This document shows positions 1 through 64,000 of a stretch of DNA of 64,000 bases, piece by piece (positions within the stretch are counted from its first letter, which is position 1; the number at the start of each line of letters is the position of its first letter). A model generated the notes under the pieces. The model saw only the letters and a list, made by a program, of their open reading frames with translations, did no database searches and had not been told where the DNA came from. Position numbers and translations under genes: made by a program. The stretch comes from Narcine bancroftii. Its lineage: Eukaryota. The stretch spans positions 349,866,001 to 349,930,000 of the forward strand of contig NC_091470.1 of NCBI RefSeq assembly GCF_036971445.1. The letters are read 5' to 3'.

Positions 1-585
1 AAACTTGCCCCATTAGGGTTCTCCAGATGATAACCTCTTTCCTTCAGGCTACTACAGAGTTCCTTTCTGTACCCCTTATTCCAAGAGAAACATCAGACAT
101 ATAGCACTTCCAGCCATCCGCCACTCTGGAACTTCTGTTTTGGTTCCAACAAGCTTCTCCTGCTTGTTTCAGCTGTGACTCTCTCTCCATCTCAGATTTC
201 AACTGCAACCTACATGTCCTTCTCTCTCTCACACTTGCAAAACCCCCTCCTTCTCCAGCGAACAATAGGAGTTAGTCTTTTGCTCCAATCTGTTGTTTAT
301 AGGTAAAAAAGAACTCAGGAATGACCTTTGAGTGAGCACTTTGCAGAAAGGTCAGAAGTCTTGTCAAAGTGTTCAACACAGATGACCTGTCTCTAGTCTA
401 TTCATTTCATCACATCATTTCAATTAGCACCTACGTGAAATGTGTATAGCATTCTTCATAGTTTCTGTAAAGTCACTGAATCCTCAGTATTTCAAATAAG
501 ATCTGTTTTGAAGTGTGTGTATGTATGTAACCTACTCTAATTTTACCAATTTATCTCCCAAATACATCTACAAATATTCTATCAC
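1..585 (-). mobile_element. Partial Gypsy-type LTR, running off the window start
   Basis: Minus strand begins TGTGATAGAATATTTG near 585. It shares GAGGTTATCATCTGGAGAACCCT..GGGGCA.GTTT with the LTR at 15.5-16.2 kb. Confidence 0.65.
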
Positions 586-594
586 ACCTCCTCT

Positions 595-1382
595 GGTCTT
601 CTTCAATACCAGTACATGGATATGTATCCAAAATTGCTCACAATACTCCAAATATGGTCTGAACAGTGCCCTATAAAGCCTCATCGTTATACCCTTGCCT
701 TTATATTCTAGTCCTCTTGAAATTAATACTAACATTGCATTTGCCTTCTTTACTACTGATGCAACCTGTAAATTAACCTTTAGGGAATCCTAAACGAGGA
801 TTCCCAAATCCCTACTGTAGACAACACTTTCCTTATTCTAATATATCCTAATTTCAAAATTAACTAAGAACCAAAAATGCAAGGTTTTAACTTTTACACC
901 TACTACTTTCGGAATTCACTTCCACTTAGCAAAATCATCTCCTTGTTTATTCCTTCTGTCAGAGTACATGAGCATGTCCTTCCTTACACTGGATTCCATC
1001 TGCCATTTCTTTGCCTATTCACCCTCTGTGGAATCCTTGCTTCCTCAACACGATCCATCCCTCCACCTATCTTTGTATCATCTGCAAACTTGGCCACAAA
1101 GCCATCAATTCCATTATCCAAATCATTAACACATGATGTGAAAAGTAGCAACACTTGCAATATACCAATCGTCAGCTCCAGCTAACCTGAAAAGTCTCCC
1201 TGTGTTTCCACTCTTTTCCTTCTGCCAGTCAGCCAATCTTCTACAAATGTTGGTGCCTTTCTTATTATATCATGGGTTCTCACTTGTTTACCAAACTCAT
1301 GTGCAGCACCTTGTCAAAGGCTTTCTGAAAATCCAAGTGAACAACATCAACTGACTCTCCTATGTCTGTCCTGCTTGTAACT
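595..1382 (-). mobile_element. Decayed CR1 LINE RT fragment
   Basis: Translation contains DIGESVDVVHLDFQKAFDKV and KFADD-like (aagtttgcagatgataca) motifs, with frameshifts. Confidence 0.85.
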
Positions 1383-1805
1383 TGATAATGATAAATAAGT
1401 TTATTGTGATACAGTATACATGTACAACATAAATAGGCCCTGAAATTCTTATCTGCTGCATCTGAACAAGTGGTTTGTAAAAAGCTCAAAAAAATTACAG
1501 CAGTATTCTTTTTTTATAATATTTTATTTAATACTTCACCGTAAACCATGTTAATAATAATATATACAAATATTCATCATTAAAATATATAAAATGATAT
1601 TGAATTATTAAGAGGCAATGAATAGAAAATCTATATTTACAGTTATTTGTGTGCAAAAAAAGTGTCTTTCCAATAGTGCAGATAATCCCTGATTACGGTA
1701 ATAAGGGGAGGTTCAATAGTCTGATAATTGTTGAAAAGAAATGGTTCTTGAACCTAATGATGCTGGTCCTCATGTTTCTGTAAAAACACAAATTAAATGC
1801 AGCAG

Positions 1806-2164
1806 TGTAGCGGCCTACAGCCCGCTCCATGGGCCGACACAGCAAAATGCTGTCGAAAACAATGATCGGGTAGACAGCACGCGGGTTGAGACACCCACTC
1901 CAATTTGCCGCAGGAATAGTGGTCGAATCACCGCCAGCGGATCGCAGGGGGTCAAATCCAGGCCCACACATCTGGGACAGCCCATCAGCAGCCGGCCTCG
2001 CTCAAGCCATGCCCCAGTGGTGACATGGCCGGCTGCCGATAAAAGGCAGAGCTGCAGCCCAATAAAGTCAGTGTCAATTGCTCTCCCTTGGTGTGTGAGT
2101 CTTCTTTCAACCTCAAGCTATAACCCATTATACCTTAAGCTATAACCATAGCAACCCCACCACA
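1806..2164 (+). mobile_element. Solo LTR nested in a Penelope-like terminal sequence
   Basis: TG...CA ends, GATAAAAG and AATAAA signals, near-TSD GCAG/GGAG. The flanks rejoin into the aaacacaaa..tgctggaggaactcagc motif. Confidence 0.6.
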
Positions 2165-2625
2165 GGAGGAACTCAGCCAGTCTTGCAGCATCTGTAGGAG
2201 GTAAAGATGTATTACTGCCATTTCGGGCCTGAGCCCTTCTTCAAGGTAAAAGCAAAAACCAGGCAGACATTTCAATAAAGACTGAGAGAGGAAGGTGGAA
2301 GAATGGGAGGGGGAGGAGTCCAAACCAGCAAACAAAAGGTATTAATTGGATATGGTAAGAGGAAAGGTGAGAATTGATTCTGGCTCAGTGAAAAGAGACA
2401 AGGTGACAAGGAAAGAGAGAGACAGAAAAAGTGACAGGAGGGCGATGATGGGGTGAAGGGGGGGGTTACGGAAACCCGAGAAGTAGATGTTAATGCCATC
2501 CGGTTGGAGGGTGCCCAGATGGAAGATTAGGTTTTGTTCCTCCAGCTTTAGGGTGGTATCCGTGGACAGACATATCAGCAAGGGAATGGCAATGGAAATG
2601 GGTGGCCACTGGGTTTCTGTATCGC
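2165..2625 (-). mobile_element. Penelope-like element 3' part (GIY-YIG C-terminus plus terminal repeat)
   Basis: PVATHF...DMSVHG...KLEEQNLIFHLGTLQPDGINIYFSGFR, followed by the ttgaagaagggctcaggcccgaaa motif. Confidence 0.85.
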
Positions 2626-3725
2626 TGCTCGAATAATTCCAACAGATTTATCAGTCGAGATCTCCCCTGAGGGAAACCATTCTGACTTTGCCCTATTTTC
2701 GCGTCTACTTTCAAGTACACAAAACCCCATCCTTAATGGATTCACTCTAGCCTTTCATTTCCTGACTTCAGTCTCTCTATCTTGTCTTAAGGAGTGGGAA
2801 TGACATTTTCAACTTTCCAATCCTCTGAAACCATTTCTGACTTGAGCAATTGCTGAAGTCTACTACAAATGGATTCACTAACTCTTCAGCCATCTTTTTC
2901 TGCATACTGGGCCAGACAAATGATACTTCAGTGTTCTGAAAGAGGTAACAAAAGTGATTGTGAATTAGTGAACAAAGCTCCCGAAATAGACCTGCTCACC
3001 ATATTTATTTCCTTCCAGATTTAATTTGGATACATTTTCATATTGCTGCTTGGGTGATATGATCCAATAGATTGCCTGCCAGATTTTTTTTTTATCCCAG
3101 TGAAGTTCACCAGAAGAGAAATAGTCTAATATATGATTGGTAATTCACTTTGCTTAAATCACACAGGTTGATTGTGTGCTCCAATTATGTTTAAAGGTTT
3201 GTTCCTTCATGACTGCATCTTCAATTATCAACATTCAATGCATATCCACTGCAGTTTTATAGGGCAAAATAATTATTAATGTGCATCCTTGACCTGCCAT
3301 CTCTGCATGTTTCTGATCTGTTGAATGGAACAAAACCACTTACTTCTCTTTTGCAATGCGCAGGATTAATAAAACAAGATGTACTTGCAGACATTAAACA
3401 TTTTGCACATCATCGATGGTCGTCCATGCTGGGTCCACATATCTGGAAATCTTTTCAGGACCTGCGTTGCTGATCATTGATTTTATTGGATATACAAAAA
3501 AATGTGAGACTGCATTACAGAATTTTCCAAACAACAGCGCCAGGGCAATTATTGCCATCCCGCAGTTGTAGCATTTTGAGCCAGTTTTTCGGTAAATATA
3601 GCAGAAGGATGGAAAGTTGAATCCATGCTTCAAAACATTTACAAAAGTAAACTTGGAGAGAAATCTGAAATAAAATCAGCAATGCTGAAAATTCTCAGCA
3701 GTTCAGGCCACATCACTGATGAAAG

Positions 3726-3943
3726 NNNNNNNNNNNNNNNNNNNNNNNNNNNNNNNNNNNNNNNNNNNNNNNNNNNNNNNNNNNNNNNNNNNNNNNNNNN
3801 NNNNNNNNNNNNNNNNNNNNNNNNNNNNNNNNNNNNNNNNNNNNNNNNNNNNNNNNNNNNNNNNNNNNNNNNNNNNNNNNNNNNNNNNNNNNNNNNNNNN
3901 NNNNNNNNNNNNNNNNNNNNNNNNNNNNNNNNNNNNNNNNNNN
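3726..3943. other. Assembly gap (N run)
   Basis: Run of N. Confidence 1.
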
Positions 3944-3997
3944 TGCTCCAGTTCAGTTGTAAATAAATCACAAAATTCTGTAGACACCGTGGTCAAA

Positions 3998-4192
3998 GTA
4001 AAAACACAAAATGCTGGAGAAGCTCAGCAAGTTAAAGTCCTTTATGTAGCAAAGGCAAAGATACAGAACTAATGTTTCGGGCTTGAGCCCTTTGATGAAT
4101 GGCTCAAACCCAAAACGTCAGTTATGTATCTTTGCCTTTGTTACATAAAGGACTCTAACTTGCTGAGCTTGTCCAACACTTTGTGTTTTTAC
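3998..4192. repeat. Palindrome of two inverted Penelope-type terminal repeats (arms of about 95 bp)
   Basis: gtaaaaacacaaaatgctggagaagctcagcaagt... pairs with ...acttgctgagcttgtccaacactttgtgtttttac, centred on gggcttgagccc. Confidence 0.85.
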
Positions 4193-5229
4193 AGTTGAGT
4201 TGTAATGTAACCGTGAGACCTTGTGTTTACACATAGACAATTTTCTCATGAGATATTTTCACTTGATAATCCAGTTTCCAAGCAGCAATGAGAAAGAGAA
4301 GAGTGGCTAGTAGATTTAATATTTTCATAAATAAGTTGACACTTAATTTGCAAATCTAATGAAAACTATTCAACATGGAGTGACGTGGGGGAAAAAATAC
4401 CGCCAAACCACAAATAAATTTTGTTGCTACAGATGGCCGAGGAACCCAAGTTAGATTTAAAATGGACGTTGATTGGTTCTTCATTAGTAAGGAGGCCAAA
4501 GGTTACAGGGAGAAGGCAGGAAAATGAAGCTGAAAGTAAAAATACAACATCCATGATTTTAATGGTGGAAAAGACACAATGGGTCGAATGGCCCAATCGT
4601 ATTCACATTTTGTTTCATCGAATGGATTATACATGCTATTTAGATGGGCAAAGCTATCAGGGCATCCTTTTGTCCTGCTACAAATCAAATAGATGGTGGA
4701 AGGATGATGTTCAGAGCCCCACTGCAGTTAAAGGGGATGGGAGAAATGGGGAGGTGGTTGAAGAAAATAACGTTACAGTGGTAAGAAATGAAGAGGTAAG
4801 AAGAGGACCTTCTCTTTTGGAACAATACATGAAGATAAAAGATGGTGTTATGGTGTTAAGACATTCTACCTCCATTCAACTTGTTCAACATCCTTGCGAA
4901 TCTTTTCTGCACCTCCTTGAGTGTAATATCCTTCCTATAACATGGTGACTGCAACTGGTCCAAGAGTGGTCAAACCATTTCTCTACAACAGTAACATGAA
5001 TTGTTGAACTCAATGCTAAGCAAATGAACCATACCGTATGCCTTCTTGCCACCATTTCTACCCATGTCACTACTTTCAGGGAGCCATGCATAAGCAGACA
5101 TGAGCATGCACTCCAGCAGCCAGGAATATGCCAGATGAAACATTCCCTCATGGAGAGTGTGGATTATACATGCGTGGATTATACACGACGAATGTGGGAG
5201 ACGTTGGAAGACACCTCTCCTGGCAGAAC

Positions 5230-6730
5230 TAATTAAAATCAGATTTTTAAAAAAAATTATTTTGTAAAACAACAACATCAGTATCTTTTTGAATTACTGG
5301 CAATACTAATTATGAGGAAAAAAACTAGAGTCCAGACTGTGAAGAAAATGACATCTAAACAAGGAACAACTGCGGAAGATTTAGGGTCTACCTTGGAAAT
5401 GGAGCCTGGAGAGTCGATTCCTCATCCTTCAAGATCATCGCGACAAGACCAGTCTAAGATCCAGGTAACACCAGCGCCACCTCCCTGGGGAACCGAGGAA
5501 GATGGCGCTGGAGTTCAGAAACTGCTGCTCCATCCTCCTGAGCAGGATCAATCGCACATGCGCAGGGCACAGGCTGTGATTCTATCTGCCGGGGTGGGGG
5601 GGGTGGTGGAGGGTGAGCTTCTGCAGCCCAGTACTGCTGGACTGATGGGGGGGGTGGGGGGGGGACTTAAACTCCACAGGTGGGTCAAACAGCCACCCAC
5701 ATTGACAGAGGAAGAGAAGGAAGAAATAATCAGGTCTGAAGAGGAAGATACTCAAGCGGTAACAGAAGAGGAAGAAACATTATTGTATCAGATAGGTCCT
5801 CATCTTCTTACGCTGAAGTTAAAGCTGGGTCATCTGTTAAGGCTTCTGTCGTTCCTCATTATGTGAATCCAGCAAGTCAATTTGATGCTTTAAAGTTTAA
5901 TCCTGCTAAAGGTGTGTTATGGAAAAATAGATATAAATTCGCTTTCAGATACCCAGCTACACTTAAGATTTTTAATGGAGAATTTCAGTTACAATTCTTT
6001 ACTGATGAAGATGATTCTCTGCTATTTGCTAATTCATTGCTTGATAATAGATAAAAAGAGAGTCAAGATCAATTCTCTCAATGAATGAAGTCGATTCAAG
6101 AGAAGAATAAAATTGGCTTAGAGAAGGTGGGATGCCATGAACTGACTGAAATTGACATTGATTGTGATCAAGTTAATAGAGACTTGGAGGCAGCTGATCA
6201 CACTTGATATATTGAAGATTGTTGTTTGTTTTTTTTTATTTGATCGGTCTGTTCAAGGGAGGTGGATTTGTCTATTTCTCCTTCCGAAGTCGTTGGCCCC
6301 TTGGTGGCATTGATCACTTCCCTTAAAATAGAGACCTACCCTTGCGGGCGGAAATTAAACATTCATAGTGCTAAATATATTAGTGGCTAATTTAAATTTT
6401 GTGACATTGAATGTTAATGGACTCAATAATCAGATTAAGAGAAAGAGGGTTTTGGCTTATATTAAAAAAATGAAAGTAGGTTTTGCATTTTTACAGGAGA
6501 CTAATTTGACTGAGAAACAACATTAAAAGTTAAAAAGAGATTGGGTTGGTCGATTCAAAACGAGAGGTGTTGCTATTTTGATTAATAGGAAGTTGCCTTT
6601 TAAATTAGAAACAGTTATTAATGATTCAGCGGGTAGATTCCTTGTTGTAAATTGTCAAATTTATTCAGAATTTTGGACTCTCATGAATATTTATGACGTT
6701 TATTCAAGATTCTTTTCTTAATTTGGCACA
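5230..6730 (+). mobile_element. L1/Tx1-clade 5' fragment: internally deleted ORF1 and start of ORF2 APE endonuclease
   Basis: ORF1 start MRKKTRVQ; ORF1 C-terminal domain KFAFRYPATLKIF; endonuclease start near 6383, LNFVTLNVNGLNNQIKRKRVLAYIKK..AFLQET.L, with stops. Confidence 0.85.
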
Positions 6731-6859
6731 GGCACACCTGCCTTCTTGCCACCATGTCTATCTATCCATGTACCACTTTCAGGGAGCCATGCATCAGCAG
6801 ACATGAGCGTGTACTCCTGCAACCAGGAATATGCCAGATGCCACATTCCCTCATGGACA

Positions 6860-7195
6860 TGCCTGTGTACTGGAAGAAGAACCATATTACTAAAGTTAGA
6901 GAGCCATCTTCTCCCCCTATCACTTCTCAGCATTGTGTTCTACTACCCTCCCACCTGTATCCATCTATGACCTTTTAACTGTTAGCCTCTGCTCATCCAT
7001 TTCCCTCCTCTTCCCCTCTGCCTCCTCCACCTCCCCACCATTTTATTCAGGCATCTGCTTGTGTTTGCTCATACCTTGACAAAGGGCTCAAGCCTGAAAC
7101 GTTGATTGCATTTTACTTGCTATGGATGCCTACTTGACCTGCTGAGTTTCTCCAGCACACTTGACCCTACCATCTCCAGACTCTCTCGTTTAGCT
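6860..7195 (+). mobile_element. Penelope-like terminal fragment
   Basis: ataccttgacaaagggctcaagcctgaaacg and ctgctgagtttctccagca motifs shared with the other copies. Confidence 0.65.
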
Positions 7196-7239
7196 CAATA
7201 TTACTAATATTTGTATTTCAACGAGGTGATGATTTTAAA

Positions 7240-7597
7240 AATTTAGATGTACAATACTGTAACAGGCCCTTCAAACCCACAAACCCATGATCCCCAAATA
7301 CAGCAATTAATCTACAACCCACTACAAACCCCGTACGTTTTTGAAGGGTTGGATGAGACCTGGAGGAGACATGGGGAGAACGTACAAACTCTTTACAGAC
7401 AGTGGCAGATACAGGCCATTCTGGCCTTCCAATCCACACTGCCCAAATACGCCCATGTGCCCAATTAGCGTACTAACTCTGGAAAAAACCAGAGGAAACT
7501 ATTGCAGATGTGGAGAGAATGTAGAAACTCTTTAAAGAAGCATCGGATTCAAGCCCATGTCACTGGTGCTGCACAGCCTTGCACTAACTGTGCCATG
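7240..7597 (-). mobile_element. V-domain tRNA SINE with internal partial duplication
   Basis: ctgtaaagagtttgtacgttctcccc core and ggcctgttacagtattgta..taaattt tail. Confidence 0.75.
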
Positions 7598-7791
7598 TCA
7601 TGAGCTTCCAGCAGTCCCTGGGAGCAGCCTGCAGATGAGAGAGTTTTGTGTTACACAGCAGCTTGGGATAAACCTCGACAAATAACCTTCCTTTATTTTG
7701 TTATTCAGCACAATATTCCGGCTATCTGAAGAATCCATCTCTCTGAAAAGTAAGGTTTTATACTTTTTTAGACCTGACGTAATAATAGCTG

Positions 7792-8475
7792 ATTAAATAC
7801 TGCTTCAAAGGGTTATAATTACCCATGTTTCAGGTGTGGACAGATAACTTTTCAGAATTACATATCTATAATGGGAGCACATCTCAACTGACACCACACC
7901 TTTAAATATTTGCATGTTCCGAAGGGTTCTGAACACAGAACTCCAAGCACTAAATGTAAAGTTGTTTTGTATAAATTAACCAAAAATATACTTTATTCAC
8001 AATAAATTACCAGAAAAAAATAAAAACGATCCAAGTCTTTTTACAGCCATAATGTTAGTCATACATGTACATTCTCATCAACATACATTGCTACATTTGT
8101 TCTTTCAATACACCATTACCACCACTGTAGCACTTTGCCGTTATTCCTCCCTCTGTTGGTTGAGAGTCTTCCCCTCGGACTCAATCCCTCAATATTACGC
8201 TGACAGATATGGCTGTCTGGATATCATATACCCAGAATATAAACTGACAGAACAAGTACATCTTGAACTTGTATGAAGTTGCATGGATTTCTCATCAAGA
8301 ATAAAGATTTATTATGATAGCCTTAGCTGTAGCAAAAAAATGTATTATGTCAACCTGGAAATTAGAAGATAGCCTGAGAATACAGCAATGGTACATAGAA
8401 ATGAATAAATGTATTCCATTGGAAAAAAATAACATATAATTTAAGAAATAACATCACAGTATTCGAACAAATTTG
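7792..8475 (+). repeat. Source copy of a 684-bp direct duplication (second copy 10581-11264)
   Basis: Co-linear at offset 2789; 5 substitutions counted by eye. Confidence 0.95.
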
Positions 8476-8797
8476 GGAACCGTACATGGAACACAACAGA
8501 GAAGTCCTACCGCGGACCTCCACCCCCTAAAATGACAGAATGAGAGGAAGACGAAATGAACTGACCCAGTGTGTAAAAGTAGATGACACAAATTTCTTGT
8601 TTATTTTCATTGTGTGATGACATTGGTTAATGGGTTTAATGTATCATATGGTTTGAATGTTGAGTGGGTGGGGTGAGGGAGGGTGAAGGAGGGAGGGGGG
8701 TAAAAAGGGGAGAAAATTACACTGTGTATATTCAAGAGGGAAATGTTTGTGTGTATTTTGGTCATTATGGTTCATAGTGTGAAAAATAAAAAAATTA
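8304..8797 (+). mobile_element. 5'-truncated L1 3' end with 12-bp TSD
   Basis: ORF2 C-terminus IALAVAKKCIMSTWK...CIPLEK.TY...FEQIWEPY, AATAAA and A-tail. TSD TCATCAAGAATA at 8292-8303 and 8798-8809. Confidence 0.9.
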
Positions 8798-8989
8798 TCA
8801 TCAAGAATACAGAAATGCAGGACACAGCTTCGTAATGTCTTTCCTTATCTCATCCTGAAAAATTCAGTGACGGCTGATTAAGATAAACATTCATTAATCT
8901 CCCCCTGAACAGCAAAAGCAGTACAAAATCAGAATATCCCATGCCAGTTTGCTAAAGTATCGATGAATAAAGTATTGGTGAATAAAGGC

Positions 8990-9272
8990 AAAAACTAGAG
9001 GACATGGGTTAAGAGTGAAAGGGGAAATGTTTAAAGGGAACATGAAGGGGAACTACTTCATGCAGAGAGTGGAGATATTTTGGAGTGAGCTACCAGCTGA
9101 AGTGGTGAAAGTTGGCTCCATTTTGACTGAAGAAAAATTTGGATAGGTATATGGATGTAAGGGATAAGGAGGGATAAGTTTCCAGGTGCAGGTCATTGGA
9201 TCTAGGTAGAATAATTGGCACAAAATAGATGGGCTGAAGGGCTTGTTTCTGTATTATAGTGTTCAGTGGCTC
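8990..9272 (+). mobile_element. CR1 3' end
   Basis: aaaactagaggacatgggttaagagtgaaagggg...gggctgaagggcttgtttctgt, a typical CR1 3' region. Confidence 0.8.
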
Positions 9273-10580
9273 TAAAGTATTGTTGTGCAAGTTTCAATGT
9301 CAATTTCCAAACCATTACCCTAAAGTGACATCCCACTGTGAACTATCAGCCTACAGCCTTTGCAGATAATGTTTGATTACTGTGGGGAAGCTATAGATCA
9401 ACATTTATTTTAAATTTGGTATTAACTGGCGGCTTCCCTGATCCCACAATGCCTAAAAGGTATCAAGATATTAATAATCCTAACTCCTAAACCTGACAGT
9501 CAAAACTGCAGCCAACATCCTTACCTCGTGATCCATGTGGGTACATTGTCAGAGTCTGGTCATTGTTGGCCAAAGAGCTTAAATATTCAATCCAAGGCAA
9601 TAACAAAGACACCAGTCTGCTTGTTGACAGTAGCAGGTTTATTGATTCAGGATGTGAGGCTTTATGTAGATCCAAACTGACATAAATTGTACATGATCAA
9701 AGCATTAGCAGTTGTTTGAGAACCTGTTCATCTGAATTTGATGCAATAATTCAGCATCAATGTGTCTTTAATATGGATAATTGACGTGTCTGAGTTGAAA
9801 ATCGTTTGGGTTGATTTTGGCAAATCCAAATCTTTTGATTTGAGAATCTTTTGTTCTCTCTTGAGGTGATAATTCTGTGAGCAAACTGAATTTAAACAAT
9901 TATGAATATAAAAGTATATCCAAAATCACTCATGCAAATTGTATATTTGGAAAGGATTTTATGCCCGTTACTGATGCAACTCCTTCCCATCCACATAACC
10001 CAGCTCCTAACCATACGATCTCTCATCTGTAAATAAATTGTTCCCTTTTCCTGAAAACCTCTAGTAACTCACTTTCCCTTTTCTTCCTGCACCTTCCTTC
10101 TCCTTTTATCATTCAACCTGTATATAATCTGCCAAGAATGCTTTGCCTGTACTTGTTTGCACGATGCTTTGGCTGAATCTGAAGGAACTAATTCATAACC
10201 AATGTGATCTCCCATAACAATAGCAGTTCACTGGGAATTCTGTCCTATGGTTCCAGGTGTGTTTAAAAGGATGCAAGTGAACTAAAATAACCCTTTTTTT
10301 CTGTTCACACGTTTACTTTGGCAAGGAGAGGATGGAGCAAGGAAAAAGAAAATGATAAGAAGTATTTCTCATCTGGGTTGGCAGTTTAAACATTTCATCT
10401 TTAGAACTGACCGAATGTCGGACCCTTTAACTTGCAGATCTCCTACAGATTCCTCACGTAGTTCTGGGATTGTAGATAACGCAAGCTTATCGCATCAAAG
10501 AGAAGCAGCTTCTCCCCAGTGGCAGAAAAAGCAAATATGTTTTGTGGTTAAACAAGAAAATCTGCAGATCTTGTGACTGT

Positions 10581-11264
10581 ATTAAATACTGCTTCAAAGG
10601 GTTATAATTACCCATGTTTCAGGTGTGGACAGATAACTTTTCAGAATTACATATCTATAATGGGAGCACATCTCAACTGACACCACACCTTTAAATATTT
10701 GCATGTTCCGAAGGGTTCTGAACACAGAACTCCAAGCACTAAATGTAAAGTTGTTTTGTATAAATTAACCAAAAATATACTTTATTCACAATAAATTACC
10801 AGAAAAAAATAAAAACGATCCAAGTCTTTTTACAGCCATAATGTTAGTCATACATGTACATTCTCATCAACATACATTGCTACATTTGTTCTTTCAATAC
10901 ACCATTACCACCACTGTAGCACTTTGCCGTTATTCCTCCCTCTGTTGGTTGAGAGTCTTCCCCTCGGACTCAATCCCTCAATATTACACTGACAGATATG
11001 GCTGTCTGGATGTCATATACCCAGAATATAAGCTGACAGAACAAGTACATCTTGAACTTGTATGAAGTTGCATGGATTTCTCATCAAGAATAAAGATTTA
11101 TTATGATAGCCTTAGCTGTAGCAAAAAAATGTATTATGTCAATCTGGAAATTAGAAGATAGCCTGAGAGTACAGCAATGGTACATAGAAATGAATAAATG
11201 TATTCCATTGGAAAAAAATAACATATAATTTAAGAAATAACATCACAGTATTCGAACAAATTTG
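10581..11264 (+). repeat. Derived copy of the 684-bp duplication, abutting the Tigger-like left TIR
   Basis: Matches 7792-8475, breaks inside the L1 and joins GTACAACTCCAATTATCC. Confidence 0.95.
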
Positions 11265-12668
11265 TACAACTCCAATTATCCAAAATGGTCATGATTGGGC
11301 CTGTTTTGGATAAATGATTGTTATATATTGTAAGGTAAAACATCATGAGATGGGAATGTGTAAGGAGTTACCCTGTACAGGGCTGTAACAAGATGTGAAT
11401 GCATCCTTGTACTTACAAGATAAGAGAGACATTGATGGATTGAGAGGCAGGAAGCTAGCAGGGAAAGGATAGCAACAGTATTAGTCATTGGACAAGTAAT
11501 GATATGATGATGTTCTAAGCACGTATCCAAGGGTATAAAAAATCACCATTTTGCTGATAACGGCAGAATGCATTCTCCGACTAACATGGTTAGTTGCAAG
11601 TGTTACAATCCGGTAATAAAGAACAAAGAACCCTGATTTCGACTCAGTCTGGTGTTTGTCTCACTCATTCATGAACAAAGCAGACCTAACAATAGTCACG
11701 ATAATATAAAATATTTGTTGCTGCATAAGAATACACCCTTCTCACTCTACTCACTGTAGTGCACACTGTGGGGCATATGAACAGTTTTTTGTGATGGTGG
11801 AAGGCATCATTAAGTAAAGTTTCTTCTGCTATTTGAATCTTGCATCTCTAAGTAATTTAAGAATCCTCCCAAGTAACTCAAGAGACATAACAATGATACT
11901 TTTGCTAAATGATAATTAAAAAAAACACCCTAGCAGCAACAGCAAATCTATCGTAACTGCATTTATCTGCAGAACAAACAACGAGGGAAGGCTTTTAAAG
12001 CATGCAATTATGTCTAATTCTCACCAAAAAAAAAAATAAAATAAATTCAACACCAAAAATTCAAAATTCTACTCAGAGATTTTGCCAAACTTCCAAAATT
12101 TTTTCAACTTGTGACATCAGTTCGGCTCCGAAAAAAAAAAATTGAGGATAACTGAGGATCTCTTATTTTTTCGGATATCCTCATTTATGAAAATAAATGA
12201 CATATGACATAATTAAAAGTTAAATTATAATTTTAAATGATAAAAATATATGGTATATAGGCTTGGGAATGTAATATATAAATATGAGGAGAGTTTTCTT
12301 TCGAGCAGAGAAGCTGAAGGGAACTGGCTGAGATATACAAAATTATGAGGGAGAGATAGTAAAGGTTCCCTTATTTGTCAGGTAATACTACATTTAGAAT
12401 GAAATAGTCGTGAAATACTCTTATAACATTTGCGAAGTATTTTTTGAGTGCTTGAATTCAACAAGGCCTGTTTGGTTAAGAAACAAGTACTGGTGCATGA
12501 CATCATTTCAGCTTTGAAATATTTTGGATAAGAGGATTTCTGATTTCTGAAGTCCTTAATTATTTCCCAAAACTTTTGGAGCCAAATAGACGTCACTTCT
12601 GGGTCCAAAAAAGTTCAGGTAACTGAAGATTTTGGATAATCTGATTTCAGATAATTGGAGTTGTACTG
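11264..12668. mobile_element. Non-autonomous Tigger/pogo-like DNA transposon
   Basis: TIRs GTACAACTCCAATTATCCAAAAT and ATTTCAGATAATTGGAGTTGTACTG+TA, with internal ggataa repeats. The left end lacks the terminal CA. Confidence 0.8.
11319..11691 (+). mobile_element. Solo LTR nested in the Tigger-like element
   Basis: TGTTA...TAACA inverted termini, TATAAAA near 11535, AATAAA near 11615. No clear TSD. Confidence 0.7.
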
Positions 12669-12669
12669 T

Positions 12670-13205
12670 ACACAAAAACGCTGGAGAAACTCAGCAGGTA
12701 CCACAGCGTCCATGGGAGACAAAGATATATACCTACGTTTTGGGCCTGAGCCCTTCATCAAGGTATGAGCAAAAAGCAGCCAGATACCCGAATAAAAAGT
12801 TGGGGAGAGTAGCAGAGGTCAACGGCCATGAGGTCAAGCGTGGACAGAAGGCAGGAGAGAAAAGGTGAGAATTAATCAGGTGAGGAGATAGCTCTGTGAA
12901 TGCAGAGCTGGAGGGAAGGAGACAGAGGGATAAAGGAATAGAGAGAGACAAGGGGTGGAAAGCTGGAGGAAAGGAACAGAGAGAGAGAGAGATGGGGGCG
13001 GCTAAGGGAAATTGGAGGTCAATGTTAATGCCATCTGGTTGGTGGCCAGACGGAATATGAAGTGTTGTTGCTCCATCAGTTTGCTGTTTGGCGGTGGATG
13101 AGACCATGGACAGAGATGTCAGCATGGGAATGGGATGAGGAATTGAAATGGGTCTCCCAGTCTTTGCGATGTAGAGGAGGACACAACGAGAGTACAGGAT
13201 GCAGT
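12670..13205 (-). mobile_element. Penelope-like element 3' part
   Basis: GHQPDGINIDLQF GIY-YIG tail and terminal motif. It continues the terminal sequence at 10549-10580. Confidence 0.8.
12729..12766 (-). ncRNA. Minimal type-I hammerhead-like motif (degenerate) in a Penelope-like repeat
   Basis: ATACC-TTGATGA-AGGGC TCAG GCCC-AAAAC-GTA-GGTAT gives stem I, core, stem II and a palindromic ACGT. C3 and G12 are non-canonical here. Confidence 0.55.
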
Positions 13206-13469
13206 AGATATTTTACAAACATGCTATGTCGTAGCTTTAGTTTCCATCGACCCAACTAAATGGAACAGTGGTATTTAGGGCTTGCTTGTGTGTCTACGTG
13301 ACGTGGCCTTGCTTCTAAACTCTGGGTGCTCTCTGTCTTGAGTTTGCATGTTCCTCCTTTGACTGCAATGAGTTCCCTTACCACGTGCTAATCAGAGGCC
13401 TAGTTGGCACAGCAGAGTGATAGAGGAATCAGTGTGAAGCTGATATGATAAACAAGATGGTGAAGATGA

Positions 13470-14248
13470 TTTTAAAAATGGCAGTGCCGCCACTGGTGCA
13501 GACCCAGGAAGAGCGGGGAGCAGAGACACAGCACTCCTGCAGGGTCCAACTGCCCAGTTCAACTGCAGTCAGCTCTGAACAGGTTTTGAATGGCCCGTTA
13601 AAGGAGCCAACAGTAGCTTTATTTAAAATCCCGCGACATGGGTCTGGACCAAAGATGGCGGTGCCTATGATCGGCAGCAGCCATGAGGGGTTGCAGACTT
13701 CAGAGAAGCTGAGGACTAGTGCAGGGCACCAGAAAACAGGAAGACCACTCCCCCCCCACCCCCATCTGAGAAGGAGAAGCAGAAGAGAGGACTCACTGAA
13801 TGGTGACCATGTCGATGGACCAGTGAGCTTCTCAGCGGCCAAAGAACCCACACAGGCGGTGGGCTGCTGGTGACTTGAGGCAAGGAATCCACGGAGGCTG
13901 CGGGCTGCTTGAAACTATGGTCAAGGGACTTGCACCAGGCTGGCATGCAACTGGCAGAAAGGGTATCAGGTATCGGAACTGGGACACAAGAGTGCCAAGG
14001 GTGTTGAAGAGAGGTTCAAATCTGGAGCTCGCCTTGTCAATGGTTTGGACTGGACACTGTGCTGGAGGTGAATCCATTGACACTCGGTGACTCAAGGGGG
14101 GGACTCTCTTTTGCTTCTCTTTCTCTGAATGGAAGAGGCGCATCAGGCAATTTCTGCCAATGGCGAATCTGTCTGCCTTACAACAGACAAAAGCAATTTC
14201 ATGTAATCTGACCTTGTTTTTATTACAACAATAAATTGAATCTTGAAT
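13470..14248 (+). mobile_element. Non-autonomous LINE-derived element (AAAATGGC start, ttgaatc tail)
   Basis: Homologous to 40125-40907 and 21491-22550; ends tgccttacaacagacaaaagcaatttc...aataaattgaatcttgaat. Confidence 0.7.
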
Positions 14249-14820
14249 GCATGTGAGAGAGAATAGATTACAAACAAATAAACAGGGGAATGGGAATCGA
14301 AGGGATTGTTCAGAGAACAGGCATAAACTTGAAAGATGGTAAGTCAGATAAAAAGGGAAACTTTAAGATGATCAACTTAACTTGACTTTAATTAACATAA
14401 ACTAGAACAAAGCATGGAATATTTAAGAGCTGAATGTCTGCTCCACAAACATGAGATACTCCAGCAATTCAACTTCTGTTACCATAATCTACCTTAAGTA
14501 TCTCTTATAGTTATCTACCATAATCATAAGGCCAGAAACTGTCTGCCAACATCCAAGTACCTCTCTGTACTAATGTCATGCACCAGTACTTGTTTCATAG
14601 CCAAACAGGCCTTGTTGAATTCAAACACTCAAAAATTACTTTGCAAATGTTATAAGAGTACCCATCTCTTCTACTATCTTCTCAGACAGGGCATTCCAGA
14701 TTTCAGCCTCCCTCTAAATGGAAGATAAAACCTCCATGGATCCATTCTCAACCTCTTACACCTCACTGTAAATCTCTTGATTAAACACTTTGACAATGAG
14801 GCAACGTTATGTACAATCTA

Positions 14821-15016
14821 CACTATGGCCTTAGTAGCCTGAATATGCCTGATCTTGGAAGCTAAGCAGGCTCAGGCCTGGTCAGCACTTGGAGGGGAGA
14901 CTGATTAGGAACACAAGGGTGTCTGCGAGGGGTGCTTACGGTAGACAAAAGTTAAAGAATTTCATGTCTATTTCATTCTAAATGTAGTATTACCTGACAA
15001 CAATGGAACCTTTACT
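14821..15016 (+). mobile_element. 5S rRNA-derived SINE-like element (5S pseudogene head 14821-14920 plus tail)
   Basis: ctatggcc..tagcctgaatatgcctgatcttggaagctaagcaggctcaggcctggtcagcacttggaggggagac aligns to 5S with a 10-nt deletion. The tail is shared with 62768-62894. Confidence 0.85.
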
Positions 15017-15499
15017 ATCTCTCCATCATAATTTTTTATATCTCAGCCAGTTCCCTTCAGCTTCTCTGCTCCAAGGAAAACAACCCAAGCCTGTCAATCT
15101 CTCCTCATATTTATATATTACATTCCCAAGCCTATATACCATATATTTTATCTACATTTAAAATTATAATTTAACTTTTAACTATGCATCTCCCCTGCAA
15201 AATAAACTCAAGTGATTGTTTCATAGAACACTCCTGGTAACACCATTATGGGCAAACTAGCAACGATTGCAAAAACCTGAGAGTTCATCGTCTTTGAAAT
15301 AAAAAGTATACAATTCAAGCATTCTCTCTTTCATGTCCTGTTGTGTTACGTCAACAGCACACTCAGGAGCTTTTGCACCTGACTTAATTGATATTCATAA
15401 AGAGAAAGTGAGATCATTCATTCCCTCAGCTTTTTCACACCAGATCACCATGGCCAGTATCAAAATTATTCAAGATCCATGAGGTTGCAAACATATAAT

Positions 15500-16169
15500 T
15501 GGCTGCTTCAAAGTGTTACAGCCAGCAGAAGCAGCTGGGACTGGACAGGACAAGCTGTCAATCTTATGGAAAGCCCCATTTTGGAAGACGGCCTGATGAA
15601 AAGCCTTGTGGTTCATGCAAGAGGAGAGGACTGACTGTCTAATGTTTCACTTGGAATAAGAGAAACAAAAAGGAACTGTATAATGACTTGAAAAAGAGGT
15701 TATCATCTGGAGAACCCTGAAGGGGCAGGTTTCGTCAGCGGGACGCTGGAGTGGCTGATGGAAGTACATCAGTTGTGGACGTCCTGGAACAACAAATCTC
15801 TCTCTGAAAATCAACAAGGACCTTCCTGAGTGGTAACCATTTACCTTTCAAGCCCCAAATCCTGCTGAACTTTATAAATGTTAAATTCTGTGCAAAGTAT
15901 AAGAATTGCCTGCAGCCAGTGCACTTGGAAGAATGAGAATTGAGATTCGACTGTGAACCAAAGAACATTTCTGAACTTACACACACATTACATACACGTG
16001 CGCTTAGAATTAGAAGGAGGTTAAGTAAGGTTAAATAAGTCAATAGAGATAAGTTAAAGTTTGATTGTATTTTCATGTTTAAAGATAATTAAAAGCAACT
16101 TATGTTTAACCATTTGTCTTGGTGAATATCTACTGCTGCTGGGTTTTGGGGTCCTCTGGGCTCGTAACA
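15500..16169 (+). mobile_element. Gypsy-type LTR (5' boundary uncertain)
   Basis: Ends ctgctgggttttggggtcctctgggctcgtaaCA; homologous to 1-585 and 39415-39752. Confidence 0.75.
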
Positions 16170-16779
16170 ATACATCCTTAAGTAATCCCTTACTAATCAC
16201 CGAGCACCTATCACATTGGGATTACTTAAATTGGTATGCGAGTGGAAAGATAAAGTTTGAAAGGATGGGTGATAACCAGTATATCAAAATGTCAAGATGC
16301 TGGGAAGGAGCTAAGTGGTGATAAGGTATTGGACAGGAGATAGGAGGGCTGGAGGCAAAGAAAGAGATCAAGGCAGGGAAGGGTTTGAGAGGAAAGAGTA
16401 GGTAAAGAAGAGATGGAAACAGTAGAACCAGATAAACGTGGGAGTGACCTAAAAGCAGACAAATTGTTGTTCATGCCATTGGGTTTTATTGCTGCCCATG
16501 ATGAATATCTTTAGACCTACAGCACGGTAACAGGCCCTTCCGGCCCATGAACTCGTGCTGCTCAATTACACCCAATTGATCTACGTTTTGAAAGATGGGA
16601 GGAAATCGGAGCACCTGGAGGAAACCCACCCAGAAAAAGGGAGAACAAATCTGTCTGCCTTACAGCAGACAAAAGCAATTTTGTGCAATATGACACTGCT
16701 TTTAATACATGACAATAAATTGAATCTTTGAACTCCTTACAGACAAAGCTGAAACAACATTGTGCTAACCGCTAATATG

Positions 16780-17420
16780 ACTTGTTCCTCAAGTTTACAT
16801 TTGGCCTCATCTTGGCAATGAATGAGACCAAAGACAAGCATGCCTGTGTGGAAATACTGCAGGGGATTGAAATAATTGGTCACTGGGAGTTCAAGATTAC
16901 TCACAAGCAGAGCTCATGTGTCTGATGAAAACATCACCCAATCCGTATTTGACCTCACTGATGTGGAGGAGGGCATACTGGGCACACCAAATGCTGTGGA
17001 GTAGGTTGGATGATGTCCAGGTAAAATCAGGCCTCATCTGGAAGGTTTGTTTATGGTTGTGGATGGAGCTGAAGAAGGAGATGCAGGGAAAAGATTTTTA
17101 ATTGCAGCAGGAAGTGCCTAAGCAGGTGGAAAGGGTATAGGGGGTGGGAGGGGTGAGAGGAAGTGGACGAATAAGTCCACTGGACGAATCGCTGCAAAAA
17201 AATAATTTGGGGTTGGAAGGAAGATGTGGCTGACAGGTGTCTTGGCGGAGGCAGAGGAATTGAGAGAAAGAAATTGTGACCTTACAAAAGGCAGGGTAGG
17301 AAGACAGCTGTGGGAGCGGCTTTGTAATAAATGTCCCAGGATAATTTGTCTCCTGAGATAGGTAGATTCAGAAAGGGGAGAGAGGTGTCAGAAACAGTTC
17401 AGTTTAATTTAAAGGCATCC
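16780..17420 (-). mobile_element. Decayed Penelope-like RT/GIY-YIG fragment
   Basis: Similar to 2.3-2.6 kb: ttgttcctcaagtttac, gcaggggattgaaataattggtcactggga. Confidence 0.6.
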
Positions 17421-17829
17421 AGGTTTTTTTTTCCATCCTGATATACTACTAGTTGGGTCTCGATAAAGATTCCCCACCTGAAACATTGTCTGACCATTTC
17501 CACCCATTGATGCTGGCTAATCTGCTGAGCTCCTCCAACATCACATTGTTTCCATTTGAATTCACAGATTCATGGATGAATATGTATATTTTTGTTTGGA
17601 AAAGTTCTTCGCTATTTGCCAGGCAGAACTTAGATATCTAGATAGTTTACTTTTCACTCCTTCAGGTCGCTTTTGTCACGTAGGAAATATGACAGCCAAT
17701 TTGCACGCAGCAAGGTTCCACAAATGACAATATAATCATCTTCACACAATCCATTTTGTGTTAGTATTCCTCATTCTGCAGGTGTGGATGTTGTTGGCAA
17801 GCATTCTATTACTTTCCGTCGAGATTTTT

Positions 17830-18072
17830 AAAAAAATGTTTACATCACAGTGTAGGCCAATTCCAGTCACTGAGACCCATGCTACCCAATTACACCCTAT
17901 TAACCTACAACCCCGTATGCTATGAAGGGTGGTGGGAAACTGGAGCTCTGGGGCAAACCCGTGCAGGTCATGGGGAGAACGTGCAAATGCCTTACAGATA
18001 GCTGCAGATTCCAACCCAAGCCGCTGGTGCTGCAAGAGCATCAGACTAACCCCAACACTAACCATGCCTCCC
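17830..18072 (-). mobile_element. V-domain tRNA SINE
   Basis: ggcatggttagtgttgggg head and tgtaaggcatttgcacgttctcccc core. Confidence 0.8.
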
Positions 18073-18756
18073 AGATGATTATGATCATCAGTTTTAATCC
18101 ATTTCAGAGGGTAGTTAAATGTCAAAATATTTTATTCTGATTCCCTCTCATTTATGCACAGTTTATGTTTGAGCATGTTCGTGCAAGATAGACAAGAAAG
18201 CAAGAACACATGCCGCTTGAATGGACAGATTTTTAACCCTCCACTGAGTTGTCTTTGGAAGAAATTACAGGCATGTTGAGCTTAGTTAGAGAATAATTTT
18301 CGCATCTCATTTTTGTTTTCCTTCGAGTGAGAAACAGGAATTGTTCACAGAACAGATTTGGACTCATTGATATTTGGAACATGCTGTCAGAAGACCAATT
18401 CCGCGTTTACGAGACATGTAGACAGACATAAATAGTAAGGCAAAGAAAGATATAGTGATAATGCAGGCAAATGGAAGTGCAAAAGGGTCAGCATCATTGT
18501 AATGGGCGGAAGGGCTCAATGGCAGGCTGTGCAACTGTGTGACTGACTCACCAGGATAATTGCCTGGAGCCACATTCCATCAACCAAAATCCCTCTATTT
18601 TCACATTGATTGATTTTTCTGATTTGTTTCACCTTTTCTCTTTACCATAAAATATAAGGCCATGAGCACCATGTGAAAAAAAACAAGAATTGTTTTTAAA
18701 TTAAAAACAAAGTTTAACAGTAGAAGTAACATTTGAACAAGCCACAGCACGTACAA

Positions 18757-19125
18757 CATTAGAGTACAGTACAGGCCCTTCAGCCCACAATGTTGTGCTC
18801 ACCTACATGTACCAAAAATAAACAAAAAAAACCTTCTCTACCTCATAAACCCTCTAATTTTCTTTCATCCATGTCCCTGCCTAAAAGTCTCTTAATTGCC
18901 CCTATTGTTCCAGGCTCCAACACCACTCCTGGCGATGCATTCCAGCTCTCTGTGTAAATAAAATCACCCCTGACGTCTCTCAAAAACTTTTCTCCCTTCA
19001 CTTTGTACAGATGTGCTCTGGTGTTTGCTGCTCCCACCCTGGGGGAAAAAAGGTCTTGACTGTCTACCTTATCTATCCCCCTCATAATCTTGTACAACTC
19101 TATTAAGTCACCTCTCATCTTTCTT
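18757..19125 (-). mobile_element. CR1 3' end
   Basis: MRGDLIELYKIMRGIDKVDSQDLF...TRAH.YKV. Confidence 0.9.
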
Positions 19126-20725
19126 CACGCGATTGTTGGGAGAGTTTCAAATTTCTCGTTGACGTAACTGGCTGCTGTAGATAAGGAAAGAGAATATTCC
19201 TAGCTTCCGTTCAAATTTTGTGGTGGATTGATGGGTTTGTGAGAATTTTAATCACTTTCTTTTTTCATTATCACACTTTCAAAAATGTTATCACTTTTAC
19301 TGCCCATGACAAAAACGGATCCTTGCGGCTAATAGATTTTAAAAGTGGCTTATCCAGTTAGTTTTCTTCCTCACCCTTGCTTATCAATCAAGCTCACGTG
19401 TACTTGTGTTACATCTTTACAGCGACTAATTTGAGCTGAATCCCTTGCTTGTCCAAAGTATTCTCACAGTGTGACAGTGAACTGATTAAGGGGACGTTCA
19501 TATTGGGCATTATGGTCTGAAACTCCATTCCATCATCCAAACAAAATCACTTCATTCTTACTTTTTTTTTCTAATTTAAGATTTGCTTCTAATTTCATAA
19601 TCAGAATTTATTGTCGTGAACAAGTCATAAAATTCAGTGTTTTGTGGCAGCGTCACAGTGTAAACATTCATATTATTACCATCTTACAACATCAAAAACA
19701 TAAAAATGGTAGTGCACAAAAAAAATAAGGCAGTGTCTTTAGCCGCTTTCAGGTGGAATCGCCTGGAGAATGTGGCTCCGGAGCAGGCTGTGGGTGTCTG
19801 CGAAGGGGCGTTCAGGAGGCAGCGCTGAAGGAGGTGTTCTCCCAGCTGAAAGGTCCGCAGCAGGGAGAGATGCCACGGAGCAAACGCCGGCTCCCGAGTC
19901 CAGGAGGCAGCCGTCTGACAGTTTTAAGCATCTGAACATTGTGTTAATTTTTACTTGATGTTGTGGTTTGAAAGAAAGCTTTTACATTCCCATTTTTTAA
20001 TTTATTGATAAGACCGAAAATATGCTAGCCTTTAAACTTTCTTAATACAAGGAATGAAAATATCTGGAATGAAATGCCAGAAACTTTAGTGGAGGTAAAC
20101 CCAACAGCAACATTCATAGAGAATAAGGGGAAATATTTATACAATTCTGCAAAACGACGAGGAGTGGGTTTAATTGGACGGTTCATTCAATGACCCAATT
20201 CCAGCATTAGGGGAAGTATGCCCCTCAGAACTCTCTTATGTTTTGTGTTTGGTGGAAAATCAACCAGATATTCAACCAGATTTTTAAAAATATTATTTTT
20301 GTAAGCTGGTTTATATGACTGTTTGAACTGTGATACTGCCACACAACTAAATTTTGATTCTAATTCTGAAGAACATACCTTGAATTCTTTCCCCGTAAAG
20401 AGGAATGTGCTTTCAGAGCTTTAAAGTTGCAGGGAGAGGTCATTCCATGGACAAGTGATGATTATTTCTCGCCGATCTCGTCTTTGTATCTGTACTTTCT
20501 TCCTTCTGAAATATTTTCTTTCAATTTCTCATAATTGACACACAGTTAAAAAAAACACGATTAGAGAGCTAGTAACGTACAGTAATCTGACTTTAATTTC
20601 ACTCATGAGAAGAAGTCGAACAACTCACTTGTGAAATCGAAGGAGCTTACTGTGAGCTGTGCCTGATCCATTGTGAATTGTGAGATGAGATGGGATTGTG
20701 CCCTAGGTTACAAATCTTCTCTTAC

Positions 20726-20825
20726 TGCGCTCTTATTTTTGTAATAACTGATGTGCTTCCACCAAGGCAACTAACAAATGGTCTTCTGATATCATTTGTA
20801 TTATAATTTGTCTTGAGTGTGACAA
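20726..20825 (-). other. Weak candidate internal exon (100 nt, phase 1 to 2)
   Basis: Polypyrimidine tract then TTTCTAG acceptor, CA|GTAAG donor, open frame VVTLKTNYNTNDIRRPFVSCLGGSTSVITKIRA. No family recognised. Confidence 0.2.
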
Positions 20826-21490
20826 CTAGAAATATGGTGGGGAATGGAGAATGAATTTTAATACACAACAACAGACAGCTTGGAGATACATATGAACAGT
20901 GCAAGAGGGTGAGTGTGTTGATGTCCTGTATGCCCATCCATCCTTCTGGGCCTTGCAAGGAATATTCCTTGTTGTAGTTGCGGCAATTGACATACTTCCA
21001 TCAGCACAAGCCCAATACTTAATGTTGTCATTTTTAAGGAAATTGGAGAATTTTATCAATTCAACAACCTCAGCCTTTCTCAATAAGTTGGTAATGAGGA
21101 ACTACTCACACTAACTGTCCAACACGTTCATATTCACAAAACAATATCTATTTACTTATTGAATACTTCTCCTGCATGTCTGTAATGTCTGATTGAGTGT
21201 CTGCGTATTTTGTACCAAAGACTAGAGAGCACTGTTTTGTCGGGTTATACTTGTGCAGTTAGATGATAATAAACTTGACTTGGCGAAATGAGTGGGTTTT
21301 AGATCATCTTCATGTGGGACAATAGACCGGCTTTGTCAGCTCAACAGAGACAGCACAGAGGGTTTTTTCTTCACAAACTATGGCAACAAGCAGACAGCAC
21401 TGGAACGGAGTGAGGGCTGTTTTCAGTGCTTTTTTTTTAAGTTCTGCTCTCCACACTATAGGAATGGTGTGACAGCACTGGAGAGGGTGC

Positions 21491-22550
21491 CAAATGGCAG
21501 CGTTGCTGGAGACGGTGTATCGGCAGTGTTGCCGCTGGTGTGAGACGGGAGAGCAGGAAACTGAGACACAGTGCTCTTCTGCAGGGTCATGATGTCGACA
21601 GCCCCAACCTGGTTTTAACAGCCTGTAAAAGGGGTTGTTGATTCTTTAATGTCTTTGAAACCACGGAGGTCCTTGCTCAAACCGGGGGGCTCAGCAGGCT
21701 GATGGTCCCACAGGCTGCTGGACAACTGAAGGACTCAAACTGAGGGACTCAAAACAGGCCGCTGGCTGCTGGAGCTGGCTCATGGAAAGCAGGATTCAAG
21801 AGTCTGCATGTCATGCAAAACCCTCTCCACCATCGAGAACATCTACAGGGAACACTGCCGTCGGAGAGCAATCATCAAGGATCCACATCACCCAGCACGC
21901 CCTCTATTCTTGCTGCTACCAACAAAGAGGTCTAGGTGTCGCAAGACTCACACCACCAGGCTCAGGAACAGCTGCTGCCCCTCCACTATCAGACTCCTCA
22001 ATGACAAACTCAATCAGGGACTCATTTAAGGACTCTTACGTTTGCACTTTATTGATTTGTTTTTTCTCCCTGTATTGCACAGTCAGTTTGCTTTCATTTC
22101 ATTATCTATTTAGATGTGTGCAATGTGTACTGCTTTTTTTTTGCACTACCAATAAGTGGTCATTCTGTCTTGCCTGCAGGAGAAAGAATCTCAGGGTTGT
22201 ATGTGATGTCGTGTATGTGCTCTGACAATAAACCTGAATCTGAATCCGAAGAAGGGCCCCAGAAGGGGCCTCAAGTGATGAAAGCTTCCTGATTAGATCG
22301 GAAGTTCAGCTCTGGTAAGCTCAGGTTTGCCACAGGAGCTGCAGAGGCTGCGGGAGGACTGAAGGCAAATCCACGGGCACCTAGTATCTCTGAACAGGAC
22401 TCTTTTTTTTTAATCTCTTTCTGTTATTGTTAGGAGCCCGGGGCAATGCCTGCGGAAACTCTTTGGGTATCTTTGCAGCAGACAAAGATTGATGGAGATT
22501 TTGTGTAACCTTACATTTAGTACATGACAAGAATGGAATCTTGAATTTTG
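21491..22550 (+). mobile_element. Non-autonomous LINE-derived element interrupted by a Rex1/Babar 3' fragment
   Basis: Same head and tail as 13470-14248. Confidence 0.65.
21810..22246 (+). mobile_element. Rex1/Babar LINE 3' fragment
   Basis: IENIYREHCRRRA.IIKDPHHP..LF.LLP...TTRLRNSC.P..IRLLN, with tail ctctgacaataaacctgaatctgaatc. Confidence 0.85.
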
Positions 22551-22919
22551 ATCTCGACAAGACTCACCATGATGTTGTCTGGATGGAGGGTTGAATTAAT
22601 GAGGTATGAGGAGAGACTGGAGAGCCTATATCTGATTTCCCTGCAGTGGAAGACATTAATAGGGGCATGATTAAGGTGTATAAAGTTGTGATAGACTGAA
22701 AAAAATATTTTCTCTTCATCAGAACTGAATAATATAAATAAAGCACATAGATTTAGGTTTAAGGATAAGAGATTGTGAGGGAACACCCTGCTAAAAAGGC
22801 ATTATTCTGGCTAACTCTACCACCACTGGTTTCCGCTCCCCTTTAATCATTTACATTTTCACCAATGGTGGTGAATTAGTTCCCTTGACACACTCATGAA
22901 TAATATGTGGAAGTGATTC

Positions 22920-23848
22920 CATTGAACAATACAGCACAGAAAACAGACCATCCAGCCCTTCCACTCCATGCTGAAATGCCATTCCGCTAGTCCCATCGAC
23001 CTGCACCCAGTCCATCCATGTATCTCTCCCATCCATGTATCTATCCAATTTATTCTTTAAACTTGAGTGAGCCCGCATTTACCACATCAGATGGCAGCTC
23101 ATTCCACGTCCCCACCACTCTCTGAGTAACAAGGTTCTGCCTAATGTTTCCCTTAAAGCTTTCCCCTTTTACCCTAAAGCCATGTCCTCTAATATTTATC
23201 TCTCCTAATCTAAGTAGAAGAGCCTACTCACATTTACTCTGTCTATACCCCTCTGTAAACCCTCTGTCAAATCTCCCCTCATTCTTCTATGCTCCAAGGA
23301 ATAAAGTCAGAATCTGTTTAATGTTTCCCTGTAACTCAACCTGTCAACATCCTAGAAAATCTTCTCTGCACTCTTTCAATCTTACTGACATCCTTCCTGT
23401 AGTTAGGTGACGAAAACTGCACACAATCCTCCAAATTTGGCCTCACCAATGTCTTCTACAACCTCACCATAAAATCCCAATTCCTGTTCTCAATACAGAT
23501 ACTTAATTCCCTTAAAATGGCATCACAGGTAGACAGGGTAGTAAAGAGAGCTTCTGATTTATGAAGGCCAAGTTGCCAAAAGCTCTCTTTACTACCCTGT
23601 CTACCTGTGACACCACTTTCAGGGAATTACGTATCTGTATTCCCAGATCCTTCTGTTCTACCACACTCCTCTACCATTTACTGTGTATGTCCTACCTTCA
23701 TTTCTCCTTTCAAAATGCAACACCTCACTTCTCTGCATTAAATTCCTTCTGACATATTCTGGCCAATGTTTCCAGATGGTCCAGATCCCTCTGCAAGTTT
23801 TGAAACCCTTCCTCACTGTCCACAACACCTCCAAACTTAGTGCCAATA
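22920..23848 (-). mobile_element. CR1 3' portion
   Basis: NAEK.EVLHF..., caggtagacagggtagtaaag, and a CR1 3' tail. Confidence 0.9.
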
Positions 23849-24979
23849 TATGAATTTTATTTCACACTTTAGGGGAGGTTAAGCTTCAGAGAACTATTTC
23901 TCAAAACATCTTCTTGATATGCATACCCATGAGGAGTGACTATTTTTAAACATATGCTTTCTCTGGCTGTTGTCACTCCTTTCACTTCCAGATCTCTGTC
24001 ATGGCTTTTGAGAAACTATTGGCATTTGAATTTCAGTCCTGGAGCCTCAGGTTCCTGTCAAAAGAGTGCTTTTCCTGAGCAGGGTGTCCCCACATCTGTC
24101 TCTCCTTTAACTATCGTACATCTTCTGAGACAGCGGCGTATGTTTCTTAATCCTGTTTAAACTATAGATGCGTTAGCATCCAAAGTAATCATGGCTCAGA
24201 TTGAAATCCTTGATAGTTAATGGTAGCAATTTCCTTCACCACCAACCTTCTGGTGACTGGAGTTGTACTTTGTTATTGTAGGGAATCTGATGGCACATAC
24301 TGTATGTCAGCACAGATTTATTTTAGCTGAATTTTCAGTCCATTGAGTATAGCTTGGAGATGATTTTGTCCCATAATGCATATTCAATTTTCAGGTGCGA
24401 ATCATCAGGTGAAAGACAAACTATCTTTTAAGTGAACCCAATTATGTATATGGTAGACCTCTGAGGAATCGACCCAAGCCATCTCCAGTGACATCTGCTG
24501 CATCTAACATGACAAAAAGCAAAAGAAGGGGCTATGAATTGATCATGGCAAAGTAACAATCTTGACAGTCACCATACTTAATTTTTTCAGAGTTTGGTCA
24601 CTGATGAAGCTAAACGCTCTCTACTGAAGGAAGTCAGTGGGTCAAGCCGTATCAGTGGGAGATGTTAGCATCTGCAGTCTCCTGTGTATCTATTGATGAA
24701 GTAAAGTCAGCCAATGTGCATCCAGGATATTTGTAATTCCATCATCTCACCATCTGTGAGTTTGCTGGCTTTTCATCTCCAACTTAGAGGGACAAACTAT
24801 ATCTTTAAGGCTGACTCCTCAACATCTGTTGTATGGATCATTTGCCATCCCAATTTTCTTCCTCTCCCTGACATTTCCATTTTAAAGACAAAAACAGACG
24901 TGCAAGTGAATGAAGGCATTCATCTTACTTTGCAGATATGATGTAGAATTGTGGATGGGACAAACTGAGAGGGGTCCCT

Positions 24980-25260
24980 AAATTTAATTTAATTTAATTT
25001 AGACATACAACACAGTAACAGGATCCTCCAACCCATGACCCCGTGTTGCCCAAATACCAGAATTAACCTACGACCCCAGTGCGTTTCAAAGGGTGGGAGG
25101 AAATTGGAGAACCCGGAGGAAAGTCACACAGAACAGGGAGAACGTACAAACTCCTTCCAGACAAACCTGGGTCGTTGGCACTGTGATATCATTGCACTTA
25201 CTGCTACACTAACTGTCCCTAACAAACAGTGTTGGCCTCTTAGCTAACCACGCTGCCCCC
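24980..25260 (-). mobile_element. V-domain tRNA SINE
   Basis: ggagtttgtacgttctccc core and (aattt)n tail. Confidence 0.8.
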
Positions 25261-25719
25261 TTTGTTTAGAACATAGGATCATGGTAACGACAAATATACT
25301 GATCTGGTCAACTCATTAAACTTCTGCACTGCATCGGTCGGTCATGGAGGGCTTGGAAAGCTCAGACTGCTCAGGTCAATGTTCTGGACCGGCCATCTTC
25401 AGCTGTTCAATGAACTATCTTCTGTGACGGTCACTGCTGTTCAATTTAATTCTCAACTCTTCAGCAAAAGAAGTATTCCATAGCTGTCAACGGCAAAGTG
25501 GCAGCAACACTCAGGCAAAGGACAAATAAGAGAAAAGCAATACTCATTCCATGAAGATAACCAGCATTTTAAATGATGAGACATTAAACAGCACTCCTAT
25601 TAGCAAGGCAGCACAGTGTCCAGATGCTAGAGCCACTACATCACAGCTGCATAGACCTGGGTTTGATCCTGATATGGCTGTTGCCTCTGTGGAGTTTGCA
25701 CATCATCCCTGTAACCAAA

Positions 25720-26160
25720 GAGCATAGAACATTACAGCCCAGTACAAGCCCTTCAGCTCACAATGTTATGCCTGCCTATATATTCCAAAAAATACTAAAC
25801 TCTCCATACCTCATAACCTCTATTTTTTTTTCATCTTCAATGCCCCTATTGCTCCAGCCTCCACCACCACCCTGGCAATGCATTCCAGGCACCCACAACT
25901 CTGTAAAACACTTAAACCTGATGTCTCCCCTAAACCTTTCTCCCTTCACTTTGTACAGATATCCTCTGGTGTTATGCTCGCCCTGGGAAAAAAAAGGTGC
26001 TGGCTGCCTACCTTTCCTTTCGCCTCAGATAACTTGTAGACCTCTATTAAGTCAACTCTCATCCTTCGTCATTCCAAAGAGAAAAGCCCTAGCTCTACTA
26101 ATCTTGTCTCATAATACTTATTTCCTAATCCAGGCAACATCCTGGTAAACCTCCTCTACA
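25720..26160 (-). mobile_element. CR1 3' end
   Basis: Same sequence family as 18757-19125 and 42700-43075. Confidence 0.85.
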
Positions 26161-26619
26161 AATTTGTTATCATCTGACTATATATAAACCAGACTAAGCC
26201 ACTATTCCCTGGATCACAGAAGACTGCATATACACACATAATACAAAGCTCATCACAATCACATATATACATGAAATCAATATGCATATATATTGTGAAA
26301 TAACATACTCGTTTTGTTTATAACGTAAAGATCCAAGATTCATCACTCTCACAGCCTGTGGGAAGAAGTTCTTTCCTAGCCTGGTGGTCCTGTACCTCCT
26401 CCCTGATGGTAGCAGGTCAAAGTTCCTGTGTGATGGATGGTAGATATCCTCGATAACACCACGAGTTTCTTCCTGATGATCTGGTTTCAGCTTCCATTCC
26501 AAAGACCGATGACTTGGATTGCCCTCTGTCTGAAGATGTGGAGCAGAATCTAGTAGAATTGATCGGAATCTGGGGGAATTTTTTAAAAAAATGTGCGGGA
26601 CTGTGTCGTATGCCCGCAC

Positions 26620-27200
26620 AATTTCAGATTCATTGTCAGAGAACATACATGATACCACATACAACCCTGAGATTCTTTTTCCTGCGGACAAGGCAGAATT
26701 AACACTTATTAGCAGTGCAAAAAAAAAGCTGTGCACAATGTAGACATGTAAACATATAATGAAATGTAAGCAAACTGACTGTGCAATACAGAGAAAAATA
26801 ACAATAAAGTGCAAAATTAAGAGTTCTTAAATGAGTTCCTGATTGAGTTTGTTGTTGAGGGATCTGATGGTGGAGGGGGAGCAGCTGTTTCTGAACCTGG
26901 TGGTGTGAGTCTTGTGGCATCTCTACCTCTTTCCTGATGACAGCAGTGAGAACATAGCGTGCGCTGGGTGGTGTGGATCTTCAATTATTGCTGTTGCTCT
27001 CCCTCAGCAACATTCCAGTAGATATTCTCAATGGTGGAGGGGGTTTTACCTGCGATGTCCTGGGCTGTGTCCAGTACCATTTGCAGGGATTTATATTCAG
27101 GGATATCGGTGTCCCTGTGATGCAGCCGGTCAGCTCACTTTCCACTATACATCTGTAGAAATTTGACAGATTTTTGGTGTCATGCCAAACCTCCACAAAC
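26620..27200 (-). mobile_element. Rex1/Babar LINE 3' fragment
   Basis: NFYRCIVESELTGCIT motif; tail homologous to 21810-22246. Confidence 0.85.
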
Positions 27201-27289
27201 GCCCAAAATAGGTAAGCCCCTCACCTCAAAAGCCCAGTCAGGGCAGTGGATGCATTACTATTGTTGAATAATTCAACCGGACTAGCCAG

Positions 27290-27780
27290 ATGACTAAATA
27301 AAAAAGTCCAAAGACTGCATATCCTGCAGCAGATGACTTGCCAATGTCAGCCCAACACTTTCCACTTCATACCAGGCACGCGTCTGCAATATGATGGAAT
27401 ATTGTGCATTTGCTTGGATGAGTGCAGTTCCAACAATATTTGAGAAGCACAGCACCATCAATGAGAAATCAACCAACTTGCTTGACAGCCCATTCACCAT
27501 TCTAGCCATTTATTTCTTCTAAACCATTGCACTGGGATCCAGCTGCACCAGGCATTGGAATTATTTGTCTTGGCTACTCTGGGAGTACCTCTGTAACCAG
27601 TACCCTGAGTACAGCATGCATATGAAGACTGCAGATCACCTTCATGTTGCACATCACCCTGATTGATGCAAGTATATCACATATCTTTCATTTCAGCCGC
27701 TTAAAAATCCTGGAACTTTGTAGTACAAGTGCTTTCACCAGATGGACTGCAGCAGTTCAAAGATGGTGGCTTCTTGAAAT
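27290..27780 (+). mobile_element. Old L2/CR1-group LINE 3' fragment
   Basis: YQARVCNMMEYCAFAWMSAVPT resembles the QVRSVMEYSPLAW motif; tail resumes at 28022-28080 after a SINE. Confidence 0.6.
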
Positions 27781-27784
27781 TAAA

Positions 27785-28021
27785 AATAAATTTATAGGTA
27801 ACAGACCCTTCCTACCCACAAGCCCGTGCCACCCAATTACACTCAATTGACCTACAACCCCTGTACATTTTGAAAGATGGGAGGAAACACTGAGCACCTG
27901 GAGGAAACCCACGCAGACACGAGGAGAATGTACAATCTCCTTACAGACAGCACATGCTTTGAACCCAGGTCGCTGGCGCTGTAATAGTGTTGAGCTAACC
28001 AGTATGCCAACCATGTCACCC
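27785..28021 (-). mobile_element. V-domain tRNA SINE
   Basis: Head ggtgacatggttggc; core tctgcgtgggtttcctccaggtgctc. Confidence 0.85.
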
Positions 28022-28084
28022 TTCTTTATTGGGAATAGCACACGCTGGCTTGGTCACATACTAAAAAATGAATAATAAAACCGT

Positions 28085-28950
28085 TCTTCCTTTTTCAATC
28101 TTCTTATTAATCAGAGGTAAATAATACATGAGGAGAATAGGAGTACATGATCATTAAAAGAAAATAACACTATATGACATCATATGATATAACATATTGC
28201 ATTACACCACAATTAACGAATATGTTCTTATCTCTTCAAACTGAAATCTTCAAAAACAAAATTATAATATAAAACCACACATAATCTAAAAAAATAGAAA
28301 AAGACTGAGAATTTATTAATAAAATTTAATCATCTGGTCTTCACCAACAAAGAGAAAAGAAAAAAAAAATAGTCCGGAAGGGAAATGGATCTAGTAACTC
28401 AGTCATGTGGAAGTAATTTATGAAAGGTCGCCAAGTCTTTTCAAATTTAACAGATATATCAAATATGCAATTCCTAACTTTCTCTAAACTAAAACATGAC
28501 ATAATTTGAGAGAGCTACTGAGTCAATGTAGGATCTTTCCATTTAAATAAGAAGGCTCTTCTAGCCAACAATGTAGAAAAGGCAACAACCCGATATGTGG
28601 AAGTGGGAACTCATCCCACATCCGGAAGAATAATTCCAAAAAGAGCAGTCAGTGGTTTAGGTTGAAAACTGAAATCCAGTATAGCTGCCAAAATCTTAAA
28701 AATATCTATCTGATACCTCTCCAATATAGGGCATGACCAAAACATACGAATTAGAGAAGCCACTTCTGATTTACATCTATTACAAGTAGGAATAACGTTA
28801 GAAAAAATACGGGCCTATTTGTCTTTTGACATATGACCCCTAAGTACCACTATAAACTGAATCAAAGAATGACGAGTGCATATTGTAAAGGTATTAACCA
28901 ATCCAAAGATCTTCTCCCATAATTCCTCTGGAAGATGTAACTGAAGTTCC
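28085..28950 (-). mobile_element. L1 3' fragment
   Basis: ORF2 C-terminal CNRCKSEVASLIRMFWSCP zinc-knuckle motif and LARRAFLFKWK. Confidence 0.85.
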
Positions 28951-28964
28951 TAAGAAAATCTTTT

Positions 28965-29230
28965 TTTTTAATTTAAATATTTTTTGTAAATTTAAAGTTA
29001 AATTTAGTCATAACAGGCCATTTCAGCCCACGTCCAAATTACTCCCAATTAATCTACAAGCCCCGGTACGTTTCAAACGGTGGGAGGAAAATGAAGTCCA
29101 TGCGGAAAGCCCATGCAGACACAAGGAGAAAGTATAAACTCCTTACAGACAGTGCAGGATGTGAACCCGGTCCCAATCGCTGGCGCTGTAAAGGCATTGC
29201 GCTAACTGCTACACCAACCGTGCCACCCCT
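28965..29230 (-). mobile_element. V-domain tRNA SINE
   Basis: gggtggcacggttggtgtagcagttagcgc head plus V core. Confidence 0.85.
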
Positions 29231-29446
29231 TGTACATGAACTTCAGAGAGCAGATCATTATTCAAATTCGACAACTTGGGCCGGCATGATACTGCTGTTT
29301 AAAAATCCTGGAACCACTATGCGAACCATGCCGCTTTTCTTTATTGGGGCTAACATGGGTTGGCTTGGCCATGTACTAAAAAATGAATTTAAAAATCTTG
29401 TGCATCAACTTGAGAGAGCAGATCAGTATTTAACTTTGGCAACTTG

Positions 29447-29700
29447 GGGTGGCACAGTTAGCGAAGCAGTCAGCGCAACTCTGTTACAGTACTAGCAATC
29501 GGGACATGGATTCGAATCCCGCGCTGTTTGTATGGAGTCTGTATGTTCTTCCCATGTCTGCATGGGTTTTCCCCGGTTTCCTTCCACTGTTCCTGGGAGT
29601 TGCAGGTCAATTGGGTGGCACAGGCTCTTGGGCCGAAATGGCCTGTCACCCTGTTGTATGTTTAATTTTAAATTTAACTAATTTCAAATTTAGAAAATTT
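29447..29700 (+). mobile_element. V-domain tRNA SINE
   Basis: gggtggcacagttagcgaagcagtcagcgc A-box region and ggattcgaatccc B-box. Confidence 0.85.
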
Positions 29701-30449
29701 AACAGGACAGTACTCCCATGTGATTGGAAAGTGATGAGGCAGTAGCATCCTGGAAGAGATGCCATGTTCTGTGCTGGTGGGAAAGTTGTCTGTCCGGCTG
29801 CTGTCCACGCCCAGACATCAACTTTGCGATGCATTATCAAGTCCAGCTACTGCCTTTGGTCACAGTGCTGAGCATCTCCTGACTTCTTTGCTGGCTTGTA
29901 AACACTGGACTTCAGATCACATCATGTGGTCAAGTGCCATGCAGTTTGGCAATGCAAAGCCTCAAAGCCATGTCAAGAGCACAATTTATAGACCATTGGA
30001 TGACGGTGAAGATCAAATAGCACCAAGCTCAGCCTCAGTTGACTAGAAGAATTTATGTGGTTTTATGACATCTGCAGCAACCAATTGCTGAGGGAACGTG
30101 ACCAAGAAAGAGAACTCAGCAGAGAAAGGTTAAAGAATAAATATGGTCTCAATTTGATAGCTGCATGGATACGGAGCATATTTGAATATAAATAACAAAC
30201 GATTGAAAACGTCAAGTCCTTTAAACAATGAACATGACAGCACAGTACAGGCTCTTCAGCCAGCACTTTCTTATCAAAAATATACTGAACCCTTCCTACC
30301 TCGTAACCCTCTATTTTTCTTTCATCCTCTTAAATGTCCCCAATATTTCTACCTCCACTTCCACCCCTGGAAAGACATTCTCGCCACTCAGAACTCTCTG
30401 TGTAAAAGAAAAACTTACCCCTGAAGTCTTCCCTAATCGTAATAAATAT

Positions 30450-30860
30450 CTCTAATGACCTGACGTGGGACAATCACGTTGATGCGATGGTCAAGAAAGC
30501 GTAACATTGCGCCACAACTGAGAAGACTTAGAACATCAAGCATGGCCCCCTTGTCTGTCAAAAATTTCTACAGATGCCCCATTGAAATCATATTCGCTGG
30601 ATGCGCCGGAGAGGGTAAGGGAGCTGCTCTGCTTAAGATTAGAAGCTGCAGAAGGTTGTGAATGCAGATCAAAACATATTGCAAACTTATCTCCATTTAC
30701 TCCAGCTGCATCTCTCGCTGTCCATGAAAGGTAGCCATCACACCTGGTCTCACTCTTCTTCATCCCATTGGGCAGAATGTTTAAGCACCAAAGGCTTAAA
30801 TATAGTTCATTCCCTGCAGGCTTCATCAGGCTCCTAAATGAACCCCAAACAGTGCTATCA
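30450..30860 (+). mobile_element. Decayed Rex1/Babar fragment
   Basis: LRRLR...NFYRCPIEIIFAGC motif. Confidence 0.7.
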
Positions 30861-31535
30861 GGCTGGCTGAGCTTGGTGCTATTTGATCTTCACCGTCATC
30901 CAATGGTCTATAAATTGTGCTCTTGACATGGCTGTAAGTATATCAGAGATAGTGTATTAGTCTGTTTGCAGAAGAACCCGTCTCACTCTACTTGATATTT
31001 TGTGACAAACTGAAATTGAAAAGTTGAATGCCCTTTCTATGTTATATATTGAAGGCAAATTGAGATATTGCAAAACAAAAGTTGTGCTAAAGTTTTCAGT
31101 GTACCGTTGAACTGTTCATACTTTTGTAATTAATTTATTTTTGGCATGAAACCAGTTCACCATAGCAATAATTTCAATCTGTTGGAATTGCAATTAAAAA
31201 GCATCAAACAATTTAGAGCAATTGAGTTAATTCTGTTTTTTTTTGTTTGATCTCACCACTAACAATCTGCCTTTGTACCCAGCTCACTTATTGCTTTTCA
31301 AACCAGTTATCTCCCTGACCTGAAGCTAAATTTCATGCCCTTGTAAGTCTTGTGCAACTGCACTGAGCTGAACTAATTCAGCACAGACTGGGAATTGAAT
31401 CTGGGGCATTCTTGGCTTGTTACCCTTGGTACTGCACCAGGAAGCAATCTTACCAACTGTCAGTGTTTGTAATTGATGTTTGTGTCCTTGAAGTTTGAAT
31501 GTTGAGCAGGGTAGAATGAAGCTGGCTATACTCAC

Positions 31536-31799
31536 CTGGGATAGAGTTACAGAAGTCAGCCGATATCCAGTTTAGCCCAACTTGCAAGTGACTTGGGAAC
31601 TGTTTGACTGGCTTCACTGAGAGCAAAACCTTCTTCGTTCTAAACGTGAACAGATCAGAATCAGAGAAAGGGAAAGACCTTTCAGAAGAGTTTATCTTGC
31701 AGCACTCCACCACCAAACCACCCAATGCAACTTGTAGAACATTATTTGCATCCTCAGTCTGGTTGTACAGGCAGTGATTGAAGAGTGGCACTTTAGTCT
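31536..31799 (-). other. Candidate internal coding exon (264 nt, phase 1-1), unidentified
   Basis: ctgccAG acceptor, CAG|GTGAGT consensus donor, 88 open codons (TKVPLFNHCLY...SADFCNSIP) in non-repetitive sequence. Confidence 0.3.
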
Positions 31800-32966
31800 C
31801 TGGCAGTAGTAATAGGAACCATTATTCTTGAAACGTATTACAGCTCTCTGTCATAACACAACTGCTACCTCCACCCGCTTCAGTTTTGCTGATTTACTGC
31901 CACATATGAAAGGATATGATTCATGTCAGATGAGAAAGATTTGCCATGAAATTAGCTAGATATCATAATAAACAAAGCCTGCAGTGTGGTTCCCTTCTTA
32001 TTGTGTTAGCTCTGAGATGCAAAATGTTACTCTCTAAAGGAAGATGGGGATGAGTGATATGCATGATAAATATTTACCGTAAGACAGATGGCAGCCCCAT
32101 CTTTTAAAGTCATTAATCGTTGACATAATCCCACATAATCCTGGTTACAGAGCTCCGCTGTGCAGCCTTATGTTCATCTGTTTTCATTCAGCTTCGTCTA
32201 GTTTTTGTAGCTGTCGTCTGTTTGAAGGTTCTTTACAGATTACCTTATTTGATTTTTTTTTGAACTCCGGGCCCAGAATTTGTTATACTTCATTGAATGC
32301 TTTTTTTTCCTGAAAATTACAAAGTTAATTTGAGGGCAAAGAACAGGACCGCCTCACACTTGCGACACTTTGAAATGGGGTCAGCATTCTTGGGGAGGTT
32401 GGACGAACACACTTGCAAATTCCCACCAGCCAAAAAAAGGCAAGTGGACCATTCAACTGTTTTTTTTTCTTGTTGGACTTTGTTGGGGAAGCACTTCTCT
32501 CCTGGAGATCCTCTGCTTTCAAAATAAAAATGCCCGAGGATGTCTGCATTCTTAGGATAATATTATCTTTTTGCTATCTCAAATACAGGATGGTTCACTC
32601 AGTGTTGTGTTTTTTTTTATTGACTAAGAACTGTGTCAAAACGCCTGCCAAATATTTGCGGTGAAGATGTAGTGTGGCATTAAAATATGCAGGTGTCTGG
32701 CTCAAGGGCAAGAGTTCTTCCATTTGGCCTGATTCTCAACTACATGCCTAGACGAGATGGAGAAAGCCTGCCCCGTTTGTGTGTGAAGTAGGTATCCAGT
32801 GCATGCCTTTTAAAATTCCTCAAAACAGACTTCTAAGAGGAAGAAAAGAAGGCATTCATCTTACTTTAAAAATAATTAATTATGGTTAAAAGGCAGACAG
32901 ATGAGGTATATTTTTTCTTTTGTTGAAAAGCAATGAAAAGGGTGGTCATTTGTATTAGTCACAGCT

Positions 32967-33030
32967 TCTTTGGCTTGGCTTCGCGGACGAAGATTTATGG
33001 AGGGGTAATGTCCACGTCAGCTGCAGGCTA
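32967..33030 (-). mobile_element. 64-bp RTE 3' terminal insertion with 11-bp TSD
   Basis: ttctttggcttggcttcgcggacgaagatttatggagggg; TSD TAGTCACAGCT at 32956-32966 and 33031-33041. Confidence 0.9.
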
Positions 33031-34338
33031 TAGTCACAGCTATGGACAAAATAAACTACATATTTAAATTTTGAATTATGATATTGATGCACTATCAGTT
33101 ACCACAAAAGTCTGAGGTTGTGAAACTGATAGGCTTTTATTGACTACAAACTGGAACACCAACCAACCTCATCAACTGATCAAGGCAGGAAGACTGGGGA
33201 GCATACAAGGGGTAAAGGGTAGGATCGGTCTCAGCCGGTAGAGGCCAATCATGGTATAAGAGTGGTTTACCACAGACATACAGCACGGTAACAGGCCCTT
33301 TTGGCCCACGAGCCCATGCCAACCTACATCCCCCGGCACATTTTTTAACAGTGGGAGGAAACCGGAGCACCCAGAGGAAACTCACACAGACACGGGGAGA
33401 ATGTACGAATACTAATTTTAAACTTTAATATTTTTTACCTACATATATATATTCTGTAATTCCATAAATCGAGATGAAGGTTCTGATTCTCTGACATGCA
33501 AAATAGGGGGGACGGCTCACCTTTTTCCAAGGGCAAGAGTAGCAAACCCCTAAAGGACATCTGTACAAGGTGAGTGGAAGAAAGTTTAAGGGCGATGTAA
33601 AGAATAAGTTTATGACACAATGGGTAGGGGGTGCCTAGAATGCGTTGCCACAGGTGGTGGCGGCGGCTGGTACAATAGGGGCATTAAAAAGCTCTTAAAC
33701 AGGCATGTGGATTCAAGGAAAATAGAGGTGAGACGTTGGGAAGGATTAGTTTATTGAGTAGTTTGACAGAGCATCATGGGCCGAAGGGCCTGTTCTGTTC
33801 TATTTTGAACAAATTATTGTTCAGTGCAAATCAACAGAAAGATTATTCTTGTAACATCATTCCAATGAGAAATGTTTTCCTTTATTTGTTTCCTTTGCCT
33901 GCTACCTCACAAGGAACTGGTGACCTCTGACATCCAATTTCATGCATTTTGATTTTCATTAAGAATCTGTTACAGAGGTGTGTCAAATGCTTTTATTATC
34001 CATAATAAAATGGCATTCTATATTAAAAACAATATTCAACATTATTGTGTCCTCCTCAGAAAATGGATTTTGACTTAGTGAGGCACGCCTCTCTTTGATC
34101 GGATCGTACCTGTTTAAATGCAGCTGGGTAAAATATGCCAATATGTCACACTATAACATTCTGAAAAAAAAAGGAAGATATCACAATTGGGGGTGATGCA
34201 GTTCGTATAATGCTGTACAGACCTTCATCTCGATTTGCCTAAGCCAACCAATTTTACAATGAAAACAAGTCCCATTTGCCTGAATTTGGTCCATATCCCT
34301 CAAAAAACCATTCATATGCATCTACTTCTCGAAGTGTA

Positions 34339-34551
34339 CAGTAAAATCCTCATTATCAGGAATTCAAGCAATTACCAGCCTCAAGCAACTGGCAAAAAAA
34401 AATTATAGAATATATATGTAGGTAAAAAATATGAAAGTTTAAAATTGAGTTATTTTGCCAATCACGCCACATGCAATCTCAAGCAATTGGAAATTTCACT
34501 TATTTGGCATCTACCAATCCCCAGAGGTGCCGGATATCAAGGGTTTTACTG
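34339..34551. mobile_element. Tigger/pogo-like MITE
   Basis: TA-CAGTAAAATCCT...AGGGTTTTACTG-TA; inserted in a decayed minus-strand CR1 (about 34200-35300). Confidence 0.85.
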
Positions 34552-37321
34552 TATTTTAAACATTGTATTTGTATAGATCTCTACCACTTCCATACTCTGT
34601 ATGCAAAAGGATGCCCTTCACCTTCCTTTCAAACCTATACCAACTAGTTTTAGACTGCCCTCGCCTGGGGATAATTTGTGTTATGTGTGCAGCTGATAAT
34701 TTTATATCTCTCTATATCCTTCAGCCTCTTACGTTGTAGATAATACAATCCCAGTCTAACCAGCCTTTCCTTATAACTCAAACCATGATCCCTGGTAACA
34801 TCCTCCTGAACCTTTGCTGAATGCCATATAATCTGCAACTGAGTAATCCGAACTCTGGATAATATCCCCGTGCAATATCCAAGCACAGTTGTAAATGACA
34901 TTCCAACTCCTGTTTTTAATACCCAACCAAAGAAGACAAGCATGCCAAGCACTTTCCTCACCACCCTATCCATCTGTGTCATCACCTTCAAGGAAGGGGC
35001 CCCTGGTTCTTTCTGTTCTACAGCCTTCTTCAGGCCCTAGCCATTTACGGTTTGTAATTTACCCTGGTTTATTCTACCAAAATGCAACCACTTATGCTTG
35101 TCCATCTGCCAGTCCACTTTACCAGTTCAACTTGATCAAAGCATAATCTTAGTTAACCTTCACTGTCCACTCTACCTCCAACTTGCTTGCCGTACATTGT
35201 CATTCAAGTCATTAACATAAATGATAAACAACACGATTCCCTGTTGCATGCCGCTGGTCACAGGCCTCCAACCTGAATTGATGACTGCCATCAAATCAAT
35301 TCTATATCCAACTGGACAGCTGAGCTACCTTATACAATAAAAGATTATGTATTCATGTCTTTTGAGACAGTGGGCTTAAGTTGTCTACACAAAGAAAGTG
35401 TTTCTAAGCAATTTCATTGTCTTCAGTGAGTGGAATTAGTAGCAGCAGGATAAAATTCGTGTGAGGTTATTCTCTTTTATCAGCATTGGAACAGGCGGTA
35501 AATTGTGGTCTTGCCAGTGATGCTCACTTCCCAGAGATGAATTAAAAAATAATTCAAAATCTTCCTTAATCATGAGAGAAATTGAGTTATGGTGGATTAA
35601 AGGAATATAGAAAATTCAAGAGAAGTTAATATAAAGTTCAAAAGCAATCAAAAAATATTAGTCTTTACTTCCATTTCTGTTGAACTGAGTAGTTGGAATT
35701 CTTCTCTTCTATGTAGATGACCACTTTGCAGACAATTTTATTTATTATTTTGGCTTTCCATCATCTGCAGTTTTTTTTTAAATCTTGTGGTGATTTGAGT
35801 ACAAAGAAGAAGTGTGATCCAAGGGATCTTGGTCAATCTCATCGGGGTCCCTCTTTCAGCCTTGGGATCTGTCCCACCAAATCAGAATATTGGAGATGAA
35901 GCAGGATCACACATACCCCTTGGATTGATGAATGATTAAAATACAAGGGTTTTTTTTTTAAATCTACTTATTTATTTATTTTAAAATCGGCCAAATTATT
36001 TTTTTTCTTGTTCTTGTGGAATCCAGAACAAGGAAGGCATAACTTCAAAATTAATACTAAGCCATTTAGCAGTGGTTGACTGGATCACTTTTTTCACACA
36101 ACAAGCCAGTAGGTTATCTGGAATCATTTGCTTTTTATGACCATTGAAAGCTGGAACTTGATCCTGAACATCTCTGTGGATGCCAGATCATTGATTAAGT
36201 GCAATCAGTTCTTGTTAGTTGAGGAGGCCAAAGTAATACAGAGAAAAGTCGGCTGAATTAGGTGGCTGAATGGATTAAAGAAGCCAAATGGCCTACCAAT
36301 GTTGCAGTGCAACACTCACCCATGTAACATGAGAAATTTAACAATTTTACCGGTTTTTTAGAAAATTTCAAGATGCCATAAAGAAGTGGGATTGGTATGA
36401 AAATCTTTAGCAACGAGATGAGAATTTTTTTATCCAGAGAGTTACAGTGCTACAATTTTATAATCAAGAAATAGGTCTATAAGTCTCAGTTTTTTTAACA
36501 GATCTTTATCTTCCTTAAGAATAACTGTTATAATTACAATGGAAAAATAATTTGGTAAAGAATGAACCTCCATTGCTTGTTTTAACACATCCAACATTAT
36601 TCTTATTAGGTAAATCTTCGTCCGCGAAGCCAAGCCAAAGAAAAAAAAATGTTGAAATGCTGAGTTTGATTTTGAGGTTGACTAAGTATCAAATTGCGTA
36701 TTCAAAAAACAATAGAGAGTTACAGTGCAAACAGTCAAGTTCCAATTTGGTTTTTGTTGCTCCAATCTGTGACTTGAAGAAGGCAAAATGAGGAGAGTGT
36801 ACAACCCAGTCTGTCTCCTGATTGGCTCTTTTTCTTTAACCATACAATGGACCTTTCTTACTCTATAATGTGAGCTGCCACCAAAAGTTGGCAGCTGCAA
36901 ATGCCAAAAGCAAAACTTCAGCCCGCAGCAATTGGCTAAGCTGAATATTGTGTGCTTTGTTACAGTCATTTGTGAAGTTTTCTTTATTATAAAATGCTCT
37001 AGCAGAAACAAGATTCCAGTTAGGTCATTGTAGAGGGTATAGTGGGGACCAGATGAATCAAAAACAATAGAGAAGGAAGAAATATAATTGAAGAGAGACA
37101 TTTCACTTCCAACATTGTCAATATAAAAAAAATCCCTGAAGAAATTTGGTGAACAAAAATGGCTGATGTATAATATCTTAAACAATGTATCTCACTTACC
37201 CAGTTGTTAAACTAAATTTTTTGTTTTATTGAAAATTCATACAATCATGGCAATATAACAATACAACATGACTTGGAAACAGGATACAAACCACTTATGA
37301 TACAAGGCGCTATGGTTAAAA

Positions 37322-39367
37322 CAGTGGTTCGCAACCTTACTCTTTCCATTCACATACCACTTTAAGTATTCCCTATGCCATCAGTGTTCTGGTTAGTAAG
37401 GGATTGCTTAAGGTGGTACGTGGGTTGAAAGAAAAAGTTTGAAAACCACTGTTTTAATTGTATCTAATTGACTCATTATGTGCACAGTTTCATGACTCCA
37501 AAGGAAATGGGCCAATAAAATTTTTTCTCAAGCAAAATATTTCAGTAACAATTGAGTCTCGAGCACTGATTCTCAACCTTCCCTTCCCACTCATGTACCA
37601 CCTTAAGCAATCCCTTACTAATCACAGAGCATCAATGGCATGGGGATTACTTAAAGTGGTATGTTTTTCAAGCTTTGTTGGGACGATTGGTAAACTGCCT
37701 CAGGATCTTCGTGATGCCACCATCATCACCCTGTACAAAAACAAAGGCGAGAAATCAGACTGCTCAAACTACAGGGGTATCACTTTGCTCTCCATTGCAG
37801 GCAAAATCTTCGTTAGGATTCTACTAAATAGAATAATACCTAGTGTCGCCGAGAATATTCTCCCAGAATCACAGTGCGGCTTTCGCGCAAACAGAGGAAC
37901 TACTGACATGGTCTTTGCCCTCAGACAGCTCCAAGAAAAGTGCAGAGAACAAAACAAAGGACTCTACATCACCTTTGTTGACCTCACCAAAGCCTTCGAC
38001 ACCGTGAGCAGGAAAGGGCTTTGGCAAATACTGGAGCGCATCGGATGTCCCCCAAAGTTCCTCAACATGATTATCCAACTGCACGAAAACCAACAAGGTC
38101 GGGTCAGATACAGCAATGAGCTCTCTGAACCCTTCTCCATTAACAATGGCGTGAAGCAAGGCTGTGTTCTCGTACCAACCCTCTTTTCAATCTTCTTCAG
38201 CATGATGCTGAACCAAGCCATGAAAGACCCCAACAATGAAGACGCTGTTTACATCCGGTACCGCACGGATGGCAGTCTCTTCAATCTGAGGCGCCTGCAA
38301 GCTCACACCAAGACACAAGAGAAACTTGTCCGTGAACTACTCTTTGCAGACGATGCCACTTTAGTTGCCCATTCAGAGCCAGCTCTTCAGCGCTTGAGGT
38401 CCTGCTTTGCGGAAACTGCCAAAATGTTTGGCCTGGAAGTCAGCCTGAAGAAAACTGAGGTCCTCCATCAGCCAGCTCCCCACCATGACTACCAGCCCCC
38501 CCACATCTCCATCGGGCACACAAAACTCAAAACGGTCAACCAGTTTACCTATCTCGGCTGCACCATTTCATCAGATGCAAGGATCGACAATGAGATAGAC
38601 AACAGACTCGCCAAGGCAAATAGCGCCTTTGGAAGACTACACAAAAGAGTCTGGAAAAACAACCAACTGAAAAACCTCACAAAGATAAGCGTATACAGAG
38701 CCGTTGTCATACCCACACTCCTGTTCGGCTCCGAATCATGGGTCCTCTACCGGCACCACCTACGGCTCCTAGAACGCTTCCACCAGCGTTGTCTCCGCTC
38801 CATCCTCAACATCCATTGGAGCGCTTTCATCCCTAACGTCGAAGTACTCGAGATGGCAGAGGTCGACAGCATCGAGTCCACGCTGCTGAAGATCCAGCTG
38901 CGCTGGATGGGTCACGTCTCCAGAATGGAGGACCATCGCCTTCCCAAGATCGTGTTATATGGCGAGCTCTCCATTGGCCACCGTGACAGAGGTGCACCAA
39001 AGAAAAGGTACAATGACTGCCTAAAGAAATCTCTTGGTGCCTGCCACATTGACCACCGCCAGTGGGCTGATAACGCCTCAAACCGTGCATCTTGGCGCCT
39101 CACAGTTTAGCGGGCAGCAACCTCCTTTGAAGAAGACCGCAGAGCCCACCTCACTGACAAAAGGCAAAGGAGGAAAAACCCAACACCCAACCCCAACCAA
39201 CCAATTTTCCCCTCCAACCGCTGCAATCGTGTCTGCCTGTCCCGCATCGGACTTGTCAGCCACAAACGAGCCTGCAGCTGACGTGGACGTTTTACCCCCT
39301 CCATAAATCTTCGTCCGCGAAGCCAAGCCAAAGTTGTGAGTGGAAAGAAAAAGGTGGAAAACTACTG
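37322..39367. mobile_element. hAT-type MITE with roughly 130-bp inverted arms, split by an RTE insertion
   Basis: CAGTGG...CTACTG ends, 8-bp TSD GGTTAAAA/GGTTAAAG. Arm 37322-37451 is the reverse complement of 37564-37662 plus 39334-39367. Confidence 0.85.
37663..39333 (+). mobile_element. Young 5'-truncated RTE (BovB-like) LINE with an uninterrupted RT domain
   Basis: QCGFR, FVDLTKAFD, GVKQGC, LFADD and YLG motifs. Premature TAG at 39108 where the other copies have TGG. 3' end ccataaatcttcgtccgcgaagccaagccaaag. Confidence 0.97.
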
Positions 39368-39414
39368 GGTTAAAGGCATTGTGACACTGTCAACCATAAA
39401 GTTTAGGAACGTCC

Positions 39415-39752
39415 TGTTATAGGTCATATTATATTTTATATTGTATTTACACAAGTACATTTTTAGAAAAGATAGATTGTGGGGGTTTAGTGTGTAGGTC
39501 ACTTCACAAAAGAGATCTCATTTAAAAACATATTTATATATAATATAAAATATAACATAACCCATAACAGAACTTTCCTGAACATATACACATTATATAT
39601 CTGTGCTCATAGAATTAGAAAGTAGTAATAAGTTAAAGTTTGATCCTGTTTTTATGTTTAAAGAAAATTAAAAGTAACTTTTCTTTAAGTAACCATTTGT
39701 CTTGGTGAATTTCTATTGCTGCTTGGTTTTGGGGTCCTTTGGACTTGTAATA
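39415..39752 (+). mobile_element. Internally deleted Gypsy solo LTR with 4-bp TSD
   Basis: GTCC-TGTTAT...GTAATA-GTCC; 3' part homologous to 16050-16169. Confidence 0.8.
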
Positions 39753-40124
39753 GTCCCACGTTCTGTTGATGGTTTGTTAGCCACACAGTTGATACACAAA
39801 AGTGTTGGAGGAACACCCCAGGCCTGGAAGCGTCCATTGGAGAGAAAGATATATAACCGACGTTTTGGGCTTGAGTGACTGAGTTATGCAAGTTGATGAG
39901 GGGTGATAAGAAGAAAAAAGCAGCCAATGCTGGAAGCTGTTCAGAAGACAAGGTGACAATGGTGATGTGAAGAGAGGCTAAGTGGAATCAAAAGTGGGAG
40001 GGGTGGAGAGAGTAGAGGAATTCAGTTGGAAGAACCAAAAAAAGAGGATGACAGGTGGAATTAGGTGGGACAAAAAAGAGAGGGGAAAAGGGGGGGGGAT
40101 TGGGCAAGATGAAGAATTTGTTTC

Positions 40125-40907
40125 AAAAAATGGCTGCAGTTGGTGTGGACCCACGGAGAGTGGGGAGTGAAGTCTCAGCAATCCCCCGCAGGGTCCAGCT
40201 GCCTAGTCCGATTGCAGTCTACTCTGTATAGGCTTTAAATGGCCTGTTAAAGGAGCTGACAATGGTTTATATTAAAATCCCACAACTGCAGGGCTTGGCC
40301 TGAGATGACGGCTCCTAAGATCAGCAGCAGGCCACAAAGGTTTGCAGACTCTGGGGAAGCAAAGGATTGGCTCAAGGCACCAAATAACAGGGAGACAGCA
40401 CCCCATTTGAGGAGAGAAGCAAAGGAGACGACCCATGGGACGGTGACCTTAGCAGTGGACCTGTGAGGGGCTGTGAGGCTGAGGAACTCATAGGCAATGG
40501 GGCTGTTGGTGACTCGAGGAGAGGAACCCATGTATGATGCGGGCTGCTGGAGACTGTGGTCACCAGGCTGCAGACTGCTGGAGACTGGCTCGTGGCTGGC
40601 TGAAGGGGTACTAGGTATGGGAACCGAGATGTGAGAGGGTGGCTGGGGACTTTCTGGTCTGTATCTGGAGCTCAGGGTGCTGATAGTTTGGACCTATGAC
40701 TGTGTGGCTGCAGAGGCTCTGAGTGTGCTGGAATCAAAGTCAGTGACTCTGCGGGGGGACGCAGTTTTGCTTCTCTTTCTCTCTCTCTGTTAGGGGTGCT
40801 GGGCAATTTTGCTGAAAGAGAATCTTTGCCTGCCTTACAGTAGACTAAGTGAAATTTCGTGTCATGTCACATTTTCTGTTTTATCACAGAGCAATAATCT
40901 TGAATCT
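40125..40907 (+). mobile_element. Non-autonomous LINE-derived element
   Basis: Co-linear with 13470-14248 (aaatggcctgttaaaggagc, aagatg.cgg..ccta.gatc.gcagcag, tail tgccttacagtagac...cttgaatc). Confidence 0.75.
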
Positions 40908-43075
40908 AGTAATTTATTTGTGATAGCAGGCAAAATGGAGAAGTGATTAATTGGGGAAGGGCTAATTACGATGGGCTGAGGCAGGAAACTAGGGAGAGTA
41001 GATTGGAAACAAATGTTCAAGGATGAAAGCACAGAACTAATATGGAGGAAGTTGAGGGACCCCCCCCCCCCCCCCCGCCACCCCGCCCTGTGCTGGGTTC
41101 AGGATAGGTGTGTCTCACTTGGACAGGGAAATGATGGTAGGAAAAAGCGAACTGTGGTTGGCAAAACCAAGTGAGGCAGCTAGTTTATAGGAAGAAGGAA
41201 GCATACATTAGATATAGGAAGCAGGATGCAGGAAGAGCTCATGAGAAATATATGGTAGCCAGGAAGGAGCTTAAGAAAGTGGGCATGAAAAGGTCTTGGC
41301 ATGTAGGATTAAGGATAAACCCCAAGGGAAGAACAGAAGGATAATGAGAATGAAGGTGGACCACTATAGGGTAAAGGAGGAAAATTGAACCTGGAAGCAG
41401 AGGAGGTTGGGGAGATCCTAAATGAATACTTCAGTATTCACAAGAGAAAAAGAACTTGATCAGGGTGAGGTCAGATTAGAACAGGCTTGTGTGGTGAATC
41501 ATGTTGAGATTAAGGAAGAGGAAATGTTTGAGCTTCTTAAAAACATTAAATTGTTAAATCCCTGGGAGGGCTGCGGTATACCCCGGGTTGCTGTGGGAAG
41601 TGAGGGTCGAGATTGTTAGTGGAGTGGCGATAATCTTTGAGTCCTCTCTGGCCACAGATGAAGTGCTGGAGGATTGGAGAAGGGCAAATGTGGCTTCCTT
41701 GTTTGAAAAAGGTAATAGGAGAATCCTGGGAATTATAGACTATAGACTAGAGAGCCTTACATCCTCTCTATTGGAGAGGATTCTTAAGGATAGGATCTAT
41801 GAACATTTGGAGAAGTACAGACGACCCAAGGATATTCAGCATGGTCTTGTGAAGGGAAGGTAATGCCTCACGGGTCTAATTGATTTTCTTAGGAAGCTAA
41901 CAACGGAAATTGATGAGAGTAGGGTAGTAGATGTGGTCTATATTGATTTTAGTAAGGCATTTGACAAGGTCCCTCATGGGAGACTCGATCAGAAAGTCAT
42001 GAGGCATGGGATCCATGGAATCTTGTCTGTGTTGATAAAAAATTGCATGTAGAAAGCCGAGAGTAGTAGTGGATGGAAAGTATTCTGCCTGGAGGTCAGT
42101 GACTGGTGGAGTGCCGCAGGAATCTGTTCTGAGACCCCTGCTCTTTGTGAATTTTATAAATAACCTAGATGGAAGGATTGGTCAGTATGCTTGTGGATGA
42201 TACAAAGGTTGGAGGAGTCATGGACTATGCTGAAGTTTGTTGTAGGTTACAAAAGGATATAGACAGGATGCACAGTTGGGAGGAAAAGTTGCAGATGGTA
42301 TTCAATCCAGGTAAGTGTGAGGTGATGCATTTTGGAGGGACAAACCAGAAGGCTGAGTACACGGTTAATGGTCAGTTACTTAAGAGTGTGGATGAACAGA
42401 GGGACCTTGGGGCCCAACTCCACACATCTCTCAAGGTTGCTGCGCAAGTTGATAGGAGAGTTAAGATTTTTGGGTTCATTAATAGGGGATTGCATTCAAG
42501 AGTCAAGAGGTCATATTGCAACTCTATAAATCTATGGTGAGACCACACTTAGAGTGTTGTGTTCAGTTTTGGTCACCTCATTATAGGAAGGATGTGGAAG
42601 CTATGTGGAAGGGTGCAGAGGAGATTTACTAGACCACTACCCGGATTGGAAAATAAATCTTAGGGGGCAAGGTTAACAGAGCTGGGACCTTTCTCTTTGG
42701 AGTGAAGAAGGATGATAGGAAACTTAATTGAGCTTGATAAGATTCTGAGAGACATAGACAGGGTGGACAGTCAGCACCTTTTTCCCTGGACAGGAATAGC
42801 AAACACCAGAGGACATATGTACAAAGTCAAGGGAGGGATGTTTAGGGGAGACATCAGGGGTAAGTTTTTTACACCTAGAGTTGTGGGTTCCTGAAATTCC
42901 TTGCCAGGGATGGTGGTGGAAGCTGAAACATTTGGGGCATTTAAGAGATTCTTAGGCACATGAATGAAAATAAAATAGAAAATTACAAGGTAGGAAGGGC
43001 TTAGAACCTTTTTTGGTAGGAATATATGGGTCAGCACAACATCCTGTACTGTGCTGTAGTGTTCTATGTTCCATG
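40908..43075 (+). mobile_element. Long decayed CR1 LINE (linker, RT and 3' UTR)
   Basis: EDWRRANV..LF.KG, QHG..KGR, DVVYIDFSKAFDKVPH, DDTK, FNPGKCEVMHFG; tail tgtgctgtagtgttctatgttc. Confidence 0.95.
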
Positions 43076-44189
43076 AAGTATTTCTGACTCTGGATGATGT
43101 GTGACTTGGAGCGAACAGGCAGGTGGTAATGTTCCTTTGTGGTACTGTCCTTTCTTAGTGGTTGTTGTGTTCAGAATAGGAACAACAGGTTGAAAGAGAA
43201 TCAAGGCTGGACATGTATTATGAACAAACAGTGGTTGTTATTTATGTGAATTCATAAAATGTGGTGGTAGTCATGTGTCCTGCTGTTGGAGGACCAGAAG
43301 TTACAAGACCTCATTTTGCAGATGGGACACACAGAAGTTATACTGGTGTCATTTTGAGGAATTGATTGTTTCATTGGATGGATGGGATGCCAATCAAGTG
43401 AGTATCTTTCCCCTGAACCTGTGGAGAGTAACAAATGTTTTGACAACATTAAAACAACATTTGTCCAGACAGCTGGACAGTAATCAATCATATTTCTGAC
43501 TTGTGCTTTGGAGCTGCTTAAAGAGAGTCAGAAGGAAAATTCCTTGCCATGGGGGTATACGGCCTCTCATTTGTGTGTATGTTTTGTAGACTTCAGAGAG
43601 ACATACAACATGGAAACAGGCCCTTCAGCCCAACTCGTTTATGCTGACAAATTTGTGTGTGCTTGGCCCCATATCTCTCAACCTTTTCTATCCATACACC
43701 TGTCCAAATCTCTTGAATGCCATCGTTATCCTCACCTCTACAGCTCCTTTCATCTACTCACTACTTTGGATATCAAAAGATGCCCTTCATGGCCCTTTTA
43801 AATCTTTCCTCTCTTGCTATAAATCGAGGCCCTCTAGTTTTAAACTCCTCTATCCTCAGAATGAGACTGTCACCAACTACCTAAGCTTCTCATGAATGTA
43901 TAAACTTCTAAAACAGGAGTGGCCAAACTTTTAATTTTTAATTTAGGCATACAGCATGGCAACAGGCCATTTTGGCCCATGAGTCCATGCTGCCCAATTA
44001 ATCTACTCCCACCCCCTCCCCCCCACCCCCCCGTATGTACTTGAGGGTTGAAATGGCCTTTTACTGTGCTGTTACCTGTTAAAGTCTAAAAGGTCACCAA
44101 TCAGCTTCCAGCACCCCACAGAAAAGCTTCTCCAGCCTTTCCTTATAACTCAAGTCTTCCAGTTCAGGTAACACCCTTTCCATCTTAAT

Positions 44190-44830
44190 TACATCAAAGG
44201 TTCCTTTTATTGTCACATAATAATACATGAAAAATCTAATATACAGGGTATACTTTAACTTCTGACTGCCATATGGCAAACAAATAGTCACCATGAGCAC
44301 TTGCCGGCACTCCTAATAGGAGAAAGAAAGGCAAAAGAGAGACCTTTCAGAAATACTCAACGACCGTGGATTTGTCTCCAGAACTTCTGCAGCCGCACCG
44401 ATTCTGTTCAAGCCATTGGCAACCTGAGCTCCCGTTCCAAACTTCCAATACAGTTAGGAAGTCCCTTCAGGAGCCATTTTGCCTTCAGCACCCTCTCCAA
44501 TCCCGGTTCTGACCTGGTCCCCATGCTCTAGTCTCCTGCAGCCTATGTGGTTCCTTCAATAGCAAGTTGCCAACATCCTGTAGCCTGTGTGTATCCCTCA
44601 GTTGCTGAGCTCCTCGCTGGTCCACTGCCGTGCTCACCTTCCCTGTAGGGTCATCTCCCATTCTTCTACTAAAAGGGGACAGGGGAGAAATGTTTCCCCG
44701 TTTCTGATGCCCCGTTCCTGTCTATTTTTCCCCTGGAGACTGCAACTCCTCGCAGTATGCTGTCAGCTTCTTTAACTGGCTGTTGAAGTCTATAAGAATT
44801 AGGTCTGGGTGGTCGGACCCTGCAGAGCAG
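44190..44830 (-). mobile_element. Non-autonomous element carrying the aagttaaag...tgacaataaaaggaacctt tail
   Basis: The minus-strand 3' end matches the tails at 14950-15016 and 62820-62894. Confidence 0.6.
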
Positions 44831-44849
44831 CACTGTTCTTGTCCCCTTC

Positions 44850-45642
44850 TCTCCCAGGTCTGCACCTTGGTGTTCTCCAAGATCAGGGACTCAACATCGA
44901 ACCAGGAGGCCATGGACATTCTCAAAGGACAATACCTGCACAAAATCAACGTTGTTTATGCTAGAAACCTTCTAGTGACTTGAAAACAATGACACGATGA
45001 GTCAAACGACGAATATCTTTGGCCCCTGCGAGCCCTCAGCAAAGCCTGCGAATGCAAAGCTGTGTCTGCCATGGAGTATACCGATGACCTGATCCGGGAT
45101 GCCTACGTCACGGGGATCAGGTCGAACTACATATGACAGAGACTTTTGGAGCAAGGGGAACTCAGTCTGTGGAGAGCAGTTGAGCTGGCAGATACATTGG
45201 AGGTGGCTCTCCAGAACATGGAAGCCTACTTGACTGACATCGCAGCCACATCATGATCACCCCGATCGCAGCCATCCCAGGATATGCCACCACCCCTCAT
45301 CCACTAACGACCAGACTACAGCAGTAGTGCTCCACAAAAGGCCTCCCAGTCTCCCCCTGGCAGGAGGTTCTCCCGGAGGCCCTTCACTCTATCAAGTCCC
45401 TGCTGTGCACCGCCACTAACGCTGCACCACATGAACATATGTTTTCCTTCCCCAGGAAATCTGTGACAGGGACCACACTACCAGCATGGTTGACGTTCCA
45501 AGGGCCCGTCCTGCTCTAGAGTCACGTGAGGAACCATAGATCTAACCCATTGGTCGAAAGGGTCCACCTCCTCCATGCCAACCCCTAATATGCCTACGTG
45601 GCATATCTGGACAGACACGAGGACACCGTTTCCGTAAGGAAA
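44850..45642 (+). mobile_element. Gypsy internal relic: gag joined to integrase C-terminus
   Basis: AMDILKGQY..KINVVYAR..L; CECKAVSA.EY.DDLIRDAYVTGIRS; IKSLLCTATN..PHE; PLVERVHLLHANP.YAYV. Confidence 0.85.
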
Positions 45643-46771
45643 CTGCAAGATATATACTATCTGTATAGATTACACGCTATGAGATTTGTTTCCAGGACAA
45701 GCACCGTTTAACATTTTCTATAATTTTTTTAATTGATTCACACTTTAGATTCCTTTGTACGAATAAGGAACAAACTTGGATTTAATTAGGAAATTATATT
45801 GCTTGCACCAAAGTTTTTATTTCTGACCTAATGTATAGTTACTAAATTAAAAAATCAATCACTAGTGCTCTGTGCTTCAAAACTTAAATTGTCCCACAAT
45901 TTAAATTGATAATTTCCACTGTTGGTCTTATAGCTTCTATCATGGTGGAAGTCTGCACGTCAAAGTTTGTGCTTCGCGCGTAATTTTGCTTGTAACCTGT
46001 GTAATTCTAGATGCAGTGGAGCAGGTCCCCGATTAACATGCCATTTCACACATGGAGGAATTTGTGTGCCAGTGTTTGGAACAACTTCACATCTAGTGAA
46101 TTACTTTTCAGATGTAATTACCATTGTTCGGTCTGCTAGTCAAGCAAAGACTTGCATTCAGCAAAGGTCAATAAACTCTTCACAAAACAAATGAAACAAA
46201 GGACATAATTACATGAAAAGAAAGAGAAATAAAAGCAGCAAATAATGGAAGTATCATTTTTCGATTCCTTTCTGTCCTGTTGCAACCAGCAGATTTCCCC
46301 TTATACAGGGAAATAGCATTACATCACTCAGACCAAAGCTGTGCTAGTCCATCTTTGTCAAACATTTTGTCTTCTCTCGCACATAGACCCTGACCCTGCT
46401 ACATCCTTAACTGAGACCTGTTTCCACTTCTGGTTCAACCTTTGCTATCTGACCTCACTAATTTCAACGTTTTTCCTGTTTGTTCACCCCGCTTTAATTT
46501 GTCAAACACAGCCATTGTTTTGTTTCTTTGGCACTCATGACCTTGTCGATTTCTATTGATTCCTAAAGAGTTAAAAGCAGAATTATATTTCCTCTTCATT
46601 TGCCCATTGTCTCACTATTCTTTTTTCATGAATATCTTGCGGGATAGTATGCATTTTCCAATGTTTTAATGTTAATATCGTTTGTCTTCTCCAAAAATCC
46701 GTTGTGCCTTTTAATGACAGAGTTACCAGCTCAAATTTTGCCGTATACCATTAGCTCTGATCTCCTCTTCT

Positions 46772-47330
46772 TCTTTGGCTTGGCTTCGCGGACGAAGATT
46801 TATGGAGGGGGTAAAACGTCCACGTCAGCTGCAGGCTCGTTTGTGGCTGACAAGTCCGATGCGGGACAGGCAGACACGGTTGCAGCAGTTGCAGGGGAAA
46901 ATTGGTTGGTTGGGGTTGGGTGTTAGGTTTTTCCTCCTTTGCCTTTTGTCAGTGAGGTGGGCTCTGCAGTCTTCTTCAAAGGAGGTTGCTGCCCGCCAAA
47001 CTGTGAGGCGCCAAGATGCACGGTTTGAGGCGTTATCAGCCCACTGGCAGTGGTCAATGTGGCAGGCACCAAGAGATTTCTTTAGGCAGTCCTTGTACCT
47101 TTTCTTTGGTGCACCTCTGTCACGGTGGCCAGTGGAGAGCTCGCCATATAACACGATCTTGGGAAGGCGATGGTCCTCCATTCTGGAGACGTGACCCATC
47201 CAGCGCAGCTGGATCTTCAGCAGCGTGGACTCGATGCTGTCGACCTCTGCCATCTCGAGTACTTCGACGTTAGGGATGAAAGCGCTCCAATGGATGTTGA
47301 GGATGGAGCGGAGACAATGCTGGTGGAAGC
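46772..47330 (-). mobile_element. 5'-truncated RTE copy
   Basis: Near-identical to 38775-39333; probable TSD CCTCTTCT at 46764-46771 and 47330-47337. Confidence 0.95.
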
Positions 47331-49966
47331 CTCTTCTAAAATATTTCAGTATACCTCTGATCCTGCCACCATACTTTAATGATGTGTTTTCATCTCTGTG
47401 AAGAATTACAAGTGCTATTATGGTAAATCTATTGTAAAGGTGCAAATAGTTATTGGTCAGTCATTTTTTCTTTTTGCAGTCAATTCACTGAGTCGCATTT
47501 GTCAGTTATCACTGTGAAAACAGAAAATCCTGGAAGTGCATATCAGATCAGGCAGCCACCTCTTTCCATTGATGAACATTTTCAGTATTTTCCATTTTTA
47601 TATTTAGATTTACAGCTTCTGCATTTTTTTTATCTTCATCTTTGATACCCAACTTATTTACTGTCTGAATGCAAAATGCTTCCAACTATTGTCGTGCCCT
47701 TGCCTTATGTTATCTTGTGTACGCTCGTTTATTTCTTTGGTAACCTACTTTGAAATCTGTCATCAATGAACATCAAAATATTATGAAAAAATATTTTTCT
47801 AAATATATACAATTTAAGAGAGATTTGGATGCAACGTGCACCTCCTTGTCTGTGTAAAATGTAAAAGATTTTTACTCATCTAATGGAACTTAATCAGAAC
47901 ACTTATGGTGAAAGCTTCTTAGAATACTCTTTCCAAACTCTCCAAAGGTACAGCTGTTAGCAGTGGTTATTAGTTTATGTACAGATACCTGTCAAGATTT
48001 CAACAGGGTCATCCATCAGCTTGACAAGAACCCTGATTAAGTACACTCAGTCTCCTGATCCAGTTTTGTCTTCCACCCAGTCCTCTCCTTTCAGTGAGAA
48101 GCAATCCCCTGACTTTGAGAAAACCACCCTCGATGTTCCTCCCGACTCATCTCTTTCTCCAGCATCTAAATCCTGACTACCAGAATGCTGGATCTGACAT
48201 GCATCCTTGCTTCTTATGCCAACGTTTCTCCTTCCAGGATGGCCTGAAGTGTTTAGCAGAGTTAGGGGAAAGACCTATTTGGAGAAAAAAAATGTTGCCA
48301 AGTGTGAAATGCCAAGTTTGTTGGAACACAACTGTCACAATGGCTATTGTGTACTATATCTTCAGAATGCAGGAACATTTCTAAGCTCATAACCTCTGAG
48401 GAATAACTCAGCAAACTGTCACTAAGTAATCACTACTTTGACCTAATATTCTATTTGTCTATTGTCTGCAGACTTTCGTGGTTTACTTCCATTTGTCTCT
48501 GCCAGTTTTGACAATTTATTTTATTTTCGTCAGGTAATTTCTAAATTGTCAAGCTTTAGTAATTTTGTGGCATTAAAGTATTTGAACATGAAAAATAATC
48601 TATGAATAAACATGGCAGCTTAATCTAATCCTAATTACAAAACCAAACCTGTCAATACCGAAGAGTTCAAAGAAGGAAAGACAGGAAATTAATTGGAAAT
48701 AATTTTTAGAGCAGATGATTTGTTTTCTTTTCTCAAAATCTGTCGAAAACAAACTTGGACCCTTGGTTCCGTGTCTCCTTTGTCGAGTGCATTTCATGCT
48801 TTGTTCCTGACTGGCACAGATCAAAGGACATAGAGTATGAGTTTTGCACAGCAGTTGGGACAATGCAAAAGCTTTTAGCTTCGTTGGTCTCAGCAGTGGG
48901 AGGAACAGCGAGACTTTTAATTTGCGTCCTCTGCTGGAGATTCCACACTTGTGGATGGCAGACAAGGAGAACATCTTGTCAATACCCTGCGCTTCTGTTC
49001 ACAAGGCAAGTTAGATGAGGTAATAGACTCTCAGATCACCATGGAAACAGCTAGAAGAATGAATCACACTTCAGGCAAAGAAAGGGAATAGATTGGAAAA
49101 AGAACCAACTTGACAATTTAGGCTGCCTTACATCCCACCTACACATAAAGAAAACACATTGAAAGGCTTCATCCAATGGTGGACAGTGTCAGTGGGGCTG
49201 TAAAGGGAACAAAGAAAATACAGTGAAAATACAGAAGTGCTGGAGTTAACTCTATAGGAGTTATAATATAAACCTCAAAGAAGAGCTTAGGCCTTAAATG
49301 TCGGTGATAAATGTTTACCTCCTATAGACGCTGAATTCCTCTAGCATTTATGTTTTTTTTCCACAATCACAGCATTTGCAGACTTTCATGCTTCACTCTA
49401 ACTGTAATTTTAGCCATACTGTTAACAGAGTACCAATTAACCACAGGATAAGAGGTCAGTTTTATTTAGGATAGAGACATTCTCAAGGGAGGGCTCAGAC
49501 CTGAAATATTGATAGTCTTTTACTTCCGATGGATGCTGTGTGACCTGTTGCGCATTGAGGTGCTTAGGTATAATGCCATAGCTCTTGGAAGGTGGTAACT
49601 CAAGTGGATAGGATGTTAAAGAAAGTGCACTGCAACGCCAGTCAGGGATTGGGTATAAAATATGCAGTTGTTTGAAACTTTAATTAAGCTGCATTTATGT
49701 TCAGTTCTGGTCACCATACAATAGGAAGGATGTAGAGGGTTTTTTGAGCAGGCAGAAGAGATTCGCCAGGACCTTGGCTGGAATGGAATGTTTCAGCCAT
49801 AAAGAGAAGTTGGACAAACTTTGATTGTTGTCTATGAAGCTTCAGAGGCTGAAGTATAGAAGTATATAAAATTATGAGAGGCATAAAAAGGAAAGATAAG
49901 ACTGGACAAAAAATGTTTTCAAAAGGTTGGCTTCCTGAAAAAAAATTGGGGCTTATGATAGACAAC

Positions 49967-50504
49967 TTCAAGCTGAACACAAAGATAATTTCAGATATGC
50001 TGTATCACGTAGGAAGTTGGAGAAATATTAAATTAACTTGTATTGCATTTAGCATATTTAATCGCATAATATTGCGTGGTTCCATGGACCTAAAAACGTT
50101 TTGCCACTGACTTTCATTTGTACTCATCATCTGATGCCTCTCGTGTCAGTGTCCAACAATAGTCGCCCAGAATTGATGGATTCCAATTGCCCTGACACCG
50201 CCTTTCCCTGGTTGCAATATCCTAGTGAAACCTTTCACCACGTTCATCACTGACTGCAACAAGATCAGCAGGGAAGACGTCCAAGTGTGAATGCAGAAAA
50301 TTAATTTTCAATGACTTGTCGCACTTCATGGCTTTGGATGCTTGAAGTAGACTTAAAATATTACAGGAAATCACAAAAATAGATTGTATCTAAAAAAAAC
50401 AGAACATGATAGGAAAATTTTAGGATGATTTTCATAATAATCAGCCCAAAATCCATAAAATACACTCAAATGTGTTCAGGAAGTAAAATCTTCATTGTCC
50501 AGTG
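49967..50504 (-). mobile_element. Chapaev3-like (CMC) DNA transposon deletion derivative
   Basis: Minus translation SLKINFLHSHLDVFPADLVAVSDERGERFH*DI...QGNW..SILGDYCWTL; terminus CACTGGACAATG at 50504. Confidence 0.85.
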
Positions 50505-51349
50505 TTATCAGAGATTTTTTTTTCCCCAGTGTGGAAATGTCAAATACCGGAGAGCATAGGATTAAGGTGAAGCATGGTTTTTTTTAACACTGAGAGAGGC
50601 AGGTGCCTAGAACACTCAAATTGGGATGGTGATGGAAACAGATGTGAAGGTTTTGACAAGTGAACAGGCTGGGAATAGAGGTGCATGGACCATCTGCAGG
50701 CAGAGGGGATTAGTTCATCAGCAAGATTTAATCAAGTTTTAAAAATTGTTCATTAGTAAGGATCAGATAAATCACGAATTAACAGGATTGATAAACTCAG
50801 TTTGAAGATCTGCTGAGAAAAAAAGAAGTGACTAGGATTGACTTCATTAAACAAGAAAAAATTTGAACTTTTGAAATGTATGACTTCATTAGCATATAAA
50901 TTTAGAATCATATGGCTGAGTGATTTACAGAGCTGCCATTTACCTCAGCATCATTGTGTAAATCCACTTCAGGTGTAAAAGATTTGATTCTCCCTCTGTG
51001 AGTCATAATTCCATCTCGAACTTCCATTTACATGATGCCTTTTATGCAATTTGTTACTTTGCGAAGAAGGACAGATGCCAAATATGTGGAATAAAAATCA
51101 AAACATGCTGTAAACACCAAGATCCTTGGAGAGAGAAGTAGACTTAAGGCTTACAATCTTTTTGTCAGAATTAGGAAATAGAGAAATCAAAAATCAAAAC
51201 ACTGCAGATGAAATAACTGCACTCAGCAAATTAAGAAAGAGAAGCCAAACTACCTTTTTCAGCTTGAAGATCCTATGTCGGAGGGAAGGTAAATTAGTTT
51301 CGAATTGTCGAGAGGAAGGAGAAGAAATATTAATTAAATGTCAAAATTC

Positions 51350-52520
51350 ATAAGATATAGGAGCAAAAGTGGGCCAATTGATCTATCAAATCTCCTCTGC
51401 CATTCTATCATGAGTTAATCCATCCTCCCCATCAGCCCCACTCCTCAGCCTTCTCCCCGTAAGCCTTAATCAAATACCTCTCAATATTTTCCTTAAATAC
51501 ACCCAATGAGTCCATAGACTCACATTCCTCTGGCTCAAGATTTTTTTTCCACATCTCTGTTTTAAATGGATGTTATTTTATTCTGAAGCTGTGCCCACTT
51601 GTCTGAAACCACCCATCATGGGAAACATCCTTGCCTCATCTTCTCTGTCCAGGCCCCTCATCCTTCTGTACTCCAACAAGTACAGTCCAAGAGCAGACAA
51701 CTATTCTTTATGTGCTAACCCTTTCATTCCTGGTATCATTCTGATAAATCTTCTCTGAACCCTCTCCAAGGCCAGCAGATCCTTTCTCTATTAAGGCACC
51801 CAAATTGAACGCATATTCACCAATTCAGCTGGGAAGAAAAGTCTGCTTGCATTTACTCTGTCCTTACCCTTCATAATTTTGCAAATCTCCCCTCATTTCT
51901 GATTTTCCATGGAATAAAGTCCAAATCTCGTTAATCTTTCCCTGTAACTTAACTTTTATCATCCTGACAACATCCTTTAAAATATTCTCTGCACTCTTTC
52001 AATCTTAGTAATATCTTTCCTGCAGTTAGGTGACCAAAACTGCATATTATACTCCAAATTTGGCCTCACCAATGGTGTATACAATTTCACCGTAACATCC
52101 CAATTCTTGCACTCCATAAATACCAATATCCCAAATGCTTTCTTATGACCGTATCTAATTGTGACACTACTTGGTTAGTCCTCTCATACTTGCCTGCATT
52201 AAATTCCATTTTTGCAGCCCATTTTTTCAATTGATCCAGATGCCGATGACCAACTTCACATACAGGACTTTGACAAAGGCCTTACTAAAGTCCATGTTAA
52301 CAACAACCACGGCCTTTCTTTCATCAATTTTCCTGGTAAACTCCACGAGAAACACATTGGTTAAGCTGATTGAAAAATTCATTGGAAATTAGATTGGTTA
52401 AGCATGCAGAAAGTCATGTCGACTATCTCTAATCACTCCCTGTATACTTGTATATCCAATTTCTGAGGACATCTTCCAATTACTTACTGATGTCAGGCTC
52501 ACTGACCAATAATTTCCTAG
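51350..52520 (-). mobile_element. Nested decayed CR1 fragments
   Basis: gactttagtaaggcctttgtcaaagtcc (DFSKAF.KV) and CR1 3' tails. Confidence 0.75.
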
Positions 52521-53030
52521 ATCATCAGATTTGCTGATGTGAGAAAATTGTCAGTTGTGAGGAAGAAGTCAGAAGTTCCAAAGGACACAGACAAGATAAG
52601 TGAGTGAACAAGAGCAAGGAGGAGAAGTGATCTAAATTTGTAGATCAGGTCTGCTAGTGTTGGTCCAAAGGAATGATGGTGTGGCTTCTGTCAATGCTGC
52701 ACCTGTGGTTGGATGGAGAGCAGGTGGCTGAATAGCAGAGCGGACGGAGGTGACCATATAAAACAGGCTCCACCTCAGCCCCATGCTTGGATGACTGACA
52801 ACATCCTGCCAATCTGCAGGACTTGACAAATTCCAGAAATCAGGACCAGGGATGGAGGAGGTGCCGTGGAGAGTGGTCATCTGGATGTGTGGATTCAAGC
52901 TCAAGTGCCCAGAGACACTCTGCCGCTGGACAACATGCAATAACAGAAGGGACAAGTGGTGGTGGATGTGTTACGGGAACTCTGGAGGTAACGACATCAG
53001 AGAAGGCAGCATGATCATTACCACTTATTT

Positions 53031-53363
53031 GGCCCTTTTACATAGAGATCCCACTAAATTGGTTAAAGCCAGGTCAGGTTGGATTGGAGTGTTCACAATA
53101 GACTAAGAAAAGCCGGTTCAGTGCGACCTTTTACATAGGGACCTGCAGCATTATAGTGTTGGTGTCCTGGGAAGGCAGGCAAGCCTTTTACACCAGACCC
53201 GATGCAAAACACATCAGCTCTGATACTACCTAATTGGCAGGTAATTACCAGGATGAAAATGAACCCCCCCCCCCACATACCATGTTCTTCGCATTTACAC
53301 AGGTTAAGTGAAGCAGTAAAAAGGCGCTTAATTACTGTATTTCAAGGGCAGTGTAAAAGGGCC
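53031..53363. mobile_element. PIF/Harbinger-like MITE
   Basis: TIR GGCCCTTTTACA / TGTAAAAGGGCC followed by TAA. Confidence 0.7.
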
Positions 53364-53564
53364 TAACAGACTTGGAAGGGACTTTCTTACTTTTATTTCC
53401 TTTCTTTTTCCCCATTTGTTTTTCCAAAGGGGCACCAGAGCTAACCTTTCAGTGCACATGGAAGAAAGCTTTTCATTTTATCTTAATCCATGAGCTAGAT
53501 AAACATGACAGATGTTGAAAGATAATGTGGAAAAGGGTGAGGTCATGTTATTTGGTACCGTGTA

Positions 53565-53820
53565 TTTTTAGAATTTAATTTTTAAATTTAAACATACAGC
53601 ACGGTAACAAGCCCTTCCGGCCCCCGAGCACATGCCGCTCAAAAACCCCAATTAACCTACAACCCCTGCACATATTTGGAGGAAACCAGAGTACCTAGAG
53701 GAGACCCATGCAGTTCATGGGAAGAGCATGCAAACTCTTTATAGTCAGTGCTGGATTTGAACCTGGGTCACTATCCCTGTAATAGCGGTGCACGAACTGT
53801 TACGTTCACTGTGCCACCCC
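53565..53820 (-). mobile_element. V-domain tRNA SINE
   Basis: ggggtggcacagtga head and (taaatt)n tail. Confidence 0.8.
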
Positions 53821-53869
53821 GATTGAGACGTTGAATGTGTTGTAATGTTCTTAGGTTCATCTATTTCAA

Positions 53870-56434
53870 TGCAAAGGAGTATTGTAGGACAGACCAGAGG
53901 GCTCATCTACTGAGACTATATAAGTGTAGCTGACGAACGGGAAAGGTATGACCACACTCATGGGTTGTATTATAGATCACCTAATCGTCAGCGAGAATTG
54001 AAGGATCAAATGTACAGAGATAGCAGACAGCTGCAGGAAACATAAGGTCATAATAATAGGAGATTTTAACTTTCCAAATATTGACTGGGACTCCCATACT
54101 GTAAAAGGGCTGGATGGCTTGAAGTTTGTCATATGTGTTCAGGAACAATATATAAATCAATATATAGAGGTATCAACTAGAGAATATAGTTGATATTAGA
54201 GAATGAGCCAGGACAGGTGAAGGAAGTACAGCATGTGCAGGGGAAAATTTTGGGTCCAGTGATCATAATGCCAAGTTAATTATGGAGAAGGATAGGTCTA
54301 AACCTCGGACTGAGATTCTAAATTGGAGAAAGGCCAATTCTGAGGAAATGAGAAAGGATCTAGAATGCGTGGATTGGGATGTTGTTTTTGGTCAAGGATG
54401 TGTGATGTAAGTGGGGGGGACCTTCAAAGGTGAAATATTAAGAGTGCAGAGTTTGTATGTTCCTGTCAGGATCAAAGGCAAGTTTAGAAGGCAGAAGGAA
54501 CCTTGGTTATCGAGGGATATTGGGATCTGGTTCGGAAGAAGAGAGAGGTATAGGCAACGTGGAGCAAATGAGCTACTTGAGGAGTATTAAAAATGCAAGA
54601 AAAACCTCAGAGAAGAAATCAGAAAGGCTAAAAGAAGCCATGAAGTCACTTTGGCAGACAATGTGAAGGAAAATCCTAAGGGTTTCTACAGGTATATTGA
54701 GAGCAAAAAGGATAGTAGGGGACACAATTGGTCCCCTTGAAGATCAGAATGGTCAGCTTTGTATGGAGCCAAAAGAGATGGGACGGATCTTAATATTTTT
54801 TCATCAGTATTCACTCAGGAAACAGACACAGAATCATGGGAAGTAAGGAAAACAAGCAGTGGGGTAATTGAACCCATACAGATTAAAGAGGAGGAAGTGC
54901 TTGCTGTCTTAAAGCAAGTAAAGGTGGATAGATCCCCAGGGCCTGACAAGATATTCCCTCACACCTTGAGGGAGGCTAATGTAAAAATTGAAGTGGCTCT
55001 GGCAATAATATTTAAAGTGTCCTTAGCCACGGGTGTGGTGCCAGAAGATTGGAGGGTAGCTCATGTTGTACTGTTGTTTAAAAAAGGCTCCAAAAGTAAC
55101 CTAGAAATTATAGGCCAGTGAGCCTAATGTGAGTAGTAGGTAAATTATTGGAAGGTGTTCTAAGAGATCAGATATAGTATTTATTTGGATAGCCATGGGC
55201 GGATTAGGGATAGTCAACATGGCTTTGTGCACGGTAGGTCATGTTTAACCAAATTTTTAGAGATTTTTGAGGAGGATAGCAGGAAAGTTTACAAGGGAAA
55301 TGCTGTGGATGCTGTCTACGTGGACTTTAGTACGGCTTTTGACAAGTACCCACATGGGAGATTAATCAGGACACTAGGTATTCATGGTGAGGTAGTGAAC
55401 TGGATTCAACAATGGCTGGACAGGAGATGCCAGAGAGTAGTGGTTGATGATGGCTTCTTAGACTGGAGGCCTGTGACTAGTGGTGTGCCTCAGGGATCAG
55501 TGCTGGGACCCTTGATGTTTATCATCTATATCAATGATCTGGATGATAATGTGGTAAGTTGGATCAGCAAGTTTGCAGATGCAGTGGACAGCGAAGAAAT
55601 GTTTCAAAGCTTCCAGAGTGATTTGGACTAGCTGGGAAAATGGGCCGAAAAATGGCAGATGGAATTTAATGCAGACAAATGTGAGGTGTTATATTTTGGA
55701 GGACAAACCAAAAAAGGACATACACAGTACCAAAGTGTACACTATAACAGAGGGACCTGGGAATATAGATGCAAAGAGGCGTCATAGGTGGATAGGGTTG
55801 TAAAGAGATCTTTTGACATAATGGCCTTCATAAATCAAAGTATTGAGTACAGGAGTTGGGCTATTATGGTAAAATTGTATAAGATATTGGTGGTCAAATT
55901 TGGAGTACTGTATTCAGTTTTGGTCACCTAACTACTGGAAAGGTATCAATAAGGTAGAAAGAGTGAAGAGAAGATTTACAAGGATGTTACCCAGACTTCA
56001 GGACCTGAGTAACAGGGAAAGGTTAAACAGGTTCAGACATTATTCCCTGGAACTTGGAAGAATGAAGGAGATTTGATAGAGATGTTTAAAATTATGAGGA
56101 GGATAGACAACGTAAATGTAGTTGGACTTTTTCCACTGAGGGTAGGTGAGATACAAACCAGAGGACAGGGGTTAAGATTGAAAGGGGAAAAATTTAGGCA
56201 ACACATGTGGGGGGAACTTCTTCACACAGAGAGTGGTGGGAGTGTAGAATGAGCTTCCAGCTGAAGTAGTGAATGTGGGCTCATTTTTAATATTTAAGAG
56301 GAACAGGTACTTGGATAGAAGAGTAATGGAGAGCTTTGGACTTGCTTAGTGGGACTAAGCAAAAAAAATTGGTTCAGCACAGATTGGAAAAGCCAAAGGG
56401 ACTGTTTCTGTGCTGTAATGTTCTATGGTTCTAT
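53870..56434 (+). mobile_element. Long decayed CR1 LINE (endonuclease, RT and 3' UTR)
   Basis: YYRSPN, IIGDFNFPNIDW, SDHN, SPGPD, VPEDWR.A.V, QHGF, GVPQGSVLGP, KFAD; tail tgtaatgttctatggttctat. Confidence 0.95.
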
Positions 56435-56489
56435 CAAAGTGGGTCCTTAAGTGGGACAACATCACAGTAGTGGGTTAATGATGAGAAGG

Positions 56490-56990
56490 AACACATAAAA
56501 AAGATTGAAAGTGTTGAGGCATTGTGTCAAGACAACAACATCTCTCTCAATGTGAACAAGACAAAGGGGAATATCATTGATTTGACTTCAAGGGAGGAGG
56601 AAGAGTCCACCCCTGTCCACATCAATGGAACTGAGGTGCAAAGAGTAGACAGCTTCAACTTCTAAGGAATAAACATTTCCTTGACCCCCTTCAACAGTTG
56701 CACATTTGAAAGCAGGGCCATCCATCACAACATGGTATAGGAGCTGCTCTGCTCAAGATTGGAAGAAGATACAGAATGGTCATGCATATAGCTTTGGACA
56801 TAACACAACCTTTCATCCCCTCCATGGATTCCAGGTGGAAGTCAGCCAACATACTGAAGGACCCACCGCACTTCAGACACACTCTCTTCTCCTTCCTCCC
56901 ATTGATGTGTGAAGGTGCTTGAAGACAATTTCTTCCCCACAGCCATCAGAGTTCTGAATGAGCTCCACAACAATGCCATCATGCTGCCCT
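56490..56990 (+). mobile_element. Decayed Rex1/Babar RT 3' fragment
   Basis: CQDNNISLNVNKTK, INGTEVQRVDSF, aatttcttccccacagccatcaga. Confidence 0.75.
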
Positions 56991-57000
56991 TGCTTGGTAT

Positions 57001-57703
57001 TGTTACAAGATCAAACCAGCAACCACAAAGAAGGCAGATCACTCAGGGGTAAAGATGATCAATTACTTTATTAACAAAAAAGTCACCTTCAAACTTTAAT
57101 TCAAAATCCCCCCTTTTATAACAATGCCCACTGGGTACTATGCAAATTCCTATAACAGTGTAAAACTAATAAATTCTCCAGCCTAAATATAACATATGTA
57201 ATTAAAGTCTAAGTTATATTTCCAACTAGCCCACAGAAAAACTTGGACACAAAGCACATAAGACTCTCAAAACTTCAATCTCAACGGAAGTAAAAAATCA
57301 AAAACAAAATTCAGTTTGTTTGGTAAACTGAACCCAAAAGATCTTTGAGACAGCACAAAATTCGAAGTTGTCTTGTGGTGCTTGCAGAGAGAGGAACCAC
57401 TGGCTTGGTCCGGATTCTTCTGGCTGCCTTCGGAATGTTCATCCCTTTTAAAATGCCCAACATTCTAAACTGTCCTCCAGACCATGACTCATGCTCTGGG
57501 CCTCCTTCCACTTCACAGAACCACCCAGTGGTGGTTTATCATCCAAATCCAGAAATTTTTTAGATCATTTTCTGCACATGCTCAGCCCGTCTCCCACTCT
57601 CTCAGCAGTCCACCTTCACCTTGGCTCTCTAAGGCAAACTGTCACTTTTTAACATAAAACCACACAACACATAGGCCAATACACAAGACAGAACTCTGTA
57701 AGA
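57001..57703 (-). mobile_element. Gypsy solo LTR with 4-bp TSD
   Basis: GTAT-TGTTAC...GTAAGA-GTAT; AATAAA on the minus strand near 57070. Confidence 0.85.
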
Positions 57704-57739
57704 GTATTCATTTGTCATTTTTTCATTGTGACTCCATAC

Positions 57740-58345
57740 TCTGTAAATTTCAGAAGGAAGCCAGGGGAACATGACCCAGTCCTCATCGTGGCCTCAGTAG
57801 TGGAGAGGGTCAACAACTTCAAATTCTTGGGTGACAACATCTCCGAGGATCTGTCCTGGAACCTCCATGTTGATGCAATCACAAAGAAGGTTTCCCAGCG
57901 GCTATACTTTGTGAGGTGTCTGAGGAGGTTTGATATGTTACTGAAAACTTCTTCAATGTGGAGAACGTTCTGGCTGGTTGCATCACTGCCTGGTATGGAG
58001 GCACCAACTCTTACAACAAGAATAAACTCCAGAGGGTTGTTCACTCGGCCGGCGACATCACATGAGGTGGTGTCTTAAAAAAGTAGCCTCTATCCTCAAA
58101 GACCCCCACCACCCAGGCCCCACCCTCTTCACTCTGCTACCATCATTCAGAGGCACAAGGACAGATTCTTCCCTGCTGCCTCAGATTCCTGAATAATCAA
58201 TGAACCAAAGACACTGCCTTACTTTTCATGCATTATTATTTGTAGTTTTTAAATGTATAGTAATGTTGTAAGATGGTTATGATATGAATGTTTGCTCTCT
58301 GATGCTGCCCAAAAAAATTCATAATTTGCTCATTACAAATAATTC
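57740..58345 (+). mobile_element. Rex1/Babar fragment
   Basis: VERVNNFKFLG..ISEDLSW..HVDAITKK..QRLYF.R.LRRF. Confidence 0.85.
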
Positions 58346-58489
58346 TGAAAACTTGCTCCTCGAATTATACAGCTGTACAAATGATAAAGCTAACCTGTTC
58401 GACTGCTTCCAGAAGAACCCTTCCCACTGTACAAGATATAATATTTCCAAAAAAAAATTAAAACCAATGTTCCTTGCTCTTGCGTCACT

Positions 58490-59130
58490 AAAGGCCAACA
58501 TTCAAGCTGTTGGGAATGCAAATGGTGTGCTGAGCTTTATTGTGAAAGGATATTAATAAAGAACAAAAATGTCTCGGTGCAATTATTTTGGCTGCTGGTG
58601 AGATGTCTTGAAGTATTGTGTGTAGATTTGTCCTCCTTACATTAAACAGGATATCCCACAATAGAGGGAGTGCAGTAATGGTTCACTAAAGTAGTTCTTG
58701 AGATAATTGGCTCATGAAAATATATTGTGTAGTATCGGCCAGTATTCTCCAGAATTTAGAAGAATGCAAGGTGATCTCAGTGAAACTTAACATAATTCTT
58801 ACAGAATTTGACCAAATTGATGCAGGGGGAATTTTTCGTCTGGCTCAGGAATCTAGAACCAGGATTCTCAGTCTCAGAATATGAGACTGGCCATTTCATA
58901 CTAAGGTAGAAAGATATATCTTCACCCAGAAGTTGATGACTCATTGTAATTCTCTGTGTTGGTGGCCATGGAGGCTCAGACATTGAGATCATTCAAAAGG
59001 GAGTTTGTTGACCTCAACAATGTGAGGATGGGATACAGTGCTGATGTGAACCATTATCTTGATGAACGATGGAGCATACTCGAATGACCAACAGGCTTAC
59101 TCTTTGAACTAATTTTTATATGTTTATGAG
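58490..59130 (+). mobile_element. Decayed CR1 3' portion
   Basis: ANGVLSFI, agaagaatgcaaggtgatctc (RR.RGDL). Confidence 0.75.
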
Positions 59131-59156
59131 ACATTTAACAGTATTATAATGAGTCC

Positions 59157-60172
59157 TCTTTGGCTTGGCTTCGCGGACGAAGATTTATGGAGGGGGTAAA
59201 AAGTCCACGTCAGCTGCAGGCTCGTTTGTGGCTGACCAGTCCGATGCGGGACAGGCAGACACGATTGCAGCGGTTGCAAGGGAAAATTGGTTGGTTGGGG
59301 TTGGGTGTTGGGTTTTTCCTCCTTTGCCTTTTGTCAGTGAGGTGGGCTCTGCGGTCTTCTTCAAAGGAGGCTGCTGCCCGCCAAACTGTGAGGCGCCAAG
59401 ATGCACGGTTTGAGGCGTTATCAGCCCACTGGCGGTGGTCAATGGGGCAGGCACCAAGAGATTTCTTTAGGCAGTCCTTGTACCTTTTCTTTGGTGCACC
59501 TCTGTCACGGTGGCCAGTGGAGAGCTCGCCATATAATACGATCTTGGGAAGGCGATGGTCCTCCATTCTGGAGACGTGACCCATCCAGCGCAGCTGGATC
59601 TTCAGCAGCGTGGACTCGATGCTGTCGACCTCTGCCATCTCGAGTACCTCGACGTTAGGGGTGTGAGTGCTCCAATGGATGTTGAGGATGGAGCGGAGAC
59701 AACGCTGGTGGAAGCGTTCTAGGAGCCGTAGGTGGTGCCGGTAGAGGACCCATGATTCGGAGCCGAACAGGAGTGTGGGTATGACAACGGCTCTGTATAC
59801 GCTTATCTTTGTGAGGTTTTTCAGTTGGTTGTTTTTCCAGACTCTTTTGTGTAGTCTTCCAAAGGCGCTATTTGCCTTGGCGAGTCTGTTGTCTATCTCA
59901 TTGTCGATCCTTGCATCTGATGAAATGGTGCAGCCGAGATAGGTAAACTGGTTGACCGTTTTGAGTTTTGTGTGCCCGATGGAGATGTGGGGGGGCTGGT
60001 AGTCATGGTGGGGAGCTGGCTGATGGAGGACCTCAGTTTTCTTCAGGCTGACTTCCAGGCCAAACATTTTGGCAGTTTCCGCAAAGCAGGACGTCAAGCG
60101 CTGAAGAGCTGGCTCTGAATGGGCAACTAAAGCGGCATCATCTGCAAAGAGTAGTTCACGGACAAGTTTCTC
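59157..60172 (-). mobile_element. 5'-truncated young RTE copy with 13-bp TSD
   Basis: Open frame from LFADD to the C-terminal CNRC...HKRAC; TSD TTATAATGAGTCC at 59144-59156 and 60173-60185. Confidence 0.97.
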
Positions 60173-61457
60173 TTATAATGAGTCCACACTATTAAGAATA
60201 GCATGGTTTCCACTAATCCAGCCTTGTAATTTCACAATTTCTGCTTTGTTAATGGGACCAGAGGTTTAGTTTCTAATCCATTGCATCAGGTTTTCAATAG
60301 ACTACCTCATTAAGTATGCTAATGTACTTTAAGTCACTATTAAAAATAAATCAGAAACTTTGGGGTTAATTATTTGTTTTATTTCAGATTAGTAAACCCC
60401 TCCCCCCCCCCCTTCCAAGATTAAGCATGCATAGGCATGCAGATAGTCAGCATGGGAAACTAAAACAGAGCAACATTTTGGGTGAGACCCTCCTGAGGAG
60501 TCCATTAGAAATGCAAGCCTAATATTCATTTCAATAGTCTCATTTATCAACCCACAGTATAAATTGTGGCCCAGAATGCAAATGTGATAAATGCAAAAGT
60601 GATAAATGCCTCTTGTATGTTAAATCATAGGATTCTGTTGACACCGTGGTTAAGTGAAAAAACACTCAAATGTTGGAGAAACTCATGAGGTCAAACAGTG
60701 CCTTTATGTAGCAAAGGTGAAGATACGTGACCAATGTTTCAGGCTTGAGCCCTTCGTCACCTCTGTGCGGTTCTTCAGCCCATTGAACAGTATTTGGATT
60801 CTAGTCTGAAGAAAGAAAATTGTAACCTTTGAATAATCATTCTTCATTCATCAGAATTAAGATAAAGCACACTGGTACAAAGATATTTGAAATATTGGAA
60901 TTAATTCAACAGAGTGTTGATAAGTGCAGAGAAAGGTTTGTCTCATTTTAAACAATATTTGAAAGCTTTTAAAAATTAAGTAGCTTTAATGAATGACAGA
61001 TTATTTCTTCTGTTTGAGATGTCAATATTGCGAAGTGGAATGTCATCAATTTCAAATGATAACTATGAGTTGACAGGAGAGGCTGAGAGAAATTACATTA
61101 CGGAGACTTTCTGGGAGACATGTAAGATTCAAGATTCAATTTTATGTCATCTGCAAAAAATACATAAAAATCTTTCCTTTGTTTGCCTTATAAAGCACAC
61201 AAAAAGTCACTATTAATACAGCACCACTATCGAATGGCGATGTATTATGTTTTTTTCTGATGGACAGTAGACATCTCAGTTTTGTATCCATACAAAATTG
61301 TTCAATCAAGCAAGTTTTGTGCCCACCTCCTGCACCACCTTTCACCTTGTTTCTTTGGATTTTCATATATTTTTCTTAAAACTTTACTCTGAGAGTGTTT
61401 GGGTTAAACTCCATATACATACAATAGGACATAGAACATTACAACCTATATATACCT

Positions 61458-61834
61458 TCTTTGGCTTGGCTTCACGGATGAAGATTTATGGAGGGGTAAT
61501 GTCCACGTCAGCTGCAGGCTCGTTTGTGGCTGACAATTCCGATACCGGACAGGCAGACACGGTTCCAGCGGTTGCAAGACAATTTTGAGGGGGAGGACGA
61601 GGAGAGGGAGGACGTGGACATGTCCTTGGGCCTGCGCAAAGGAGCTTTTAGGTGGAGGGCAGTGTGCGCAGTACTGGCCCCACCCTTTACACCCATGGTT
61701 CATGTGCCGTGGCCAAGCAAGCTGGGACGTGGCAGTGAGGTCCTTGGGTCGTAGGTTTTATATCGGAGTGGCCTTCTCGTATGCAAGTTTTTTACCCGGG
61801 CTGGAGGGGCCTGCCTCCCCTCCTAGGTCAGACC
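61458..61834 (-). mobile_element. Bipartite RTE-derived non-autonomous element (GC-rich 5' module plus RTE 3' end)
   Basis: 61458-61577 matches the RTE 3' end. Flanked by ATACCT on both sides inside a CR1 tail. Confidence 0.8.
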
Positions 61835-62109
61835 ATACCTGGTCCTACTGCACAACAATCTAACCTTTTCCAACTTCATACCTACACCCCTCTATTTTTT
61901 CTGACATCCATGTGCCTAAGAATCTATTATATGTCCTATTGTACCAGCCTCCACCACCATCCCTGGCAATGCACTCCGGCACCCACCACTCTCTGTGTTT
62001 CAGAATGGCAGAATAAACCTCGGCCTTCCTGAACTTCTGTCTGTCAAGAATCGTGGTGAGGAAATTGAGTTGTTAGAGGTCACAATATTACCCGTTAGTT
62101 GGATAAGAT

Positions 62110-62342
62110 GTCATGATTAGCAGTTAGCACAACGTCAATGACCCAGGGTCAAATATGGCACTTTATATAAGGAGTTTATACTTTCTCCCTGCGTCTGCAT
62201 GGGTTTCCTCCAGATGCTCCAGTTTTCTCCCACCCATCAAAACATATGGGGACTGTAGATAAATTGAGGTATTTGGGCAGCAAGTGATTGTGGGCCAGAA
62301 GGGCCTGTTACCCTGCTGTATATCTAAATTTCAATTTAAAAT
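62110..62342 (+). mobile_element. V-domain tRNA SINE
   Basis: aggagtttatactttctccctgcgtctgcatgggtttcctcc core. Confidence 0.8.
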
Positions 62343-62556
62343 ACATAATTGCAATAAAACTGCTCTAAGTGTCTGTAAACTCTCAGTAGGGACAGAAAAT
62401 GGAGAGACTTTATTTTCAAAGTTAAGTAAATACTAAGTCTGTCTCATGGAAGAATGCTTGAGATTCCATTAGAAGCTCAATGGTTCAATTTCAATGAGGA
62501 CATCACTTATATGAATAAGATCTGTTGGGTTACAGGGCACACAGGGTGTTATACAT

Positions 62557-62706
62557 NNNNNNNNNNNNNNNNNNNNNNNNNNNNNNNNNNNNNNNNNNNN
62601 NNNNNNNNNNNNNNNNNNNNNNNNNNNNNNNNNNNNNNNNNNNNNNNNNNNNNNNNNNNNNNNNNNNNNNNNNNNNNNNNNNNNNNNNNNNNNNNNNNNN
62701 NNNNNN
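62557..62706. other. Assembly gap (N run)
   Basis: Run of N. Confidence 1.
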
Positions 62707-62894
62707 TGGTGGTTAGAGGACTGATCTTGTAAACTAGAGGTCGCAAGTTTGTTCCTCGATGGGGCCTCATTTCTGTGATGGGTGCTGGACAAAGTGGCGA
62801 CTCTCTGTCTTCCTTACAGTAGAAAAAGTTAAATAATTTCAGGTACATTACATTCTAAATGTAGTATTATGTGACAATAATGGAACTTTTACCT
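62707..62894 (+). mobile_element. tRNA-Thr(TGT)-derived SINE-like element (head 62707-62767, 5' end in the gap)
   Basis: gtggttagaggactgatcTTGTAAactagaggtcgcaagtttgttcctcgatggggcct aligns to vertebrate tRNA-Thr(TGT). It is followed by the tail shared with the 5S-headed element. Confidence 0.85.
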
Positions 62895-62929
62895 TTTAAT
62901 GGCTAAATATCTGATTTTTTTTTTCCAGT

Positions 62930-63835
62930 GCAGTAAAACACAAAAGTCGGCAGATGCAGTGATTGAAGTAAAAGCACAATGCTGGAGAAACTCTGCATGT
63001 TAAACAGTGTTCTTTATGTAACACAGATAGAGAATCATAACCAACGCTTCAGGCTTGAGCCCTTCATCAAGGAATGAGGAAAATGTAGGCAGCTGTTCAA
63101 ACAAACATTGGAACTTGAGAAACATCTGGATTGTATTCCAGAGAGAGCCAATTGATACTCCTGGGGTACTTCAACACCAAGGTCAGAAGGAATACAAACC
63201 TATAGGATGGTTGGTAGATGGGTAGAGAACAGGCTAATATCAATGGAATCCTCCTTCCAAATGCTCAGATCACAGTCTTGTCATAAATGTTCTTTATTTT
63301 AGTAAAATAAAGCTGACTTGGATATTGTAAAAAATGCAACACTGGAGAAACTCAGCAGGTCAAACAGGGTACTTTATATAGCAAAGATAAATATACATCA
63401 CTAATTATTTGGGCTTGAGCCATTCATCAAGCTATGAGCAAAAGGTAGGCAGGCCCCTGAACATTTTGGGGCTGTTATATATTTTGGAGTAGACTTTGAG
63501 AATATTCTTTGGGGAATCTCTTTCCATGGTGGAGCTAAGTTTCGGGTGCTTGTTTCACACGTCTGGTGCCAGGGTTGTTGACAATACAGACAATCAGAAC
63601 AGAATGAGAGGGTGTTCAATTATGTTTTGAGGACTGGCAGGATTGAAATATGAGGCTGCTTCACTGGAACTAAACTGGAACTAAACAAGTCAGTCTGCTG
63701 GAGTACAATAAAGTGCTGGAGAAACTCATCCGTAGCAAGTAAAAGACAGTCGACCTTTCAGGCCTGAGCCCTTCCTCGGTTACTTCCTTTGAATGCTGAG
63801 TGACCTGCTGTGTTTTCTCCAGCACTTTTGTAGGC
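62930..63835. mobile_element. Cluster of Penelope-type terminal repeat fragments
   Basis: Three copies of tgctggagaaactc...ggcttgagcccttcatcaag at about 62980, 63340 and 63715. Confidence 0.75.
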
Positions 63836-64000
63836 TGGGACTGTTTTCCCTTGAGCAAAGACACCAGGGGAACACCTTATTGGAGTTTATTAAATCATGA
63901 GGGGCATCGAGAAAGTGGGTGGTCACAGTATTTTTCTGGGAGGCATGCATTTAAAATGAGAGGAGAGGCAGAGAGTGGTGGGTGTAGGGAACAAGCTGCC

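What the first reader, a model, noticed from the sequence alone, without database searches (positions are those of the whole stretch)
14821..15016. Head-swapped SINEs: a 5S rRNA head and a tRNA-Thr head on the same body/tail
Seen: the 5S-derived head is followed directly by gtctgcgaggggtgct-tacggtagacaaaagttaaagaatttcatgt...cattctaaatgtagtattacctgacaacaatggaacctttac. At 62768-62894 a tRNA-Thr(TGT) head is followed directly by ttctgtgatgggtgct-(28 extra nt)-tacagtagaaaaagttaaataatttcaggt...cattctaaatgtagtattatgtgacaataatggaacttttac. Established: SINE2 (tRNA) and SINE3 (5S) heads supply type 2 and type 1 Pol III promoters, and module exchange occurs in SINE evolution. Inference: a modular family in which one LINE-recognised tail has captured different Pol III RNAs; it may be uncatalogued in batoids.
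Basis: partly seen in the sequence, partly recalled or inferred. Interest (0 to 1): 0.7.

Follow-up and report, generated by a model that had tools for sequence, protein, structure and literature searches.

The report
Two RNA promoters, one retroposon tail
Two abundant short jumping repeats in this fish genome, one headed by a 5S ribosomal RNA copy and one by a threonine tRNA copy, share almost the same tail, which matches the end of a longer non-coding repeat and is likely copied by Rex1 retrotransposons; the tRNA form likely arose by replacing the 5S head, a kind of swap already known from other animals.

Summary
Exact junction matches in the genome: 633 for 5S, 171 for tRNA-Thr (reversed-pattern controls 0); roughly 9,000 copies together. 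In 60 head-blind draws I found 29 5S, 24 tRNA and 7 truncated copies, with no third head. Corrections: the '28 extra nt' are the family norm (the 14.9-kb copy has a private deletion), and there is no separate body. All ~125 nt align with the 3' end of an ~830-nt non-coding retroposon (100/118), four long copies of which lie in this window. The tail ends like the genome's Rex1-type LINEs and has no target-site duplication, but no LINE with this exact tail was found, so the partner is inferred. Two body sites travel with the head, and the 5S form keeps the donor's state at both, so 5S came first and tRNA likely replaced it. 5S/tRNA pairs on one tail are published (CoeSINE4/5, HaSE1/3). This scan has noted 5S SINEs with Rex1-type tails in other genomes (unchecked notes). 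Repbase and Dfam could not be checked.

The parts
14821..14921 (+). 5S rRNA-derived head (type 1 Pol III promoter) of a decayed SINE3 copy, with a small deletion at the head-body junction
   Evidence: Rfam 5S 14821-14930, 31.7 bits; family head HMM 14829-14918, 76 bits
14922..15018 (+). Shared body/tail of the 5S copy, with a private 28-nt deletion; ends in the terminal hairpin, CAATAA and ACCTTT unit
   Evidence: body HMM 14935-15018
62692..62769 (+). tRNA-Thr(TGT)-derived head (type 2 Pol III promoter) of a SINE2 copy; its first ~15 nt read N in the window and were placed from genome locus L001
   Evidence: head HMM 62708-62769, 52.8 bits; L001; host tRNA gene match 74/78
62770..62896 (+). 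Complete shared body/tail of the tRNA copy (T/AAA body type)
   Evidence: body HMM 62771-62896, 116 bits
13475..14248 (+). Long non-coding retroposon, subfamily A; its last ~125 nt are homologous to the SINE body/tail
   Evidence: A consensus against SINE body 87 identities, 20 mismatches, 26 gaps
44194..44866 (-). Long non-coding retroposon, subfamily B, the closest relative of the SINE body/tail found
   Evidence: B consensus against 5S-type body 100/118
40105..40905 (+). Long non-coding retroposon, near full length
21500..22548 (+). Long non-coding retroposon interrupted by a Rex1-type LINE 3' fragment (about 21807-22240)
12344..12432 (-). SINE tail inside a local inverted duplicate of 14565-15186 whose head was deleted; not an independent insertion

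Best explanation
These are two dispersed SINE families, one with a 5S rRNA head and one with a tRNA-Thr(TGT) head, that share a 125-nt tail matching the 3' end of a long non-coding retroposon; the tail is likely recognised and copied by Rex1-type LINE reverse transcriptase, and the tRNA family likely arose by replacing the 5S head. Inferred history: (1) a template switch joined the end of the older ~830-nt retroposon (subfamily B-like) to a 5S rRNA whose T-run terminator no longer reads TTTT, so Pol III would read through into the tail; (2) this SINE3 amplified, and a sub-lineage acquired two body changes (G>T, AAAA>AAA); (3) a second switch at a short T microhomology put a tRNA-Thr(TGT) sequence in place of the 5S head; (4) both families amplified over the same period and then decayed. 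Shown: both junctions are multicopy, the heads match host genes, the tail is homologous to the long repeat, head and body states are linked, and there are no TSDs. Inferred: Pol III transcription, the Rex1 partner, template switching and the order of events.
For: Exact genome counts: body core 615, tail 901, 5S junction 633, tRNA junction 171; all reversed controls 0. Overlap estimate about 8,900 copies, 5,500-16,000 (14 of 138). Head-blind draws: 14 5S and 16 tRNA of 30; 15 5S, 8 tRNA and 7 truncated of 30. The two body consensuses are 122/127 identical. Linkage in head-blind loci: G/T site 16:0 against 0:12 (p 3e-8); A-run 18:4 against 0:12 (p 3e-6); the long element has G in 21 of 23 readable copies and a four-or-more-purine run in 21 of 21 readable copies. 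G also completes an 8-bp hairpin that T breaks (read from the sequence). Body against long-element B consensus 100/118; B copies are 22% and A copies 14% diverged against 8% for both SINE types (p 0.32 between the types). All seven tail consensuses (SINE, long A and B, four Rex1-type LINEs) close a TC...GA stem of 4-7 bp directly before an AATAA-type motif, with different stem letters. The SINE tail scores z 4.6 against one Rex1-type tail (0 of 1000 shuffles) and z below 0 against RTE and CR1 tails. No TSD of 8 nt or more in 0 of 10 and 0 of 26 copies. The LINEs carry RVT_1 and PF09004 and motifs like those encoded by the published Rex1 primers. The long element starts with AAAATGGCGG, and 6 of 70 Rex1-type loci have such a motif upstream of the endonuclease against 1 of 70 antisense.
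Against: No autonomous LINE with this tail was found: none in the 30 PF09004 loci (output partly cut), the 23 tails read from 49 C-terminal ends or the 70 endonuclease loci. Three of the four Rex1-type tails score no better than shuffles against the SINE tail (z -0.6 to 0.7), the tails were all anchored on the same motif, and the CR1 comparison rests on 2 copies. Fold z-scores of the tails are weak (-1.8 to 0.2), and 6 SINE copies show no two-sided changes. L2 tails were not examined. Polarity rests on two sites, with exceptions: 2 5S copies have T/AAA and 1 tRNA copy has G/AAAA among loci not drawn head-blind. 40 of 47 tRNA heads have T where the tRNA gene has the conserved B-box A, so promoter strength is uncertain. 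No copy was found in 600 kb of blindly chosen DNA (about 1.6 expected). Transcription was not tested.
Confidence: 0.66

Rival explanations
1. The tRNA-headed SINE came first and the 5S head replaced it, the direction proposed for some DeuSINEs; the tRNA lineage then fixed two body changes.
For: One tRNA-headed copy (L059) has the G/AAAA body. [quoted passage not shown] The two types have equal divergence.
Against: 0 of 12 readable head-blind tRNA copies have either donor state. Copies that keep the gene-like B-box A already have the T body (L083, L267). L059 is a rearranged cluster holding both head types. No tRNA remnant lies between the 5S head and the body.
Confidence: 0.12
2. Both heads were captured independently by a third, headless or LINE-borne element that already had exactly this tail; neither SINE derives from the other.
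For: 7 of 30 tail-drawn copies lack a head. The long element differs from the SINE body at about 15% of sites, so an unseen closer donor may exist.
Against: The seven headless copies share no upstream sequence and look 5'-truncated or interrupted. Both SINEs join the tail at the same point, behind the same TTTCTG. No long element or LINE with the SINE-type tail turned up.
Confidence: 0.1
3. The two families and the swap are real, but the copying enzyme comes from another CR1-group LINE (L2, Crack, Daphne or Zenon), not Rex1.
For: No Rex1-type LINE with this tail was found. L2 and CR1 partners also use 3' stem-loops (PMC4824008, passages). L2 tails were not sampled.
Against: The stem-closing TC...GA before AATAA and a 6-7-nt repeat is shared with all four Rex1-type tails. 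RTE and CR1 tails of this genome differ. The long donor also starts like Rex1-type elements. Rays rank highest in Rex1 coverage (PMC13343379, passage).
Confidence: 0.11
4. The two window elements are chance chimeric retrocopies of 5S rRNA and tRNA fused to a repeat end.
For: Both window copies are decayed, and one has deletions.
Against: 633 and 171 exact junction matches, and head-linked body states.
Confidence: 0.01

Closest known systems
CoeSINE4 (tRNA head) and CoeSINE5 (5S head) of coelacanth; HaSE1 and HaSE3 of Helicoverpa (PMC5786205, parts 1-2 of 5 and passages read)
   Same: A tRNA-headed and a 5S-headed SINE share the same 3' sequence in one genome.
   Different: Their shared part is a bipartite RTE 5'UTR+3'UTR. 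Here it is one colinear 3' end of a non-coding retroposon with a Rex1-type ending and no TSD.
Hagfish SINE1-1_EBu and SINE2-1_EBu (PMC7245038, parts 1-2 of 4 read)
   Same: Head replacement on an existing SINE tail, with both families active at the same time.
   Different: 7SL against tRNA heads, RTE partner, ~17-bp TSDs, and a UCON3 body in the tRNA form.
SINE2-5_NV with Rex1-24_NV of sea anemone (table row in PMC3747384, passage)
   Same: A SINE paired with a Rex1 LINE through its 3' end.
   Different: tRNA head only; no 5S sister listed; sequences could not be compared.
Chondrichthyan SINEs HE1 (V-SINE, HER1 partner), SacSINE1 (DeuSINE), SINE2-1_CM/CmiSINE (PMC3747384 table passage; PMC5499810 abstract, introduction, methods and passages)
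   Same: SINEs of cartilaginous fishes.
   Different: All are listed as tRNA-headed with CR1/L2-type partners, and HE1, SacSINE1 and CmiSINE carry a V, Deu or CORE domain. The present pair has no room for such a domain, and one member is 5S-headed.

Membership tests
SINE3 (5S-derived SINE) | 5' head derived from 5S rRNA, spanning the internal promoter | tested here: met
   consensus head 101/114 to the host 5S gene
SINE3 (5S-derived SINE) | Dispersed, multicopy, fixed head-tail junction | tested here: met
   633 exact junctions on both strands, control 0
SINE2 (tRNA-derived SINE) | 5' head derived from a tRNA, with A and B boxes | tested here: met
   74/78 to host tRNA-Thr(TGT) gene L271; B-box A is T in 40 of 47 copies
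SINE2 (tRNA-derived SINE) | Dispersed, multicopy, fixed head-tail junction | tested here: met
   171 exact junctions, control 0
SINE2 and SINE3 | No Pol III terminator (T4 or longer) inside the unit | tested here: met
   no such run in either consensus, 233 and 202 nt examined
SINE2 and SINE3 | Transcribed by Pol III | not testable with these tools
   needs 5'-resolved small-RNA data or a promoter assay
Rex1/Babar-mobilised SINE | 3' end shared in sequence with an autonomous Rex1 LINE | tested here: inconclusive
   same ending architecture in 4 of 4 Rex1-type tails, z 4.6 to one of them, but no LINE with this tail
RTE-mobilised bipartite SINE (CoeSINE4/5 type) | RTE-derived 3' end and long TSDs | tested here: not met
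   RTE tail z -0.2; TSD in 0 of 26
Bipartite Rex1 SINE (5' end plus 3' end of the LINE) | First part of the body matches a Rex1 5' end | tested here: not met
   the body HMM hit only separate insertions in 70 endonuclease loci; the body is colinear with the long element's 3' end
CORE-, V-, Deu- or MetaSINE | Conserved central domain between head and tail | tested here: not met
   everything after the head aligns to the long element's end, leaving about 5 nt; the domains themselves were not available for comparison
Named Repbase, Dfam or SINEBase family | Sequence match to a deposited consensus | not testable with these tools
   no repeat library is held

The most novel reading that the evidence does not exclude
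One Rex1-recognised RNA tail has been driven by three promoter types in turn: the Pol II-like head of an undescribed ~830-nt non-coding retroposon, then a 5S (type 1 Pol III) head, then a tRNA-Thr (type 2 Pol III) head. The order is still readable in the genome, and neither the SINE pair nor the long element is in any repeat library.
Probability: 0.3. Interest if true: 0.55.

Novelty: new member of a known kind. Interest (0 to 1): 0.38.

Why it matters
The pair is a clean, ordered example of SINE module exchange: donor, first SINE and derived SINE all survive in one genome, with two sites that give the direction. It also offers a natural comparison of type 1 and type 2 Pol III promoters on the same cargo, and a candidate recognition structure for Rex1, a LINE clade that is abundant in rays and has few listed SINE partners. 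The phenomenon itself is published, so the gain is a new case and better repeat annotation, not a new mechanism.

Tried and rejected
Third head class (U snRNA, other tRNAs): none in 60 head-blind draws, one locus drawn twice, all from the first hits along contig C1, and none in an HMM sort of 189 tail hits (70 5S, 49 tRNA, 48 long element, 22 unassigned, which were truncated copies, interrupted copies or weak hits; loci redundant). Autonomous partner: PF09004 search, 20 upstream extensions, endonuclease search plus 40 extensions and a search with the long element's 5' end gave no LINE with this tail; L349 and L362 were inspected and are separate insertions. Coding remnant in the long element: its consensus frames are stop-ridden and showed no same-strand Rex1 protein hit; a Pfam scan of its frames was not obtained. 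Bipartite-Rex1 reading, suggested by earlier notes on other genomes: not supported here. Blind census of 600 kb: 0 SINE copies, 9 long-element hits, 100 kb of it satellite. Covariation among SINE copies: none in 6 copies, as expected for neutrally decaying copies. Sequencing runs: no RNA holder listed; expression and orthologous empty sites remain open. Literature: eight searches ran; none listed a 5S/tRNA SINE pair or a Rex1-tailed SINE for sharks or rays, but the library lacks most subscription papers and Repbase Reports, and supplements were not opened.

Full report
Observation. Both elements are present. Their 3' parts align at 86% over 81 nt, far above shuffles (130.5 against a maximum of 51.9 in 500). 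The window copies are decayed: Rfam gives the 5S head 31.7 bits, under the gathering score, and ARAGORN finds no tRNA. The host is a 3.3-Gb genome.

Both forms are families. The 30 best loci for the tail carried 23 tRNA heads, 6 5S heads and 1 none (by eye). Exact-pattern counts over the whole genome were 615 for a body core, 901 for the tail end, 633 for the 5S junction and 171 for the tRNA junction, each on both strands with reversed controls at 0. Overlap of these lists on contig C1 (14 of 138) gives about 8,900 copies (5,500-16,000; likely a low estimate). Head-blind draws gave 14 5S and 16 tRNA of 30 and 15 5S, 8 tRNA and 7 truncated of 30. These are the first hits along C1, one locus was drawn twice, and no third head appeared. 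No copy was found in 600 kb of blindly chosen DNA; about 1.6 were expected.

Anatomy. The 5S head matches the host 5S gene at 101/114 through the gene's 3' end, where the gene's T-run terminator is read as TTTCTG in the SINE. The tRNA head matches a host tRNA-Thr(TGT) gene at 74/78, including four letters after the discriminator that occur in 1 of 3 such genes found; this is suggestive only, since CA could come from CCA. ARAGORN still of 30 family loci tRNA-Thr(TGT). In 40 of 47 tRNA heads the conserved B-box A is T. The two body consensuses are 122/127 identical; three of the five differences are at CpG-prone sites. The '28 extra nt' belong to both families, and the 14.9-kb copy has lost them. 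Neither consensus holds a T4 run. No TSD of 8 nt or more was seen in 0 of 10 and 0 of 26 copies.

Origin of the tail. The body HMM also hit longer repeats in the window. These form an abundant family of about 830-870 nt with a defined start (AAAATGGCGG), frequent 5' truncation, no open frame and several subfamilies. Four long copies and one tail fragment lie in this window, and 9 hits fell in the 600-kb sample. The whole SINE body aligns with the last ~125 nt of subfamily B at 100/118, and less well with subfamily A. B copies are about 22% and A copies 14% from their consensus, against a median of 8% for both SINE types (31 and 20 rows, p 0.32; pattern-selected, so biased low). The long element is therefore the likely donor.

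Direction of the swap. Two body sites are linked to the head in head-blind loci: G against T (16:0 and 0:12) and AAAA against AAA (18:4 and 0:12), unreadable copies excluded. The long element has G in 21 of 23 readable copies and four or more purines at the second site in 21 of 21. G also completes an 8-bp hairpin that T breaks. So the 5S form keeps the donor's state. Two 5S copies with T/AAA could be the bridge sub-lineage or recombinants. One tRNA copy with G/AAAA sits in a rearranged cluster (L059) and counts against the reading. Two sites are thin evidence; I put 5S-first at about 0.8 given a swap.

Partner LINE. PF09004-bearing LINEs are very abundant (82,324 first-look candidates). They carry RVT_1. 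Motifs like the one encoded by the published Rex1 forward primer occur at 5 places, 2 of them 563 and 771 nt before a motif like the reverse primer's, so I call them Rex1-type; linking PF09004 to Rex1 was recalled and no RT tree was built. Four tail families of these LINEs, the long element and the SINE all close a TC...GA stem directly before an AATAA-type motif and a short repeat, with different stem letters. The SINE tail scores z 4.6 against one Rex1-type tail, 0.7 or less against the other three, and below 0 against RTE (39 copies) and CR1 (2 copies) tails. A start motif like the long element's lies upstream of 6 of 70 Rex1-type endonuclease loci against 1 of 70 antisense. Against this: no LINE with this tail was found, fold z-scores are weak, and L2 tails were not sampled. 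The partner is inferred, at about 0.8.

Comparison with what is known. tRNA/5S pairs on one tail are described: CoeSINE4/5 and HaSE1/3 (PMC5786205; parts 1-2 of 5 and passages). Head replacement with concurrent activity is described for hagfish (PMC7245038; parts 1-2 of 4). Module exchange is a standing model (PMC5499810; abstract, introduction, methods, passages; PMC4824008, passages). A Rex1-paired SINE is listed for sea anemone (PMC3747384, table passage). Rays have among the highest Rex1 coverage, and Rex1 lacks ORF1 (PMC13343379, passages). Rex1 has a conserved 3' UTR followed by an oligonucleotide repeat (PMC6274825, section 4). Eight literature searches listed no such pair for sharks or rays; repeat databases and supplements were not seen. 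Earlier notes of this scan report 5S SINEs with Rex1-type tails in other genomes (unchecked); look-ups by sequence found nothing.

Verdict. A real and well-supported SINE3/SINE2 pair, a new member of a known kind. The additions are the traced donor, the likely direction of the swap and the likely Rex1 partner. Interest 0.38.

Noticed in passing
window 13475-14248, 21500-22548, 40105-40905, 44194-44866(-), 16650-16732: An abundant ~830-870-nt non-coding retroposon with a fixed AAAATGGCGG start, a second AAGATGGCG motif inside and a Rex1-type ending, in several subfamilies 60-72% alike; it may deserve its own description.
   Followed up: partly
window 12208-12511: Inverted local duplicate of 14565-15186 lacking 14661-14945, so only the SINE tail is kept.
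   Followed up: yes
window 23518-23615: Near-perfect 98-nt hairpin; Rfam mir-197 hit at 45.9 bits, below the gathering score of 74; probably a MITE-like foldback.
   Followed up: no
window 61811-61850 (-): Weak 40-nt match to the 5S head HMM (E 0.004), with no tail beside it.
   Followed up: no
window 37458-39107 (+) and 59213-60172 (-): Open reverse-transcriptase frames of 550 and 320 aa (RVT_1); CR1-like and RTE-like by recalled motifs.
   Followed up: partly
L059 (G000:C24:68740465-68743620): Cluster of repeated SINE bodies with both a 5S and a tRNA head and an RTE-like insertion; its tRNA copy has the 5S-type body.
   Followed up: partly
L267: tRNA-headed copy with an inverted duplicate of its own body directly upstream.
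   Followed up: no
L036-L041, L051: Near-identical 5S SINE copies with identical flanks on C23 and small contigs, i.e. segmental or tandem duplicates.
   Followed up: no
G000:C15:227.40-227.66 Mb: 5S rDNA array; all 47 scored RF00001 matches lie here.
   Followed up: partly
L141-L150 (G000:C9:150.0-150.1 Mb) and L132: A 100-kb satellite array, and a GAA-type run of about 2.5 kb.
   Followed up: no
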